Part shown: positions 1 through 64,000 of the stretch, in pieces
Numbering within the stretch: the first letter of the stretch is position 1
Layout: each line of letters starts with the position of its first letter
Assembly (NCBI GenBank): GCA_017507855.1
Contig: JAFWAE010000015.1
Location: forward strand, 1,126 to 65,125
Length of the DNA stretch: 64,000 nt
Direction of reading: 5' to 3'
DNA from: Clostridia bacterium
GTDB lineage: Bacteria > Bacillota > Clostridia > Oscillospirales > RGIG5554
Position numbers and translations under genes: made by a program
The notes under the pieces: model-generated
Database searches by the model: none
Seen by the model: only the letters and a program-made list of their open reading frames with translations
What the model was told of the DNA's origin: nothing

Positions 1-154
1 TTTTGATCTTCCTCTTTTCAAAAACGAAGGACGTTCTTCCCGCCAACGGAAACGGCCACCTTATATTTTTTTGACTTTTTTCGAAAAAAAAGAGGATTTT
101 CGCCCTAAAAAAGAGAATATATTCAATAGCACATCAAAACGGGGAGGTCTTACT

Positions 155-1147
155 ATGTCCGGCATTCGCCAACGAATGGAAGCCCTGGAGCAGGAATTGC
201 TGGCTCCCTGGGCCGCCCAAAGCCGTAACGCCCGCCGACGCGAGCCATTGGAGCCCTGCGAGATCCGCACGGCGTACCAGCGCGACCGCGACCGCATCAT
301 CCACAGTAAATCTTTCCGCCGTTTAAAGCACAAGACTCAAGTCTTTCTTTCTCCCGAGGGGGATCATTACCGCACCCGTCTGACTCACACGTTGGAGGTT
401 TGCCAGATCGCCCGCGTCATGGCACGTGCCCTTTGCCTGAATGAAGATCTCACCGAAGCCATTGCCCTGGGGCACGATCTGGGTCACACCCCCTTCGGTC
501 ATGCAGGAGAGCGAGCCCTGGACCGTCTTTGTCCCGGAGGCTTTTCCCACGCCGCTCAATCGGTACGCGTGGCCGAACATATTGACAAGCTGAATCTCAC
601 CGAAGCCGTGCTGGACGGGTTTGCCTGCCACGCCGGGGAAGTATGGGCCTCCACCCAGGAGGGGCGTTTAGTCAAATATGCCGACCGCTTTGCCTACATC
701 AACCACGACATCGACGATGCCATCCGCTCAGGGATCCTGCAAGCTTCGGATATTCCTCAAGAATTTTGCCGCGTACTGGGGAGCTCCCACAGCCAGCGCA
801 TCGATACCATGGTGCGCAGCGTGATTTTTTCCTCGCTGGGCATGCCCCAGGTACGCATGGATCCACAGATCGAAAAGGCCACCATGGGCCTGCGCGCATT
901 TATGTTTGAGGCAGTATATCTCAATCCCGCTGCTAAAAGCGAGGAGGGAAAAGCCGAGGAAATGCTGGCTTTCCTGTACCGCCGTTTAACCCAAGACCCT
1001 ACCCTGCTGCCCCAAGAATACCGTACCTGTCTGGAGGCAGAAGGCCCCGATCGCGCCGCCTGCGACTATTTGGCAGGCATGTCCGACCGCTTCGCCGTGG
1101 CCAAATTCAACGAGCTTTTCGTGCCGCGGGTATGGCAAAAGGTATAA
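155..1147 (+). CDS. dGTPase-like HD-domain triphosphohydrolase
   Basis: ORF 71..1147 trimmed to ATG 155 behind GGGGAGG. HD region RLTHTLEVCQIARVMA...ALGHDLGHTPFGHAGE. Lies directly upstream of dnaG-rpoD. Confidence 0.8.
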   Translation: MSGIRQRMEALEQELLAPWAAQSRNARRREPLEPCEIRTAYQRDRDRIIHSKSFRRLKHKTQVFLSPEGDHYRTRLTHTLEVCQIARVMARALCLNEDLTEAIALGHDLGHTPFGHAGERALDRLCPGGFSHAAQSVRVAEHIDKLNLTEAVLDGFACHAGEVWASTQEGRLVKYADRFAYINHDIDDAIRSGILQASDIPQEFCRVLGSSHSQRIDTMVRSVIFSSLGMPQVRMDPQIEKATMGLRAFMFEAVYLNPAAKSEEGKAEEMLAFLYRRLTQDPTLLPQEYRTCLEAEGPDRAACDYLAGMSDRFAVAKFNELFVPRVWQKV

Positions 1148-1183
1148 AAGCCATATTTTATCATTGGGAAAGGAGGAGACCCT

Positions 1184-2968
1184 ATGCCCCTGCCTCAAGG
1201 CTTTATTGAAGAATTGAAATCCCGCTGTGACATTGTCAACGTCATCAGCACCTATGTGGACTTAAAGCACTCCGGCTCCAATTTGCTGGGTCTTTGCCCC
1301 TTCCATTCGGAAAAAACCGGTTCCTTCTCCGTGTCCCCTTCCAAGCAAATGTTCTACTGTTTCGGTTGCCATGCGGGCGGGGACGTGATCACCTTCGTCA
1401 TGAAAGCCGAAAATTTGGATTACATGGGGGCCATACAGAAGTTGGCCGAAAGCTGCGGCATGACGATTCCGGACGATCCTCATGTGGATACCTCTATGAT
1501 CAAGAAGCGGGAACGCATGTATAGCCTTAACACCTTGGCCGCAAGATGGTTTCACCAACAGCTGCATTCCCCTGCCGGCGCGGCGGGCCTGGATTACCTG
1601 CGCAAGCGCGGGCTGAGCGACAAAACCATCACCAAATTCGGTCTGGGCTTTGCCCCCGACAGTTGGACGGCGTTTACCGATTACGCCATTTCCCAGGGCT
1701 TTACCAAACCCGAACTCAAGGAAGCCTGCCTGGCAGGCGTTTCCTCCAAGACCGGCCGTTACTACGACTTTTTTCGCAATCGGGTCATTTTCCCCGTGTT
1801 GGACGTGCGGGGACGGGTGGTGGCGTTCGGCGGCCGCGTGCTGGACGGAAGCACCCCCAAATACCTCAACAGTGCCGAAACCCCCGTGTATCGCAAAAAA
1901 GGAACGCTTTTTGCCCTGAATTTTGCCAAAAACACGGCGGATAAAAGACTGCTTTTATGCGAAGGCTATATGGACGCGGTGAGTATTCACCAAGCCGGCT
2001 TTATCGGGGCGGTAGCCATCTGCGGCACCTCCTTCACCCCGGAGCAGGCCCGCCTGCTGGCCTCCTGCGGCAACAGCGTCGTCATCATGTGTGACACGGA
2101 CACCGCCGGAAAAGACGCCACCATGCGCGCGCTGGGTCTGCTGGACGAAGCGGGCATTGCCGCCAAAGTATTGGCCCTGCCCGTGGGCAAAGATCCCGAC
2201 GAATTCATTCGCACGAACGGTGCCGAGGCCTTCGGCGCCCTGCTGGATGGGGCTGCGGGCGGCTCCGATTACAAGCTGCTTCAGATCACCTCCCGCTATA
2301 ATTTGGAGGACACCCAACAACGCATTGCCTGTGCCTCGGAGGGCTGCAAAATGCTGGCCAAGCTGCGAAACTCCGTGGAACGTGACGTGTACACTACCAA
2401 GTTGGCCGAGCTTTGTCACGTGCGGGCTGAAACTCTTCGCGACGAGATTTCACGCCTGATGAAGGCCGAGCACAAGGCCGAAAAAGCCCGTTTCGAAAGG
2501 GAAGAGACCCAAAAGATCTCCCGGGTGGATAACCGCCCCGTCCCCGTGCCCGAGCTTCGAAGCGCGCGGGCCGAGGGTGAACTGTTGGGCATGCTGCTGG
2601 TACATCCCGATTTTGTGGCCACAGCCCGTTGCCACGTTACTCCCGAGCAATTCACCCAGCCCTTTTACCGCCGCTTGTACGAGATCCTTTTACAGATACA
2701 GGGCCAAGGGCTTTCCCCGGGGCTGACGGAGCTGGGGCAATACTTTTCCGCCGAGGATATGGGACAGATCGTGTCCCTGCAGTTAAAGCGGGAAGGAATG
2801 ACCAATTCCCCTCAGGTGTTGGGGCAGGTCATACGGGCGATCTTGCAAGACGACACCAAGCGCAAGCAAGGCAGTACTCCCGTTGAAACATCCGATAATT
2901 TAGCAAACTATATTCAAAACGTCAAAAAACAAATGACGGAAAATACAAAAGGGGATCATATCAAATGA
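1184..2968 (+). CDS. dnaG: DNA primase
   Basis: Zinc-finger [13 protein letters not shown]...[12 protein letters not shown] polymerase core, TOPRIM ([21 protein letters not shown]). 4-nt overlap with rpoD. Confidence 0.93.
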
Positions 2969-4071
2969 CGGAAAAACTCACTGAAACCGAACAGAAGATC
3001 AACCACATTTTGGAGATCTGCAAAGTCAAGCACAACATCACCCTCAAGGAACTTGGGGTCATGCTGGAGGACACCGAGCTTTCTCCCGAGGAAACGGAAA
3101 AGGTGTACGACAAGCTGGAGGCCATGGGGGTAGAGATCACCCCGGATGACTCCCAGGACCCCGGCTTTGATGAAAACGAGGAGGAAGTGGAGATCCTCAA
3201 CACTGCCGAAGAAATGGAGCAGGTGCTGGTACAAGAGGGCCTTTTGCTGGATGACCCGGTAAAAATGTACCTCAAGGAGATCGGTAAGGTCCCCTTGCTG
3301 AGCTTTGAAGAGGAGATCGAATACGCCCAGCAAATGCTGGACGGAGATGAAAACGCCAAGCAAAAGATCGTGGAATCCAATCTGCGTTTGGTGGTCAGCA
3401 TTGCCAAACGCTATTTGGGCAGAGGTATGTTTTTTCTGGATCTAATCCAGGAGGGCAATTTTGGCCTGATCAAGGCGGTGGATAAGTTTGACTACCGCAA
3501 GGGCTACAAATTTTCCACCTACGCCACCTGGTGGATCCGCCAGGCCATCACCCGCGCCATTGCAGACCAGGCGCGCACCATTCGCATTCCCGTACATATG
3601 GTGGAAACCATTAATAAGGTCGGCCGTGTCTCCCGCCAGCTCCTGCAGGAGCTGGGGCGCGAGCCCACTCCCGACGAGGTGGCGTCCGAGATCGGCATGC
3701 CTCCCGAGCGCGTGCGTGAGATCTTGAAGCTGGCTCAGGATCCCGTTTCGCTGGAAACCCCCATCGGCGAAGAGGACGACAGCCATCTGGGCGATTTTAT
3801 TGAGGATTACGACGCCCCCTCCCCCTCCGAAACAGCTTCTCAGGCCCTGCTGAAGGAGCAGCTGATGAGTGTGCTGGGCACCCTGACCTCCCGCGAGGAG
3901 CAAGTGCTTCGCCTGCGCTTCGGCCTGGACGACGGCCAACCCCGTACCCTGGAAGAGGTGGGAAAAGCCTTTGACGTGACCCGTGAGCGCATCCGTCAGA
4001 TCGAGGCTAAGGCTCTGCGTAAGCTTCGCCATCCCAGCCGCTCCAAAAAATTACAGGGTTATCTGGAATAA
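2965..4071 (+). CDS. rpoD: primary RNA polymerase sigma factor (sigma-70/SigA)
   Basis: Region 2 [30 protein letters not shown]. Region 4 [30 protein letters not shown]. Confidence 0.95.
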
Positions 4072-4136
4072 GCGGGAACTTTTCCTCCTTTTCCACCGTC
4101 TTACCCTCAATCCCCTCCGAAAGGAATTTTTGACCC

Positions 4137-5186
4137 ATGAAAAAATCCGGAAAACTTCGCACAGTGATCACCAACACTCTGCTCGTTGTGGGCATCGTGC
4201 TGCTGGCCTATGCATTGGTGGACAATTTTCTGCCCGTGCTGTTTCCCGTCAAGCCTGCCGACGAGCTGCTGAACATTGATCTGAGCAAGCTGGAAGACGA
4301 CTATGCCGATCTGAACCTGCCCGGCATCATCCTGCCCGTAGAAAAGGACGAGCAAAAGCTGACCCAGGACGAGCACGGCAACATGGTCTCCGTGGCCGAG
4401 TTGACTGCCGCCCAAGCCAGAAAGGAATACCAAAACGGCCAGATGCGCATTCGCATCCCCCGCCTGGATCTGGACTGGATGGTCATCGGCACCGACGATT
4501 CAGCCGCCTTAAAACTGGGCCCCTGCCTGTTTGAAAAAAGCCCCCTGCCTACCATGCCCGGCGGAAACGTGTGCATTGCCGCCCATCGCGAGGTTTACGG
4601 TGCCTGGTTCCTCCACATGGACGATATGCGCATGGGCGATAAGATCTACCTGATCTACGATGGCCAGGTGTTTATCTATCAGGTGGTGCTGGAGCCCTAT
4701 ATCACCGACCCCCACGATTGGAGCATCACGGAAAAGATCCCCGAATATAACGCCGTGACTCTTATGACCTGCCATCCCATCGGCACGTCCAAATCCCGTA
4801 TGATCGTGCGCGGGCAGCTGATCAAGGTGATCCCCATTGAAGAAAGCCCCGAGGACATGGCCAATCAGGCCCAGCAGGATGCGGAGGAGGCCGGGCGCTA
4901 TACCGATCCCGTCACCGGAGATTTTTCTCCGGGCTTAAAGGATCCCAACGAGCTGGATTCCAATTTACCGGATACGGTGGTCCCCGCGCCTGAAACGCAA
5001 CCGCAAACGGCTCCCGCTACCCAGCCTGCTACAGCACCTGCCACCCAGCCCCCTGTAACCGAAGCTCCTCCCGTAACGGAAACACCCGTTGAGACGGAAG
5101 AGCCCCCCGTGACCGAGGAGCCTGTCCCCACCCAGCCCCCCGTAACGGAGATCCCCATTCTTCCCGGCGGTCTCGGCGGTCTGTAA
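4137..5186 (+). CDS. sortase-family transpeptidase with Pro/Thr-rich C-terminal tail
   Basis: N-terminal TM helix, catalytic His (VCIAAHR), TLMTCHP Cys motif, Arg (MIVRGQL). Last 72 aa are PT/PVTE low-complexity. Confidence 0.8.
   Translation: MKKSGKLRTVITNTLLVVGIVLLAYALVDNFLPVLFPVKPADELLNIDLSKLEDDYADLNLPGIILPVEKDEQKLTQDEHGNMVSVAELTAAQARKEYQNGQMRIRIPRLDLDWMVIGTDDSAALKLGPCLFEKSPLPTMPGGNVCIAAHREVYGAWFLHMDDMRMGDKIYLIYDGQVFIYQVVLEPYITDPHDWSITEKIPEYNAVTLMTCHPIGTSKSRMIVRGQLIKVIPIEESPEDMANQAQQDAEEAGRYTDPVTGDFSPGLKDPNELDSNLPDTVVPAPETQPQTAPATQPATAPATQPPVTEAPPVTETPVETEEPPVTEEPVPTQPPVTEIPILPGGLGGL
4968..5183 (+). repeat. low-complexity Pro/Thr/Glu-coding repeat (QPATAPATQP, PPVTE units) in sortase tail
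   Basis: Translated tail PDTVVPAPETQPQTAPATQPATAPATQPPVTEAPPVTETPVETEEPPVTEEPVPTQPPVTE. Confidence 0.7.
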
Positions 5187-5202
5187 ACGTCTACATACAA
5201 TA

Positions 5203-5240
5203 AAAAACGCGCCACGGCTGTGGCGCGTTTTCCTGTTTTG
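5203..5240 (+). terminator. intrinsic terminator after sortase gene
   Basis: Stem AACGCGCCAC / GTGGCGCGTT, loop GGCT, followed by TTCCTGTTTT. Confidence 0.7.
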
Positions 5241-5366
5241 AACGAAGATTATATAGCCGGTCCTTTATCCGTTTTTGCAAATGCCGACAAAAAACGAAAG
5301 ATAACGGACCCGGATCGAGCTTTTAGCGTTGGAAACGTACAAGGCTGTTTGGCAAATCAAGGCTTG

Positions 5367-6068
5367 TCACTTTATATGATCCTTGTAAAAAGGGCATTTT
5401 TCCCGTTTGCACTGATTATTTAAATGTGGGCGAGTGCAGATGACGGGATTTAATTTCATATCGACACGTAATGCTTCCCTTGCAAATTTGATCGCTTCAA
5501 TAACAGCAAGATAGGAATCTCTTTTGCAACAGCGGGGGCCTCCGTGGTTCCCTATCGCCTCCAACGCTCTGGCTGTCATCCGGTTTGACAATCCCCATGC
5601 CTCTTCTGCCAAAGGGGTCGCTTTCAAGACAATGGAAACGAACATTCCCGTACTGATACCCGCCCCGCAAGCGCCCCAAAAACCGCAAACGCCACCGGGG
5701 ACTTGCTTCCCTCTTTTTTGCATTTCCCCAAGTGCAGATTGCAGATCTATGTTACCGCCTGCGTTTTTGTAAGCGGTCAAAAGCGCCGAACCGACCATCG
5801 TATGATGCTCGGGACCGTGCATATGGCAAGACGGCATGCTCATCATTGTTTCCAAAATCTCGATCGGATCATCGGACTTGCTGTTAAGGCAAACAGCAAC
5901 GATCCCGTCCATGCCGCCGGCGTGACATTCGTCACAGACAAAATGCCCGTTGATGCATCTCGTTTTGCTATATTGTTTTTTGTGGCAAAGCACACAGTCC
6001 ATTTCCTCATCGATCTGAAGATACTCCAGCGGTGCTTTGCAAATCAAGCATTCTTCGTTCATCCGCAT
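5367..6068 (-). CDS. Cys/His-rich zinc-ribbon protein (possibly DUF5714-like)
   Basis: ORF 5367..6308 trimmed to MRMNEECLICK (upstream part overlaps the neighbouring gene). CxxC...CxxC...CDEC pairs, then CGFWGACGAG and GGPRCCKRD motifs. Confidence 0.4.
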   Translation of the reverse strand: MRMNEECLICKAPLEYLQIDEEMDCVLCHKKQYSKTRCINGHFVCDECHAGGMDGIVAVCLNSKSDDPIEILETMMSMPSCHMHGPEHHTMVGSALLTAYKNAGGNIDLQSALGEMQKRGKQVPGGVCGFWGACGAGISTGMFVSIVLKATPLAEEAWGLSNRMTARALEAIGNHGGPRCCKRDSYLAVIEAIKFAREALRVDMKLNPVICTRPHLNNQCKREKCPFYKDHIK

Positions 6069-6129
6069 TCCCTTTCCGAGTTCTTCTTTGCGCAATTGCT
6101 TGTCCCGCTTCTCGGGCAGAGCCTTTCGG

Positions 6130-6966
6130 TTAAAAAAGCTTCGCGTCCTGCGGTGTCTCTTGTTTGGCAGAAGCGGCGGGAGTGGGGATGAAATGCCTGG
6201 CGATCTTCCCCTTCCCCCGAGTCTTGGTATAGAAAAAGCCGATAACGGAAAAAACCAAGGCGCCGATAAAATTGACGAACATATCCTCCATGGTGTCCAG
6301 CAGACCAATATCCAGGTACCCGCCGTATACCGCCGTCCAGTCCTGCCCGTTTACGATCACGCTTTGAACAGGCAAATGCACCACGTGATTCAGCCCGGCG
6401 GGATCCAGGGCCACAGAATTGATTTGAGTGATAACGGAATCCTTTTGCATATCAATGGCAAAAAGGCTATCCGCCGCAAATTCAAAAAACTCCCAAAGCA
6501 CGGCGATGGTCATGGAAAAGCAAAAAGCCACCAAGGCGGTAAAAAACGGGGATAAAGAAAAGGAAAAGCGGTCGTTGCGATTGAGCAGATCTACCATGGA
6601 AAAGCCGATGGCCGCCGCCAGAAAGCCGTTTACGGTATGTAAAAGCAGATCCCAATGGGGAAAACGGGTAAAAAAGCTTTGGATCTCCCCCAAGATCTCG
6701 GCCGCAAACACAAAAAGCAGCACCACAATCTCCAGCGCATCGGGCAACTCGATGTGGAAATTGACCTCCACAAAGGACGGCAACAAAAACAGCACCAGGG
6801 TCAGCACACATAGAAACACGTTTTCATAATTTCCGTTCAACAGCTGAAACACCAGGGTGATCAGCACCAGCACGCGCAGCACCACGTACAGGGCAAAAAC
6901 ACCCTTGTGCTCACGGATACGCTGCTTCAATTGAGCGCCTCTCGTTTTCGCCGTTCTTTTTTTCAT
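6130..6966 (-). CDS. polytopic membrane protein, function unknown
   Basis: 278-aa ORF with several hydrophobic helices and a basic N-terminus. No motif I can name. Confidence 0.5.
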   Translation of the reverse strand: MKKRTAKTRGAQLKQRIREHKGVFALYVVLRVLVLITLVFQLLNGNYENVFLCVLTLVLFLLPSFVEVNFHIELPDALEIVVLLFVFAAEILGEIQSFFTRFPHWDLLLHTVNGFLAAAIGFSMVDLLNRNDRFSFSLSPFFTALVAFCFSMTIAVLWEFFEFAADSLFAIDMQKDSVITQINSVALDPAGLNHVVHLPVQSVIVNGQDWTAVYGGYLDIGLLDTMEDMFVNFIGALVFSVIGFFYTKTRGKGKIARHFIPTPAASAKQETPQDAKLF

Positions 6967-6982
6967 GAAGATTTCCTTTCTT

Positions 6983-7966
6983 TTACAAATGAAGCTTTTT
7001 CAGCAGACCCTTTAAATAGTCTCTCCCGCCGAATACGCGCTCTTCAAATTGCTCGGCATAAGGAATGGCCTCGTATTCCTCCACAGTAGGCACGCGCCCC
7101 TCATCAATGTCCTTCTGCCCCTGCCAGGCCATTTGCACAAAAGAGGCCAACTCCAAGGCCGAAAGCTGGGGAATGCGCGCCAGCCACTCCGGCTGGAAGA
7201 TCTTGGCCACAAACAGCCACTTGTGGTCCTCGATGGACAGCTGAAGATCGGGGTGATACTCGGCCAGCATGGGAAGGATGGTTTCAAAATCCACCTGTCC
7301 TTGTCCGGGCCCGCGTCCCTGGCGCATGACTCCCTGGTCGCAAAGGCTCAGCCTTCCGTCCTTAATATGGGTCACACGGGTATAGGGCGCCACGCGCTTA
7401 GCCGTTTCCACCGGGTCCTCCGCGGCCACCAAAGCATTGGCAGTGTCAAAGCATACGCCGATCACGTCGTCGCCCACCTCGTGCACCACACGCAACACGT
7501 CAAAGGAAGGCTCGCCGTGGTTTTCAATATTCAAATGCATCCCGCAATCCAGCAGCAGGGGCTTAAGCTCCTTCAGCATACGCATACCGATGCTCATCTG
7601 CTCCTCCCAGGGGATGGGATTGTCGGTAAATTTTTCGTTATCAAAATGGAATCCGCAGCGGGGATCCAACCAGCCGGCCTTGGCACAAACGCGGATCTCC
7701 TTTTCCAGCTGTTGCTTCAGCTCCCCGTAGGTCTTCCCTGCGCGAACAGGCACGGGGGGCCAAACGTTGGCATTGGTAAAAAGGCCCATGTCTGCGGCGC
7801 GATCGGCCAAAGCCTTGGCCTCATCGCCGTTATACGTAGGCGTAATGGAATCGACAAATCCCAAATGGATCCCATCGAACCCGTTTTTAGCCGCAAACTC
7901 CACCATTTGTTCCGCTGTCAGCGGCATTTCGTGCAGGGTAAAAGCTTGCAATCCTACCTTCATCAT
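6983..7966 (-). CDS. sugar phosphate isomerase/epimerase (xylose isomerase-like TIM barrel)
   Basis: 327 aa. Pattern GFDGIHLGF...NIENHGEP...CFDTANA...HIKDG is typical of AP-endonuclease-2/xylose-isomerase-like TIM barrels. Confidence 0.7.
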   Translation of the reverse strand: MMKVGLQAFTLHEMPLTAEQMVEFAAKNGFDGIHLGFVDSITPTYNGDEAKALADRAADMGLFTNANVWPPVPVRAGKTYGELKQQLEKEIRVCAKAGWLDPRCGFHFDNEKFTDNPIPWEEQMSIGMRMLKELKPLLLDCGMHLNIENHGEPSFDVLRVVHEVGDDVIGVCFDTANALVAAEDPVETAKRVAPYTRVTHIKDGRLSLCDQGVMRQGRGPGQGQVDFETILPMLAEYHPDLQLSIEDHKWLFVAKIFQPEWLARIPQLSALELASFVQMAWQGQKDIDEGRVPTVEEYEAIPYAEQFEERVFGGRDYLKGLLKKLHL

Positions 7967-8107
7967 AAAACTGTCACGCTCCCTTTGATCTTTGGTTTCA
8001 TTCTATCATAAAAAGCCAAAAAAGGAAAGGCCGAGTCCTATAAAAACATGGACTTTTTCAAGAAATTATGATATACTGTTTCAATCAACACGGCGAGGAG
8101 GTTGCCT

Positions 8108-9298
8108 GTGAAAAAAAAGAAAAAGACACCGAAAAATAAAGTCAAGCAGGAAAAGCAGCGCTCTTCTCCTTGGATGAAGACCCTGCGCAACACCGTACTG
8201 CTGCTTTTGGTGGCAGCCATCTGCTTTACCGTATACACCTACCGTGGAGAAATCACCACAGAGAATCTCCGTCAGTTTTTCGCAAGCATTCGCCTGTTCT
8301 CTGCCGGCAGTGAGGAGGAGATCCCCATTCAGTTTCCCGCCTCTGCCTCCAACCGTTTTGCGTCCTTTAAAAAGGGGCTGGTGTTGGCGAACGGAGAACA
8401 GGTCCTGCTGTTTTCCCCGTCGGGTAACGAGGAACTGTGTGTGGATCTGGCCCTGTCCTCGCCGTTGCTGTTTGCCTCCGAAAAATACGTGTTTGCCTTT
8501 TCCTTGGGAGATACCCAAGTATCTGTGATCGACTCTCTTTCCGTCAGCCGCACCGTTAACAGCGACCTGCCTGTGTACGGCGGCGCATTCGACGACAAAG
8601 GCGGCCTGGTGCTGGTTAACGAGAGCGCCTCCGGCCAGTCCTCCTGCGTGACCCTGTACGACACCCGTTTCCGTCAGCTGTGGAGGCAAAACTTTTCCAG
8701 CCGCTTCGTCGCCTGCGCCGATGTGAATGCCCGCGGGGACTGCGCTGTGGCGGCTTACGACGTGGCCAACGGCGACTACGTGTCCCAGTTGCTGTGCTTC
8801 TCCTCTAAGGGCGAGACCCTGTTTTCCCTTTCCCTGCCCAAACTGCTGATCCTGCATCTGGAATATCTGGCCGATGGGGATCTGTTGGTCATCGGCGAAA
8901 ACCGCGCCCTGGTGCTGGATGCCAAAACGGGTACCCAAACCAATGAAACAGAATACCGCAATTACCGTGTCAAAAGCATCCGAAGCTCCACCCAAGGCGT
9001 AGCGCTGACGCTGGAGTTGGGAGATATTGCCGGTCGGGGCCGTGTGATCTGTATAGATGAAAAGGGGCGCACAGCCGCTGATCTAACGCTTAACGACACT
9101 CCTTTGGATGCCTTGTGGGACGGACGGACGGCTTACGTATTGGGCTTAGGGGTATGCCGCCGCTATGAGACAGACGGTACGCGCCTGTCAGACCTGGATA
9201 CGGAAGCGGACGCCACTGCGTTACTGCCTGTTTCGGACCGTGCTTTTTATATTATTCACGCCAACCATGCAGAAAAGGTGACCGTTTCTGCCAAATAG
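8108..9298 (+). CDS. membrane-anchored repeat protein (DUF5711-like), function unknown
   Basis: GTG 8108 lies 6 nt after GAGGAGG. Lys-rich N-terminus, one TM helix, then a roughly 330-aa beta-rich ectodomain. Confidence 0.5.
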   Translation: MKKKKKTPKNKVKQEKQRSSPWMKTLRNTVLLLLVAAICFTVYTYRGEITTENLRQFFASIRLFSAGSEEEIPIQFPASASNRFASFKKGLVLANGEQVLLFSPSGNEELCVDLALSSPLLFASEKYVFAFSLGDTQVSVIDSLSVSRTVNSDLPVYGGAFDDKGGLVLVNESASGQSSCVTLYDTRFRQLWRQNFSSRFVACADVNARGDCAVAAYDVANGDYVSQLLCFSSKGETLFSLSLPKLLILHLEYLADGDLLVIGENRALVLDAKTGTQTNETEYRNYRVKSIRSSTQGVALTLELGDIAGRGRVICIDEKGRTAADLTLNDTPLDALWDGRTAYVLGLGVCRRYETDGTRLSDLDTEADATALLPVSDRAFYIIHANHAEKVTVSAK

Positions 9299-9308
9299 GA
9301 GGGCAGAT

Positions 9309-10658
9309 ATGCTTAAAAACAAAGCTTGGATGAAGCTGGATAACGCCGCTAAGATCTACCCCGCAGCCAAACGCCGAAACTGGACGGCGCTTTTCCGCCT
9401 TTCTGCCGAATTGGACGAGCCGGTGGACCCCCTGATCCTGGAACAGGCCCAGCGAAATACCGTAGCTCGTTTTCCTTTTTATGCCCAACGTCTGCGCCGA
9501 GGCCTGTTTTGGTTTTATTTGGAACAGTTGGAGGGAACACCTCCCGTGCAAAAAGACGTGGCCAACCCCTGTGTGCGTATGAGACTGAAGGAAAACGGCG
9601 GCTTTATGTTTCGGGTGCGCTATTACGATCGCCGTATCGCTGTGGAATTCTTTCACGTATTGACCGACGGAGCCGGGGGTTTGATCTTTTTAAAAACGTT
9701 GGTGGCCGAATACCTACGGCTGAAGCACGGCCTGCAGATTCCACCCTGTGAAGGAGTGGCAGACTGTGCGGACAGCCCCTCTGCCGAGGAAGCCGAGGAT
9801 GCCTACGCCCGCTTTGCCCGCCGTATCGGCGCCTCGCGCAAGGAGGAGCCTGCTTTTTTCATACGCGGCACGGATGAAAACGACGAGCTGGTGCATATCA
9901 CCACAGGCATGCTTTCGGTGGAGCCTCTCAAAATCCTTTGCCACCAAAAAAACGTGTCTCTGACCGAATATCTGACCGCCGTACTGATCTTGGTCATTCA
10001 AAGCATTCAGGCCCGCTGCATCCCCAACCAACGGCACCACAAGCCCGTAAAGATCTGTGTGCCCGTCAACTTGCGTCAATTTTATCCCACGCGCACCATG
10101 CGCAATTTTGCCAGCTATGTCAACGTGGGTATCGAGCCTAAATACGGTGAATACGATTTTGACGAGATCCTGACTGCCGTCCATCACGGCATGGGGGCAG
10201 AAGCCACGGAGAAAAAGCTGAATGCCAAAATCTCTGCCAATATAAACAGCGAGCGCAATCGCCTGCTCCGCTTTGCCCCTTTGTTTTTAAAAAACGCCGC
10301 GCTGAAGCTGACCTTTCATTTAGTGGGGGACCGCTTGAGCAGTAGCAGTATCTCTAATTTGGGCGTGGTGCGCTTGCCCGAGGAGATGACCCCTTACGTC
10401 AAAAGAATGGATTTTGTTTTGGGGCCCCTTTCCAAGACCCGCGTCGTATGCGCCGTCCTTTCCTACAACGGCTGTGTAAACATTAACTTCACCCGCAAGA
10501 TCCGCGAATCTGCCGTAGAGCGGGAGTTTTTCCGCTTTTTGGTACGGCAGGGTCTACATGTCAAGGTGGAAAGCAACCGCTTAAGCCTTACAAGACCTGC
10601 CCGCTCATTTTCCGTCAAGGAGGAAGCCTCATGTCCTACTGCGTTCACTGCGGAGTAG
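9309..10658 (+). CDS. condensation/alcohol-acetyltransferase-like acyltransferase (HxxxDG)
   Basis: AGGAGG before the ATG. FHVLTDGAGG matches the HxxxDG catalytic motif of the condensation/WES/PapA5-type acyltransferase superfamily. Confidence 0.55.
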   Translation: MLKNKAWMKLDNAAKIYPAAKRRNWTALFRLSAELDEPVDPLILEQAQRNTVARFPFYAQRLRRGLFWFYLEQLEGTPPVQKDVANPCVRMRLKENGGFMFRVRYYDRRIAVEFFHVLTDGAGGLIFLKTLVAEYLRLKHGLQIPPCEGVADCADSPSAEEAEDAYARFARRIGASRKEEPAFFIRGTDENDELVHITTGMLSVEPLKILCHQKNVSLTEYLTAVLILVIQSIQARCIPNQRHHKPVKICVPVNLRQFYPTRTMRNFASYVNVGIEPKYGEYDFDEILTAVHHGMGAEATEKKLNAKISANINSERNRLLRFAPLFLKNAALKLTFHLVGDRLSSSSISNLGVVRLPEEMTPYVKRMDFVLGPLSKTRVVCAVLSYNGCVNINFTRKIRESAVEREFFRFLVRQGLHVKVESNRLSLTRPARSFSVKEEASCPTAFTAE

Positions 10659-11338
10659 AATTGGCCGCTAGTGAAAAAGAATGTCCCCTTTGTCAAACGG
10701 AGGTCGTCAACCCCCGTTCTCCCTGGGAAAAGCCTGTCAGAACTCCTTATCCTCAGCGATTTGAAGCCATGACGGCGCAAATAGACCGTAGCTTTTTCGC
10801 CACCATCGTAGGGGTCTTATTGCTCATTCCCCTGTTGATCACGGTGTTTTGCGACTTGGCTACAGGGGGCGGGCTTTCCTGGTCCCTTTACGTAGCCGGA
10901 GGCCTGGCCCTTTGCTTCGTTTGGTTTTTATTGCCCCTGTTCTTCAAAAAATATCGCCCCACAGCGTTTTCCCTGGTCAATTGCACGGCAGCCATTTTAT
11001 ATTTGGCCCTGATCAACCACCTAATGGGGGGGAGCTGGTTTCTTCCCTACGGCCTGCCCATTTCCCTGACAGCTTCCGTGCTGATCGTCGTCCAAATCGT
11101 GCTGATCCCCCGTAAAAAGCAAACAGGCCTTTTGCCCGTACTGGCTTGGAGCCTTCTGTGCATAGGCCTTTTCGTGGTGGCCGTTAATCTGATCGTGGAA
11201 GGGGCGGCCGGAAGACCCACCGTGCCCGGCTGGTCCGTTTACGCCTTCGTCCCCTGCGTGCTGTTAAGCATCGTCGTGTCCGTGCTGGAACGGCGCAAGG
11301 ATCTGAAAGAGCGCATTCGCCGCCGATTGTTCTTTTAA
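10631..11338 (+). CDS. zinc-ribbon membrane protein (possibly DUF6320-like)
   Basis: N-terminal CVHCG...CPLCQ zinc ribbon, then about 6 TM helices. GGAGGAAG SD. 28-nt overlap with the upstream acyltransferase gene. Confidence 0.55.
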   Translation: MSYCVHCGVELAASEKECPLCQTEVVNPRSPWEKPVRTPYPQRFEAMTAQIDRSFFATIVGVLLLIPLLITVFCDLATGGGLSWSLYVAGGLALCFVWFLLPLFFKKYRPTAFSLVNCTAAILYLALINHLMGGSWFLPYGLPISLTASVLIVVQIVLIPRKKQTGLLPVLAWSLLCIGLFVVAVNLIVEGAAGRPTVPGWSVYAFVPCVLLSIVVSVLERRKDLKERIRRRLFF

Positions 11339-11341
11339 TGC

Positions 11342-11370
11342 TTGCATTTTTCTTGTATCGGTGGTATAAT
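11342..11370 (+). promoter_or_regulatory. sigma-70-type promoter for cvpA
   Basis: TTGCAT - 17 nt - TATAAT with TGg extended -10. Confidence 0.5.
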
Positions 11371-11410
11371 ATTTAATCAAGTTCAAAAAGAAAGCTGGGG
11401 GGTTTGTTTT

Positions 11411-12205
11411 ATGAGCGTTATTTTGGATGTCATTTTGGCTGTTTTGATCGTACTGTCGGTGATCACCGGCATTCGTCGCGGCTTCGTACGCTCTTTGATC
11501 AACATTGCAGGGGTGTTTCTTTCCTGGTTTTTGGCCATGCGTCTTTGCCATCCCTTGGGGAATATGATCAGCGAGCGCTGGGTCGCCCCCGCTTGGAAAA
11601 ACGCCTTTTTGGAAAAACTGGGAGAAGGCGCAGGCGAGGCCATCGTCAACGTGGAACAGCTGCTTCAAAACGTGCCGGAATTTTTTGAAAAAATGCTGGG
11701 CACTTATAATACCAGTGCCGCCGAGCTGGAAGCCGCCCTTCAAAGCGGAGCCGCTACGGGTGATATGAACGCCCAAGCCGCCGAGCTGGTCGTTACACCT
11801 GCCGCCCAAACGGTATCCGTCGTGTTGGCTTTTGTGGGTATTTTGCTTGTGGGCCTGCTGGTCTCCTCCTTCCTGGCCTGGCTGATCGGCAAGATCTTCA
11901 ATCTGCCCGTGCTTCGCCTGTTCAACAAAGTGGGCGGTGCCATCTGCGGAGCGGCTATCGGCGTGGGTCTGGCGGTGCTGTTTGCCGCCGCGATAAACTA
12001 TGCCACGCCCTACGTTGCCCAATTGCAGCCCGACGAAAACGGCGTTGCAGCTGCCGACCGCACGCTGCTGTTCAAGCATTTTCAGCATTTGGATCTGGCC
12101 GAGCTGCTTAGCAAATTTAACGTCGCGCTGGAAGATCTTTCCCCATCCACACAACCCGCCACCGCACCCGCTACCGTGCCCGCTACCGTAACACCTGCAG
12201 AGTAA
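11411..12205 (+). CDS. cvpA: CvpA-family membrane protein
   Basis: Trimmed to MSVILDVILAVLIVLSVITGIRRGFVRSL, the typical CvpA N-terminus. 4 TM helices. PT-rich C-terminal tail. Confidence 0.7.
   Translation: MSVILDVILAVLIVLSVITGIRRGFVRSLINIAGVFLSWFLAMRLCHPLGNMISERWVAPAWKNAFLEKLGEGAGEAIVNVEQLLQNVPEFFEKMLGTYNTSAAELEAALQSGAATGDMNAQAAELVVTPAAQTVSVVLAFVGILLVGLLVSSFLAWLIGKIFNLPVLRLFNKVGGAICGAAIGVGLAVLFAAAINYATPYVAQLQPDENGVAAADRTLLFKHFQHLDLAELLSKFNVALEDLSPSTQPATAPATVPATVTPAE
12143..12202 (+). repeat. Pro/Thr/Ala low-complexity tail (PSTQPATAPATVPATVTPAE)
   Basis: Shares the QPATAPAT motif with the sortase tail and the 41322..42527 lipoprotein linker. Confidence 0.6.
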
Positions 12206-12254
12206 GCGGTCCGCGTCAAAATGTTTTTAAACCTTTAATAAAGAAGGATGTTGC

Positions 12255-12797
12255 ATGATCTTTAACCTGCCCAATATTTTAACCATTTTCCGCCTGCTGC
12301 TGGTTCCCGCCCTGCCGCCGGTCTATTTCGCCGTGGAAAACGGGCGTTATGTGGCCCTGGGAATCTTTTTACTGGCAGGTTTTACGGACGTTTTGGACGG
12401 TTATATTGCCCGCAAACGCAACATTATTACGGATTTTGGAAAGCTGGCCGACCCCCTGGCCGATAAACTGATCCAAATCACCCTGATCATCTGCCTGTGT
12501 GTGGACGGCTTCGTTCCCCTTTGGCTCACACTTTGCTTCCTTGTCAAGGAATTGGTTTTGGTCTGCGGAGCCTGCAACCTGGTGCGCTTGAACGAAGTGG
12601 TCGTCCATTCCAAATGGAGCGGCAAGATCGCCACGGCAGCCTTTTACGCCGCGGCCTGCGTCTCCATGCTGTTCCCCCAAAGTCCGCAAGCGTTGCGCAT
12701 CGGGCTTTTTGTGCTGGCGTTTTTGCTTACGTTTTTGGCCTTTATCGATTATTACAAGTGGTATCGCCAGATCAAACACCCCTCTTCCAAAAATTAA
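12255..12797 (+). CDS. pgsA: CDP-diacylglycerol--glycerol-3-phosphate 3-phosphatidyltransferase
   Basis: CDP-alcohol phosphatidyltransferase motif DVLDGYIARKRNIITDFGKLADPLADK. Confidence 0.85.
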   Translation: MIFNLPNILTIFRLLLVPALPPVYFAVENGRYVALGIFLLAGFTDVLDGYIARKRNIITDFGKLADPLADKLIQITLIICLCVDGFVPLWLTLCFLVKELVLVCGACNLVRLNEVVVHSKWSGKIATAAFYAAACVSMLFPQSPQALRIGLFVLAFLLTFLAFIDYYKWYRQIKHPSSKN

Positions 12798-12801
12798 CCG
12801 C

Positions 12802-12840
12802 CACAGCCTTCCGGCGCAGGCTGTGTTCTCGGTTTCTTTG
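12802..12840 (+). terminator. possible weak terminator after pgsA
   Basis: Stem CACAGCCT / AGGCTGTG, followed by a broken T-tract (TTCTCGGTTTCTTTG). Confidence 0.4.
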
Positions 12841-12866
12841 TTCGCCGGAGAAATAAGGTAACTGCT

Positions 12867-15155
12867 ATGCTTTGTGTAAGATGCAAAAAAAGAGCGGCTG
12901 TCGTTTTTGTGACCCGCTTTGAAAACAACAAGCCCATCAATGAAGGGCTTTGTTTACAATGTGCCCGTGAATGCGGTCTCAGCCAAGTGGAACAAATGGT
13001 GGAACGCATGGGCCTTTCCGACGAGGATATCGAAAATTTGGGAGCGGAGCTTTTAACGGGAGACGAGGATGAGCCGGAGCCCGGGAAAGCCCCCACACTT
13101 CCCTCCTTTTTAGCGAATTTTTTGCAAGTGCAGGGGAAAATGAACGGCGAAAACAGCACCTCCTCTCAGGAGGACGGAGCTAAGGCCGCTTCTCCCAAGG
13201 AAAAAGACAAAAAAGAAAAGAAACTGAAGTTTTTGGAAAGCTTCTGCATCGACCTGACCGCCCGCGCCCGCGAAGGGAAGCTGGATCAGCTCATCGGCCG
13301 TGACCGCGAGGTGCGCCGTGTGGTGCAGATCCTTTGCCGCCGTCAAAAAAACAACCCTTGCTTGATCGGCGAGCCCGGTGTGGGCAAAACGGCTATTGCG
13401 GAAGGCCTGGCCCTGCGCATTGCCGCCGAAGAGGTCCCCTCTCGTTTGATCAACAAGCGGGTATATTTGCTGGATCTGACCTCCCTGGTAGCAGGCACCC
13501 AATTTCGCGGTCAGTTTGAAAGCCGTATGAAGGGCCTGATCGAAGAGATCCGCCGGGAAGGCAACATCATCTTGGTGATCGACGAGGTCCATAATCTGGT
13601 AGGAGCAGGGGATGCCGAAGGCAGCATGAATGCCGCCAACATTCTCAAGCCTGCCCTGTCTCGCGGGGAGATCCAGGTCATCGGTGCCACGACCCTGGCC
13701 GAATACCGCAAGCATATTGAAAAAGACGCCGCTTTGGAACGCCGCTTTCAGCCCGTGGTCGTGGAGGAGCCTTCCTTAGCCGACACGGTGGAGATCCTAA
13801 AGGGCATCAAAGGATATTACGAGCATTTTCACGGCGTGCGCATTCCCGACACCTTGTTGCCCTTGGCCGTAGGCATGAGCGAACGTTATATTACCGACCG
13901 TTTCCTTCCCGATAAAGCCATCGACCTGATCGACGAGGGCTGTGCCAATTTGGCCTTGAACAACCCCGTCGTCCAACAAACCGAGCAAGCCGCCCGCCGT
14001 CTGGCAGAGGTGCGCGCTCAACTGGAGCAGACTCAGCCCGACGGCTCCGAGGAAGGGTACCGCCTTTTAGCAGATCTGCGCAGTACTGAAATGCGCTTAA
14101 GTAACGAATTTGACCTTCTTTCCGCTCAGCGTGACGAGGTCTGCCTGACCGATGCCGAACTGGCCGAGGTCATCGAGCTTTGGACGGGGATCCCCGCATC
14201 CAAGATCCGCCAGCATGAGTTAGCCCGTCTTTCGGGGCTGGAGGAGCGTTTGCAGGCCCGTATTATCGGCCAGGACGAAGCCGTCAGCGCCGTGGCCCGT
14301 GCCATTCGCCGCAACCGCGCGGGAGTTTCGGCAAAGAAAAAACCCGTTTCCTTTATTTTCGTAGGCCCCACCGGTGTGGGCAAAACCGAGTTGGTCAAGC
14401 AATTGGCTCTGGATCTGTTTGATTCACCCGAATCCATGGTGCGCCTGGACATGTCCGAATTCATGGAAAAGCACGCCGTTTCCCGCTTGATCGGCTCTCC
14501 TCCCGGCTACGTGGGCTACGATGAAGCCGGCCAGCTGACAGAAAAGATCCGCCGTAAGCCTTACACCGTGATCCTGTTTGATGAGATCGAAAAAGCCCAC
14601 CCCGACGTGCTGAACATCCTGTTGCAGATCCTGGACGACGGGCAACTGACCGACGCGCACGGAAAAACCGTCAATTTTGAGCACACCGTCATCATTATGA
14701 CCTCCAACGCCGGCAGCAACCTTCGCGAGGGAGCCATGGGCTTCGGCCAAAACCGTACGGAAGCCGACTCCGCCAAGAGTCTGAAGGCCCTAGAGGAATT
14801 TTTAAGACCCGAATTTATCAACCGCGTGGACGAGATCATTACCTTCCGTCATTTAAGCGAAGAAGATTTTGCCCGCATTGCTTGGCTGATGCTGAAGGAA
14901 ACCGTAGACGCCCTGCAGCTTCGCGGGATCGCCTTCTCCTTCAGTAACGAAGTACCCGCATGGCTGGCCCGCCGATCCTTCTCTGAAAAATACGGTGCCA
15001 GAAATCTGCGCCGCCTGATCACCCGTCAGGTAGAGGATCCTGCGGCAAATCTGCTGATTTCGGATCCGGAGGGAGGCATTTGCGGTATTTTTGCAAGCGT
15101 ACAGGATGACAGTTTGATCCTGACAGGTACGCAAGCACCGGCCAAAGCTCACTAA
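12867..15155 (+). CDS. ClpC/ClpB-family double-AAA+ chaperone with N-terminal zinc ribbon
   Basis: Walker [14 protein letters not shown] and [16 protein letters not shown] loop (GAMGFGQ) as a possible ClpP-docking tripeptide. N-terminus CVRC...CLQC replaces the Clp_N repeats. Confidence 0.85.
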
Positions 15156-15176
15156 ACGAAAGGAAGTTGGCGCATC

Positions 15177-16529
15177 ATGAAAGCGGGGATCGCACTGCGT
15201 TCTGCAGCAGTGGCTTTGTTGGTTTGCTCGGCCCTTTATTTGTCCTGCCGTATTTGGCTTTGGGACAGGCTGACAGACTTGGGCGTAGAGCCCCTTCCCC
15301 GTATTTCCCAAGCGTTGGAGGACGCGGGCTTCCCCGGCCTGGCCTTTTTTCTTTCTCCTGAGGAGGACTCTCCCTCCGAGGTCTCCCAAAACCTGAATCT
15401 GATCATTCCTTCCCAAGCCGCCGTTTTGACGGCTTCCGGCCCCTTGGCCCTTCCCGACGAGGAAAGTCGCGCGCAAATGCTTGCCCGTGCCCTGCCTCTG
15501 CTTTCTCAGGTGTTGAGCAACGCCTCCTTCTGCGAGCAGATCTACGATATGGACGTCTGGCAGCAGGCGTTGCGGGAAACGAATGCCCTGTATTTTGATT
15601 TTGGCTCCATTCTGTCCGATACGGTATACGCCGAATTTTTTGCTGCAGACGGCTACGCCCGCGGGGAAGCGGGGGCCTTTCGCCAGGCCGTACTGTTTTC
15701 CACCGACAGCGCCACCGTTTTGCTGGCGCGGGGCGGAAACCGCCTGTATCGCTATTCACTGTTGGGGGTAACCGGCGTTCGTGCGCTGGCCTCCACCCTG
15801 ATCTCCTCGCAAAATCCGCTTTCCGCCTCCTTTTACGGACAGCAGGGCTCCTATTCCGGCTATTTAATGGGCTACCGCGCCGCACTTCCCGTTTTGACCG
15901 CAGGAAACGGCAACTGGACCAACCGCGACGTGTTCCAGGCCCTGTATTACAATGCCTATAATCTGCGCTATTATACCGATTCCGACGGCACCCAGGTCTT
16001 TGTTGAAAACAACGGAAGCATTCGTATTGCCGAAGGGGGCCGCATCTCCTTTACTGCTGCCCAAGGCAGCCAAGGATTGCCCATTTCCAAGCTTCTTTCC
16101 GGCACCTCCGCAAAGGAGGAGAGCTTCGGTACGCAATTGGCCGCTGCAAACTTATTGGCCCAACGCCTGAATGAATCCTTTGGCGGCCAGCAGACCTTGC
16201 GCTTAACCTCCGTTCTTTCCCAAGAGGACACCCGAGCCGTTACCTTTTCGTACACGCCCGCGGTAGAGGGGATCTTTATTGCCAATGCCTCGGGCATCCG
16301 CATCACCGTTCGGGATGCGGGCATCTCTCTGGTGGAAGCAAGTACCGTCTCTTATACCAATTCCGATGGAAAGACCGCTCCTTTGACCGATGAGGCCGAG
16401 CTGAAATACCTGTTTTTGTCCTCCGGACTGGATCAGGCAGAGCCTACCCTCCAATATATGCCCGATACAGCCACCGGCCTGTTGTACGGCTATGCGGTGC
16501 TGGAGGTTTGGGAGGAGGCCGTTTCATGA
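15177..16529 (+). CDS. membrane-anchored extracytoplasmic protein, YycH-like by size and topology
   Basis: 450 aa with a single N-terminal TM helix. ATGA overlap with the next gene. Assignment rests on architecture only. Confidence 0.4.
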   Translation: MKAGIALRSAAVALLVCSALYLSCRIWLWDRLTDLGVEPLPRISQALEDAGFPGLAFFLSPEEDSPSEVSQNLNLIIPSQAAVLTASGPLALPDEESRAQMLARALPLLSQVLSNASFCEQIYDMDVWQQALRETNALYFDFGSILSDTVYAEFFAADGYARGEAGAFRQAVLFSTDSATVLLARGGNRLYRYSLLGVTGVRALASTLISSQNPLSASFYGQQGSYSGYLMGYRAALPVLTAGNGNWTNRDVFQALYYNAYNLRYYTDSDGTQVFVENNGSIRIAEGGRISFTAAQGSQGLPISKLLSGTSAKEESFGTQLAAANLLAQRLNESFGGQQTLRLTSVLSQEDTRAVTFSYTPAVEGIFIANASGIRITVRDAGISLVEASTVSYTNSDGKTAPLTDEAELKYLFLSSGLDQAEPTLQYMPDTATGLLYGYAVLEVWEEAVS

Positions 16530-17383
16530 ATTGGAAAAGTGCTTTAAACTGGCTGATAGCCGTTCTTTGCGCAGTTAATTTGTTTTTGCTGGGCGTATTG
16601 GCCTACGAATCCTGGCAGCGCACCCATATTTCCACCGATACCGTGCGGGACGCCGTTACCGTTTTACAGCGCTTTGGGGTAGATATTTCCGTTGAGGCGG
16701 TGGAAACGCAAAAACCGGATCCCCATTCCCCTTCCATGGAAAAGGCCTTTTCTCAGGAAACTATGGTTGCCCTGTTGGAGTCTCTGTCTGCCGAAACCTA
16801 TGCGGAAAGCTATATGATTCCTGACGGTTTGGTGTACAATACCCAAAATTTTGTTTTGACCCGCTATCACGACGCCACCGTAGCCTTTGCAGCCGAAGAT
16901 GCCCCCCTCTCGGAGGAAGCCTTGACCAATTTGGTAGCTACCCAGTCCGATCAGATCCGCGGTCTGTTAAAAAAACGCTTTGCCTTTTTACAAAGCGGAG
17001 CGATGGGCTTTTCCGTTGAATCCGTTTTGCAAAACGACCTGCTGACCGTGTGCCGCCTTCGCCAAACTTGCAACGGTCGTCCCATTTTCGCCAACACCAT
17101 TGAAATCATTTTTACCTCGGACCGCGTCGTGCAGCTTAAGGGGCTGTGGCTGTTTGGTACCCTGGGTGAAAGCGGATCCCTTCAATGCAAGGATGCCGCC
17201 TCCCTACTACTGACCAATAAACAACGTTTCTTCGGAGAAAAAGTCCTTTCCACCTTCTGGGGGTACTACACCTCTGTGCAAGACGATGGAAACGCCGCCG
17301 TGCTGACCCCTTGCTGGGCTGTTGAAACGGAAAAAAACACCCTGTATTTTGATGCAGTCTCCGGCGAAGAAATGTATTGGTAA
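16526..17383 (+). CDS. YycI-like membrane-anchored protein
   Basis: Trimmed to ATG 16526 behind GGGAGGAGG. N-terminus MNWKSALNWLIAVLCAVNLFLLGVL resembles the YycI start as I remember it (MDWNKTK...FLILNIFL). About 285 aa. Confidence 0.45.
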   Translation: MNWKSALNWLIAVLCAVNLFLLGVLAYESWQRTHISTDTVRDAVTVLQRFGVDISVEAVETQKPDPHSPSMEKAFSQETMVALLESLSAETYAESYMIPDGLVYNTQNFVLTRYHDATVAFAAEDAPLSEEALTNLVATQSDQIRGLLKKRFAFLQSGAMGFSVESVLQNDLLTVCRLRQTCNGRPIFANTIEIIFTSDRVVQLKGLWLFGTLGESGSLQCKDAASLLLTNKQRFFGEKVLSTFWGYYTSVQDDGNAAVLTPCWAVETEKNTLYFDAVSGEEMYW

Positions 17384-17413
17384 GTCTTGATTCCTTTTAT
17401 ATGCAATCTCTCC

Positions 17414-17450
17414 GTCTGCAAAAGAGCCCCTCTTTTGCAGACGTTTTTTT
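17414..17450 (+). terminator. intrinsic terminator
   Basis: GTCTGCAAAAGAG cccc TCTTTTGCAGAC followed by GTTTTTTT. Confidence 0.8.
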
Positions 17451-17503
17451 ATGTTTGCATTCCCTAAAAATGACAAAACTGTGAATAAAATTCAAATAAA
17501 ATG

Positions 17504-17533
17504 TTGACAAGCTTTGCCTGCTTTTGGTATAAT
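17504..17533 (+). promoter_or_regulatory. sigma-70-type promoter for the permease gene
   Basis: TTGACA - 18 nt - TATAAT with TGg extended -10. About 55-nt leader to ATG 17588. Confidence 0.55.
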
Positions 17534-17587
17534 TCGATATATGGAGAAGGTTTTCCTTCCCAAAAGAAATTTCAAGGAGATGTTGAA

Positions 17588-19018
17588 ATGGAAAAATTCT
17601 TTAAGATCAAAGAAAGAGGTTCCAACATCCGCACCGAAATCATTGCGGGTCTGACCACTTTCTTTGCCATGGCTTACATCGTCATGGTCAACCCCGATCA
17701 GGTTACCGGCTTCACTCCCGGGCTTGATAACATCTGGAATTCCGTTTACGTGGCATCCGTACTGGTCGCTTGCTTGGGTACGCTGCTGATGGCGTTCCTG
17801 GGTAAAATGCCCTTCGCTCAGGCCTGCGGCATGGGTCTGAACTCCTTCTTCTTCGTTTCTTTTGTGCTGCCCGAAGTGATCAAGGGCACCGAAGGTGACC
17901 CCGTTCTGGGCTACCAGGCCGGCGCTGTCATCATCCTGCTGGAAGGCTTGCTGTTCTTCTTGCTTTCTGCCACCGGCGTTCGCCAGCAGATCGCTCGCGC
18001 TCTGCCCGAGTGCCTGAAGAAAGCCATTCCCGCCGGTATCGGTCTGTTCATTGCCTTCATCGGCTTCAAGAACGTGGGCATCATTCAGGACAACATGTAC
18101 ACCTTCGTACAGTTCTTTGATTTCAACGGCGCTATTGACGCAGCCAAAGCCGCCGGTACCAGTGTTTGGGCTGCCATCGCTCCTGTGGTGTTGGCTCTGC
18201 TGGGCCTGTTGCTCATTGGCGTGCTGAACAAGAAGAACATCAAAGGCAGCATTCTGATCAGCATTCTGGTTACCACCGTGCTGTACTATCTGACCACCTG
18301 GACCATGCCCGACTTCGGCACCACCAGCGTGAGCGCCACCTTTAAGGATTTCACCGAGATCGGTATCGTAGGTCTGTTCAACGGCAAGGCCTGGGCTCAT
18401 GCCTTCGGCGACTTTGCTAATATGAGCGCCATTTTCAACGCCATCATGCTGATCATCACCTTCTGCCTGGTGGATATGTTCGACACGATGGGTACCCTGT
18501 ACGGCGCCGCTTCCGAAGCCAACATGCTGGACGAAAACGGCGACCCCATCAACCTGGACAAGTGCATGCTGTGTGACTCTATCGGTACTGTGGCCGGTGC
18601 TGTGTTCGGCACCTCCACCTGCACCACCTTCGTAGAGTCCTCCGCCGGCGTTGCCGCAGGCGGCCGCACCGGTTTGGCCAGCTTGGTAACCGGTATCTGC
18701 TTCTTCCTGTGCCTGTTCCTCTCCCCCATTGCCAAGATCATTCCTTCCTGCGCCACCGCCCCCGCTCTGATCTTCGTGGGCGTGCTGATGCTGAAGAATT
18801 TCTCCAAGGTAGATATGTCTGACATGCGTTCTGCCATTCCTGCCTTCCTGACCCTGATCATGATGCCCTTGACTTACTCCATTGCTAACGGTATCGGCAT
18901 CGGCGCCATCGCTTACGTGATCATCTCCTTGTTCACCGGCGAATACAAGAAGCGCGACATCATCGTGACTGCCGTTGCGATCCTGTTCGTTCTGAAATTC
19001 GTCCTCATTACCATGTAA
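17588..19018 (+). CDS. NCS2-family purine (adenine/guanine/hypoxanthine-type) permease
   Basis: Trimmed to MEKFFKIKERGSNIRTEIIAGLTTFFAMAYI, the hallmark AzgA/PbuG-type N-terminus. Polytopic. Confidence 0.85.
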   Translation: MEKFFKIKERGSNIRTEIIAGLTTFFAMAYIVMVNPDQVTGFTPGLDNIWNSVYVASVLVACLGTLLMAFLGKMPFAQACGMGLNSFFFVSFVLPEVIKGTEGDPVLGYQAGAVIILLEGLLFFLLSATGVRQQIARALPECLKKAIPAGIGLFIAFIGFKNVGIIQDNMYTFVQFFDFNGAIDAAKAAGTSVWAAIAPVVLALLGLLLIGVLNKKNIKGSILISILVTTVLYYLTTWTMPDFGTTSVSATFKDFTEIGIVGLFNGKAWAHAFGDFANMSAIFNAIMLIITFCLVDMFDTMGTLYGAASEANMLDENGDPINLDKCMLCDSIGTVAGAVFGTSTCTTFVESSAGVAAGGRTGLASLVTGICFFLCLFLSPIAKIIPSCATAPALIFVGVLMLKNFSKVDMSDMRSAIPAFLTLIMMPLTYSIANGIGIGAIAYVIISLFTGEYKKRDIIVTAVAILFVLKFVLITM

Positions 19019-19036
19019 GCACTGTTTCCCATCAGC

Positions 19037-19070
19037 AAAACGGCACAGCGAAAGCTGTGCCGTTTTTTTG
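19037..19070 (+). terminator. intrinsic terminator
   Basis: AAAACGGCACAGC gaaa GCTGTGCCGTTTT followed by a T-run. Confidence 0.85.
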
Positions 19071-19080
19071 TCTGAAAGGC

Positions 19081-19109
19081 TTGACAAACGGAAAAAGATC
19101 TGGTATCCT
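19081..19109 (+). promoter_or_regulatory. probable promoter of the ArsR-family gene
   Basis: TTGACA - 17 nt - TATCCT. A TATAAT follows 5 nt later at non-optimal spacing. Confidence 0.4.
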
Positions 19110-19118
19110 ATAATCGGA

Positions 19119-19146
19119 CATTTGAATGTTTGTTCAAATAAACAAG
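19119..19146. promoter_or_regulatory. ArsR/SmtB-type operator, copy 1
   Basis: catTTGAATGTTTGTTCAAAtaaacaag. Inverted repeat TTTGAA-n6-TTCAAA between the promoter and the SD of the repressor gene. Confidence 0.55.
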
Positions 19147-19154
19147 GGAGGCTC

Positions 19155-19508
19155 ATGATGAACCGCACCGAAGAAGAATACCGCGCAGAAGGCCTTGCCG
19201 AATGGGTCCGCAAAAAGATCGACAACGAGGAAACCATTTACGATCTGGCCGAGCTGTTTAAGGTTTTTGGAGACACCACCCGCACCAAGATTCTTTGCTG
19301 CCTGGAGGTCAAAGACCTGTACGTTACGGAGCTGGCAGACGTGCTGAACATGAGCGTTTCCGCCGTTTCCCACCAACTTCGCGTGCTGCGCAACGCCAAG
19401 CTGGTACGCGGGGTGAAGGAAGGCAAAGAAGTCAAATATTCATTGGATGACAACCATGTAATGATGATCATCGAATGCGGACTTTCTCATCTGAAAGAAC
19501 AGGACTGA
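19155..19508 (+). CDS. ArsR/SmtB-family metal-sensing repressor
   Basis: Trimmed to ATG behind AAGGGAGG. HTH LYVTELADVLNMSVSAVSHQLRVLRNAKLV. Cys pair ILCCLE and C-terminal DDNHVMMIIECGLSH candidate metal ligands. Confidence 0.85.
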   Translation: MMNRTEEEYRAEGLAEWVRKKIDNEETIYDLAELFKVFGDTTRTKILCCLEVKDLYVTELADVLNMSVSAVSHQLRVLRNAKLVRGVKEGKEVKYSLDDNHVMMIIECGLSHLKEQD

Positions 19509-19520
19509 TCCTGTTTTTTT
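19498..19520 (+). terminator. weak hairpin plus T7 overlapping the arsR stop codon
   Basis: AACAGGA ctga TCCTGTT followed by TTTTT. Possible partial terminator between repressor and transporter genes. Confidence 0.45.
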
Positions 19521-19528
19521 CAGACTTG

Positions 19529-19556
19529 ATTATTGAATATTTGTTCAAACAAACAA
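19529..19556. promoter_or_regulatory. ArsR/SmtB-type operator, copy 2
   Basis: ttaTTGAATATTTGTTCAAAcaaacaac. A near-identical 24-mer to copy 1 (2 mismatches), just upstream of the HMA/ATPase genes. Confidence 0.55.
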
Positions 19557-19575
19557 CATTAAGAGGTGCTTTTAC

Positions 19576-19806
19576 ATGAAAAGAATTTTCAAGCTGGAGA
19601 ATTTGGGCTGTGCCCACTGTGCCGCCAAAATGGAAAGAGCCATTGCCAAACTGGCAGGCGTACAGGAGGCAAGCATCAACTTTATGACTCAAAAACTTAT
19701 CGTGGAAGCCGACGAAGCCCTGTTCCCGTCCCTGATTCCGGAAATGGACCGCATTTGCCGCAAATTCGAGCCCGATTGCCATTTGCAGGGAGGCCCCGCT
19801 AAATGA
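19576..19806 (+). CDS. heavy-metal-associated (HMA) domain protein
   Basis: GCAHCAAKMERAI = GMxCxxC-type motif. ATGA overlap with the ATPase gene. Confidence 0.8.
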   Translation: MKRIFKLENLGCAHCAAKMERAIAKLAGVQEASINFMTQKLIVEADEALFPSLIPEMDRICRKFEPDCHLQGGPAK

Positions 19807-21725
19807 CCCCCCTTTTCTTAAGTCGAGGGAACCAAAGGCTGTTGCTTCGCATCGGCATAGCTTTGGTCCTTTTTGCCGCAGTTCTGGTCATAGACAAAGG
19901 GATCCATCCCGCCTCCTGCTACCAAGGTCCTTGGGCATGGCTGTTTCCCCTGCTTCTCTACGGCGGGGTGTACGTACTCATCGGCTATGATATTTGGTTC
20001 AAAGCGGCGCGGCATCTGCGTCACGGACAAGCGCTGGACGAAAACTTTCTGATGTGCATCGCTTCCCTGGGCGCTTTCGGCTTAGGGCTGTACAAGATCC
20101 ACTTGGGTCAAGGGGCAGAGGGCTTTGACGAAGGCTGTGCCGTACTTCTTTTTTATCAGCTTGGTGAATTTTTTCAAAATTACGCCACCCAACGCTCCCG
20201 AAACTCCATCTCCCACCTCATGGACCTGTGCCCTCAGCAGGCACGCGTTTTGCGGGAAGGCCTTTTTTGCACTGTGGATCCCGCCTCAGTACGTCCGGGG
20301 GAGATCATAGCGGTAAATCCCGGCGAAAGGATCCCCTTGGACGGCACAGTGCTGCAGGGCTGTTCCTCTGTTGACAACCGCGCTTTAAACGGGGAGTCCT
20401 GCCCAACGGAGGTAGAGGCAGGACAAGAGGTGCTTAGCGGCGGCGTCAACTTGACGGAGCGGCTGGAGATTCGCGTGACCAAAGAATATGAAAACTCTAC
20501 CGTAGCCAAAATTTTAGAACTGGTGGAAAACGCCTCTTCCCAAAAATCCGAGACCGAACGTTTTATTACCCGTTTTGCCCGCTACTATACCCCCCTCGTC
20601 GTGGGGTTGGCCGCCGCTCTTTTTCTTCTGCCGGGGCTTCTTACCCGCGACTGGGGCACTTGGTTGTACCGTGCGTTAAATTTTCTGGTGGTCTCCTGCC
20701 CCTGCGCGTTGGTCATTTCCGTACCTATGTCTTTTTTTGTCGGCATAGGAGCCGCTTCCCGCGCCCATGTTCTGGTCAAAGGATCGGATCATTTGGAAAA
20801 GCTGGCTCGAAACGGGATCTTTGTGTTTGACAAAACCGGCACGCTGACTCAAGGCTCCTTTTTCGTCACAGGGGTCTGCCCCAAAGAACGGCAGGAAGAG
20901 CTGCTTCGATTGGCCGCCATTGCAGAAAACGGCTCCGTGCACCCCATTGCCAAGGCCATTTTGGAACGTTGCTCTCCCGAGGAGGAAGGGTATCGTTTGT
21001 ACACCCAAGCGGGCTTTGGCGTTATTGCGGAAAAAGAAAAAGAACAGATCGTTTGCGGAAATGAAAAGCTGCTTCGCTCTTTAAAGATCGAATTCCCCAA
21101 AGAAGAAACAACCCAAACAGCCGTGCTGGTGGCCCATAACGGTATTTATCGGGGAAAAATTTTCGTCTCCGACCGATTGCGCAAAGAAAGTGCGGACGTG
21201 ATCCGCGCCCTGCATACAGCGGGCAACCGCACCGTCATGCTTACGGGAGACCGGGCCGAAGTAGCTCGGCAAGTAGCTGCCCAAGCAGGAATCCTGGCTG
21301 TAGAAGCCTCCTTGCTTCCCCATCAAAAGGTGGAGACCGTAGAACTTCTGTTACAGCAAAGATCCCCGCGGCAGATCCTCTGCTTCGTGGGCGACGGGAT
21401 TAACGACGCCCCCGCCCTCATGCGGGCGGACGTTGGCATTGCCATGGGCATGGGCGGAAGCGATGCCGCTATGGAGGCCGCCGACGTCGTGCTGATGCAG
21501 AACGATCTTCGCGGGCTTCTCACCGTTCAAAAAATTGCCCGCAAGACCATGGCGGTGGTCAGGCAGAACGTGGTGTTTTCTCTGGGGATCAAGGGGAGCA
21601 TCCTTTTGCTTTCTGCCTTGGGAATGGCCAATATGTGGATGGCTGTGTTTGGCGACGTGGGCGTGGCTATACTGGCCGTTTGTAATGCTTTTCGCGTAAA
21701 TCGAATGCCGCCAAAAGCATTGTAA
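19803..21725 (+). CDS. P1B-type heavy-metal (Cd/Zn-type) translocating ATPase
   Basis: CPC motif (SCPCALVIS), DKTGTLT, HP (SVHPIAKA), GDGINDAP. No N-terminal HMA of its own. Confidence 0.9.
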   Translation: MTPLFLSRGNQRLLLRIGIALVLFAAVLVIDKGIHPASCYQGPWAWLFPLLLYGGVYVLIGYDIWFKAARHLRHGQALDENFLMCIASLGAFGLGLYKIHLGQGAEGFDEGCAVLLFYQLGEFFQNYATQRSRNSISHLMDLCPQQARVLREGLFCTVDPASVRPGEIIAVNPGERIPLDGTVLQGCSSVDNRALNGESCPTEVEAGQEVLSGGVNLTERLEIRVTKEYENSTVAKILELVENASSQKSETERFITRFARYYTPLVVGLAAALFLLPGLLTRDWGTWLYRALNFLVVSCPCALVISVPMSFFVGIGAASRAHVLVKGSDHLEKLARNGIFVFDKTGTLTQGSFFVTGVCPKERQEELLRLAAIAENGSVHPIAKAILERCSPEEEGYRLYTQAGFGVIAEKEKEQIVCGNEKLLRSLKIEFPKEETTQTAVLVAHNGIYRGKIFVSDRLRKESADVIRALHTAGNRTVMLTGDRAEVARQVAAQAGILAVEASLLPHQKVETVELLLQQRSPRQILCFVGDGINDAPALMRADVGIAMGMGGSDAAMEAADVVLMQNDLRGLLTVQKIARKTMAVVRQNVVFSLGIKGSILLLSALGMANMWMAVFGDVGVAILAVCNAFRVNRMPPKAL

Positions 21726-21825
21726 AAGCCACGGGGGCTTCCGTTCGCAACGCCGATCCGATCCCCTTTCTTTGCCATAAATCTTGGACTGCTTGCAAAA
21801 AAATAATTTAGTTGGATTTGTCTGT

Positions 21826-21866
21826 AAAAAAGGCACTTACGGTTTTTGCCATAAGTGCCTTTTTGT
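21826..21866 (+). terminator. intrinsic terminator after the ATPase gene
   Basis: AGGCACTTA (12-nt loop) TAAGTGCCT followed by TTTTGTTG. Confidence 0.7.
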
Positions 21867-22027
21867 TGCTTTTGCCTTTGTATTGTAATCCTAATTCAGA
21901 CCTACGAAGCACTGCCTTGGTGAACACAAATGCAAAATACGGCATACCTCTTTCGAAATATCCCGTACTTTTTGAAAACTGCTCTTTAGGGCACGCCCCT
22001 ATATATTCTCTTTTCCGGGCGGATGAC

Positions 22028-22801
22028 TCACTTTTTTTGCAGGCAAACCACTCTTTGTATCCCGTTCAGATCCTTTCGGCAGGTCAATACCTGTAAGCCT
22101 GCCTCCTCGCCCAAGGCGCACACCGCCTCAGCCTGATCGTAGCCTATCTCCAACAAGATCAGCCCGCCGTCAACCAAGGAAACCGGATATTGCCGAATAA
22201 TAGCGCGGTAAAAATCCAGTCCGTCCTCGCCACCGTCCAGCGCCAGCATGGGCTCGCGGCGCACCTCGGCCTGCAGGGAAGCCAGCTCTCTTCGGGCAAT
22301 ATACGGAGGATTTGAGATCACCGCATCCCAAGGGCCTTGGGCAATCCCTGCCCCTTGCTTCATATCCCCCTCAAACCAATGCACGTCGGCACGGTGAAGG
22401 GCCGCATTTTGGGAAGCCACCTGCAAAGCTTCGGCAGAGATATCACAAGCAAACGCTTCCATGCCCTCCAGGGCCAGGCTAACGGAAATGCAACCGCTTC
22501 CCGCCCCCAGCTCCAGCACACGGGCTTGGACGGGCAACAGCTCAAGCGCCGTATCCACCAGCAGCTCCGTATCTGCCCGCGGGATCAATACGCGGGAGTC
22601 TACCAGCATACGAAGGCCCCGAAATTCCCATTCGCCGAAAATATATTGCAGCGGCTCTCCGCCCAGGCGGCGCTCCATGGCCCCGCGCAAAGCCTTTTCA
22701 TCTTCCCCATACTGGCGAAGCATTTGCTTGGCTTCAAACTCTGCCGCCTCTACCCCGCCTTCGGCCAAGGTTTGAGCGATCTGCCTATACGTCAAGCTCA
22801 A
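22028..22801 (-). CDS. prmC: release-factor glutamine N5-methyltransferase
   Basis: NPPY motif (VISNPPYIA), SAM motif VLELGAGSGC. Start set to an in-frame TTG overlapping the mutY stop (cTTGAgc). Confidence 0.85.
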   Translation of the reverse strand: MSLTYRQIAQTLAEGGVEAAEFEAKQMLRQYGEDEKALRGAMERRLGGEPLQYIFGEWEFRGLRMLVDSRVLIPRADTELLVDTALELLPVQARVLELGAGSGCISVSLALEGMEAFACDISAEALQVASQNAALHRADVHWFEGDMKQGAGIAQGPWDAVISNPPYIARRELASLQAEVRREPMLALDGGEDGLDFYRAIIRQYPVSLVDGGLILLEIGYDQAEAVCALGEEAGLQVLTCRKDLNGIQRVVCLQKK

Positions 22802-23853
22802 GCGTCTTCCTCCTCCAACAATTTCATGGCCACACGAACGTATTGGCGCAGGGCCGAAGGGAAGGCCAAATGGTTTTCCAATTCCTCTCTTCCTGCCCAA
22901 ACGACCCCGTCGGGAGGGCAAAGCTCCTCCCCTTTGAAGGCATAGGCCCGCATATGCCATTCCAGGTGGGAAAATAGGTGCTCAGCCTCTCCTAAAAATG
23001 CTACCGTTCCATGTGGAACAAATTCTTCAGCTTGCCGGAAGGTCAAATGCCCCTTCACCCACGGAAATTCCCATAAATTGGCCAAAAGTCCGCGAGACGG
23101 TCGCTTTTGGACCGCCACCTTCCCGCGGCAGACGTATAATAAAAACGTCTTTTCCTCCTTGCGACGGGGCTTGGCTGCCCCTCGCACGGGGAGCTGTTGC
23201 TCGATCCCCTCGGCGCGAGCCAGGCAAAAAGACTGCACAGGGCATTCCTCGCAACGGGGGGCTGCCGCAGGAATGCACACCAATGCTCCCAGCTCCATCA
23301 ACGCCTGGTTGAAATCTCCCACCCGCTGAAAGGGGAGTACCTCTTCCAACAGCAACTTTTCCGTATCCTTGCGCACTTGCGGCAATAAAATATCCCGAAA
23401 ATCTCCCTGCAAGCGGGCAAACACCCGCAGCACGTTGCCGTCCACCGCCGGGGCGCGCACGCCAAAGCCGATAGAGGCCACCGAACCCGCACAGTACGGC
23501 CCGATCCCGGGCAAGGTGCGCAGCACCGCAGGGTCAGAAGGCAAAACGCCCCCGTAATCTTCCACCACCACTTTGGCGGCGCGGTGCAGATTGCGGGCGC
23601 GCGAATAATAGCCCAATCCCTCCCAGGCCTTAAGCACCTCGTCCTCTTGGGCCGAGGCCAATGCCTGAAAAGAAGGAAAACGAGCCAAAAAAGCCTTGTA
23701 TTTGGGAATGACCGTGTCCACACGGGTCTGCTGCAACATCAACTCGCTGACCAGCGTACCGTAAGGAGAAGGCTCGGTGCGCCAGGGAAGCACCCTTGCA
23801 CGGCTGTCATACCACGCCAAAAGGGCCGCGGCTAAGGCGTCCGCGTTATTCAT
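22798..23853 (-). CDS. mutY: A/G-specific adenine DNA glycosylase
   Basis: Trimmed to MNNADALAAALLAWY. HhH-GPD LPGIGPYCAGSVAS, Fe-S cluster loop CIPAAAPRCEECPVQSFC, NUDIX-like C-terminal domain. Confidence 0.88.
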   Translation of the reverse strand: MNNADALAAALLAWYDSRARVLPWRTEPSPYGTLVSELMLQQTRVDTVIPKYKAFLARFPSFQALASAQEDEVLKAWEGLGYYSRARNLHRAAKVVVEDYGGVLPSDPAVLRTLPGIGPYCAGSVASIGFGVRAPAVDGNVLRVFARLQGDFRDILLPQVRKDTEKLLLEEVLPFQRVGDFNQALMELGALVCIPAAAPRCEECPVQSFCLARAEGIEQQLPVRGAAKPRRKEEKTFLLYVCRGKVAVQKRPSRGLLANLWEFPWVKGHLTFRQAEEFVPHGTVAFLGEAEHLFSHLEWHMRAYAFKGEELCPPDGVVWAGREELENHLAFPSALRQYVRVAMKLLEEEDA

Positions 23854-24847
23854 GCGCCGCTTCTTCCCCACTTTGCTCCGCAGGCTCTTCCACCGGGCGG
23901 AAGGGAGCCCCGTTCTCCAGTTCCAAACAAGCATTCAACGCCGCAATGCCCACCTCAAGCTGTGCTTGATCGGGAGTGCGGGCAGTCAAACGCTGCATCA
24001 GCATACCGGGCAAGGAAAACAGGCGAGTCAACGCATTGTCATAACGGCCGGCCAGACGAAGCAATTCGTAGCTGATTCCCATAATTAGCGGCAAGATCAG
24101 CATTTTCAGCAAAGAACGTACCAATAGGCTACCCCAGCTGATCTGCAATACCGACGTAACCAAGATCCCCACCAGCATCACAATAAACATAAAGTTGGTA
24201 CCGCAACGGGGATGCATTACCCGAAACGTCTGCGCATTTTCGGGAGTCAACGGCAAGCCGTTTTCAAAGCAATGAATGCTTTTATGCTCTGCACCATGGT
24301 ATTCAAACGTGCGCCGAATATCCTTCATGGCAGATACGGCGGCCACGTACCCCACAAAGATCCCAATCTTGATCAAGCCCTCCATCAAATTGCGCAACCA
24401 GGCAACGGGTTGCCAGGAAAGCAGGGCGCAAATTCCCTTCACCGCTGCCGCGGGCAGGAAAATGAACAGCCCCACCGCCAACAGCAAACCAAGGGCGATT
24501 CCTGTAAAGGTCACCAAGGACGTGGCTTTGGCCCCCAGCTTCTTTTCCAACCACAGCTCGAATTTGGAAGGCTCTTCCTCCTCCAGCCCCAGAGCATCGG
24601 AAGAATAGGTAATGGTCTTCATTCCCAAAGCCAGCATTTCAATAAAATTGACCACACCGCGGATCACGGGCCAGCCTAAAAACTTATACTGATCCCGCAC
24701 GCTTTTCAGCGGGTGGGTGGTAACGCGGATATGCCCGTCGGGCATGCGAAGGGCCACCGCGTAGCCGCGCTTGCCTTTCATCATCACGCCTTCGATTAGG
24801 GCTTGACCGCCGATATAGGTCCTTGTTACACAGGCCTCTTTTTTCAT
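23846..24847 (-). CDS. DUF1385-family membrane protein (YqhQ-like)
   Basis: YIGGQALIEGVMMKG...EYHGAEHK...HPRCGTNF pattern, as I recall for DUF1385. This family usually neighbours prmC. Confidence 0.7.
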   Translation of the reverse strand: MKKEACVTRTYIGGQALIEGVMMKGKRGYAVALRMPDGHIRVTTHPLKSVRDQYKFLGWPVIRGVVNFIEMLALGMKTITYSSDALGLEEEEPSKFELWLEKKLGAKATSLVTFTGIALGLLLAVGLFIFLPAAAVKGICALLSWQPVAWLRNLMEGLIKIGIFVGYVAAVSAMKDIRRTFEYHGAEHKSIHCFENGLPLTPENAQTFRVMHPRCGTNFMFIVMLVGILVTSVLQISWGSLLVRSLLKMLILPLIMGISYELLRLAGRYDNALTRLFSLPGMLMQRLTARTPDQAQLEVGIAALNACLELENGAPFRPVEEPAEQSGEEAAHE

Positions 24848-25713
24848 TTGCTTTCTCCTTTTTTCTTAAAACAAAGCTTCATGACCGCAGGAGCACCCGC
24901 CGCAAACCAAATTCCCAACGCCCCATAGCGGATCACGTGGGAAAGGTCATTGTACGGAAGCACGGCTTTGATGCCCACCATGATCAGTCCCAGCCCGGCA
25001 AAACCGATAACTGCCTTGCCGATCTGAACGGGAAGGGGGGCCTTGGCCTCAAAGCAAATGTATTTGCGCTCGATCCACAAGCCCACGGTCACACCGATGG
25101 ACAGTGCCCCTGCCTTTATGGGATCACTCAAGGCATCTCCCGTTGCCCCCGTTAAAAGGGCCGTCGCCAGACTCATAAAGGGGGGTAAAAGGCTGAACCA
25201 CAGCAAAGCGGGACGTTTTTCCACCTGCGCGAAAAACCAACGGAACAGGAAAAACACAGCAATAGCCAAGGCAACGCCTGCCAGCACATCCTCCAGCGTA
25301 TGTACTGCCAAATAGATACGGGACATGGGCACCAAAACCACGGGTAGCCAAAGCAAAAGCTTCCACCCCAAACGCTTGGTGTAGGAAGATAGCCAGATAA
25401 ACAGCTGAGACGCTGTCAAAGAATGGTTGCTGGGAAAGGAATATCCCGTGGCGGTATGCTTGCGAAGCACCCGTAAGGACGGATCGCGGTCAAAGGGGCG
25501 GGGAATTTGAAAAATGTTTTTCAGCATCAGCCCCAAAGAAGCGCCACAGGTCAAAGACAAACCGCCCAGCGCTCCTGCTTTTTTATCGATGCACCAATAG
25601 GTCAAGGCCAATACGGCCACGGCAATGCCCTGCTCTCCCAGCAAGGTCACTCCTTCAAAAAAGACGTCCCAAAAAGGAGCGATCAGTTTTTGAAAAAAAT
25701 AGATGGCGCCCAT
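24844..25713 (-). CDS. PAP2-family phosphatase (membrane)
   Basis: Trimmed to ATG 25713 behind AGGAG. PAP2 motifs KxxxxxxRP (KNIFQIPRP), PSNHS, SRIYLAVHTLEDV. Confidence 0.7.
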   Translation of the reverse strand: MGAIYFFQKLIAPFWDVFFEGVTLLGEQGIAVAVLALTYWCIDKKAGALGGLSLTCGASLGLMLKNIFQIPRPFDRDPSLRVLRKHTATGYSFPSNHSLTASQLFIWLSSYTKRLGWKLLLWLPVVLVPMSRIYLAVHTLEDVLAGVALAIAVFFLFRWFFAQVEKRPALLWFSLLPPFMSLATALLTGATGDALSDPIKAGALSIGVTVGLWIERKYICFEAKAPLPVQIGKAVIGFAGLGLIMVGIKAVLPYNDLSHVIRYGALGIWFAAGAPAVMKLCFKKKGESK

Positions 25714-25736
25714 ATACAAACTCCTTTTTTGCAAGA

Positions 25737-27083
25737 TCAACGGCTCAGCAAACAGCAAGCCTCCACCCGTGAGGTATGGGGCATCATGTCAAAGGGGGTG
25801 ATCTGCTGTAAAGAATAGCCCTTTTTCAATAGCAGAGGCAGATCCCTGGCCAAAGTAGCAGGGTTGCAGGAAATATATACGATACGCTTGGGATGGGCCG
25901 AAGCCACAGCATCCAGCTCTTTTTTAGAGCATCCGCCGCGGGGCGGATCCAAAAACAACGCGTCGGGGGTCCGTTCCTTTAACAGCTGGGGCAGTAGGTT
26001 GCGGCAGTCGCCGTGCATAAAATCCACCAGTTGAATATGGTTGGCGGAAGCGCTTTCCCGCGCTACCTGCACCGAGGTCGCTTCGATCTCGATCCCCGTC
26101 ATGCGGTACCCTTTTGAAGCCAGCTGCAAAGACAAAAGTCCAATACCGCAATAGGCGTCGATCCCGCGGCCGTTCCGGGGAATGTCCGCATATAAGGCCG
26201 CCTGGTCGTACAGGCGTACAGCTTGGGCGTTGTTGACCTGGGTGAATACGCTGGGCGTTAGGCGCACTTCAATGTTGCCTACACGTTCGCGCACGTAGCC
26301 GCTCCCCAAAATGGTACGGGTCTGGCGTCCCAAAAGGCTTCCGGCTCCATTGCCCAGATTTTCCGCCACTGTGGTGGCCGCCCCCGCCTCGATCAGGGCT
26401 GCCGCCAGGCGATCCAACCGACCGCGGGGATTTTCCGCGCACACCAACACGATCATCATGTCGTCATAGCTTTCCGAGCAACGGAAGGCCGCGTGATGGA
26501 TCAAGCCACCATCCCCACGCGTGCGGCAAAACAGCTCCTTAAAAGGTGTCGCCACACGGCAAAACAGTTCTGCCGCCTCTAAAATGCGGGGACTGCAAAT
26601 AGCGCAGGAGGAAAACGGCACGGGATTATGGGTTCCACGGGCATAAAAGCCCACTTTGACTCCTTCCTCTGTACGGGAAACGGGCAACTGCACGCGATTG
26701 CGATATCCTTCCGTAACGGGCGAGGCAACGCAGGGCAAAACAAGCTCCTCCGCATTTTTCAGCTTGCCGATATGAGAAAGCGCCTGAACCAAAATGCGAC
26801 GCTTGACCTCTAGTTGATACGCATAAGCCGCATGGCCGAATTCACAGCCGCCGCAGTTTCCATACAACTCGCAAGGCGGCTCAGCGCGAAAAGGGGAGGG
26901 CGTGTGCAAATGGGCACAAACGCCTCTTGCATAATTTTTCTCCACGGCCGTGATCAATACCTCGCAGGTCTCTCCGGCCAGCACGCCGGGCACAAAAACC
27001 ACCATGCCGTCTGCACGGGCGACCCCCATGCCACGCTCCGTTTCCGAATCCATCGTCAAACGGATCACAGATCCCTGATTCAC
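25737..27083 (-). CDS. rlmD: 23S rRNA (uracil-5)-methyltransferase, RlmD/RumA type
   Basis: TRAM domain N-terminus, Cys cluster (CELYGNCGGC), SAM fold DAYCGIGL, FLDPPRGG, catalytic ISCNP. Confidence 0.85.
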   Translation of the reverse strand: MNQGSVIRLTMDSETERGMGVARADGMVVFVPGVLAGETCEVLITAVEKNYARGVCAHLHTPSPFRAEPPCELYGNCGGCEFGHAAYAYQLEVKRRILVQALSHIGKLKNAEELVLPCVASPVTEGYRNRVQLPVSRTEEGVKVGFYARGTHNPVPFSSCAICSPRILEAAELFCRVATPFKELFCRTRGDGGLIHHAAFRCSESYDDMMIVLVCAENPRGRLDRLAAALIEAGAATTVAENLGNGAGSLLGRQTRTILGSGYVRERVGNIEVRLTPSVFTQVNNAQAVRLYDQAALYADIPRNGRGIDAYCGIGLLSLQLASKGYRMTGIEIEATSVQVARESASANHIQLVDFMHGDCRNLLPQLLKERTPDALFLDPPRGGCSKKELDAVASAHPKRIVYISCNPATLARDLPLLLKKGYSLQQITPFDMMPHTSRVEACCLLSR

Positions 27084-27101
27084 AAGCCAAGCCTCCCTTC
27101 T

Positions 27102-27593
27102 TTAAAAGATCTTCGTTTGGGGAGTTTCTCCCAACCCCTCAAACCCATGTTGGCGAAACGCCTCGTACACGGCCACCGCCACACTGTTGGACAAATTCAA
27201 ACTGCGCATGGATTCCCGCATGGGGATGCGCACGGTGTGCTCGGGGTGTTGGCGAAGCAACTCCTCGGGCAGACCCGCCGTTTCCTTGCCAAATACCAAA
27301 AAGGCTTCGTCCGGGTACACCGCATCCGAATGCGTGTGCAGGCCCTTAGTGGAAAAGAAAAACAGTTCCTTGCCCTTGGCGTATTCCATAAAATCTGCCA
27401 GACTTTGGTGATGGTGCAGATCCAGCTCTCCCCAGTAATCCAGCCCCGCACGCTTCAGCTTTGCATCGGTAATGGTAAAGCCCAAAGGGTGCACCAAATG
27501 CAGGGAAGCTCCCGTCACGGAGCACGTGCGGGCAATATTTCCTGTATTCTGCGGAATTTCGGGTTCCACCAAAACAATGTGAAAATGCGCCAC
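27102..27593 (-). CDS. trmL: tRNA (cytidine/uridine-2'-O)-methyltransferase, SpoU/TrmL type
   Basis: MAHFHIVLVEPEIPQNTGNIARTC...RIPM...RSLNLSNSVAVAVYEA. Confidence 0.8.
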   Translation of the reverse strand: MAHFHIVLVEPEIPQNTGNIARTCSVTGASLHLVHPLGFTITDAKLKRAGLDYWGELDLHHHQSLADFMEYAKGKELFFFSTKGLHTHSDAVYPDEAFLVFGKETAGLPEELLRQHPEHTVRIPMRESMRSLNLSNSVAVAVYEAFRQHGFEGLGETPQTKIF

Positions 27594-27608
27594 AAAGACT
27601 TCCCCTTT

Positions 27609-28637
27609 TTACTCGAAAATTCCTCCGAAGGCCACCCAATCATCCCGGTAAAACACCGCAGATTGGCCCGGAGTGACCGCCCGCTGAGGCGTGTCAAAAA
27701 GAACCTCTGCCCCCTGCTCCCCATGCCTTAACGTACAGGGTACCGCAGGAGCGGCAGAACGGATCTTGATATAAAAACGCTCGCCGTCTTCAAAGGAGGC
27801 CACCCCTCCAAAGTGAAGCTGTCCCACCTTTGCCGAGGGCATGTATTCCTCCCTCGCACGGCCCAGCACTACTTGGTTGGCCTGTGCATCGATCTTCAGC
27901 ACAAACATGGGTTCACCCAACGCAATGCCCAAACCCTTCCGCTGGCCGATGGTGTAGCGGATAATGCCGCGGTGCTTTCCCAGCACGCGGCCTTGAGTGT
28001 CCACAAAATTCCCCTGCGGAAAAGCTCCGCGCAGGGATTCGATATAAGAAGCATGGTCCCCGTCCGGCAAAAAGCAGATCTCCTGACTGTCGGGGGCTTC
28101 TGCACAGGAAAGGCCCCATTTTCGGGCCAATTCCCGCACAGCGGGCTTTTCCAATTCTGTCAACGGCAAATGCAATTGGGCCAATTGGGTCTGTGTCAGG
28201 CCCCATAGCATATAACTTTGGTCCTTGGGCCCGGGAGAGCGGCGCACGGCCAAGCGGCCGTTTACCGAGGTCTTCCCTGCATAATGGCCGGTAGCGATCC
28301 CGTCGAACCCATTTTTTTGCGCAGCCTGCAACAACCCCTCAAATTTAACGTAGCGGTTGCAAAGCACGCAGGGATTGGGGGTCTTCCCCAGGCAATACTG
28401 CTCTACGAAGGACTCCCTCACCACTCGGTCAAACAGAGCGGTTTGGTCTTCCACGATCAAAGGAATGCCCAGCTGCTCGGCAGCCGCTTTCGCACCGGAA
28501 AGGTCACTATAAGGATGCATGCGCAGACAAACACCCGCTATCTCCAACCCTTGCTCCTGCAATAAGCGCGCCGCCACAGCGCTGTCCACCCCTCCGCTCA
28601 GGCCTACCAGTATTTTAGTGGCCATCGCAAGTGGCAC
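27609..28637 (-). CDS. mnmA: tRNA 2-thiouridine(34) synthase
   Basis: PP-loop LVGLSGGVDSAVAA, TPNPCVLCNRYVKF, ATGHYA. Confidence 0.92.
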   Translation of the reverse strand: MPLAMATKILVGLSGGVDSAVAARLLQEQGLEIAGVCLRMHPYSDLSGAKAAAEQLGIPLIVEDQTALFDRVVRESFVEQYCLGKTPNPCVLCNRYVKFEGLLQAAQKNGFDGIATGHYAGKTSVNGRLAVRRSPGPKDQSYMLWGLTQTQLAQLHLPLTELEKPAVRELARKWGLSCAEAPDSQEICFLPDGDHASYIESLRGAFPQGNFVDTQGRVLGKHRGIIRYTIGQRKGLGIALGEPMFVLKIDAQANQVVLGRAREEYMPSAKVGQLHFGGVASFEDGERFYIKIRSAAPAVPCTLRHGEQGAEVLFDTPQRAVTPGQSAVFYRDDWVAFGGIFE

Positions 28638-29052
28638 AATGGCCGCCGCAACCCTTGGGCATGGCAGCCTCGGGGGGCGTTTCGCCGCGACGGATGTAGT
28701 AATCTGCCACAGCGGCTTTCACAGCCTCCTCTGCCAGCACCGAGCAATGCACCTTGGCGGGAGGCAGTCCGTCCAACGCATCCACAACGGCCTTGTTGGT
28801 CAATTCCAACGCCTCTTCCACACGTTTGCCCTTGATCATTTCCGTGGCCATAGAGGAGGTAGCCACGGCGGCACCGCAGCCAAAGGTCTTAAATTTCACA
28901 TCCACGATCACACCGTCGCGGATGTCCAAGTAGATCTTCATGATGTCTCCGCACTTGGCGTTGCCCACCTCGCCTACACCGTTCGCGTTTTCCAAAGCGC
29001 CCACGTTGCGGGGGTTGGCAAAATGGTCCATTACTTTTTCACTGTAGTCCAT
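28615..29052 (-). CDS. nifU: Fe-S cluster scaffold protein NifU/IscU type
   Basis: GNAKCGDIM...FKTFGCGAAVATSS...HCSVLAEEA. C-terminal Cys-rich extension. Confidence 0.9.
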   Translation of the reverse strand: MDYSEKVMDHFANPRNVGALENANGVGEVGNAKCGDIMKIYLDIRDGVIVDVKFKTFGCGAAVATSSMATEMIKGKRVEEALELTNKAVVDALDGLPPAKVHCSVLAEEAVKAAVADYYIRRGETPPEAAMPKGCGGHCATCDGH

Positions 29053-29088
29053 GTTGTTATCCTTCCTTGCTGTCTATGTAAAAAGAAT

Positions 29089-29343
29089 TTATTTGCAAAG
29101 CTTTCGGCTGACCAACAGCGCCAGCACGATACAAAGCACCGTTCCTACGGTCAAATGCAGATCCAGCCCCAGCGTAAAGGTGATGATGCCCAGGTTCAGC
29201 ACGGCGGGCCCGCCAATGCCGAAATGCTGACCGTAATTCAGCCAACTGAGCCACTCCACCTGCGCGGTGACCGATTCCAACAAAGAGCCGAGCACCACCC
29301 CTGTACAAAGGCAGAGCAAAAGCCATAAGGTTTTTCCCTTCAT
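29089..29343 (-). CDS. small 2-TM membrane protein (DUF4321-like)
   Basis: 84-aa hydrophobic ORF lying between nifS and nifU. Confidence 0.5.
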   Translation of the reverse strand: MKGKTLWLLLCLCTGVVLGSLLESVTAQVEWLSWLNYGQHFGIGGPAVLNLGIITFTLGLDLHLTVGTVLCIVLALLVSRKLCK

Positions 29344-29364
29344 CGTCGCACCCTCCGAAAACGT

Positions 29365-30546
29365 TTAGCTGCGCGGCTCTTCCCACAGCGGGGACATGGC
29401 GCGCAGTCTTTGGGTCGTGCTTTCCAGGGCCCGGAAAATATAGTCCGCGTCTTCTTCCGTGTTTTCTTTATCCAGGGAAATGCGCACCGAGCCGTGGGCC
29501 GTTTCTGCCTTCAGGCCCAGGGCCAACAATACGTGAGAGGGGTCCAACGATCCGGTAGAGCAGGCCGAGCCTGTGGAAACGGCCACGCCCTTCATATCCA
29601 TCAGCAATACAATGGATTCTCCCTCCACACAATCCACCGACACGTTCAGATTTCCTGGCAATCTGCGGGAGCTGTCCGCAGGGCCGTTGAGACGGGTGCG
29701 GGGAATGTTGGTTAAGATCTGTTGGCAAAGGCTGTCCCTCAAAGCGGCAATGCGGGGCATTTCCGTGTCCATCTCTGCACAGGCCTTCTTTAAAGCGGCA
29801 GCCATGGCTACCGCACCTGCCACGTTTTCGGTACCGGCACGCTTGCCGCGCTCCTGTCCGCCGCCGTTGATAAACGAAGGCAAAAGCACGGAACGGCGTA
29901 CGTACAAAGCCCCAATGCCCTTGGGGGCATGAAATTTATGACCGGAAAGGGACAGCAGATCCACCCCAAGCTCCGCAACGTTGATGGGCACGTGACCTAC
30001 AGCCTGCACCGCATCGGTGTGAAACAGAATCCCGTGATCGTGAGCAATGGAGGCCAGCTGCTTGATAGGCTGCAGCGTACCCACTTCGTTGTTGGCAAAC
30101 ATGATCGTGGCCAACACCGTGTCGGGTCGAAGGGCCGCTTCAAAGGCCGCGGGGTCAATAAAGCCCTCCCCGTCCACATCCAGGTAAGTCACCTCCCAGC
30201 CTTCCTTTTCCAGGCGCTGCAAAGTGTGCAAAATAGCGTGGTGCTCAATCTTACTGCTTACGATATGGTGGCCCTTCTTGGCCTTTTGGCGGGCCACACC
30301 CCATAAGGCCCAGTTATCGGCCTCACTGCCGGAGGCGGTAAAATAGATCTCGTTAGGCTGGGCCCCCAGGCAAGTAGCCACTTGGGCACGGGCCTCCTCC
30401 AGCCCCTCGTGAGCCTGACGTCCCAGGCTGTAAAGGGAAGACGGATTTCCAAAACCCTCGCGCAGATAGGGAAGCATAGCCAAAACGGCCTCTTCATCCG
30501 GGCGGGTGGTTGCAGCATTGTCAGCATAAATGTAGCGGGTAGACAT
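29365..30546 (-). CDS. nifS: cysteine desulfurase
   Basis: PLP-Lys SGHKFHAPKGIGALY, active-site loop STGSACSTGS. Confidence 0.9.
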   Translation of the reverse strand: MSTRYIYADNAATTRPDEEAVLAMLPYLREGFGNPSSLYSLGRQAHEGLEEARAQVATCLGAQPNEIYFTASGSEADNWALWGVARQKAKKGHHIVSSKIEHHAILHTLQRLEKEGWEVTYLDVDGEGFIDPAAFEAALRPDTVLATIMFANNEVGTLQPIKQLASIAHDHGILFHTDAVQAVGHVPINVAELGVDLLSLSGHKFHAPKGIGALYVRRSVLLPSFINGGGQERGKRAGTENVAGAVAMAAALKKACAEMDTEMPRIAALRDSLCQQILTNIPRTRLNGPADSSRRLPGNLNVSVDCVEGESIVLLMDMKGVAVSTGSACSTGSLDPSHVLLALGLKAETAHGSVRISLDKENTEEDADYIFRALESTTQRLRAMSPLWEEPRS

Positions 30547-30566
30547 GTGTTGGTAGCTCCTTTATT

Positions 30567-31019
30567 TTATAGATCTGAACGTAATTTTTCAATGGCCGCC
30601 ACGGCCAGACGATCACAGCGCTCATTGTAGGGATGCCCGTTGTGCCCCTTGACCCATACAAAGCGCACCTCGTGCACCTTCAGCAGCTCCAGCAGCTGCT
30701 CCCACAAGTCGCGGTTGAGCACGGCAGAACGGTCGGCTTTTTTCCAGCCGCGTTGCTGCCAAGCGGAAAGCCATTCCTTTTCAATGGCGTTGACCAAATA
30801 GGAAGAGTCGGAATACAGCGTCACCCGACAGGGCTTTTTCAACGCCTGCAGGCCCACGATAGCCGCCAGCAGCTCCATGCGGTTGTTGGTGGTGTCTGCC
30901 TGGGCACCGGAAAGCTCTTTTTCCGTGTTGCCGTACACCAAAACAGCCCCATATCCACCGGGCCCGGGGTTGCCGGAACAAGCCCCATCCGTATACAAAT
31001 TCACACAGGGTTTTTCCAT
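30567..31019 (-). CDS. rnhA: ribonuclease HI
   Basis: [20 protein letters not shown]...NNRMEL...SDS...[17 protein letters not shown]. Confidence 0.9.
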
Positions 31020-31141
31020 AGGGCTTCTCCTTTCGCGCCGAAATCCTATATTCCTTCTTTATATTCTATCACAAAACCGCTGTTTTGAAAAGACGGAAGA
31101 AGAATTTTTCTGCATTCTTGCAATTTTTTTTTGATTTTCTA

Positions 31142-31170
31142 TTGAAAAACGGAAGGAAAGCTGTTATAAT
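31142..31170 (+). promoter_or_regulatory. promoter of tRNA-Leu
   Basis: TTGAAA - 17 nt - TATAAT, ending 16 nt before the tRNA 5' end. Confidence 0.6.
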
Positions 31171-31185
31171 AGTAACGTTGCAAAC

Positions 31186-31272
31186 GCCGGAATGATGGAA
31201 TTGGCAGACGTGCGGGACTCAAAATCCCGTGGTAGCGATACCGTGCGGGTTCGACCCCCGCTTCCGGCACCA
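31186..31272 (+). tRNA. tRNA-Leu (anticodon CAA), class II, CCA encoded
   Basis: Folded by hand: acceptor GCCGGAA/TTCCGGC, 3-bp D stem, anticodon stem CGGGA/TCCCG with loop CTCAAAA, long variable arm GGTA-GCGA-TACC, T arm GCGGG-TTCGACC-CCCGC, then ACCA. Confidence 0.93.
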
Positions 31273-31279
31273 AACAGTA

Positions 31280-31333
31280 AAAATCCGAACCCAAAGCCGG
31301 CAGGCGAAGAGTTCGGATTTTTTCGTTTTTTTT
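31280..31333. terminator. bidirectional terminator shared by tRNA-Leu and the convergent XRE gene
   Basis: AATCCGAAC (20-nt loop) GTTCGGATT flanked by an A-run upstream and T-runs downstream. Confidence 0.65.
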
Positions 31334-31342
31334 ATTTGATTT

Positions 31343-31591
31343 TCAACCGGGTAACTGTTTGGTATGATCAACGGTATATTGTTCAAAGAAGTCGTCTGTT
31401 GTACATCTCAAAATCCGAGCAAGATGCGGCAGAAGAATGATGTCGGGACAGCCGATGTTTTGCTCCCACTTGCATACCGCTTGCGCAGACACGCCGATCA
31501 GCTTGCCAAAATCTTTTTGTGTGAGATTGTTTTCGCTGCGATAAGCCTTGATTTTATCCGCAATCGTAATGTGATAGGTGGGCATAGTCAT
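31343..31591 (-). CDS. XRE-family helix-turn-helix protein (82 aa)
   Basis: LTQKDFGKLIGVSAQAVCKWEQN HTH. Start ATG overlaps the stop of the upstream ATPase gene (ATGA). Confidence 0.85.
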   Translation of the reverse strand: MTMPTYHITIADKIKAYRSENNLTQKDFGKLIGVSAQAVCKWEQNIGCPDIILLPHLARILRCTTDDFFEQYTVDHTKQLPG

Positions 31592-33657
31592 ATCGTATCA
31601 CCGCCCTTTACCATATTGATTTTTCGCATACGGTTGACGAGTGCCATCAGCTCCTGCTTGCGAGGCAGATCAAGGAATCTTTCGCAAGTCGTAAAGAAAG
31701 ATGAATACAAAAAGTCAATTCCTTCCTCGTCAATTCGAGCATACAGATCATTGATCTTCCTTTCGATATCGATCTTTCTGTCGTTGTTCGACACCTCCAA
31801 ATAACGAAGCATAAAGCCAAGCGTGTCAAGCTGACGGGGGGAAACGATGTCGTGAAGTCCGCGCACATCGATCTTTTCGTCCCCGATCATGACGAATCCC
31901 ATATCCGAAACCTCAAGCTTTTCGGTGCCGCTACCTTCGGGGTAAGAGGAAAAGCGGTCAGAATAAAGCGTTCTGCTTTGTTGCCAATTTTCGGACGATG
32001 GAAATACGCTCGTCACATGATAGGAACTGCAAATATTCTTTGATTTTTCGGTTGCGTCGTGAATCAGATAATCCTCCATCATATAGATCTTATCGGCAAC
32101 AGAAAGATACTCACCGCTACCACCGATAACAAGGATCGTGGAAACACCGTGCGTTTTGTAAAGCTCGTTGACTCGGTCGGTAAATGGCGTAATTGGCTCT
32201 TTTTCAATCAACTCCTTCATCATACGGTCGCGGATCATAAAGTTGGTAGCACTTCTGTCCTCGTCAATGAGCAAGAGCTTGGCATTACAGTCTACAGCCT
32301 CCATAATGTTCGCCGCTTGCGAGGTCGATCCCGAAGCGTGATCGGTGGAGAAATCGCTTGTGTCACCACCCGGCAACCACTTGATAAAGGGCGAAATATT
32401 GACGTGTTTGACACTTCTGCCGTCCTCTGCGGATATAGTTACGGCACTTTCGTCGGTGATGCACAGCTCACGTCCATCACCAAGCGTGTGATCATAGATA
32501 CCTGCGGATATTGCATCAAGCAACGTTGATTTGCCCGAATATCCACCGCCCGTGATGACGGTAACACCTTTTTTGATACCCATGCCCTGCACACCGCAGA
32601 TTTCAATCTCATCATCGGGGGTGGACCGGAACGGAATCGCGTTTTCCATAGGAAGATCTGTCCCTTTGGATCGTGGCAGAATACTTCCGTTTGCCACAAA
32701 AGCGCAGTAGTCGCTGTTCTTCAGCCACGCACGGATGGATGCCTGCTTTTCGGCAAGTTCCAGTGCCCGGTTTAAACGGACAATATCAAATTCCGCAATA
32801 AACCGGTCCACCGCGTCCGGCAGATCGCGGCACAGCATCTGGATGGTCTTGCGGAGTTTTCGCTTTGGTAGTTGTACCTGCATACGAATACAAAGACACA
32901 TTTTCGGAGGAGACATCTGATCATCCGGCAGAAGGTACACAGTTGATCCCGAACCATATTCATAATCCCGCTGGGGACACATGGCAAAGTAGGCGGTATT
33001 TCGGGTCAGAATTTCTCCACCGGGTGTATGAAGATAATACTTGCCGTTTTCATTGTCGGGACGAGAGCGGTTGTACAATTCGGCATTGAGTGCGTCGATA
33101 TATTTTTTGAATTCACGGAGGCAAAAATCCGCCGTGGCAGTCGTATAGTTCTCGACACCGATGTTCTCTGCCGGAATACTCCAGGTCAACGTAGGTTTAT
33201 CCTGAGCAAGTTTATGGGTAGTTTCGATATGAAATGACATATCCTCATACCAATACGTGGGTTCGTTATGATATTCCGGGGCAAGCGAATGACCGTCCCA
33301 GGCGCTGGAAGGGAAGTTTACTTCCGTTCTTCCGTCATACATTTCTTTATAAGTAGCGGTATCATTCTGCATCTGATGTAGGTAATATTTCAGTCGTTTC
33401 AAAGGTATCTCTCCTTCCAAATCGCCGGCGATCATATCATATGGTATAATTATCGTTATAGTTGGTTTATCCTGTGCGAGCTTGTGAGTTCCCGTAATCT
33501 CAAACCCCACATCTCCATTATAGTATGTAGGACTATAATCGACATAAGGCTCCCTTGTTGATGCAGGATCAATGATCGTCATACTGCCCTCATATATCGC
33601 CTTGTATGTGGTCGTGTTAGCCTCCATAGATAATATTTTGTTTTTCAATCTTTTCAC
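31588..33657 (-). CDS. ABC-class ATPase (PF09818/COG3044 type) with duplicated N-terminal module
   Basis: GTG start 6 nt after AAGAGGGG. GVTVITGGGYSGKSTLLDAI (Walker A), ASGSTSQAANIMEA, KLLLIDEDRSATNFMIRD (Walker B), EPITPF, VIGGSGEY. Two roughly 85-90-aa N-terminal repeats. Confidence 0.85.
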   Translation of the reverse strand: MKRLKNKILSMEANTTTYKAIYEGSMTIIDPASTREPYVDYSPTYYNGDVGFEITGTHKLAQDKPTITIIIPYDMIAGDLEGEIPLKRLKYYLHQMQNDTATYKEMYDGRTEVNFPSSAWDGHSLAPEYHNEPTYWYEDMSFHIETTHKLAQDKPTLTWSIPAENIGVENYTTATADFCLREFKKYIDALNAELYNRSRPDNENGKYYLHTPGGEILTRNTAYFAMCPQRDYEYGSGSTVYLLPDDQMSPPKMCLCIRMQVQLPKRKLRKTIQMLCRDLPDAVDRFIAEFDIVRLNRALELAEKQASIRAWLKNSDYCAFVANGSILPRSKGTDLPMENAIPFRSTPDDEIEICGVQGMGIKKGVTVITGGGYSGKSTLLDAISAGIYDHTLGDGRELCITDESAVTISAEDGRSVKHVNISPFIKWLPGGDTSDFSTDHASGSTSQAANIMEAVDCNAKLLLIDEDRSATNFMIRDRMMKELIEKEPITPFTDRVNELYKTHGVSTILVIGGSGEYLSVADKIYMMEDYLIHDATEKSKNICSSYHVTSVFPSSENWQQSRTLYSDRFSSYPEGSGTEKLEVSDMGFVMIGDEKIDVRGLHDIVSPRQLDTLGFMLRYLEVSNNDRKIDIERKINDLYARIDEEGIDFLYSSFFTTCERFLDLPRKQELMALVNRMRKINMVKGGDTI

Positions 33658-33770
33658 GGGAAACCCCTCTTTCGTTATTCAAAAGTATTGCCATCGCGGT
33701 CATGATAAAAAAACTTTTCTTTCGGATTTGCTGAATTTTCTGTTTGACTCGTATTCGAGGGCTTTCCACG

Positions 33771-33797
33771 TAAAACAAAAAGCACCCCTTGGGGTGC
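33771..33797 (-). terminator. intrinsic terminator 2 in the ATPase leader
   Basis: Minus strand: GCACCCC aa GGGGTGC followed by TTTTTGTTTTA. Confidence 0.75.
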
Positions 33798-33835
33798 ATA
33801 AAGCTATACGTTTACCAAAGACAGATATTTTGGCA

Positions 33836-33864
33836 AACAAAAAACACACCCGAGATCGGATGTG
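33836..33864 (-). terminator. intrinsic terminator 1 in the ATPase leader
   Basis: Minus strand: CACATCCG atct CGGGTGTG (one G-U pair) followed by TTTTTTGTTTG. Confidence 0.75.
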
Positions 33865-33891
33865 CATCAAAAAACTATATAAACCTTGCGT

Positions 33892-33945
33892 TCAGCATAC
33901 CGCAGGCGATACATATGACATCCGACAAATATAAGTGTTCATCAT
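33892..33945 (-). CDS. 17-codon micro-ORF (MMNTYICRMSYVSPAVC), leader peptide or small peptide
   Basis: AAGGAGG 8 nt upstream of ATGATG. Lies between a near-consensus promoter and two terminators. Below the ORF-track size cutoff. Confidence 0.3.
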   Translation of the reverse strand: MMNTYICRMSYVSPAVC

Positions 33946-33980
33946 AGCAATCGCCTCCTTTGGCTGAATTTATAATTTGG

Positions 33981-33994
33981 TCCTATTAATAGGA
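33981..33994. promoter_or_regulatory. perfect 14-bp palindrome TCCTATTAATAGGA overlapping the -10/TSS
   Basis: Read directly. Candidate operator. Confidence 0.4.
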
Positions 33995-34019
33995 TAGCAT
34001 ATTTTCGGCTGATTGTCAA
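33991..34019 (-). promoter_or_regulatory. sigma-70-type promoter driving micro-ORF/leader (and probably the ATPase-XRE genes)
   Basis: Minus strand TTGACA - 17 nt - TATCCT. Confidence 0.6.
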
Positions 34020-34023
34020 TCAG
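34009..34023. promoter_or_regulatory. 7-1-7 palindrome CTGATTGTCAATCAG overlapping the -35
   Basis: Read directly. Candidate operator. Confidence 0.4.
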
Positions 34024-34178
34024 ACTCGGGAAAGTTTTCATCAACTGTCGGTTTAAAAATGACAATTGCTAAATTAAGAATTTGATTCGGATTTATCACC
34101 ACTCACTGCACCGACAGAAGAGACTTTTTTCAATCGGAATACCGTACAAATATAGCCTATCCCGCCAACGCCGAATCG

Positions 34179-34207
34179 TTGAAAACAAAGCAGATTTATG
34201 GTATAAT
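34179..34207 (+). promoter_or_regulatory. promoter of the methyltransferase gene
   Basis: TTGAAA - 17 nt - TATAAT. About 100-nt leader to ATG 34314. Confidence 0.55.
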
Positions 34208-34313
34208 CAGTTAAACGAATTTGAGATGGGCTAACCGTATGCGTCGCGCGCCTTTTCTTTGCCTCCCCCGAACACACATCCCATTGCCTGTCTTTACCAA
34301 AGGAGAACTCTTT

Positions 34314-35069
34314 ATGAATATCACCCAGTCATTTTACGATAAGATGGCCCCTCAGTACGACAAGCTGTTTGCCGACTGGCACGCGGCCACACAAGAACAG
34401 GCCGCCATGCTGGACCGTCTGTTTGCCGACCGCGGTTTAAGCAAAAATGCCACCGTCTTGGACTGCGCCTGCGGGATCGGAACACAGTGCCTGGGGCTGG
34501 CGAAACTGGGGTACGCCGTAACCGCCTCCGATCTCAGCCAAGGAGCGTTGGCAGAAGCCCGCAAAAGAGCCGCTGAGAAAAACCTTTCCATCTCCTTTCA
34601 ACAGGCGGATTTTTGCGCCTTATCAGAAACCTTTTCTCAATGCTTCGACATTGTCATGGTCATGGATAACGCCCTTCCCCATATGCTTACCCCCTCGGAT
34701 CTGGAACGCGCGGTGAAAAGCATGCTCGGGCAGGTAAAACAAGGCGGCCTGCTGATAGCCAGCATCCGGGATTACGACGAGCTGCTGACTCACAAGCCTC
34801 CCTGCTCTTCCCCCTATATTCACCAAACTCCCAAGGGGCAAAAGGTATCCTTCCAAACCTGGACATGGCGGGGGGACAATTATCGCCTTGTCCAATATAT
34901 CATCGACGATGAAGACACCCTGAACATCAGCAAATTCGAATGCGAATACCGAGCCACTTGCAGAGAAGAGCTTACAAGCCTGCTTCTCTGCCACGGTTGT
35001 AGTCGGGTCCACTGGCTTTTCCCCTGCGAAACGGGTTTTTACCAGCCCATCGTCATCGGTCAAAAGTAA
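34314..35069 (+). CDS. class I SAM-dependent methyltransferase
   Basis: Trimmed to ATG behind AAAGGAGA. Motif I VLDCACGIGTQ, DLS acidic loop, post-I/II pattern. Confidence 0.8.
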   Translation: MNITQSFYDKMAPQYDKLFADWHAATQEQAAMLDRLFADRGLSKNATVLDCACGIGTQCLGLAKLGYAVTASDLSQGALAEARKRAAEKNLSISFQQADFCALSETFSQCFDIVMVMDNALPHMLTPSDLERAVKSMLGQVKQGGLLIASIRDYDELLTHKPPCSSPYIHQTPKGQKVSFQTWTWRGDNYRLVQYIIDDEDTLNISKFECEYRATCREELTSLLLCHGCSRVHWLFPCETGFYQPIVIGQK

Positions 35070-35085
35070 AAGGCGAGGTCTTTTG

Positions 35086-35622
35086 CTACTGCAAGCCGTA
35101 GCCGCCGTGCAATGGGTCCCAAAACAAAGGAAGGCGGGGCGGCCAAAAGGTCCCGACTGCCAGCAAAAGAAGCACCATCCCCATAACGGTCAAAGCCGCA
35201 GGAGACTCCTTGCGGCTTTTTTTCAAAACCGACACGGCTCCCGCCTGGCCCAGCGCCACCGCCAACAAAAAAACAACCACGTCTCCCCAGGGGCTTTCCC
35301 CTCCCAAAGCCCCTGCGTACAAATAATGCAAAAGCAAAATGCTGCTCAAGCAGATCCCCATGGCGGCGCATTGCCCCCGATACCACCCCACGGTATGACC
35401 CTGTTTCTTTTTTAAAACCGCTCTGCCCAATAGAGCGTAGGCAAAAACGGGCCAAGCGCCCAACTTCAAATGCTCAAATACGCTTTCGTTCACCGGGCAA
35501 AACAGCCCTGCCCACGCAGGCTTCCCCAACAGCCCGTATACAAAGTGAAGGGCAGCTCCCCCCGCAAACAAAGGCCCGATTCCCCACAGGGCCCACTTTT
35601 CGGCAAGCGTTTTCGTTTTCAT
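35086..35622 (-). CDS. membrane protein, function unknown
   Basis: Trimmed to MKTKTLAEKW. About 5 hydrophobic helices. Confidence 0.5.
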   Translation of the reverse strand: MKTKTLAEKWALWGIGPLFAGGAALHFVYGLLGKPAWAGLFCPVNESVFEHLKLGAWPVFAYALLGRAVLKKKQGHTVGWYRGQCAAMGICLSSILLLHYLYAGALGGESPWGDVVVFLLAVALGQAGAVSVLKKSRKESPAALTVMGMVLLLLAVGTFWPPRLPLFWDPLHGGYGLQ

Positions 35623-35715
35623 TCCGTTCACTCCTTTTGAGGAAAACTGTATCACAAGCACAGGGGCGTTTTTTGTCTGAAAAACGAAAAGCGGCCACCG
35701 GTAAGTTTTGGAAAA

Positions 35716-35756
35716 CAAAAAGAGGCTTTCTGTTTAAGAAAGCCTCTTTTTTTGTT
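35716..35756. terminator. bidirectional intrinsic terminator
   Basis: AAAGAGGCTTTCT gttta AGAAAGCCTCTTT flanked by A- and T-runs. Confidence 0.8.
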
Positions 35757-35765
35757 GCAAAGAAC

Positions 35766-35936
35766 TTAGTCCTGCTTGGGAGCCTCCACGGGGCAGGCAG
35801 ATGCGCAAGCGCCGCAATCGATGCACTCGTCGGCGTTGATCACGTATTTGTCCTCGCCCTCGGCGATGGCCCCAACGGGGCACTGGTCGGCGCAAGCACC
35901 GCAAGCGATGCACTCGTCACTGATCACATAAGCCAT
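35766..35936 (-). CDS. fdx: 2x[4Fe-4S] clostridial-type ferredoxin (56 aa)
   Basis: Absent from the ORF track (under 60 aa). Hand translation MAYVISDECIACGACADQCPVGAIAEGEDKYVINADECIDCGACASACPVEAPKQD. GGAGGTG SD. Confidence 0.88.
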   Translation of the reverse strand: MAYVISDECIACGACADQCPVGAIAEGEDKYVINADECIDCGACASACPVEAPKQD

Positions 35937-36014
35937 GTTGAAACACCTCCGTCTTTAATCTTGTCCTATCATATCACATTTTCAGGCCTTCCGCAAGGGG
36001 ATTGCCCGAAAAAA

Positions 36015-36890
36015 CTACGCTTTTTCTGCCAAAGTTTCTTCCGGCTCGGCTACGGTGTGGTTGTTGGCCGGGCGATAGGTGTTCTTGATGATCTTCACTT
36101 CGGACACCTGGCAAAGCAACAGCTCGCCGTTTTGTTCCCCGTCCAGCTTTACTTTAAGTTGGCCCTTCAGCGGACTGCACTCTACCACCTTGCCGCGTCC
36201 TTTGGACGTAGACACGATAGAGTCCACCCCGGGGGTCTCCTTCAACAGCTCCTCGTACATTTCCTGCTCGTACTTCAAGCAGCACATCAAACGCCCACAG
36301 GATCCGGAGATCTTCGTGGGATTCAGGGACAGGTTTTGCTCCTTGGCCATTTTGATGGACACGGGAATAAAACCGCCTAAAAAAGCCGTACAGCAGAAGG
36401 GGCGGCCGCAAATGCCCAACCCTCCAAGCATTTTTGCCTCGTCGCGCACACCGATCTGTCTCAGTTCGATACGCGTGCGGAAAGTAGAAGCCAGATCCTT
36501 GACCAATTCGCGGAAATCCACGCGGTTGTCTGCAGTAAAATAAAACAGGATCTTGCTTCCGTCAAAGGCACATTCCACGTCCACCAGCTTCATTTCCAGC
36601 TTGTGGGCGGCAATTTTTTTCTCACAAATTTGCAGGGCGTCCTTCTCCCGTTTCTCATTGTCCTGCACACGCTTAAGATCCTCGGGGGTCGCCAAACGAA
36701 CCACGGGTTTAAGAGGTTGCACCACACGGCGGTCGTCCATCATCTTGTTGGGCGTTACCACCTGTCCGCATTCCAAACCACGGCTGGTTTCCACGATCAC
36801 GTGGGTATCCCGGGCAAATTGCTGCTCGCCCGGAGCAAAATAATAGGTTTTTCCGGATTTTTTAAAACGGACACCGATGATCTCCGTCAC
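36015..36890 (-). CDS. ricT: PSP1-domain protein (YaaT/RicT type)
   Basis: IGVRFKKSGKTYYF...LGGLGICGRPFCCTAFL...SGSCGRLMCCLKYE. Follows holB as in Bacillus. Confidence 0.85.
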   Translation of the reverse strand: MTEIIGVRFKKSGKTYYFAPGEQQFARDTHVIVETSRGLECGQVVTPNKMMDDRRVVQPLKPVVRLATPEDLKRVQDNEKREKDALQICEKKIAAHKLEMKLVDVECAFDGSKILFYFTADNRVDFRELVKDLASTFRTRIELRQIGVRDEAKMLGGLGICGRPFCCTAFLGGFIPVSIKMAKEQNLSLNPTKISGSCGRLMCCLKYEQEMYEELLKETPGVDSIVSTSKGRGKVVECSPLKGQLKVKLDGEQNGELLLCQVSEVKIIKNTYRPANNHTVAEPEETLAEKA

Positions 36891-36896
36891 CCGGGG

Positions 36897-37901
36897 TCAC
36901 CCCTTTCTTTGGGTTTGTGTTGTTTTTTGGCAACGAATCAGTAAATTCATCACGGTAATACGGAAATTCAAACTGTTGTTCAGCGCCGAACAGGCGACGT
37001 CAACGGCTTCCATTATACTGCCGACCTGTGTCTTTGTCAAGCCCCGCCCGGCCTCAAGTGCCTGTTGGGCGTTTTCAAACAAAAGCATGTGCGACGCGCC
37101 GACTTGAGCTACCAACACGTCCCGCGCCGCTAAACGCAAGGCTTTTAAACGCACACTCAAATCGTCCTTTTCCTTGTTCATGGCCAAAAGGTCGGGGGCT
37201 AATTTCATCAGGGACGCTGTCCCCTCCCCCGCCGCACGCAAAAAATCCGCGCAGAATTTCATCAGCTGAGACGCCGTGCCTCCTTGCAAAAAGGCACTTG
37301 CCCCACCCACGCTTCCTTCGCCCAAGCGGGCGGCCAAGGCCAAATCGGCCTCGCTTTTGCCGGCAAAACGCTGTTTTAGTTCTGCCATGACCTCCTCGGC
37401 GGGCAGTTTTTCCGTTTCCAAACAAACCAGGCGGGAACAAATGGTCTCCAAAAGTTGAGAGCGTGCCTGGGCGGTAAGGATAAACACGGAAAAGGAGGGG
37501 GGCTCCTCCAAAAGCTTCAGCAACGCATTTTGAGCCTGTACCGTCATTTGCTGAGCATCGGGGATCACCGTCACGCGGTGACGCCCCTCGTTAGGCACAA
37601 CGAAGGCTTTTTCCCGCAACTGACGGACCTGATCCACGGAGATCGTCTTTTTATCTTTCTCCGGAAGCAAGACCTGCACGTCCGGGTGGATCCCCTTGGC
37701 CACTTTGCGGCAGGCCAGGCATTCCCCGCAGGGACGCCCCCCATCCGCCATGCACAAAAACGCGCACGCCATGTGCATGGCCACGGTTTTCCGCCCGCTT
37801 CCGGGAATCCCCTCCAACAAATAGGCATGGCAAACACGACCGCTGTCTGCGGCCGCAGTAATCTGCGCCAAAAGCTGGCGGTTGCCTCTTAAAACAGCCA
37901 T
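36897..37901 (-). CDS. holB: DNA polymerase III delta' subunit
   Basis: HAYLLEGIPGSGRKT, zinc module CGECLACRK, SRC-like TICSRL. Confidence 0.85.
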   Translation of the reverse strand: MAVLRGNRQLLAQITAAADSGRVCHAYLLEGIPGSGRKTVAMHMACAFLCMADGGRPCGECLACRKVAKGIHPDVQVLLPEKDKKTISVDQVRQLREKAFVVPNEGRHRVTVIPDAQQMTVQAQNALLKLLEEPPSFSVFILTAQARSQLLETICSRLVCLETEKLPAEEVMAELKQRFAGKSEADLALAARLGEGSVGGASAFLQGGTASQLMKFCADFLRAAGEGTASLMKLAPDLLAMNKEKDDLSVRLKALRLAARDVLVAQVGASHMLLFENAQQALEAGRGLTKTQVGSIMEAVDVACSALNNSLNFRITVMNLLIRCQKTTQTQRKG

Positions 37902-37921
37902 GTATGTTGTCCTGTTTCCTT

Positions 37922-38245
37922 TTATACCTTTTCGAAGCGCTCAACGCTGAGCACAAAGATGGTAGCGCCGCCTACATTGATCTCCACCGAGGCAGACATG
38001 GTGGAATGGGGGGCCGCCGTCACAGAGGTATCCACCACCTGTTTGCGCTTGCGGCTTCCCTTTCCGATCAATTCAATGGCGCGCTGCACCTTATTGTCGC
38101 TGGTACCGATCAAAAACGTAGTGTTGCCGGACATCAGAAAGCCGCCTGTAGTGGCCATCTTCGTCACGGAAAAACCGTTTTCGGCCAACAGCCCGGAAAC
38201 GGACGATGCATCGTCGTTGTTAATAATAGCCATGATCAGTTTCAT
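37922..38245 (-). CDS. darA: cyclic-di-AMP receptor, PII-like (YaaQ/DarA type)
   Basis: MKLIMAIINNDDASSVSGLLAENGFSVTKMATTGGFL. Synteny with holB-yaaT. Confidence 0.8.
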   Translation of the reverse strand: MKLIMAIINNDDASSVSGLLAENGFSVTKMATTGGFLMSGNTTFLIGTSDNKVQRAIELIGKGSRKRKQVVDTSVTAAPHSTMSASVEINVGGATIFVLSVERFEKV

Positions 38246-38348
38246 ATGAATTCACCTGCTTTTTCTGGTTGAAAAAGCGTTCCTTTCTCCCCACATATGA
38301 TAAAGCCCTTCCAAGGTCCGTGGGGAAGACCCGAAATTACGGCTTTGT

Positions 38349-39452
38349 TTACTTGTTTTCGCCTTCCGTATAAATGCGCGGAAGCACGCCGTTGACAAAC
38401 ATGGGGATCACGTCAAAATACACCGTGTCGCCCACCTTGCAATCCACGTTGGATACGTCTGCGGCGGCACAGGAAAGAGATACGCGACCCACCAACTGGG
38501 CCTTTTTTCCGTTGACCGTGCAGCAAACGGGCTTTTTGCGCAACAGAAGGAGCAGATCGTGCCACACGTAGCGCGCCACGTCCCGAACGCGAAACAGATC
38601 CGGGCGGCGTTGGATCCCCACGCCGTCTGCCTGTCCTACGTTAATGATGGCGATCTTACTGTTTTTGCGGCAACGGTAGCCGGCCCCGTAGCCCACACAG
38701 GAGCCCTTGGGCAGCCATTTCAGATCGGTGATCTGCCCTTCCAGAAGCCCCACGCGCTGTAAACCGAAATCTCCGTCCACACGCCCTACCAAAGCAGAGC
38801 CCACCCGAACGGCATCGTACAGATCTTCCCCGCCGCGGAACAAAAGCTGAGAATTGGCCACGTGAGAGATGCCGTATACCACGTTTTCTTTTTTCAAACA
38901 AGCCAGCACCCCGTCAAAACGGGAAAGCTGAAGCTGGGTGTATTTGGCCTTGGGCTTATGAGCGTAAGCCAGGTGTGTGTAGATTCCCTCCACCTTCAAG
39001 GCAGGCATAAAGCGGAAAAGATTAAACAGCTTGTCCGTGTCGCGCCACAAAAATCCGCCACGACCCATGCCGGTATCGATCTCCAAATGAACACGCGCCG
39101 TGACCTTTTCCTCGGTGGCCATACCGTTTAACAGCACTGCCGCTTCCGTAGAGCCCACGGTAACCGTTAGTCCGTATTCCACAGCCAGGCGGGCCGTTTC
39201 ATCGTTATACGGCTGGCAAAGAACCAAAATTTCCTGCTCGATCCCGCTTTCCCGCAATTCCACAGCCTCTTCGTAGCTGTAAACGGCCAGCAAAGTGATT
39301 CCGCTTTCAATCAGCGTTTCGGCAAAAGGCACCAGGCCCATCCCGTAGCCGTTGGATTTTACCACCCCGTATACCACGCGGTCACCGGCCTTGCGCCGTA
39401 CTACCTCCACATTGGCTTTTACAGCCTGTGTGTTGATCACATACCCCTTCAT
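38349..39452 (-). CDS. alanine racemase-family PLP enzyme
   Basis: PLP-Lys motif VVKSNGYGMG, VGYGAGY segment. The usual GRVSMD is GRVSLS here, so I give no gene symbol. Confidence 0.7.
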   Translation of the reverse strand: MKGYVINTQAVKANVEVVRRKAGDRVVYGVVKSNGYGMGLVPFAETLIESGITLLAVYSYEEAVELRESGIEQEILVLCQPYNDETARLAVEYGLTVTVGSTEAAVLLNGMATEEKVTARVHLEIDTGMGRGGFLWRDTDKLFNLFRFMPALKVEGIYTHLAYAHKPKAKYTQLQLSRFDGVLACLKKENVVYGISHVANSQLLFRGGEDLYDAVRVGSALVGRVDGDFGLQRVGLLEGQITDLKWLPKGSCVGYGAGYRCRKNSKIAIINVGQADGVGIQRRPDLFRVRDVARYVWHDLLLLLRKKPVCCTVNGKKAQLVGRVSLSCAAADVSNVDCKVGDTVYFDVIPMFVNGVLPRIYTEGENK

Positions 39453-39476
39453 GCAATTTCATCCTTTCGCGGCGGC

Positions 39477-40547
39477 CTAAGCCCCTTTTTTATACTTCCT
39501 GTTTTTCCATCTGTATTTGATGCCGGCCAGCTTGGAAAAGATCTTTTTTCCCATCATGGCCCCTTTGTACACCAAGGGATGGAAGCAAAGCTCCAGCTCG
39601 CCTACAAATTCCGTGAACTCTCCGGAAAAGCCTTTTTTAAAGCGATACAACCCGTACAAGGGGTTATCCTCGGACAGGTCCCCGCTGACTCCGCGAAAAT
39701 CGTACAGCGTGCAACCCGTTTCCGCCGCCCAGGTGATCATTTCGTGCTGCAGCAAATAATTGGGCATTTTGTTGCGCTCGGCGTTAGAGGAAGCGCCGTA
39801 CAAATACCACACCTTGTCTCCAAAGCGAATGGCCAACGTACCTGCAATGGGTTGTTCCTCCGCAAAAGCCATATACAGGCGGCAATCCTGCCCCAAATGC
39901 TTCATCATAGAAGCAAAATAGGCCTTCGGGCGGGTGATGAAATGATCCCGCACCCCCGTTTCCAGCATAATGCGGTAAAAATCGTCCAGCATTTCCTCGC
40001 CGCAGATGCGTACCTCCACCCCGTTTTTCTGAGCCACGCGAATATTATAGCGGGTCTTGCTATGATAAGCCGCCATCAGCTCTTCGGCATTGCGTCCCTC
40101 AATGGGCAGGCGGAACACGTAACGGGGCTGGATGCCCTCAAAATTTTTGGATTCTCCGTTAAGGCGGTAGCCCAACTCCCGCATCTGCCGAGCAAAGACC
40201 TCGTCACTGCTCGGCACATCCGGATCGGTCTTAAACACACAGGCGCGGTGCTGCTTGGCCAGGGCTCGCAGTCCCTCCGTCAAATCGGCCAGCACCTGCG
40301 GGTCGTGGATATCGCAAACAGGCCCTCGAGGGGCGTACATCATCGTATAGGGAACCAAGGGCAGCTTGCGGATCAACACCGCCAAGCTTCCCCGAATGCT
40401 TCCGGCCTCGTCGCGGCTGATCACCGCCTGCCATTTCCAGGCGCTTTTCACACGGCCCCAGGCGCGTGTTTGCATAAAATGACTTCGGGGATGCGCCTGT
40501 ACGAAAGCGTCGTACGCTTCAAAATCGGCCGTTTGTAAGATCTCCAA
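39477..40547 (-). CDS. FemAB-family peptidoglycan aminoacyl-transferase
   Basis: FMQTRAWGRVK...RYNIRVAQKNGVEV...PNYLLQHEMITWA...YDFRGVS. Start set to TTG 8 nt after AGGAG. Confidence 0.8.
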   Translation of the reverse strand: MEILQTADFEAYDAFVQAHPRSHFMQTRAWGRVKSAWKWQAVISRDEAGSIRGSLAVLIRKLPLVPYTMMYAPRGPVCDIHDPQVLADLTEGLRALAKQHRACVFKTDPDVPSSDEVFARQMRELGYRLNGESKNFEGIQPRYVFRLPIEGRNAEELMAAYHSKTRYNIRVAQKNGVEVRICGEEMLDDFYRIMLETGVRDHFITRPKAYFASMMKHLGQDCRLYMAFAEEQPIAGTLAIRFGDKVWYLYGASSNAERNKMPNYLLQHEMITWAAETGCTLYDFRGVSGDLSEDNPLYGLYRFKKGFSGEFTEFVGELELCFHPLVYKGAMMGKKIFSKLAGIKYRWKNRKYKKGA

Positions 40548-40552
40548 GGCTG

Positions 40553-41320
40553 TTACTCCTTTTTCTCTAAAATTTTCAGGTTTCTCTCCAAGGGAGCTTT
40601 GCCCCGCCAGGTAAAGGCCCTCCCCGTATATTGCCGTCCAAACTCCTCCTCCGTCGAGGGAAGCGGGGGCAAATGGCAAAGCAGATCCTGTTGAAAAGCC
40701 TCCAACGGGGTCGGCCGCACACGGCGGTTATGGGGGCAAACCGTTTGACAGCGGTCACAGCCCCAGACCATGCCTCCTTGGCGGACCCATGCCTCCTGCA
40801 GGGGAGTAAGATCCCCTTTCTTTTGGGTCAAGGCGGAAAGACAACGCGCCGTGTCCACCCCACTCGGCTCCAGGGCCTTCGTAGGGCAAGCTCGCAGGCA
40901 CGCCCCGCAACCTTCACAAAAGCACTCCTCCTTGGGGAGCTCGTCACAAGGCAAGTCTGTCAAAAGCTCGGCCAAAAACACGTAAGAACCGTATTCGGGA
41001 TGCAAAAACAAGCCGTTCATGCCCCGCATTCCAAGGCCCGCAGACAACGCCAATTTCCGCTCGTCAAAGCGGCAACTGTCGCAAAATACCCGGGCTTGCA
41101 TACAAGGATGCTCTTTGCGCAGTTCCTGCTCAAAGGCCCCCAAAATACGCGCGGCCACGGCATGGTAATCCTCTCCGCGGGCGTAGAGGGAGATCGTCCC
41201 TTCTGCGGCCCCCGCAAAATAGGGAAGCACAAAGCAGAAGGCCGAGCGCGTCCACGGAGGCATGCCTTTTTGCGGTTGGGGTACGCTGACCCACGCCCAC
41301 GGGCACCCGCAAAATTCCAT
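40553..41320 (-). CDS. queG: epoxyqueuosine reductase (short form)
   Basis: Ferredoxin-type CEGCGACLRACPTKAL and CDRCQTVCPHN. YARGEDYHAV segment. ATG 41320 abuts the upstream stop. Confidence 0.75.
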   Translation of the reverse strand: MEFCGCPWAWVSVPQPQKGMPPWTRSAFCFVLPYFAGAAEGTISLYARGEDYHAVAARILGAFEQELRKEHPCMQARVFCDSCRFDERKLALSAGLGMRGMNGLFLHPEYGSYVFLAELLTDLPCDELPKEECFCEGCGACLRACPTKALEPSGVDTARCLSALTQKKGDLTPLQEAWVRQGGMVWGCDRCQTVCPHNRRVRPTPLEAFQQDLLCHLPPLPSTEEEFGRQYTGRAFTWRGKAPLERNLKILEKKE

Positions 41321-41321
41321 A

Positions 41322-42527
41322 TTACTGCACCTTGAAGTGGCGGTAATAGTACAAATACGTGACACCCACGTAGGTCTTACCGGGGTTGATAAGCAGGGCC
41401 TCTCCGTCAGCCGTCGTGAACCGCATGGGAGATTCATGGGCGGTCTTTTCCCAACGGATGGGGATCATTTTTCCGCCGCTGATATAATACCCGTCTCCGG
41501 TGCCGATAATTCCCACGGAAACGTGATCCTCCGTGTCCCCTTCGATGGGCTTAATGGAGGCCCCCAGTACGATCAGGTTGGTAAATTCCAGCTGTCGATT
41601 GTCGTACAGGCAGTCCACGTGGGGGATGCCCTTGTAATGGAACTTTCGGTACAGCTTGGTTTCGGGATCGTATTCAAAATCGGAAATGCAATAGGAGGAA
41701 AATTCCACCTTCACCTGCACGGCACTTTGCCCTTCCAACTCGTAAGTGCTTTCCGCAAACTGCAAGGGACGGGGGAAATCCACCTCGGTGGTGGTGCGGT
41801 ATTTTTTGCGGGCGATCCCCTTGACCAGCCCTTCACCGGTCACCATCATGCTGTGGGCATAACCCAACTCCTTGCGGCGCACGGCATCGCGGAAGAAGGT
41901 AGTTCCCTCCAATCCGCCGTAGATCCCCTCCAAATTGTCGATATCACGCTCGCGGATCTGCTCAAAAGCAGTATTGGCCGCGCCGTGGTGAACGAAAATG
42001 GCGTCGTAATCCTGGGCAAAGTCGATAAAGTATTCACGGGCCGAACGCATGGAGCCCACGCGTTCCACCGCCGCATAATCCGTAAACAAGGCCATTAGGC
42101 GGGTCTGGCCGCCCTCGGTCAACGTTTCGTAGATCACGTCTGCCTTCGAAATGCCTTCCTGAGGCAAGCCCCCCTTGGCATTGCCCACCATCATCGCAAC
42201 GGGGCGGTTGGTGACCTTATCCTCGGCAATAGGCAAGCCCGTCAGCGGATTCAAAAATACCGCAGGCGTCGTGTCGGGCTTCACCGTTTCGGGAGCGGTG
42301 GCAGGCACGGTAGGCTCTTGGGTGGAAGGAGCCGTAGCAGGCTGGGTGACGGGCACCGTGGCAGGCGCTGTGGCGGGCACCGTAGCAGGCACCGTGGCAG
42401 GCTGGGTCTGAGGCAAGGTCAAAGCCGGCGCAGTAACGGGCACGGACGGTCCCTGGCAAGCTGTCAAAGCCAACGTTGCCAAACACAGGCAAGCGCACAG
42501 ACAAATTTTAAAAAACTTGGTCGACAA
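41322..42527 (-). CDS. DUF3048-like lipoprotein with PT-rich linker
   Basis: TTG start 8 nt after AAGGAG gives MSTKFFKICLCACLCLATLALTAC (lipobox LTAC), then a PT linker and a globular domain. Confidence 0.65.
   Translation of the reverse strand: MSTKFFKICLCACLCLATLALTACQGPSVPVTAPALTLPQTQPATVPATVPATAPATVPVTQPATAPSTQEPTVPATAPETVKPDTTPAVFLNPLTGLPIAEDKVTNRPVAMMVGNAKGGLPQEGISKADVIYETLTEGGQTRLMALFTDYAAVERVGSMRSAREYFIDFAQDYDAIFVHHGAANTAFEQIRERDIDNLEGIYGGLEGTTFFRDAVRRKELGYAHSMMVTGEGLVKGIARKKYRTTTEVDFPRPLQFAESTYELEGQSAVQVKVEFSSYCISDFEYDPETKLYRKFHYKGIPHVDCLYDNRQLEFTNLIVLGASIKPIEGDTEDHVSVGIIGTGDGYYISGGKMIPIRWEKTAHESPMRFTTADGEALLINPGKTYVGVTYLYYYRHFKVQ
42264..42449 (-). repeat. Pro/Thr/Ala/Val-coding tandem repeats (12-nt units, PATV)
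   Basis: TQPATVPATVPATAPATVPVTQPATAPSTQEPTVPATAPE. DNA shows repeated ggcaccgtggca-like units. Confidence 0.7.
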
Positions 42528-42590
42528 AGCAAAGCACTCCTTTTCCCTCCGCAAAAAAGGCAGAGGATTCCCTATCTTACAGATACGTTT

Positions 42591-42620
42591 ATTATATCAT
42601 AGGCAAGCTTTATATTGCAA
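42591..42620 (-). promoter_or_regulatory. promoter of the DUF3048-like gene
   Basis: Minus strand TTGCAA - 18 nt - TATAAT with TGa extended -10. Confidence 0.55.
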
Positions 42621-42643
42621 GTATTTTTGCACAGTTTCCCCAC

Positions 42644-42678
42644 ACAAAAAAGCCGCACAACCTCGTTGTACGGCTTTG
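42644..42678 (-). terminator. intrinsic terminator after lepA
   Basis: Minus strand AAGCCGTACAAC gag GTTGTGCGGCTT followed by TTTTGTGTGG. Confidence 0.8.
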
Positions 42679-42685
42679 GGCCTTT

Positions 42686-44491
42686 TTATTCGTCATCCAG
42701 CTTGAGCACCGCCATAAAAGCCTCGGAGGGAATGGCCACCGAACCCAACTGGCGCATTTTCTTTTTGCCTTCTTTTTGCTTTTCCAGCAGCTTCTTTTTG
42801 CGGGTAATATCACCGCCGTAGCACTTGGCCAGCACGTCCTTGCGCATAGCCTTCACCGTTTCGCGTGCGATCACCTTTCCTCCGATAGCCGCCTGCACGG
42901 GAATTTCAAAAAGCTGGCGGGGAATGTTGTCCTTCAGCTTTTCTGTCAGCTTGCGGGCGCGGGTATAGGCATTGTCCGCAAACACGATAAAGGACAGCGC
43001 GTCCACCATTTCTCCGTTAAGCAAAATGTCCAACTTGGCCAAACGGGAAGGCGCATAGCCCTTAAACTCGTAATCCAAAGAGGCATACCCCTTGGAACGG
43101 CTCTTCAAAGCGTCGAAAAAGTCGTAAATGATCTCGTTAAGGGGCATTTCGTAGCGCAGTTTCACCCGCTCGGTGTCCAAATACACCATGTCCAAAAATA
43201 CTCCGCGGCGTTCCTGGCAAAGATCCATAATGTTACCCACGTATTCCGCAGGCAGCAGGATCTCTGCATTGGTGATGGGCTCACAGGCGGAGGCAATGCG
43301 ATCTGCCGCAGGGTAGTTGGTGGGGTTGTCGATATATTCCACCGTACCGTCGGTCATGTGCAACTCGTAAAGCACGCTGGGGGCCGTGGTGATCAGATCC
43401 AGGTTAAATTCCCGCTCCAAGCGCTCCTGAATGATCTCCATGTGAAGAAGCCCCAAAAAGCCACAGCGAAATCCAAATCCCAATGCCACAGAGGTCTCCG
43501 GTTCAAATTCCAATGCCGCATCGTTTAAGCGCAAGCGCTCCAATGCGTCGCGCAGATCGCCGTAGCGGGCACCGTCCAAGGGGAAGATCCCGCAAAATAC
43601 CATGGGGGAAGCTTTTTTAAAGCCGGGCAGGGGCTCCGTTGCAGGAGCATTGGCCAGGGTAACCGTATCTCCCACACGGGTATCCTCCACCGATTTGATG
43701 CTGGCGGTGATGTATCCTACCTCGCCGGCCTTCAATTCTGCGGCGGGCTTCATGCCAAAGGGCTGTAAATGCCCGATCTCCGTGACGGTAAACTTGGCCC
43801 CCGTGGACATCAGCAGCATCTCGTCTCCCGTGCGCAGGGTGCCGTCCATCAGGCGCACGTACACGATCACACCCCGATAGCTATCGTAAACAGAGTCGAA
43901 GATCAACGCCCGAAGAGGAGCGTTGTCATCCCCGGAGGGAGGGGGTACGTCCCGCACGATCTGTTCGGCCACAGCGCGGATATTCAACCCCCTTTTGGCA
44001 GATACTCGGGGGGCATCTTGGGCGGGAATGCCGATAATATCCTCGATCTCGCGGATGACGTGATCGGGATTGGCAGAGGGTAAGTCGATCTTGTTGACAA
44101 CGGGCAACAACTCCAGTCCGTGATCCACCGCCAGATAGGCGTTAGCCAGGGTCTGTGCCTCAATGCCCTGAGAAGCATCCACCACCAGCAAGGCCCCTTC
44201 GCAGGCGCAAAGGGATCGGGATACCTCGTAATTAAAATCTACGTGTCCGGGCGTATCGATCAGGTTGAGGGCGTAGGTCTCCCCGTCGTCGGCGGTGTAA
44301 TTCAAGCGCACCGCACGGGCCTTGATGGTGATCCCACGTTCCTTTTCCAGATCCATATTGTCCAGCATCTGCTCGTCGATCTCGCGCTGGGAAACGGCAT
44401 CCGTCAGCTCCAGCAAACGGTCCGCAAGGGTGGATTTGCCGTGGTCAATATGGGCTATGATGCAAAAATTTCGAATGTGCGAACGTTCCAT
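42686..44491 (-). CDS. lepA: elongation factor 4
   Basis: Trimmed to [38 protein letters not shown]. LepA C-terminal domain. Confidence 0.95.
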
Positions 44492-44492
44492 G

Positions 44493-45593
44493 TTAACGGC
44501 TCCATCGTTCCAAAATATCGGCAATCTGGCGGCTTGCCGTGCCGTCCCCATAAGGGTTTTTCGCCCGAGCCATACGGGTGTAGACCTGCGAATCGGTAAG
44601 CAGGGAGGTCGCCGCCTGCACGATCGCGTCTTCGTCCGTGCCAACGGGCCAAAGAGTCCCCGCTTCCACCCCTTCGGGGCGCTCGGTGCTGTCCCGCAGT
44701 ACTAAAACGGGCTTGCCCAGGGCGGGAGCCTCTTCCTGTAGGCCGCCGCTGTCCGTCATGATCATGTAAGCCCGCGCCATTAAATTATGGCAATCCAAAA
44801 CGTCCACGGGATCGGTAAGGATCACGCGGGGACAATCGCCCAGTATGTCAAACACCGGCTCTCTCACAGCGGGATTGGGATGCACCGGCCAAAGGATCTC
44901 CACGTCCTCAAACTGCCGGACGATACGGCGCACAGCGTGACAGATACGCACCATAGGCTCGCCCAGGTTTTCTCTGCGATGGGCCGTCATAAAGATCAAC
45001 CGACGCTGGGGATGCACCTGCTCGGGCAGGCGATAATCCTCCCGAACGGTGGTAGCCAACGCGTCAATGACGGTATTCCCCGTCACAAAAATCGTTGCAT
45101 CGTCCTTTCCCTCCGCCAGCAGATTGCTGCGGGAGGTCTGAGTGGGAGCAAAATGCAGGTCGGCCAAAATCCCCACACCGCGGCGGTTCATCTCCTCGGG
45201 GAAGGGGGAAGAAATATCCTCGGTGCGAAGGCCCGCCTCCACGTGGCCTACGGGGATCTTTAAATAAAAGGCTGCCAAGGCAGAGGCGAACGCCGTGGAG
45301 GTGTCCCCGTGGACAAGCACCAGATCGGGAGAAGCCTGCTCCAGCACGTCCCGCATCCCCGTCAGCACACGGGTAGTAATGTCAAACAGCGTCTGGCGCG
45401 GTTGCATCACAGCCAGATCGTAATCCGGCACGATGCCAAAGGTATCCAAAACAGAGGCCAACATCTCCCGATGCTGCCCGGTCACACACACCAGGGTCTC
45501 AAAAGCATCCCGCTTTTTCATTTCGGCGGCCAGGGGACACATTTTTACCGCATCCGGCCTGGTGCCAAATACCAACATGATCTTTTTTTTCAT
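44493..45593 (-). CDS. wecB: UDP-N-acetylglucosamine 2-epimerase (non-hydrolysing)
   Basis: [14 protein letters not shown]...VHGDTSTAF...HVEAGLRT...[21 protein letters not shown]. Confidence 0.9.
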
Positions 45594-45605
45594 CTGCGCG
45601 ATCCC

Positions 45606-46079
45606 TTATTGCCCGTCGTGGCGCAAATTGGCTCTCAGCTTCTTGATTCCGGCCAGATCCTGTCCCAAGGCGTTTTCATGCTCCCGCAGGAGATTGTCCA
45701 CGTATTGGTTGGTGGCCGCACGCATTTCCTTGGAGCGCTGCTGGGCCGCCTCCAGGATCTCGTTGGCCTTGATCTGGGCGGCTTTGATGATCTCGTCTTG
45801 GGAGAGCATCCGTTTCTTGGCTTCCTCTGCCACGCGCAGGGTGATCTCCGCATCCTGCTTGGCCTTGGAAATAATCTGTACGCGGTCGTTGGCAATGATC
45901 TTGGCCTGGCGGATCTCGGTGGGCAGATTCACGCGGATCTCCTCCACCAGCTCCCGCAGTTCTTCCGTGTCTACCACACATTTTCCCCCCATCAAAGGCA
46001 GGGATACCGCCTTGTTAAGCAGGTCTTCCATGCGGTTGAGGCATTCCTCGGTAGTTGTGGGCATTAACAATTCATCCAT
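45606..46079 (-). CDS. coiled-coil protein, function unknown
   Basis: 157 aa, heptad-rich (KAKQDAEITLRVAEEAKKRML...). 8-nt overlap with coaD. Confidence 0.5.
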   Translation of the reverse strand: MDELLMPTTTEECLNRMEDLLNKAVSLPLMGGKCVVDTEELRELVEEIRVNLPTEIRQAKIIANDRVQIISKAKQDAEITLRVAEEAKKRMLSQDEIIKAAQIKANEILEAAQQRSKEMRAATNQYVDNLLREHENALGQDLAGIKKLRANLRHDGQ

Positions 46080-46617
46080 GACTGTTTTCCTCCTTGATTG
46101 ATTGGGGGTCTATGCGGGCAAATCCGCCCTTGTAGCAGGCTATGACCTGCTCGATGATCTCGGGCGGCAACAATCCTTTGTAAGCTTGAGCGGGAAGTTG
46201 ATAAGAAAGCAACACCTTCACCGCGCTGGAACTAACGTGGGTTAACTCCGTTTTGCAGGGAAGCAGTATCGTTTCCGCGTTGCCCAAACGGCGGTTATAC
46301 TCCGCCTCGGTCTGTTCCAGGTAAAGATCGGCTTCGTTGCGCACACCCTTTACCAATACCGCATCGCCCAATTCAGCGGCCAGCTCGGCGGCCATGCCGT
46401 GATAGGCCACGATCTCCACTTGGGGAAAGTCCTGCAAGGCCAGGCGCAAAAAGTTCAGTCTTTCTTCTATGGTAAAGCAGGGCTTTTTTTGGGAATTGAC
46501 CAGCACCGCCACGACCACTTTGTCAAACAGTGCCGTAGCGCGGCAGATGATATCCACGTGCCCTTGGGTAACGGGGTCAAAGCTCCCCGCGCAAAGGGCT
46601 GTAACGGATCTACTCAT
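46072..46617 (-). CDS. coaD: pantetheine-phosphate adenylyltransferase
   Basis: Trimmed to MSRSVTALCAGSFDPVTQGHVDII (T/HxGH). ISSSAVK-like HVSSSAVK. Confidence 0.9.
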   Translation of the reverse strand: MSRSVTALCAGSFDPVTQGHVDIICRATALFDKVVVAVLVNSQKKPCFTIEERLNFLRLALQDFPQVEIVAYHGMAAELAAELGDAVLVKGVRNEADLYLEQTEAEYNRRLGNAETILLPCKTELTHVSSSAVKVLLSYQLPAQAYKGLLPPEIIEQVIACYKGGFARIDPQSIKEENSHG

Positions 46618-47182
46618 GGGCAAACTCCCCTCCCGTTTCGTAAATATGCAGCATGCGGCGGCCGTAGCGCAAGGAGCGCACCAGGGAAAACGCTCCTGCC
46701 TGCGCGGGCAATTCATCCCCCGCATCACTTTCGCATACACAAATGGCGTAGGGGCTGACCAACTGCAGGGCGCAAAGCCGCTGCATCGCTTTTTCGCAAA
46801 GTCCTTTGCTGTAAGGCGGGTCCAAAAAGATCAGGGAAAAGGGATCCTTTTCCGTGCGTGCCAAATTTTCCAGCACAGAAAAAGCCTCTCCCCGACAGAC
46901 CCTGGTCTGTTCGGAAAGATTGCAAGCGGCGGCATTTTTACGGATACAAGCAATGGCCGGCTCGCTACTGTCGCAAAAAACCGCATAAGACGCACCGCGG
47001 CTGAGTGCTTCCAGCCCCAATTGGCCGCTTCCCGCAAACAGGTCCAGCACCCGCCGTCCCGGCACGCGGAACTGAATGGCGCTGAAAAGACCTTGCTTGA
47101 CCAAGTCTGCCGTAGGACGGGTCTCCTCTCCCTTGGGCGTGCTCAATTGCCTGCCCCGGGCACTTCCCGTAATAATGCGCAT
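46610..47182 (-). CDS. rsmD: 16S rRNA (guanine966-N2)-methyltransferase
   Basis: Trimmed to MRIITGSARGRQL. DLFAGSGQLGLEALSRGA, FLDPPY. Confidence 0.85.
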   Translation of the reverse strand: MRIITGSARGRQLSTPKGEETRPTADLVKQGLFSAIQFRVPGRRVLDLFAGSGQLGLEALSRGASYAVFCDSSEPAIACIRKNAAACNLSEQTRVCRGEAFSVLENLARTEKDPFSLIFLDPPYSKGLCEKAMQRLCALQLVSPYAICVCESDAGDELPAQAGAFSLVRSLRYGRRMLHIYETGGEFAHE

Positions 47183-47250
47183 TTTTGCGATCCTCCTTTT
47201 TTCGTTAAACAAACGTCTTCTTTTTATTTTCCCATATTTTCAGGAAAAAA

Positions 47251-49095
47251 TCAAGTGTTATTTTTGTTTTTTCCGCCCTCTCCTCTATCTCGGAAAAATT
47301 CTGCCACCGCACGGGCAGCGGAACGGTTCATCGTGGGCACGGCGGCCAACGCCTCTTCCGAGGCTCCCGCCATATTTTCCAAAGTGCCGAACACCTTAAA
47401 CAGGGCCGCCGCGCGGCGTTCCCCAATGCCGGGTACCTTCGCCAAAGTCACGCTGCGAACCTTGCGTCTGCGCACCGCATCCATTTTGGAAAGGGAAAAA
47501 CGGTGGACCTCCTCAGAGATGCGAAAGACCAGCTGAAACACCGCCGTTTGCGCCGCAATGTCAACCTCTCCGTCGGGACCTACCAAGGTCCTGGCCTTAT
47601 GGTGGTCGTCCTTCACCATGCCGAAAACGGGGATATCCAGCCCCATTTCCCTGACTACCTCCTCCAAGGCGTGCACGTGTCCGCTGCCTCCGTCTGCCAG
47701 GATCAGATCCGGCGCCCCCGAAAAAGAAGCATCTCCTTCCCGAAGGCGGGTCAATCGGCGGCGAAGAGCCTGCGCCATGCAGGCGTAATCGTCCACCCCG
47801 TCAATATCGCGAATTCGGAAGGTGCGGTATTGCTTTTTCCGAAAAGCTCCGTCCTCAAACACGACCATTCCGCAAACCTTGATCTGTTCGCCGCTGTTGG
47901 AAACGTCATAAGCCTCAATACGGGTAGGTACGACCTCCAAATGAAGCAATTGAGCCAGCTGCACCATCACTTCCTCGTCCTTTTCCTTGGCTAAACGGGC
48001 CTGCAACAAACGTTGACGGGCATTTTCCTCCACCAAAAGACATAAACGCTTTTTTTCTCCCTGTCGGGGATGCGTCAGCGTCACCTTTTTCCCCAACAGC
48101 TCGGAAAGCCATTCCTCAAAAGCAGCCCGATCCTCCACGGGAAAATTCACGGCCACCTGAGCACAGGGCACCCGCCCCTCCTCGGCGTACAAGGCACGTA
48201 ACAGCTCCTCGCGCACCCCTTCCTGGGCAGCATCTCGCCCGGAAACGGGATAAAAGGAGCAGTTTTCCAAACGGCCGCTTCGGATGGAAAAAAAGCCCAA
48301 CATAGCCGAAGCCTCATCCGCATAAAAGGACACCACGTCCACGTCCGTTTCTTTTTCCGTCAGCAATTCATTTCGCTCGTGCAAATTTGCCGCAGCAAAA
48401 GCCGCATCCCGCAGTCTGGCAGCCTGCTCGTAACGCTGTTCCTCAGCCGCTTGCTCCATTTCCCTGCGGAAAAACGCCGCCATACGCCCGGTGTCCTTGC
48501 GCAAGGCCGCCACGGCCTGCAGCACCAGCTCGCGGTATTCCTCCGGGGCAATTTGCCCCGTGCAAGGAGCCGTGCATTGCCCCAAATGGCGGTACAGGCA
48601 AACCCGCCCGCCGTGGCCCGTATCAAACCCCTTCCCACAAGAAGCCACACCCAAGCTTTTGCATACCGCCCCATACGCCTCCCGCAAAAAAGAAGGCGCG
48701 TAGGGCCCGTAATAAACAGCCCCATCCTTTTTCCGCTGGTAAGTCACGCTTAAGGAGGGATACGCGGGCCTTTCATCCACCCGCAAATACATCCCCACCC
48801 GTTTTTCCTTAAGCAAAATATTGTAATGGGGCTTGTGGCGGCTGATCAGATCCGCTTCCAAAGCCAAGGCCTTGCCTTCACTTTCCGTCACCACAAATTC
48901 CAAATCTGCCACGTGGGCCACCATGGCCGCCACCTTGGGCGCTTTTTCCGTGTTTAGAAAGTAAGAGGAAACGCGGTTGCGCAACACCTTCGCCTTGCCG
49001 ATATAAATAATGTTTCCCTGCCCGTCTTTCATAATATAGACGCCGGGCAGCAAAGGCAAATTGGCTACCTTATCCGCCAACAGGGGGCCGGTCAT
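47251..49095 (-). CDS. uvrC: excinuclease ABC subunit C
   Basis: GIY-YIG (PGVYIMKD...IIYIGKAKVLRNRVSSYF), UVR domain, Endo-V-like domain, C-terminal (HhH)2. Confidence 0.93.
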   Translation of the reverse strand: MTGPLLADKVANLPLLPGVYIMKDGQGNIIYIGKAKVLRNRVSSYFLNTEKAPKVAAMVAHVADLEFVVTESEGKALALEADLISRHKPHYNILLKEKRVGMYLRVDERPAYPSLSVTYQRKKDGAVYYGPYAPSFLREAYGAVCKSLGVASCGKGFDTGHGGRVCLYRHLGQCTAPCTGQIAPEEYRELVLQAVAALRKDTGRMAAFFRREMEQAAEEQRYEQAARLRDAAFAAANLHERNELLTEKETDVDVVSFYADEASAMLGFFSIRSGRLENCSFYPVSGRDAAQEGVREELLRALYAEEGRVPCAQVAVNFPVEDRAAFEEWLSELLGKKVTLTHPRQGEKKRLCLLVEENARQRLLQARLAKEKDEEVMVQLAQLLHLEVVPTRIEAYDVSNSGEQIKVCGMVVFEDGAFRKKQYRTFRIRDIDGVDDYACMAQALRRRLTRLREGDASFSGAPDLILADGGSGHVHALEEVVREMGLDIPVFGMVKDDHHKARTLVGPDGEVDIAAQTAVFQLVFRISEEVHRFSLSKMDAVRRRKVRSVTLAKVPGIGERRAAALFKVFGTLENMAGASEEALAAVPTMNRSAARAVAEFFRDRGEGGKNKNNT

Positions 49096-49173
49096 GGGCT
49101 CACCTTCCTTTCTGTGAACAAAAAACGGCATTTCTGCCCTTTTAGGCAGCTATGCCGTTTGAAGTGAACGATC

Positions 49174-49437
49174 TTAGTCTTCCAGATCCTTCGAAACCAA
49201 TTCGATCAGGGCTTCCAAGGCCGCTTCCTCGTCGGGCCCATCCGCCACCAGCTCGATCTCCGTGCCACGGGTGATCCCCAAAGAAAGCACACCCAACAAG
49301 CTCTTGGCATTCACTTTTCTTTCGTCCTTAGCAATAAGAATGGACGCTTTGAATTCGTTGGCCTTCTGTATAAAAAACGTAGCGGGGCGGGCGTGCAAAC
49401 CAACCTGGTTCTGGATCGCAACTTTTTTGGTAATCAT
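49174..49437 (-). CDS. ptsH: phosphocarrier protein HPr
   Basis: His15 motif GLHARPA. Ser46 region VNAKSLLGVLSLG. Confidence 0.9.
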   Translation of the reverse strand: MITKKVAIQNQVGLHARPATFFIQKANEFKASILIAKDERKVNAKSLLGVLSLGITRGTEIELVADGPDEEAALEALIELVSKDLED

Positions 49438-49494
49438 AATATAATTCTCCTATCGTGATCTGTCGTACTCTATCCTTATTTCCTTTACGCTTCT

Positions 49495-49523
49495 ACTATA
49501 CACCATTCCGTAAAAAAAATCAA
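49495..49523 (-). promoter_or_regulatory. promoter of ptsH
   Basis: Minus strand TTGATT - 17 nt - TATAGT. A T8 run spans the -35/spacer junction. Confidence 0.5.
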
Positions 49524-49576
49524 GACTTTTGGGAACGGATTTTGTTTTTTGTCCTTCCGCAAACGGGAACACGGTG

Positions 49577-50062
49577 TTACGAAGCCAGTTCGGTCAAGTT
49601 TCGCACCGTACCGACCACCGTAACCTTGGGCGTGTGCACCTGGATCACCGCGCCGGGTGCCACATGGCGTATCCCTTGGGCGTAAAACCCTTCCGTGCGC
49701 GTGACCGCTTCGGCTGTAATGGTCAGGACCAGGTCCACCTTTCCCTGCACGGTGTGCTCGCTCACCGTCCCGTCCTGGCGCTGCATCAAGGTTTTAGCCG
49801 GGCGACTCTCAAAAGAGCTCAGCGTGCCGATAAAATTGCCGCTTTCATCGTCATACACCGCATCTCCCTGCACAAAAAATGGCAAGGAGCTTTCGCGGAT
49901 CTCAGCCACGTACAGCTCATACGTGATCTGTGCGCGGTCGTTGGCGGCGGCGGGCTTGGCAATCAAAAATTTAAATCCCACTGCAAAGATGGCGGCGCAG
50001 ATCGCCACGATAATGGCAATGTCCAACGCATTCAGACGAATGCTTTTTTTATTGGTTTTCAT
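49577..50062 (-). CDS. membrane-anchored protein (DUF4330-like), paralogue A
   Basis: 161 aa. N-terminal TM helix (LDIAIIVAICAAIFAVGF), then a beta-rich domain. Same layout as the adjacent gene. Confidence 0.45.
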   Translation of the reverse strand: MKTNKKSIRLNALDIAIIVAICAAIFAVGFKFLIAKPAAANDRAQITYELYVAEIRESSLPFFVQGDAVYDDESGNFIGTLSSFESRPAKTLMQRQDGTVSEHTVQGKVDLVLTITAEAVTRTEGFYAQGIRHVAPGAVIQVHTPKVTVVGTVRNLTELAS

Positions 50063-50076
50063 CAGCCGTCGCCTCC

Positions 50077-50559
50077 TTATTTATAAGACATGGCCGTGCA
50101 GAAGCCGCTTCCCACGTAATGGGCGCTTCGCACGTTGACCCGCACACCCACCGACATGGCAAAGCCGTCGATCTCCACTTGGTTGTTCTTCAGCTTTCCG
50201 GCAGCCTGAATGGTCAGCAAAATATTCATACGTCCGGGAGTCTCTGCCTGCACCAGCTCCCCCGTTTCCTCGTTGACCAAAGTCATCAGATAAGGCTCGT
50301 AGGCCACCTGGGTAATGGTGCCGATGTGGTACAAACGCACGCTGTCCTTCACCACGTCCCCCACCTGTGGCTTGTCCAGCAGATAGGAAGGCACGTTGGT
50401 AAATTCTACCGTGTAGGTCACCGTAACGTCTTCTCCCTGGCTTCGGCCGCCAAAGCCACCGAAATAATAGTAGGCGCCCCCAAGAAGCACCGCCACGGCC
50501 AGAATCACCAATAGCAAATCTAAAAAATTAAAGCGAAAACTGCTTTTTTCCTTGCTCAT
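50077..50559 (-). CDS. membrane-anchored protein (DUF4330-like), paralogue B
   Basis: 160 aa. FNFLDLLLVILAVAVLLGGAYYY TM helix. Shares the LTI.A....... pattern with paralogue A. Confidence 0.45.
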   Translation of the reverse strand: MSKEKSSFRFNFLDLLLVILAVAVLLGGAYYYFGGFGGRSQGEDVTVTYTVEFTNVPSYLLDKPQVGDVVKDSVRLYHIGTITQVAYEPYLMTLVNEETGELVQAETPGRMNILLTIQAAGKLKNNQVEIDGFAMSVGVRVNVRSAHYVGSGFCTAMSYK

Positions 50560-51644
50560 TCTTTTGCGCCGCCTTTCTTTTTATGGTTTATTATCTCCTC
50601 GTATAAGGCAGCCACCCGCTGCGCAAATCCCGAGGGAGAGAAAAGCTCCTCGTAGCGCTTTCTGCCGCGCGCTCCCAATTTTCTGCGCAAGGGATCGTCC
50701 TGCAGATTTTCAAAGGCCTTCAGCAGGCTTTCCCCGTCACCGGGCTTCACCGTCAGCTCGTCGGCCTGACCCAATACCTCGCCAAGGCCACCTACACGGG
50801 TAGCCACCACAGGCAGGGAAGCGGTCATGGCCTCCAGGGCCGTCAGCCCAAAGCTTTCCTCCAAGGACGGCACACACACCGCATCACAGGCGTGCAGGGC
50901 CGGGCCTATGTCCGTCAGCTCTCCCAAAAACCGCACGGGGCACCCCTCCAGCTGTTGACGCAAGGCAGGCTCCAGCGGGCCTCCTCCTGCCAGCAAAAAG
51001 AACAGGGGCAGCCTTTTTTCCTTGGCCAGACAAATGGCTTGACACATGGCCTGCCAACCCTTTTCCTCGGAAAGGCGGGCAAACATCCCCACTACCAATT
51101 TTCCTTTGGGGATCTGCAGGCCCTCCTTGGCCGCCTCCGTGTCGGGGCTCTTTCCTCGGTCCGGACAAGCGTTGTAGATCATGCGGATCTTTTGAGAAGG
51201 GATCCCGTCCCGCTCCAGGCTTTCCTGTGCATAGCGGGACACCGCAATGGCGCGGGTGCAAAGCAGGCTGTTAAGGCGTTTTTTCATGCCCGTCATAGGC
51301 TCCCCCACGGTGTGCTTGGTAAATACGGTGGGGATCCCCTTAAGCTTGGCGGCCAATCTGGCTGTGGCACAACCGTGGGTGTGCACCACAGCGGGGCGAA
51401 GCTGTGCCAGCAAACGGCTGTACACCGCCAGGTCCTTTTTGCAAAAGGAGCTGTCTGCCGTAATAGGGGCTGGGCACAAGCATACCCGTTCCCCCTTCAG
51501 GATCTCCTCCAAGCGGCTTCCCCGGGGAAAGATCACCGTCACGCGGAAGCGATTGCGGGGCAAGTAGCGGCAAAGGGTCTGTACCCATCGCCCGGCACCG
51601 CCCAAATTGGAATCCGTAATAATGTGACAAACGTCAATCATCAA
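50556..51644 (-). CDS. GT4-family glycosyltransferase
   Basis: GT-B fold signature GGAGRWV N-terminus, C-terminal EESFGLTALEAMTASLPVVATRVGGLGE (E-x7-E). Confidence 0.8.
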   Translation of the reverse strand: MMIDVCHIITDSNLGGAGRWVQTLCRYLPRNRFRVTVIFPRGSRLEEILKGERVCLCPAPITADSSFCKKDLAVYSRLLAQLRPAVVHTHGCATARLAAKLKGIPTVFTKHTVGEPMTGMKKRLNSLLCTRAIAVSRYAQESLERDGIPSQKIRMIYNACPDRGKSPDTEAAKEGLQIPKGKLVVGMFARLSEEKGWQAMCQAICLAKEKRLPLFFLLAGGGPLEPALRQQLEGCPVRFLGELTDIGPALHACDAVCVPSLEESFGLTALEAMTASLPVVATRVGGLGEVLGQADELTVKPGDGESLLKAFENLQDDPLRRKLGARGRKRYEELFSPSGFAQRVAALYEEIINHKKKGGAKE

Positions 51645-53529
51645 ACACCCTCCGTCTCACACGCATCTGGCGATATGCGGCGTTGATCACCGCAAAAACG
51701 ATCCACCCCAGCAGCAACATTTTGTGGTTATACCAGGAGCAATCGTTCACACCGAAAATCAACATAGGCAAAAGGGCACATCCGGCCGTCACGCTCACGG
51801 CCTTCACCCAGGGCGAAAGGCTGTTTTTGTGCGTCAAGAAAACCCGTTTGACGGCAAATGCCATCAGCAAGAGGAAGGAAAAAGCTCCCACGATGCCGTG
51901 TTCCACCAAAAGCTGCAGATAAAAGCTGTGGGAATGCAGGGCGTAAGCCGCCCCGGAATAAGCGTATTTGGGATATACCCTTAAAAACACGTCCGACCCC
52001 AGCCCGATCCCGGAAAGCCAAAAATCGCGAAGCAGGCTTCCCGTGCCGTTCCAAATGGAAAAGCGGTACGTCAGCGAGGAATCAGCCGTCACGTTCCCCA
52101 GCGTTTGCAGGCGCATGAGGATCGTATCGGGAAGGAAAAAGACAGAAAAAGGAGCAATGCAGAGCAAAGCGACCAATACGATACGGCTTTGCTTGGAATA
52201 CAAAAGCAAAAACAGCAGGGCCCCGGCAAGAGCTCCCAACCAGGCGCCGCGGCTCCACGTCAAGATCAGAGCCAATCCCGCCACCCCGCAAACGCCCAAG
52301 GCGATCACCACGGTGCGCACCTGGCGGCAACGGAACAGGAACAACAGCGCAAAGGGGAAGAGCATGGAGAGGTATAAGCCGAAAACATTGGGATTGCCGA
52401 GGGTGGAATAGATTCGATTTCCGATAGCTCCTTGAGCTTCATCTACCCAAGCCGCACTTTGCACCGCGCTTCCCGTAACAAATTGCAGCAGACCGTAACA
52501 AGCCGCCACCGTCAAAGAGGCCAGCAAGACCGTCACCACGCGCCGCAGCCCTTCCTCGGTCCTCAGTAGGTTGGCCAAAGGAAAGTAGAAGGAGACCATG
52601 GTCAGCACAATGACCGTTTTTCCCCAGGCGGCAAAGCCTGCCGCCGTCACCGTACCGGAAATCAGCACCAAGGCCCCAAACAAAAGCACCGGTACGTCCA
52701 TGCGTTCAAAAAACAGGACGCGCTTTCCCCGTACCAGTTTAAATAAAAAGCAAAAATCAGTCAGCAACACCAGCGCCACCAATAAGCCGTTGGGTAAAAA
52801 AGGCAGGCAAAACAGCGTAGCCAACACCCCCGCTTCGGGCGCATGGAAGAACAGAAGCAGGCCCGTCAGCAGCACTACCCCGATAAAGACGTAGATCAGC
52901 GGGAAAAAGTAGGACAGAAGCCCCAAAGAGAAGCCCAAAAAGCCCATAGCCACGGGCCCCGCGGCCGAAGGCCCTTCCTCTTCTGCCTCAAAGCGCTCCC
53001 TGCGCATACCCAGCCCCTTAAAGAGAAGGGCCTTTGCCAGCGTGGAATGGGTCAGCACGTACGAAACGCTTCGCTTGCTGAACAGCAAAAAGAAAAAGGA
53101 AACCAGCACTCCCGCCGAGATCACCAGGCGCATATCCGTGTTCACTACGGTGTTTTCCATGGAGTCGTTAATGAAGGCCACGGTAGCCGAGGTCAGCCCA
53201 AATACCGTACCGCAAACGCCCAAAGCGCGGATGGGCATGGTCAAAAACGTGTGCCAAATGCGCCGTCCTATGTTAAAGATCCCGCTGGATTCCGTGGTGC
53301 GCATAAACCACAGGCGAAAGACGGCCACGGGCTTGGCGATCCTTCGGCGGTAAAAGCCCTGAAAGACTCCTACCCGCCCCTCTTCGACCTCGTCGCGGTC
53401 AAAACTCAGCCAATGCACGAAAGCACTGCCTGCGGCCAGCTCTTCAAATAAAGTCTTGCAAAAGGAGATCAAAGCAGAAAGCAAGCTCGTCCGATAAAGA
53501 TTCCCGGTCTTTTCAGACGTTTTTTTCAT
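51634..53529 (-). CDS. O-antigen ligase/Wzy_C-domain polytopic membrane protein
   Basis: Trimmed to MKKTSEKT (ATGA overlap with the murJ stop). More than 10 TM helices. TWSRGAWLGALAG motif typical of Wzy_C. Confidence 0.7.
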   Translation of the reverse strand: MKKTSEKTGNLYRTSLLSALISFCKTLFEELAAGSAFVHWLSFDRDEVEEGRVGVFQGFYRRRIAKPVAVFRLWFMRTTESSGIFNIGRRIWHTFLTMPIRALGVCGTVFGLTSATVAFINDSMENTVVNTDMRLVISAGVLVSFFFLLFSKRSVSYVLTHSTLAKALLFKGLGMRRERFEAEEEGPSAAGPVAMGFLGFSLGLLSYFFPLIYVFIGVVLLTGLLLFFHAPEAGVLATLFCLPFLPNGLLVALVLLTDFCFLFKLVRGKRVLFFERMDVPVLLFGALVLISGTVTAAGFAAWGKTVIVLTMVSFYFPLANLLRTEEGLRRVVTVLLASLTVAACYGLLQFVTGSAVQSAAWVDEAQGAIGNRIYSTLGNPNVFGLYLSMLFPFALLFLFRCRQVRTVVIALGVCGVAGLALILTWSRGAWLGALAGALLFLLLYSKQSRIVLVALLCIAPFSVFFLPDTILMRLQTLGNVTADSSLTYRFSIWNGTGSLLRDFWLSGIGLGSDVFLRVYPKYAYSGAAYALHSHSFYLQLLVEHGIVGAFSFLLLMAFAVKRVFLTHKNSLSPWVKAVSVTAGCALLPMLIFGVNDCSWYNHKMLLLGWIVFAVINAAYRQMRVRRRVFDD

Positions 53530-55106
53530 ACGCCGTCTTCTCCTTCCGTTTTCTTCTTCAATAATTGTCTTAAAGGATCGCTTTTCAACAGCCAAGCCAC
53601 AATCAAAAAGATCAGCAATCCCATAACAGCCGAAACGCCGGCTGTCAATAGTCTCGTCCAAAAGCCCTCTTCCATCCAACAAAGGGCCAATCCGCGTTTA
53701 ACCGCCTCAGCCCCCAGCCAACAACCCGCGCCCGCAGGCACAAGCTTCCCCATTTCCCGCAGAAAATCACGGTCAAAAAAGCCTCGGTCCTCGCCAAGCA
53801 CGGCCACACAAAGCACGGCCGCCGCCGCGGCCTGCCCCAGCACCATGGCCCGGGCGATCCATTGAATCCCCCGTCCCCACACGGACACGAAAAGCACGCA
53901 CGCCAACAAAAACACAGCCATCCCCACCAAAGAGGCCACCGTGGGAACCCTGCCCTTTCCTTTGGCAAAAAAGGCTCGGTTCAGCAGCTCCGTCACCGCC
54001 ATAGCGATCATGGCAGGTGCCAGATTGGCCAAGGTCTCCGCCGTCAACACCGTAGCCTGTGCGGAAAACTGGCCGCGCTCGTAAACCACGCTCACCGCCT
54101 GGTGGCTGACGCAACACAGGATCAAGGAGATGGGGACCACCACCGTCAACGCCGCCGTTAAGGCTTGGCGAAGGGTCACGCGGAAACGAAGGCCGTCTCC
54201 TTCCGCCTCCAGCTTGGACAGGGAGGGAAACACGTAATTGCACACGGCGTACACGATTACGCCCGACGCGATCAACAGTAGCTGTGTTGCATATTCCAGA
54301 CAGGGAACGGGGCGTTCCCCGGTATATTTCACCATAGATGCAAAAAACAGCCCCGCCGCCGTCATAACGGGAGTCAGCCAGGAGCTGACCATAGCCTGCG
54401 GCGCCATGCGGTAGGCCTTGCGCATCATCTCGTCTCCCAAGGCCAAGGAGGGACGAAAACGGAAGCGGATCCGGCACAGGCCGGGCAAAAGCACCACGCA
54501 TTGCAGCATCCAAGCCAGCAAATACGCCACGGCAAGTCCCTGAATGCCGAAGCGGCTGTTAAACAACCAAAAATACAAAAGCACAAAGGCGTTGGACACC
54601 GCACTCATCACTGCCGGAAGCAAAAATCGCCCGTGAGATTGCAAAACCCCCGTCCAGCAGGCCGCCAGTCCCGAAAAAAGGATCATAGGGAGCATCTTTT
54701 GCAGCAACGAGGAAGCCAAACGGGCCGTTTGTTCATCCAACCCGGGTGCCATCAAGGCGATCACCCCGGCAGAGGCGATCATTCCCACGGCAGACACCGC
54801 CGCCGTCAATAATATAATTAAGGAAATAAAACGGTCCGTAAAACGGCGGGCTTCCTCCTCCCCCTCTGCCAAACAGCGGTTGTACAGGGGAATAAAGCAA
54901 ACGGCCACCGCCGCTCCCAGCACCACGTCAAATACCGTTAAGGTCAGCCTGGACGCGGCCGAAAAAGCCTCGGCTTCCATGCCTGCCCCGTAAAGGCTTG
55001 CCAGCCACACGCTGCGAAGCAATCCCAACAGCTTAGCTAAAACCGTGGCGGCCATCATCAGCCCCACGATGCGTACCGTCTTACCCGCCTGCGTGCTCAT
55101 AGGCAT
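53526..55106 (-). CDS. murJ: lipid II flippase MurJ
   Basis: 526 aa, about 14 TM helices. N-terminal VLAKLLGLLRSVWLASLYGAG...AFSAA pattern of MurJ/MviN. Confidence 0.8.
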   Translation of the reverse strand: MPMSTQAGKTVRIVGLMMAATVLAKLLGLLRSVWLASLYGAGMEAEAFSAASRLTLTVFDVVLGAAVAVCFIPLYNRCLAEGEEEARRFTDRFISLIILLTAAVSAVGMIASAGVIALMAPGLDEQTARLASSLLQKMLPMILFSGLAACWTGVLQSHGRFLLPAVMSAVSNAFVLLYFWLFNSRFGIQGLAVAYLLAWMLQCVVLLPGLCRIRFRFRPSLALGDEMMRKAYRMAPQAMVSSWLTPVMTAAGLFFASMVKYTGERPVPCLEYATQLLLIASGVIVYAVCNYVFPSLSKLEAEGDGLRFRVTLRQALTAALTVVVPISLILCCVSHQAVSVVYERGQFSAQATVLTAETLANLAPAMIAMAVTELLNRAFFAKGKGRVPTVASLVGMAVFLLACVLFVSVWGRGIQWIARAMVLGQAAAAAVLCVAVLGEDRGFFDRDFLREMGKLVPAGAGCWLGAEAVKRGLALCWMEEGFWTRLLTAGVSAVMGLLIFLIVAWLLKSDPLRQLLKKKTEGEDGV

Positions 55107-55837
55107 TCCTCTTGTCCTTGAGACAACAGCTTACGATCCTGCTTGGAAAGCTCTGCCTTTTCCAGCAGATCGGGACGTAACTTGGCCGTCAGCAGCAACG
55201 ATTGTTGTCTTCTCCATTGGTCAATGCGGGCGTGATGACCGCTTAAAAGCACCTCCGGCACCCGTTGGCCGTGAAATTCCTCGGGACGGGTATACTGGGG
55301 ATATTCCAAAAGTCCACCGGCAATACTTTCCTGCTGCCAGCTTTCCGGCTCGGCCAAAACGCCGTCCACCAGGCGGGCCACCGCATCCACCACGATCATA
55401 GCCCCCAGCTCGCCGCCCGTCAACACGAAATCCCCCACCGAGATCTCCTCATCCACGATCTCATCCAACACACGCTGATCTACGCCTTCATAATGGCCGG
55501 CCAAAAGCACGATGTGGTCCATTTGAGCCAATTCCAGGGCACGGGCGTGGGTAAACACCTTCCCCTTGGGAGAAAGATAAATGGTATGAGGCCTGCTTCC
55601 GCAACGGCGGCAAACCTCTTCATGGGCACGAAAAACAGGCCCGGGTTGTAAAACCATCCCGCAGCCCCCTCCGTAAGGATAATCATCCACTCGGTTCTGT
55701 TTGTTTTCCGCAAAATCGCGGATGTTGATCGCGTTGACCTGTAAGATCCCCGCGTTTTGCGCCCGACCGATGATGCTGGTGCCCAGCACCGCATGGATCA
55801 TATCGGGAAACAGAGTTAAAATATCGTACGTTTTCAT
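55097..55837 (-). CDS. trmD: tRNA (guanine37-N1)-methyltransferase
   Basis: ILTLFPDM...DDYPYGGGCGMVL...CGHYEGVDQRV...SVGDFVLTGGE. Confidence 0.93.
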   Translation of the reverse strand: MKTYDILTLFPDMIHAVLGTSIIGRAQNAGILQVNAINIRDFAENKQNRVDDYPYGGGCGMVLQPGPVFRAHEEVCRRCGSRPHTIYLSPKGKVFTHARALELAQMDHIVLLAGHYEGVDQRVLDEIVDEEISVGDFVLTGGELGAMIVVDAVARLVDGVLAEPESWQQESIAGGLLEYPQYTRPEEFHGQRVPEVLLSGHHARIDQWRRQQSLLLTAKLRPDLLEKAELSKQDRKLLSQGQEECL

Positions 55838-56352
55838 TCCTGTTCGTCAAAAAGCCCGGCTACGGGGGTCAGGTAGATGCGGCCGTTCTCTTCGTCGATC
55901 CGCTCCACCATTTCGGGCACGGCAGGCACCAACACTTCCCGTCCGGAAGGTGTTTCCACCGCATAGATCTGGCTTGCCGGGTAATCCAATACCTCGCGCA
56001 GGGAGCCAAGAATCTCTCCGCTTCGCCCGTCCACCACTTCCAGGCCGATCATATCCTGAATAAAATGAACGCCCGGCGGCAACTCTGCCTCCCGGCGGTC
56101 CATATAAAGCACTTTTCCCACCAGCAATGCCGCCACGTCGGGAATATCCACACCCCGCAGCTTCAGCACGGCAAAATCCTTGTATACGAACCCTTCGGTG
56201 ACCTCAGCCGGGTCTTTCCCGCAGGAATCGAAATACAAGGTGGAAAACTGCAATATAAAATCCGGCGAGTCGCACCACGAACGCACCTTTACCATGCCGT
56301 GTACGCCGTGGGTAGTCACGATCTCCCCGACCTCTAAAAATTGCTTTTTCAC
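55834..56352 (-). CDS. rimM: 16S rRNA processing protein RimM
   Basis: GTG start gives VKKQFLEVGEIVTTHGVHGMVKV. PRC barrel C-terminus. 4-nt overlap with trmD. Confidence 0.88.
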   Translation of the reverse strand: MKKQFLEVGEIVTTHGVHGMVKVRSWCDSPDFILQFSTLYFDSCGKDPAEVTEGFVYKDFAVLKLRGVDIPDVAALLVGKVLYMDRREAELPPGVHFIQDMIGLEVVDGRSGEILGSLREVLDYPASQIYAVETPSGREVLVPAVPEMVERIDEENGRIYLTPVAGLFDEQE

Positions 56353-56439
56353 GCAAAAACCTCTTTTCAAGGCAGTATCAAACGGGAATGCAGCCTTCGG
56401 CGTAAATTCCGAATGCTGCACCCCGCACGCGAAGGGACA

Positions 56440-56667
56440 TCAGATGATGTCCACCACGACCTTGACACCTTCTTTGACCGCAGCGGCCTTCATGACGGTG
56501 CGGATGCACCGTGCAATGCGGCCCTGTTTTCCGATCACTCGCCCCATGTCGTCGGGCGAAACGGACAGCTTCAGCGTCACAACGCTGTCTTCGCGGGTCT
56601 CGGTGACGCTGACCTTCTCCGGTTCGCGGACCAGAGACTGTGCAATAAAGACCAGCAGATCTTTCAA
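56440..56667 (-). CDS. KH-domain RNA-binding protein (YlqC type)
   Basis: TTG start 9 nt after GGAAGG gives MKDLLVFIAQSLVREPEKVSV...GRVIGKQGRIARCIRTV (GxxG). Confidence 0.75.
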   Translation of the reverse strand: MKDLLVFIAQSLVREPEKVSVTETREDSVVTLKLSVSPDDMGRVIGKQGRIARCIRTVMKAAAVKEGVKVVVDII

Positions 56668-56686
56668 AGCGGCCACCCTTCCTTGT

Positions 56687-56929
56687 TTAGACAATGTTGT
56701 TCTTTTTCAGCAGACCCATCACGGTATCCGTGGGCTGGGCGCCGTTTTTCAGCCAAGTCTTGGCCTTTTCCTCGTCAATGCGAACCTCAGCGGGATCGGT
56801 CAGAGGATTGTAGTAGCCGATCTCCTCGATAAAACGCCCGTCACGGGGAAAGCGGGAGTCTGCCACCACGATGCGATAGAAAGGAGCCTTCTTGGCACCC
56901 ATTCTTCTCAGTCTGATTTTTACTGCCAT
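56687..56929 (-). CDS. rpsP: 30S ribosomal protein S16
   Basis: [26 protein letters not shown]. Confidence 0.95.
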
Positions 56930-56981
56930 CTCAATTCACCTCCGAATTGGTCGTCATGTATATAACAAACCTTGCGGATTG

Positions 56982-58313
56982 TTACCTAAAAGGAAAGCCT
57001 CGGGGCATGCGCCCCCCGGAACGCCCCATTTTGCTGAACTGCTTCATCATTTTTTTCATTTGCTCGTACATTTTCAGCAAACGGTTGATCTCCTGAGGCG
57101 AGGTACCGCTTCCCTTGGCAATGCGCTGTTTTCGGGAAGCATTGAGCAGATCCGGCCGCTCCCGTTCCTCGGGGGTCATGGAAAGAATGATGGCCTCCAT
57201 GCGGTCGAATTGCTTTTCGTCTATTTGGGCACCCTTCAGGGCGGAAGCATCCACCCCCGGGATCATCCCCATGATCTGATCCAACGGCCCCATCCGCCTA
57301 AGCTGGGCAAATTGCTCCAGACAATCGGTCAGCGTAAAGCGGGATTCGCGGAAACGGCGTTCCGCCTCGGCCATTTTTTCCGCATCCACACTTTCCTGGG
57401 CCTTTTCGATCAGGGAAAGCACGTCTCCCATGCCCAAAATACGGGACGCCATACGGTCCGGGAAGAAGGGCTCTATATCTGCCAGCTTTTCGCCGGTACC
57501 GATAAATTTAATGGGCTGGCCGGTAATATATTTCACCGTCAACGCCGCACCGCCGCGAGTGTCGCCGTCGGTCTTGGTCAAGATCACGCCGGTAATGCCC
57601 AAGGCTTCGTGAAAGGCCGACGCCGCATTGACCGCATCCTGTCCGGTCATGGCGTCCACCGTTAAAAGGATCTCCGTAGGCGCCGTCTGCTCCTTCATGC
57701 GGCGCAGCTCATCCATCAGCACCTCATCCACGTGCAAACGGCCTGCCGTGTCCAAAAACACCATGTCGTTTCCGTGAAGCTTGGCGTGCTCGATGGCTGC
57801 CGCGGCGATCTCCACCGGGTCCTTTTGCCCCATTTCAAACACAGGCACACCCACGGCCTGCCCCACCACACAAAGCTGTTGGATAGCCGCCGGGCGCACT
57901 ACGTCGCAAGCCACCAGTAAGGGGCGCTTGCCCTGTTTTTTGTAATAGCCTGCCAATTTGGCGCAATGGGTGGTCTTGCCCGCGCCCTGCAGGCCGCACA
58001 TCATGATCACCGTGGGAGGTTTGGAGGCGATCTGCAGCTTGGCCTGACCGCCGCCCATGATGGCTGTCATTTCTTCGTTGACGATCTTCACGATCTGTTG
58101 CGCGGGGGTCAGAGAAGCCATGACCTCCTGCCCCACCGCCCGCTCGCTGACGGCAGCAATAAAGGGCTTGACCACCTTAATGCTTACGTCCGCCTCCAGC
58201 AAGGCCAGCTTGATATCCCGCATAGCGGCTTTGATGTCGGCCTCGTTCAGGCGTCCCTTGCCGCGAAGCTTTTTAAAGGTTTCGGAAAGCCGTTCTGCCA
58301 ATCCGGAAAACAC
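56982..58313 (-). CDS. ffh: signal recognition particle protein
   Basis: GLQGAGKTT, DTAGR, TKTDGD, Met-rich M domain. Confidence 0.95.
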   Translation of the reverse strand: MFSGLAERLSETFKKLRGKGRLNEADIKAAMRDIKLALLEADVSIKVVKPFIAAVSERAVGQEVMASLTPAQQIVKIVNEEMTAIMGGGQAKLQIASKPPTVIMMCGLQGAGKTTHCAKLAGYYKKQGKRPLLVACDVVRPAAIQQLCVVGQAVGVPVFEMGQKDPVEIAAAAIEHAKLHGNDMVFLDTAGRLHVDEVLMDELRRMKEQTAPTEILLTVDAMTGQDAVNAASAFHEALGITGVILTKTDGDTRGGAALTVKYITGQPIKFIGTGEKLADIEPFFPDRMASRILGMGDVLSLIEKAQESVDAEKMAEAERRFRESRFTLTDCLEQFAQLRRMGPLDQIMGMIPGVDASALKGAQIDEKQFDRMEAIILSMTPEERERPDLLNASRKQRIAKGSGTSPQEINRLLKMYEQMKKMMKQFSKMGRSGGRMPRGFPFR

Positions 58314-58331
58314 CTGTAAAATTCCTCCTGT

Positions 58332-58694
58332 TTAATCCTGCGTTTCCTGCGAAGCCAATTCGCGGATGCGCTCCAAAAGCGGCTCCGTTGCCGAACGGTA
58401 GGACGTATAAAGCAAGATCTCCCCCAGCTTGTCGCAAAGGGAAAGGATCTCCTCGGAAGCCTGTGCACGGCGGTCAAACTGTGCCATCAAGCCAAGTTTT
58501 TCCTCCATTTGGCAAAGCACTTCTTCTCCGCGCTTGATGCTGTCACGCACACCCTGACGGGTAATGCGGGCATGCTCGGAGATCTCGGCCAAAGACAGAT
58601 CCGCGTTGTAGTACAAATCAAACACATCACGCTGTTTTTCTGTGAGGATCTCCCCGTAAAAATCGAACAAACGGCCTACATGAAAGTCCTTCAT
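58332..58694 (-). CDS. ylxM: YlxM-type putative DNA-binding protein (UPF0122)
   Basis: LTEKQRDVFDLYYNADLSLAEISEHARITRQGVRDSIKR. Lies upstream of ffh. Confidence 0.8.
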   Translation of the reverse strand: MKDFHVGRLFDFYGEILTEKQRDVFDLYYNADLSLAEISEHARITRQGVRDSIKRGEEVLCQMEEKLGLMAQFDRRAQASEEILSLCDKLGEILLYTSYRSATEPLLERIRELASQETQD

Positions 58695-58751
58695 CTGTCT
58701 TTCGACCCCTTTCTGTAAAGCAAAAAACTTTACAGAAATATATTATACACA

Positions 58752-58779
58752 TTTTTTTGAAAAAGTCAAGGCCTTTTTG
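58752..58779 (-). promoter_or_regulatory. promoter of the ylxM-ffh operon
   Basis: Minus strand TTGACT - 16 nt - TATAAT. The transcript would begin at an 8-bp hairpin (CTGTAAAG/CTTTACAG, 58723..58745). Confidence 0.55.
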
Positions 58780-58823
58780 CAAAAAAAGAACGCTTTTGGC
58801 GTACCTGCAAAGCAGTTTTATTC

Positions 58824-58859
58824 AAAAAAGACATGTTCAACTTTGAGCATGTCTTTTTT
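58824..58859. terminator. free-standing bidirectional terminator-like hairpin
   Basis: AAAAAAGACATG (12-nt loop) CATGTCTTTTTT. Lies between divergent ylxM and the XRE-TPR gene. Confidence 0.55.
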
Positions 58860-59010
58860 GCTGCATGATTACGGCCTATGTGATACAACGTCTTTGAAAA
58901 TCAAAGCACAGCTATACTTTTATTCAACAAATAATTCGTGGAATAATTCTCAAAATGTAATATAATAAAATCACAAAAGCGCTTTTGAATCTTTTGGGGA
59001 GGAAAAAACT

Positions 59011-60102
59011 ATGTCTATTGGTTCTACCATCAAACGTTTGCGCCGAGAGAAGAATATTACGCAAGAACAACTTGCAGAGCATCTCGGAATCACATCGCGC
59101 GCAATATCGCAATGGGAGTGCGACCGAACCGCTCCCGATATTTCGCAGATCCCTGCACTCTGTCATATTTTTGATATTTCTTCGGATGTTTTGCTGGAAA
59201 TCGATATTGAAAAGAATAACGAAGAAATCAAAAAATACTTGAATACAGCACGCAACCTGTGTCACCAAGGAAAGTGGGAAGAATACACCGCCATTCTTCG
59301 TGAAGCAAACAAAAAATATCCGCGCGATTATAAAATCATGCAGACCCTTGCGGATGCAATTGTGAACGAATATTCCCGAAAAGGTATCGAGGAATACGGC
59401 GAGGTGTTTGATCTTTGCAATCGAATCCTTGCGGAATGTACCGACAGCACCACACGATATGAGGCGATCGACACACTCGGAACCGCCTACGGATACGCGG
59501 GTGAAAAAGACGAAATGATAAAGCTTGCTGCAGAAATGCCCAAAACTCGTTTTTCGTATGAAAACTTTATGGTATATCGCTGGAAAGGAGATGAAGGTTT
59601 TAAGGAACGGCAGGAATATATGCATTTTTTAGTTAATGAGTTGTTATCAATGATTCATTGTCTAAAAGGTCATTGTGATGACAACGGAAAAATGATATAT
59701 TCGTGGGAAGAAAGAAAAGAGCTGAATCAATTTGAAATAGCTCTTCTTGAATGTCTCTACCCGGACGGCGATTATCAGCAAAATGCATATTACGGTGCAA
59801 TGGCAAGTTATTTTATGTTTGAGGATCTTTTGAACAAACAAGACTATGATAATGCTTGGTATTGGCTTGAACGGTGTGTAGATTACAATGTTCATGCAGA
59901 TACTTTCGATTTTAATGCTCCGCATTCAACGCCCATCCTTCGCGGATATGCAAACAGCGGAGTGATTCCGGAAGCAAGGGGAAACTATTCACAATCCTTC
60001 CTTGATTGGATCACTACCGATGATGAAGTAGCTGTTTTGCGTTGCGATTCGCGTTATGAAGCTCTCGTAAATCGCTTAAAAAAAGTTGCAAAGAAACCGT
60101 AA
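59011..60102 (+). CDS. XRE-HTH regulator with TPR-like helical C-terminal domain
   Basis: GGGGAGG SD. ITQEQLAEHLGITSRAISQWECDRTAP HTH, then about 290 aa of helical repeats. AT-rich gene (24/60 G+C in line 59221). Confidence 0.75.
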   Translation: MSIGSTIKRLRREKNITQEQLAEHLGITSRAISQWECDRTAPDISQIPALCHIFDISSDVLLEIDIEKNNEEIKKYLNTARNLCHQGKWEEYTAILREANKKYPRDYKIMQTLADAIVNEYSRKGIEEYGEVFDLCNRILAECTDSTTRYEAIDTLGTAYGYAGEKDEMIKLAAEMPKTRFSYENFMVYRWKGDEGFKERQEYMHFLVNELLSMIHCLKGHCDDNGKMIYSWEERKELNQFEIALLECLYPDGDYQQNAYYGAMASYFMFEDLLNKQDYDNAWYWLERCVDYNVHADTFDFNAPHSTPILRGYANSGVIPEARGNYSQSFLDWITTDDEVAVLRCDSRYEALVNRLKKVAKKP

Positions 60103-60188
60103 ATAATTGCCTACCTTCGCGTAGCTTTGCTTTTGGGTTCCAAAAACACCAGGCGTAACACACCATACCCTGCGAAGCAAGGTGTTTG

Positions 60189-60226
60189 AAAAGGACAGAG
60201 AATGTAAAAACTCTCTGTCCTTTTGT
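60189..60226 (+). terminator. intrinsic terminator after the XRE-TPR gene
   Basis: Perfect 13-bp stem AAAAGGACAGAGA / TCTCTGTCCTTTT. Confidence 0.8.
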
Positions 60227-60232
60227 CGTAGA

Positions 60233-60250
60233 GGCGATTCACAAATCGCC
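60233..60250. repeat. REP-like palindromic element, copy 1
   Basis: GGCGATT caca AATCGCC followed by CGTTTTTGTTTT. Confidence 0.5.
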
Positions 60251-60279
60251 CGTTTTTGTTTTGCAATGTTTTTAGGCGG

Positions 60280-60297
60280 ACGATTCGCGAATCGCCC
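60280..60297. repeat. REP-like palindromic element, copy 2
   Basis: aCGATTCGCGAATCGccc. 15/18 identical to copy 1 (gcgattcacaaatcgccc). Confidence 0.5.
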
Positions 60298-60402
60298 CTG
60301 CAATAAACTGTTGCGTTGTTTCTGCTCTGACTTTTTTATTTGTATTCTGTTTATCGGCATAGCCTCTTTTGAACCCCGCCACTATGGCGGGGTTTCCGTT
60401 AT

Positions 60403-60436
60403 ACAACAAAAGAGCCCGCCGGAACGGACTCTTTTG
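60403..60436 (-). terminator. intrinsic terminator after the solute-binding protein gene
   Basis: Minus strand AGAGTCCG ttccgg CGGGCTCT (one G-U pair) followed by TTTTGTTGT. Confidence 0.65.
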
Positions 60437-60529
60437 GCTTTAGAAAAAAAGACTGCAAACACCCATTCAAACCGACCTGTTTCCATCGGCGCTCCTTTTC
60501 AGGTGCGCCAAATGTACAAAACGGATGAA

Positions 60530-62014
60530 TTACTCTGCGGTTTTGGGGACAGGGTCAATCTTACCTTGGAATTCGTCCAAAGCTAGCATAGTTGTTTCGT
60601 AAGCTTCCTCATATGCAACGGAGAAGTCAACGCCTTGCAACAAAACGCGATCAAGCAGGCCCTCGGCAAGGAAGCCTAGCACACCCTCGGTGGCGTAAGC
60701 GAGAGTATCGCTCACAGGGTCATTCACGAAGATCTGATGAGTCATTTTGATCATTTCAATGGATTCCTCGTCACGGGTGGAGATTTCAATGAAATCATAA
60801 ACGACAGGAAGAACCTCGTTATAATAGCCGCGGGTCAGAGCTTCCACGATCAGGCCGATGTTGTCTTCGTTGTTGGTATTGATGGGGATCATCATCATAG
60901 AGGTAAAGTGATCGATCACGCCGTAGTAGGGCTGGTCTTCCGTGAATTTGGGCATGGGCAACACACCGTAGTCGCTTTCCATTTCATGCCAACCCCAGAG
61001 ATTTTTGGTGAAGCCGTAGATAGGATAAGCACAGAACAGCTGTTGATCGGAGGGGAACATTTCTTGCAAATAGTAATTCCAGCCTTCGCCTCCGGAACGG
61101 TCGTAGGTCAACTGATTGGTCACAAAAGTATCGACCATCAGCTCCATCAGCTGGCGGTTACGCTCACCGGCAATATTGGAGTACCAGAAGCCGTCGTCGC
61201 GCTTTTCATAATAGGTGCCGCCGGCTCCCCTCCAGAAAGCTGTCATGGATTCAATCTGGGGACCGCCCCAAGCGTAGCAGTCGCGGTCATCCATGAGGTT
61301 GTCTCCGTTCAGGTCGCGGGTGGCCTTTTTGCCGTATTCGTTAAACAGCTGCAATGTCCACTTGCCTTCGCGAGCAATTTCGTACAGATCGGGCAGCTGC
61401 AGCTCTTCAGCCAGTTTCTTATTGAACAGGCAGACCCAGTTATCGGTATAGCAGTTGTTAAAAGCACCCTTCATGCCCATAAGCTTGCCATTCCACTCGG
61501 TACCGGCAGTTATGTCAGCATACCACCAAGGCTGAGTGAAATCCAGATAATCCACTTCCTTCAGATCCACCACGTTGTTGTTTTGATACCAATAACCGGC
61601 GGAGAAGGAGGCGGGAGCGATAATGTCGGCGTACTTATCGCCGGCCAGCAGGACGGGAAAGGCCGCGTCGTTAAAAACGGTACCCGTCTCAGTAAAGGTG
61701 AACACGCAGTTGTATTTTTCCTGAATGTCCATCAACACATTCATCTTGGCATCGTCCAGCGTATCGCCATTGCCGGTAGTGACGAAGTTGCTGTCATAAG
61801 CGTAGGCAATGAACTCATAGCCGTCCATGTCCACAATGGGAAGACCGTAATAGGTGTTCTCATCGGTAGCAGCAGGAGTGGTGGCGGGGGTAGTTGCGGG
61901 GGTAGTTGTGGGCGTGGTGGCGGGAGTGGTGGCAGGAGTTTTGGAGCAGCCTGCAAAGGCGGCCACGGCCATCATCACAGCCAGCATCAAAGCCGGGATA
62001 CGGAATTTGCGCAT
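60530..62014 (-). CDS. ABC-transporter-type extracellular solute-binding lipoprotein (orphan)
   Basis: Trimmed to MRKFRIPALMLAVMMAVAAFAGCSK (lipobox) behind GAAAGGAGA. TP-rich linker, then about 440-aa SBP-like domain. No permease or ATPase genes nearby. Confidence 0.75.
   Translation of the reverse strand: MRKFRIPALMLAVMMAVAAFAGCSKTPATTPATTPTTTPATTPATTPAATDENTYYGLPIVDMDGYEFIAYAYDSNFVTTGNGDTLDDAKMNVLMDIQEKYNCVFTFTETGTVFNDAAFPVLLAGDKYADIIAPASFSAGYWYQNNNVVDLKEVDYLDFTQPWWYADITAGTEWNGKLMGMKGAFNNCYTDNWVCLFNKKLAEELQLPDLYEIAREGKWTLQLFNEYGKKATRDLNGDNLMDDRDCYAWGGPQIESMTAFWRGAGGTYYEKRDDGFWYSNIAGERNRQLMELMVDTFVTNQLTYDRSGGEGWNYYLQEMFPSDQQLFCAYPIYGFTKNLWGWHEMESDYGVLPMPKFTEDQPYYGVIDHFTSMMMIPINTNNEDNIGLIVEALTRGYYNEVLPVVYDFIEISTRDEESIEMIKMTHQIFVNDPVSDTLAYATEGVLGFLAEGLLDRVLLQGVDFSVAYEEAYETTMLALDEFQGKIDPVPKTAE
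61865..61939 (-). repeat. Thr/Pro-coding tandem repeat (TPATT units)
   Basis: TPATTPATTPTTTPATTPATTPAAT directly after the lipobox Cys. Confidence 0.7.
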
Positions 62015-62052
62015 AAAAAATCTCCTTTCAAAATAAAACATGTTTTAAAACT

Positions 62053-62081
62053 ATTATACCCCCCCCCGTGCAATTTGTCAA
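62053..62081 (-). promoter_or_regulatory. consensus promoter with a G9 homopolymer in the spacer
   Basis: Minus strand TTGACA - aattgcacGGGGGGGGG (17 nt) - TATAAT. The C9 run on the + strand is 62059..62067. Confidence 0.6.
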
Positions 62082-62179
62082 TAAAGAAGGGCGAAAAAAT
62101 GGATTTTTTAGGCAAAATTACAAAAGAAAAATTTAGTTCTTTTGCAAAAAATCATGCGCTAAAGCGGCCAATCATAAAG

Positions 62180-62207
62180 CCCCGACAAATTTTGAAATCT
62201 GTCGGGG
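62180..62207 (-). terminator. possible terminator after the DUF1294 gene
   Basis: CCCCGACA (12-nt loop) TGTCGGGG. Weak T-tract (CTTTAT). Confidence 0.4.
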
Positions 62208-62219
62208 TTCATGATTAAT

Positions 62220-62510
62220 TTACGCCGCGTATATCAGCCACGCCAACAAAGCGGCCTGTACCAAAGCGATCAGTGGCATGCCCAGTACAAAATACCAATG
62301 GCGGGTCTTATGGCGAAATAACTGCATCCCCAATACCGCCCCCACGCCGCCGCCCAAAAGCGCCAGCGCAAAAAGGGTCTTTTCGGGCACACGGCGCCGC
62401 TGTTTTTTCGCCGCGCCCTTGTCTGCCGCCATGGTAAAAAAGGCCGCAAGGCTCATCACCGCCATGACCAAAGCCACACCTGTGCGCAAGTAAACAAGGA
62501 GATCGGGCAT
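62220..62510 (-). CDS. DUF1294-family small membrane protein
   Basis: AADKGAAKKQRRRVPEKTLFALALLGGGVGAVLGMQLFRHKTRHWYF matches the DUF1294 pattern as I remember it. Confidence 0.65.
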   Translation of the reverse strand: MPDLLVYLRTGVALVMAVMSLAAFFTMAADKGAAKKQRRRVPEKTLFALALLGGGVGAVLGMQLFRHKTRHWYFVLGMPLIALVQAALLAWLIYAA

Positions 62511-62513
62511 CCT

Positions 62514-64000
62514 TTATTCTCCCGCAATGAGCAGGGAATTTTTCCCCGTCATAGAACCGTTGGTAACGTTGGTCCTCACAACGGCGTTAAAATCTCCGTT
62601 CAGGATCTCGGCCAGGGACTCTTCAGTGGCTCCGCTGACCTGCACGTCTGTCAGCAGACAGCACTTCGAGCTGGCCAGAGTCACCCCGGAAGCCGTGGAA
62701 TTTTCCACCGTGATGTGGGAGCTGTTAAAATAGTTCAGCCCCGTCAACAGCACGCCCTTGGTGTTCACAGCCTTCAAATTGCAGAACTGGAAATAATCGC
62801 CGGACAAAGAGGCCGCCACACCCGCACAGTTTTCCACCGTCACGTCATTAAAATAGCTGTGTTTGACTTGGGTCGTCACGATTCCGCGGCCACCCATATT
62901 CTTCACCGTCAGGTTTTTGGTCCACACCGCCCAAAGATCGCGGAACAGGAAGCCGTCTCCGTTTCCGGAGCCCGCATTTTGCACCGTGCAATCCTCGTAA
63001 ACGGCACCGTAATTGGTCGTGGCTGAAAACGCCACCTTGGTAGCCTCGTTCCCTTGGTAATCCACCACCACGTTACGCAAAAACACGAAGCCAAAGAAAT
63101 CAGTAAACACAAAGGAGCTTCCGCGAGGGGACAGGCATTGCACGTTGTCAAAATGATTGTTGTAGATCAGCGTGGCGTTTTTCATGTTGGCATCCTTTAC
63201 AAAGGTGCCCGCACCCGTCACGGTCAGGTTGCGCACGCGGGTGTTGCGGATCCCCTTGCGGGAATTATCAAAATACATACCCACAGCCTTTTTGCTTGCT
63301 CGGGTCATGTCGATGTCCACGTCCGTCAAAGCCACGAAATTGTCCTTTAAGGTAAACAGATTTTCCGTTTTATCGGAAGCGATCAACAAAGCCGCCTTTT
63401 CGCCCGTGCCGCAAAGATGTCTGCCCTCAGGCAAGCTCAAGGCCGTCAGCACGTACCCCTTTTCCTTGGCGGGAACGCGTACGATGGCAAAAAGCTGCAG
63501 CGCTCGGGCAAAGGCCGCCGAATCGTCGGTCACACCGTCACCCCTGGCTCCAAACCAGGCAGGATCTCCCGCCACAGACTGGGGAATGCCTCCGATCTCT
63601 CCCTCTCCCCCAAAAACCTGGGCGGAGGGCAAAAGAGCCTGGGCGTTCAGGTACACCCGCACACCTTTGCCGGGGCAAAGCACGGCCCCCTCCTCCAGGA
63701 TCACCACCGTAGTTTTGGGCAGCGTGACGTTTTTATGAAACACATAGGTGCCTGCCGGGAAATAGACCGCGCCGAATTCCTTGGCCACCGCGTTGACAGC
63801 CGCCGAATCATCGGTCGCACCATCGCCCTTGGCGCCTTTTTCCTTCACGTTGGCGGCAAAAAGCTTGTAGGTCTGCTTCAGCGTGTCCTCCCAACGAGCC
63901 GACTTTCCGCTGTTGGGCTGGGCGTTGGCCCTGGCCAAGGCCAGGCGTCCCGCTTCAATGCGGGCAATGCAACGCTCAAAGGCCTGTCCCGCCGCCTCTG
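62514..64000 (-). CDS. right-handed beta-helix (pectate-lyase-superfamily/GH55-like) protein, 5' end possibly outside the window
   Basis: Two KGDGATDDSAA / RGDGVTDDSAA motifs. The reading frame stays open upstream of the TTG at 63938 to the window edge. Confidence 0.65.
   Translation of the reverse strand, partial: EAAGQAFERCIARIEAGRLALARANAQPNSGKSARWEDTLKQTYKLFAANVKEKGAKGDGATDDSAAVNAVAKEFGAVYFPAGTYVFHKNVTLPKTTVVILEEGAVLCPGKGVRVYLNAQALLPSAQVFGGEGEIGGIPQSVAGDPAWFGARGDGVTDDSAAFARALQLFAIVRVPAKEKGYVLTALSLPEGRHLCGTGEKAALLIASDKTENLFTLKDNFVALTDVDIDMTRASKKAVGMYFDNSRKGIRNTRVRNLTVTGAGTFVKDANMKNATLIYNNHFDNVQCLSPRGSSFVFTDFFGFVFLRNVVVDYQGNEATKVAFSATTNYGAVYEDCTVQNAGSGNGDGFLFRDLWAVWTKNLTVKNMGGRGIVTTQVKHSYFNDVTVENCAGVAASLSGDYFQFCNLKAVNTKGVLLTGLNYFNSSHITVENSTASGVTLASSKCCLLTDVQVSGATEESLAEILNGDFNAVVRTNVTNGSMTGKNSLLIAGE

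What the first reader, a model, noticed from the sequence alone, without database searches (positions are those of the whole stretch)
31186..34210. AT-rich islet at tRNA-Leu carrying an ABC-class (COG3044/PF09818-type) ATPase plus XRE module: best candidate for an undescribed system
The sequence turns visibly AT-richer between tRNA-Leu(CAA) and the promoter of the methyltransferase gene. Hand counts of single 60-nt lines give 23/60 G+C at 31681 and 24/60 at 33421, against 35/60 at 30001 in nifS. The patch holds only two real genes, both convergent with the tRNA. One is a 689-aa ATPase with the PF09818 core (GGGYSGKSTLLDAI, ASGSTSQAANIMEA, LLLIDEDRSATNFMIRD, EPITPF). The other is an 82-aa XRE HTH protein. 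As far as I know this ATPase family has no established bacterial function; a trypanosome relative, MRB1590, is an RNA-binding ATPase. A large NTPase with a small HTH partner in a compositionally foreign patch beside a tRNA gene is the usual setting for defence, abortive-infection or TA-like modules. I found no integrase and no repeat of the tRNA 3' end, so this may be an old insertion or a remnant.
Basis: partly seen in the sequence, partly recalled or inferred. Interest (0 to 1): 0.72.

Follow-up and report, generated by a model that had tools for sequence, protein, structure and literature searches.

The report
Attenuator-controlled mobile ATPase–XRE operon
Next to a leucine tRNA gene lies a horizontally acquired two-gene operon (an ATPase of unknown bacterial function plus its own small DNA-binding regulator) preceded by a conserved RNA switch of the kind that turns genes on when ribosomes stall, so it looks like a translation-stress or antibiotic response module, not a phage-defence or toxin-antitoxin pair.

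Summary
G+C drops to 0.42-0.50 at 30.5-34.5 kb against about 0.55.

In 62 other species the ATPase sits in different, mostly housekeeping surroundings, with no defence-gene enrichment and no PADLOC match. Half the loci lack the XRE gene, which argues against an antitoxin.

The new finding is a roughly 300-nt leader, conserved in most homologous loci of at least 65% identity. It holds a strong promoter, a 17-codon uORF, two tandem intrinsic terminators and a second uORF overlapping the ATPase start. Folding of 31 leaders and pair counts on 48 support a three-state switch with the same logic as the vmlR and bmrB-bmrCD leaders.

A palindrome, T[C/A]AACC-N3-GGTTGA, lies upstream of the -35 box in 23 of 23 loci with XRE and 0 of 21 without, so it is the likely XRE operator. 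Heterodimeric ABC exporters follow the pair in about a fifth of loci. A convergent tRNA-Leu adjoins the module in 6 of 57 species.

Best reading: a mobile, self-regulated operon induced by ribosome stalling. The ATPase's molecular role is unknown.

The parts
31186..31272 (+). tRNA-Leu(CAA), convergent with the operon. Its 3' end faces the 3' end of the XRE gene.
   Evidence: ARAGORN and Rfam RF00005 at 48.8 bits. A convergent tRNA-Leu lies within 300 nt of the module end in 6 of 57 species loci.
31282..31319 (.). Bidirectional terminator hairpin (AATCCGAAC...GTTCGGATT) shared by the tRNA and the operon.
   Evidence: Inverted repeat I1. The same hairpin plus CTACTGTTTGGTG is conserved in L013, L017, L028 and L064 beside tRNA-Leu genes with three different anticodons.
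31343..31591 (-). 82-aa XRE/HTH_3 regulator. Its start overlaps the ATPase stop by 4 nt (ATGA), implying translational coupling.
   Evidence: Pfam HTH_3 at 8.3e-10. It lies directly downstream of the ATPase, or of a second paralogue, in 23 of 44 assessable species loci.
31588..33657 (-). 689-aa ABC-class ATPase of the MRB1590/COG3044 family. The GTG start is preceded by an AGAGGGG ribosome-binding site.
   Evidence: PF09818 at 1.9e-102 and PF21117 at 1.2e-14. The AF2 model has pLDDT 92.4. Foldseek best matches are 5d6a and MRB1590 4yix/4yj1, with TM about 0.8. All family-invariant Walker A, Walker B and signature residues are present.
31993..32778 (-). PF09818 P-loop core (aa 294-555): Walker A GGGYSGKST, signature-like ASGSTSQ, Walker B LLLIDED.
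   Evidence: invariant G370, G375, K376, T378, S442, G443, S446, D465, E466, D467.
33142..33654 (-). Two tandem copies of an N-terminal unit of about 85 aa (aa 2-86 and 87-172; KRLKxxLxxMxxNTxTYxxMYxG...THKLAQDKPT).
   Evidence: Self-match in tblastn and alignment A5. Copy number among close homologues is 1, 2 or 3.
33617..33703 (-). uORF2 (28 codons), overlapping the ATPase start out of frame. Its ribosome-binding site is degraded in this copy.
   Evidence: A small ORF with a GAAAGGAG site is conserved in most loci. The window has GAAAGAAAAG instead.
33772..33797 (-). Terminator T2 (GCACCCCAAGGGGTGC followed by a U-run).
   Evidence: Terminator scan. It is present about 140 nt upstream of the start in most loci and nearly invariant in alignment A1.
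33810..33838 (-). Hairpin GTTTGCC...GGTAAAC between T1 and T2, of unknown role.
   Evidence: Predicted in the centroid fold and conserved in most leaders.
33838..33865 (-). Terminator T1 (GCACATCCGATCTCGGGTGTGT followed by a U-run). Its 5' arm is segment d and its 3' arm is segment e.
   Evidence: Terminator scan. The stem is invariant in 48 distinct leaders. It is unique in the window, with 0 expected by chance.
33892..33945 (-). uORF1 (MMNTYICRMSYVSPAVC, 17 codons plus stop). It contains segment c (TCGGATGT, 33918-33925), which is complementary to the 5' arm of T1.
   Evidence: Present with the same ribosome-binding site in about 40 loci. It is read in other frames in some lineages while the nucleotides stay conserved.
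33951..33960 (-). Ribosome-binding site of uORF1 (AAGGAGGCGA), which pairs with ATCGCCT inside uORF1 to form helix P1, the anti-antiterminator.
   Evidence: RNAalifold consensus. The P1 and T1 pairs together form in 96% of cells over 48 leaders. The ribosome-binding site is sequestered in 29 of 31 free folds.
33991..34019 (-). Promoter: TTGACA, 17 nt, TGcTATCCT (extended -10).
   Evidence: Promoter scan, 10 of 12 matches with TG. Conserved as TTGACA-17-TATACT in the other loci.
34041..34054 (-). Putative XRE operator AAACCGACAGTTGA (consensus T[C/A]AACC-N3-GGTTGA), about 29 nt upstream of the -35 box.
   Evidence: Single match in the window. Present in 23 of 23 species loci with XRE and 0 of 21 without. 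Nucleotide homology of XRE-bearing loci to the window begins exactly here.

Best explanation
The AT-rich patch is a horizontally acquired, self-contained operon that has landed next to the 3' end of tRNA-Leu.

**Layout (on the - strand).** Palindromic operator, strong sigma-70 promoter, about 300-nt leader, MRB1590/COG3044-type ATPase, translationally coupled XRE regulator, then a bidirectional terminator shared with the tRNA.

**Shown.**
- The layout is conserved across dozens of gut Clostridia species in unrelated genomic surroundings.
- The leader is specific to this ATPase.
- The operator co-occurs perfectly with the XRE gene.

**Inferred: how the leader works.** It is a ribosome-sensing transcription attenuator with three states.
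- With no ribosome, the ribosome-binding site and start codon of uORF1 pair with the middle of uORF1 (helix P1). Terminators T1 and T2 then form and transcription stops.
- A ribosome held on the start or first codons of uORF1 opens P1. That frees UCGGAUGU (segment c) to pair with ACAUCCGA (segment d, the 5' arm of T1).
- The released 3' arm of T1 (segment e) can then pair with the 5' arm of T2 (segment g), so both terminators are bypassed.
- A ribosome that translates on through segment c restores termination.

The operon would therefore switch on when initiation or early elongation is blocked. That is the state produced by peptidyl-transferase-centre antibiotics and other translation stress, as described for vmlR and bmrB-bmrCD.

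**Inferred: the XRE.** It binds the operator and feeds back on the promoter. Whether it activates or represses is unknown.

**Most speculative.** The ATPase acts on RNA or ribosomes, or works together with the multidrug-type ABC exporters that are co-transcribed with it in about a fifth of loci, to relieve that stress.
For: **Family and fold.**

**Mobility.**
- None of the 62 species loci shares the window's neighbours.
- The ATPase gene's G+C is 0.41-0.58 against 0.39-0.62 for the flanks, r=0.48, with differences in both directions.
- Nucleotide homology to the window starts at the operator and ends within the XRE gene.

**Leader.**
- The ribosome-binding site, uORF1, T1 and T2 are conserved.
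- The promoter and both terminators were found independently by the pattern scan. There is no promoter-like site between T2 and the ATPase start.
- No Rfam family matches.
- uORF1 is read in different frames while its nucleotides, start and approximate end stay conserved.
- An exact-pattern scan of metagenomes gave 38 hits. 31 have the ATPase 150-320 nt downstream and 4 sit at contig ends.

**Switch.**
- With a ribosome footprint on the ribosome-binding site through AUG+15, segments d and c pair in 31 of 31 leaders.
- Free RNA forms T1 in 29 of 31 and sequesters the ribosome-binding site in 29 of 31.
- With the antiterminator enforced, segments e and g pair in 17 of 29 leaders.
- On 48 distinct leaders the OFF structure pairs in 96% of cells and the ON structure in 87%, against 22-48% for slid controls.
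- The ON structure has 13 pairs with changes on both sides, a count that 0 of 500 shuffles reached.

**Same logic as published attenuators.** PMC9226507 and PMC4191407.

**Operator.** 23 of 23 against 0 of 21. The strict motif count gives 20 of 23 against 0 of 21 with Fisher p=1e-9, and the three exceptions were resolved. Extra operator and promoter copies sit upstream of the paralogous ATPase.

**ABC exporters.** They are the most common neighbours: ABC_tran in 13 and ABC_membrane in 9 of 139 flanking proteins.
Against: - No experiment supports any of this. The inducing signal is inferred only from RNA geometry.
- T1, T2 and segment c are almost invariant. Covariation cannot prove those pairings, and a sequence-specific RNA-binding protein could explain the invariance equally well.
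- In free nascent RNA the antiterminator is already the minimum-energy fold in 16 of 31 leaders. The direction of the switch therefore depends on kinetics that cannot be computed here.
- With the antiterminator enforced, T2 still forms in 10 of 29 leaders.
- The structures tested were derived from one of the aligned sequences, which inflates the percentage of cells paired.
- MRB1590 binds RNA through its N-domains (PMC4538832), and that region is not conserved here. RNA binding cannot be carried over.
- 80% of loci have no ABC exporter.
- The window copy has a weakened uORF2 ribosome-binding site and a GTG start.
Confidence: 0.5

Rival explanations
1. One reading: a defence, abortive-infection or toxin-antitoxin-like pair. 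A large NTPase effector is held in check or regulated by a small XRE partner, in a foreign islet at a tRNA.
For: - The patch is foreign in composition and lies beside a tRNA.
- The XRE gives weak similarity to antitoxin, C-protein and RmrA HTH models.
- A serine recombinase, two reverse transcriptases and one or two methyltransferases occur among the neighbours in a few loci.
Against: - There is no PADLOC family match beyond generic P-loop or HTH hits.
- The flanks are mostly housekeeping genes, with no defence enrichment among 139 neighbours.
- 21 of 44 species loci keep an intact ATPase and leader with no XRE.
- The XRE gene lies downstream, and its operator sits upstream of the -35 box rather than over the promoter.
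- No close relative was found on plasmids or phages: only 14 of 72,556 plasmid records and 3 uncultured contigs matched, at about 35-40% identity in nearly every case.
- A uORF attenuator is not a known feature of defence operons (general knowledge).
Confidence: 0.1
2. The leader is a switch read by a trans-acting factor rather than by the ribosome. The factor could be the ATPase itself (autoregulation by an RNA-binding ATPase), another RNA-binding protein, or a small-molecule ligand (an unrecognised riboswitch). In this view uORF1 is incidental or only modulates the switch.
For: - Long stretches are invariant at the nucleotide level (T1, T2 and the CTTATATTTATCGGATGTCATAT core), although the ATPases are only 65-80% identical.
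- The eukaryotic homologue binds RNA.
- uORF1 is read in different frames in different lineages, so the peptide sequence is not what is conserved.
Against: - The strong ribosome-binding site, the start codon and the approximate end of uORF1 are conserved even where the frame changes.
- Overlapping mutually exclusive pairings already explain the invariance.
- No Rfam family matches.
- The RNA-binding N-domain of MRB1590 is not conserved here.
Confidence: 0.2
3. uORF1 is a real small-peptide gene (a signal peptide, bacteriocin or RiPP precursor) with its own terminators. The ABC exporters and the LytTR/histidine-kinase pairs seen nearby would export and sense it, and the ATPase would be an accessory.
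For: - ABC exporters are adjacent in about 9 loci, and LytTR plus GHKL kinase pairs occur in 3-4 loci.
- The peptide ends in Cys in many loci.
Against: - The ORF is read in a second frame in about a quarter of the loci and a third in at least one, giving unrelated peptides (xTYIYRMSYVSPAVC, xxLYLSDVI..., MIKTYIIGCHIYRLQTL) on the same nucleotides.
- There is no promoter between T2 and the ATPase.
- Most loci have no exporter or kinase.
Confidence: 0.05
4. An ordinary core housekeeping gene pair that merely happens to be AT-rich. There is no insertion and no special regulation.
For: All same-species metagenomic contigs carry the module at this site, and no empty site was found.
Against: - The locus is not syntenic in any of 62 other species.
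- The gene's G+C is decoupled from that of its flanks.
- The sharp homology boundaries at the operator and within XRE, and the conserved leader, argue for a discrete transferable unit.
Confidence: 0.03

Closest known systems
MRB1590 (KRBP72) of Trypanosoma brucei and the Vibrio vulnificus 'ABC-class ATPase' structure 5D6A (Pfam PF09818 / COG3044)
   Same: - PF09818 core plus the MRB1590_C domain.
- Sequence E-values of 1e-72 to 1e-66 to the PDB chains.
- The predicted fold superposes with TM about 0.8.
- The Walker A, Walker B and signature residues are invariant.
   Different: - The N-terminal region carries one to three copies of an 85-aa unit not covered by any Pfam model. ABC_N matches only weakly, at 22.9 bits against a cut-off of 26.5.
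- The RNA-binding pore of MRB1590 is built from its own N-domains, so RNA binding is not implied here.
- No bacterial member has a known function.
Ribosome-mediated transcription attenuators of antibiotic-response genes in Firmicutes: the vmlR leader (PMC9226507) and bmrB-bmrCD (PMC4191407)
   Same: - A short uORF with a strong ribosome-binding site.
- Anti-antiterminator, antiterminator and intrinsic-terminator alternatives that overlap the uORF.
- A downstream ATPase, or ABC exporter genes in about a fifth of loci.
- Predicted induction by a ribosome stalled early on the uORF.
   Different: - There is no sequence similarity and no Rfam family.
- There are two tandem terminators linked by a 'domino' pairing between segments e and g.
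- A second uORF overlaps the main start codon.
- The regulated gene is a single-NBD PF09818 protein, not an ABC-F factor or a transporter.
- Induction has not been tested.
Small XRE/Cro-type autoregulators such as restriction-modification controller (C) proteins and type II antitoxins
   Same: - The protein is about 80 aa with an HTH_3 domain.
- It has a short palindromic operator next to its own operon's promoter.
- There are weak HMM hits to RstR, DicA, HipB and C-protein models.
   Different: - The gene is last in the operon, is translationally coupled to the ATPase, and is absent from half the loci.
- The operator is centred about 29 nt upstream of the -35 box.
- No toxin or restriction-modification partner is present.
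tRNA-associated genomic islets
   Same: - The G+C is foreign.
- The module boundary lies at the 3' end of a tRNA-Leu gene, repeatedly and at three different isoacceptor genes.
   Different: - There is no integrase and no direct repeat of the tRNA 3' end.
- Most copies of the module are not next to a tRNA.

Membership tests
PF09818 / COG3044 / MRB1590-type ABC-class ATPase | PF09818 P-loop domain above Pfam's gathering score | tested here: met
   342.5 bits against a cut-off of 23.2, aa 294-555.
PF09818 / COG3044 / MRB1590-type ABC-class ATPase | MRB1590 C-terminal domain (PF21117) | tested here: met
   55.2 bits against a cut-off of 27, aa 580-682.
PF09818 / COG3044 / MRB1590-type ABC-class ATPase | Canonical N-terminal domain (PF20446, ABC_N) | tested here: inconclusive
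   22.9 bits, below the cut-off of 26.5. Only profile positions 60-159 match. The first 172 aa are two copies of a lineage-specific unit.
PF09818 / COG3044 / MRB1590-type ABC-class ATPase | Three-domain fold like solved members | tested here: met
   AF2 pLDDT 92.4. Foldseek gives 5d6a at E=1e-44 (TMt 0.82) and 4yix/4yj1 at TMt 0.80.
PF09818 / COG3044 / MRB1590-type ABC-class ATPase | RNA binding through a basic pore in a dimer; RNA-related ATPase activity | not testable with these tools
   The pore residues of MRB1590 lie in its N-domain, which is not alignable here.
Ribosome-mediated transcription attenuator (vmlR / bmrB type) | Short uORF with a ribosome-binding site in the 5' leader of the regulated gene | tested here: met
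   uORF1 has an AAGGAGG site in the window and in about 40 other loci.
Ribosome-mediated transcription attenuator (vmlR / bmrB type) | Intrinsic terminator between the uORF and the main ORF, with no internal promoter | tested here: met
   T1 and T2 were found by the scan, and no promoter-like site follows them. They are conserved.
Ribosome-mediated transcription attenuator (vmlR / bmrB type) | Mutually exclusive antiterminator and anti-antiterminator that overlap the uORF | tested here: met
   Constrained folds of 31 leaders. Pair counts on 48 leaders give 96% (OFF) and 87% (ON) of cells paired, against 22-48% for slid controls. Covariation is modest because the core is invariant.
Ribosome-mediated transcription attenuator (vmlR / bmrB type) | Induction by ribosome stalling, dependent on uORF translation | not testable with these tools
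   Needs reporter, toeprint and in vitro transcription assays.
Type II toxin-antitoxin (XRE antitoxin with toxin) | Obligatory co-occurrence of toxin and antitoxin genes | tested here: not met
   21 of 44 species loci have the ATPase without XRE. One metagenomic contig has the leader and XRE without the ATPase.
Known anti-phage defence systems (PADLOC-DB 2.0) | Match to a defence-protein HMM and/or a setting in a defence island | tested here: not met
   The best ATPase hit is E=0.003, on the P-loop only. The neighbours show only generic ABC hits, two reverse transcriptases and one or two methyltransferases out of 139 proteins.
ARE ABC-F ribosome-protection proteins | Two ABC_tran nucleotide-binding domains joined by a P-site tRNA interaction (linker) motif | tested here: not met
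   There is a single P-loop domain. ABC_tran scores 18.4 bits, below the cut-off of 25. No ABC-F NCBIfam model matches.
tRNA-integrated genomic island | Integrase gene and direct repeat of the tRNA 3' end at the far boundary | tested here: not met
   There is no integrase ORF and no second copy of the tRNA 3' 25-mer within 3 mismatches.
tRNA-integrated genomic island | Atypical composition and a boundary at a tRNA 3' end | tested here: met
XRE autoregulator with cognate operator | Palindromic site at its own promoter that co-occurs with the regulator gene | tested here: met
   T[C/A]AACC-N3-GGTTGA occurs in 23 of 23 loci with XRE and 0 of 21 without. Binding itself is not testable here.

The most novel reading that the evidence does not exclude
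The bacterial PF09818/MRB1590-type ATPases of this clade are a new class of translation-stress effector. They would be RNA- or ribosome-acting ATPases, distinct from ABC-F proteins. In this reading they are induced by ribosome stalling through a dedicated two-terminator attenuator, confer tolerance or resistance to ribosome-targeting antibiotics, and spread horizontally among gut Clostridia, sometimes together with multidrug-type ABC exporters.
Probability: 0.2. Interest if true: 0.85.

Novelty: new variant of a known kind. Interest (0 to 1): 0.6.

Why it matters
PF09818/COG3044 is a widespread protein family, with about 835 clusters at 50% identity at E<=1e-30. Two of its members have solved structures, yet no bacterial function is known.

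This operon gives the first concrete regulatory handle on the family. The leader's design predicts when the gene is switched on (ribosomes held at the start of a uORF), and a defined operator pairs with a defined regulator.

That turns 'function unknown' into a short list of cheap experiments: reporter induction by translation inhibitors, MIC shifts, and ribosome or RNA binding.

If the ATPase does mitigate antibiotic or translation stress, it would be a new mobile tolerance or resistance determinant circulating in livestock and human gut Clostridia. Current resistance-gene and defence-gene catalogues would not detect it.

Tried and rejected
1. **Rfam.** A search of 30.5-35 kb at E<=1 found only the tRNA.
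2. **PADLOC.** Searches of the two proteins and of 139 neighbours gave no defence signal.
3. **NCBIfam.** No named family matches the ATPase or its paralogue.
4. **Literature.** Searches for PF09818, COG3044, MRB1590, 'ABC-ATPase domain-containing protein' and 'predicted ATPase of the ABC class' found no bacterial function.
5. **Plasmid and phage collections.** Only distant homologues turned up, on megaplasmids, chromids and 3 uncultured contigs. The module is not typically plasmid- or phage-borne. Annotated distant homologues in Staphylococcus epidermidis and Fulvitalea have neither XRE nor an attenuator.
6. **Empty site.** Exact-protein look-ups of the neighbouring RNase H and methyltransferase showed that every same-species contig long enough carries the module.
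7. **att-like repeats.**
   - No repeat of the tRNA 3' end was found.
   - A 9-11-nt AAATCCGAA(C) repeat flanks the module in the window and in L013 only. I judged it too short and too rare to call.
8. **Separate structure model of the N-terminal 175 aa.** It reached only pLDDT 50, so I ran no fold search on it.
9. **Two family scans** failed on a residue limit and were repeated with fewer sequences.
10. **Covariance model of the leader.** I did not build one. The exact-pattern metagenome scan and the regex surveys already answered the specificity question.

Full report
**1. Observation**

The compositional dip is real. One-kb windows fall to 0.417-0.499 G+C between 30501 and 34500, against 0.52-0.59 over most of the 64 kb. 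A second dip lies at 58-61 kb.

ARAGORN and Rfam place tRNA-Leu(CAA) at 31186-31272 on the + strand. Two ORFs lie on the - strand:
- a 689-aa ORF at 31588-33657
- an 82-aa ORF at 31343-31591, which overlaps the first by 4 nt

Pfam scores for the large protein:
- PF09818, E=1.9e-102, aa 294-555
- MRB1590_C, E=1.2e-14, aa 580-682
- ABC_N, weak and below its cut-off

The small protein is HTH_3. The GTG start is preceded by AGAGGGG and corresponds to the conserved MKRLKNK start of homologues.

There is no integrase. The last 25 nt of the tRNA have no second copy.

**2. The ATPase**

It is a true member of the MRB1590/COG3044 family.
- phmmer finds PDB 5D6A (Vibrio vulnificus 'ATPase of the ABC class') and MRB1590 (4YIX, 4YIY, 4YJ1) at 1e-72 to 1e-66.
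- An AlphaFold2 model built on 76 sequences has pLDDT 92.4. It superposes on those structures with TM about 0.8.
- All family-invariant Walker A, signature and Walker B residues are present.

The first 172 residues are two tandem copies of an 85-aa unit (KRLKxxLxxMxxNTxTYxxMYxG...THKLAQDKPT). Among the 120 closest protein clusters:
- about 94 have one copy (about 604 aa)
- 25 have two copies (about 689 aa)
- at least one has three copies (775 aa)

In MRB1590 the RNA-binding pore is made by its own N-domains (PMC4538832). That region is not conserved here, so RNA binding cannot simply be carried over.

The family holds about 835 clusters at 50% identity at E<=1e-30. I found no paper giving a bacterial function, no NCBIfam name and no PADLOC family.

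**3. Relatives elsewhere**

A scan of one genome per species returned 62 loci. All are gut metagenome-assembled genomes of Oscillospiraceae, Acutalibacteraceae or other Clostridia, at 49-93% protein identity. None shares the window's neighbours (methyltransferase, DUF6512, ferredoxin, RNase H, NifS/NifU, MnmA).

Gene G+C is 0.41-0.58 while the flanks span 0.39-0.62. The correlation is r=0.48, and the differences run from -0.145 to +0.088. The window's difference is -0.086.

Nucleotide homology to the window starts sharply at window ~34056 (the operator) in XRE-bearing loci, and at the -35 box in XRE-less ones. It ends inside the 3' end of the XRE gene.

This is the signature of a discrete unit that has moved between genomes of different composition. 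Within the window's own species, every contig long enough carries the module. No empty site was found.

**4. XRE and its operator**

An XRE homologue lies directly downstream of the ATPase, or after a second paralogous ATPase, in 23 of 44 assessable species loci. The other 21 have an intact ATPase with no XRE.

A palindrome, T[C/A]AACC-N3-GGTTGA, lies about 29 nt upstream of the -35 box. In the window it reads AAACCGACAGTTGA at 34041-34054 on the - strand.
- By a strict motif it is present in 20 of 23 XRE loci and 0 of 21 others (Fisher p=1e-9).
- The three apparent exceptions carry it in the opposite orientation or further upstream, making 23 of 23.
- Additional copies of the operator, the promoter and the start of the leader precede the paralogous ATPase in L004, L019 and L021.

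Related loci are not independent, which weakens the p-value. However, XRE-less loci such as L028 and L030 (76% identity) are interleaved with XRE-bearing ones at 70-82%. I conclude that the site is the XRE operator and that XRE is a dispensable autoregulator. Whether it activates or represses is open, because the position is activator-like.

**5. The leader**

Upstream of the ATPase in the window and in most loci of at least 65% identity there is a conserved region of about 300 nt. In window coordinates on the - strand it holds:

| Element | Sequence or description | Coordinates |
|---|---|---|
| Promoter | TTGACA, 17 nt, TGcTATCCT | 34019-33991 |
| Ribosome-binding site of uORF1 | AAGGAGG | - |
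| uORF1 | MMNTYICRMSYVSPAVC | 33945-33892 |
| Terminator T1 | GCACATCCGATCTCGGGTGTGT plus U-run | 33865-33838 |
| Hairpin | GTTTGCC..GGTAAAC | - |
| Terminator T2 | GCACCCCAAGGGGTGC plus U-run | 33797-33772 |
| uORF2 | overlaps the ATPase start out of frame | 33703-33617 |

The independent pattern scan found exactly this promoter and these two terminators. It found no promoter-like site between T2 and the gene. Rfam has nothing.

uORF1 keeps its ribosome-binding site, its start and its approximate end. In about a quarter of lineages it is read in another frame, and at least one locus uses a third. The resulting peptides are of the types ...TYIYRMSYVSPAVC...LYLSDVI... and MIKTYIIGCH..., while the nucleotides stay the same. 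What is conserved is therefore an RNA sequence that is translated, not a peptide.

An exact-pattern scan of metagenome contigs (TCGGATGT-N35-65-CACATCCG-N2-8-CGGGTGTG) gave 38 hits:
- 31 are followed by the ATPase 150-320 nt downstream
- 4 sit at contig ends
- 1 is followed directly by XRE
- 1 (L101) has no ATPase match on a 1-kb contig and was not examined further
- 1 is a chance hit in a high-GC contig

**6. How the leader probably works (inferred)**

Segment c (UCGGAUGU, in uORF1) is complementary to segment d (ACAUCCGA, the 5' arm of T1). The ribosome-binding site and AUG of uORF1 pair with GUCAU...AUCGCCU inside uORF1 to form helix P1.

Folds of 31 leaders:
- A ribosome footprint over the ribosome-binding site through AUG+15 makes d pair with c in 31 of 31.
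- The free RNA forms T1 in 29 of 31 and sequesters the ribosome-binding site in 29 of 31.

With the antiterminator enforced, the freed 3' arm of T1 (segment e) pairs with the 5' arm of T2 (segment g) in 17 of 29 leaders. One decision can thus disarm both terminators.

Pair counts on 48 distinct leaders:
- The OFF structure pairs in 96% of cells and the ON structure in 87%. Controls with partners slid by 1-3 columns give 22-48%.
- The ON structure has 13 pairs with changes on both sides, a count that 0 of 500 shuffles reached.

Caveats:
- The cores of T1, T2 and segment c never vary, so they say nothing either way.
- The tested structures came from one of the aligned sequences.
- In 16 of 31 free nascent RNAs the antiterminator is already the minimum-energy fold, so kinetics decide the outcome.

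The design has the same logic as the B. subtilis vmlR leader. There, antibiotic-stalled ribosomes on a uORF prevent an anti-antiterminator (PMC9226507). It also matches bmrB-bmrCD (PMC4191407).

**7. Neighbours**

The only recurrent neighbours are pairs of half-transporter ABC exporters (ABC_membrane plus ABC_tran, MsbA/Tet(46)-like but below every equivalog cut-off). They lie directly after XRE, or next to the module, in about 9 distinct species loci.

LytTR plus GHKL kinase pairs occur in 3-4 loci. PADLOC finds no defence enrichment among 139 flanking proteins.

Plasmid and phage collections hold only distant homologues. Annotated distant members in S. epidermidis and Fulvitalea lack both XRE and the attenuator.

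**8. tRNA-Leu**

A convergent tRNA-Leu lies within 300 nt of the module end in 6 of 57 species loci:
- the window and L017 (anticodon CAA)
- L013 (TAG)
- L064, L028 and L049 (CAG)

Assuming about 6 tRNA-Leu genes per 2.5 Mb, the chance probability is about 2e-11 (the genome figures are my assumption).

Five of the six share the terminator AAATCCGAACC..GGTTCGGATTT and the junction CTACTGTTTGGTG. That hairpin is absent from module ends without a tRNA.

The mechanism of insertion is unknown, since there is no integrase and no att repeat.

**9. Verdict**

- The architecture (operator, promoter, attenuator, ATPase, XRE) and its mobility are well supported.
- Induction by ribosome stalling is a reasoned inference.
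- The ATPase's molecular role is unknown.
- The defence/TA interpretation is not supported, because XRE is dispensable, the setting is not a defence context, and there are no defence-family matches.
- The closest known things are the MRB1590/5D6A protein family for the effector and the vmlR or bmrB type of attenuator for the control region. The combination appears to be undescribed.

Noticed in passing
window 58500-60500; ORF 59011-60102 (+): A second AT-rich patch (G+C about 0.41) holds a 363-aa protein with an N-terminal XRE HTH and a long helical C-terminal part. It is 33% identical over 159 aa to a 373-aa protein family found near the ATPase module in L015, L040 and L050.
   Followed up: partly
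L065:894-2986: Between the XRE gene and tRNA-Leu(CAA) lie three repeats of about 140 nt, each beginning with a fragment of the tRNA 3' end (GGTCGGGGTCGAAGC). A transposase-bearing insertion is also present. This looks like a much-used integration site.
   Followed up: no
L092:1593-1982: A metagenomic contig in which the conserved leader is followed directly by the XRE gene, with no ATPase.
   Followed up: partly
window 33142-33654 (-); proteins P0002, P0005, P0045: The N-terminal 85-aa unit of the ATPase varies in copy number (1, 2 or 3) among close homologues. There are also longer forms of 776 and 919 aa with other N-terminal extensions.
   Followed up: partly
L111, L118 (same species as the window): Several same-species metagenomic contigs end inside the ATPase gene. 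This would fit assembly breaks at a sequence shared between genomes or at its internal repeat.
   Followed up: no
window 33701-33725 and 33655-33657 (-): In this copy the ribosome-binding site of uORF2 is degraded (GAAAGAAAAG against the consensus GAAAGGAGAA), its first ATG is lost, and the ATPase starts with GTG instead of ATG. Expression may be weaker than in relatives.
   Followed up: no
L004:8102-10214; L019:7627-9736; L021:5830-7939; L040:7326-9110: A second, paralogous PF09818 ATPase (597-617 aa, about 32% identical, without the N-terminal unit) is inserted between the first ATPase and XRE, or after XRE. In L004, L019 and L021 it has its own copy of the operator, the promoter and the start of the leader.
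   Followed up: partly
window 33981-33994 (-): A perfect 14-bp palindrome, TCCTATTAATAGGA, overlaps the -10 box and the presumed transcription start in the window only. Other loci have a small covarying stem-loop (for example GTAATCAAATTAC) a few bases further downstream.
   Followed up: no
window 34081-34094 and 31281-31294; L013:2964 and 5477: A short repeat, AAATCCGAA(C/T), flanks the module in the window and in L013. One copy lies upstream of the operator and the other is the 5' arm of the tRNA terminator. It is too short and too rarely shared to call an att site.
   Followed up: partly
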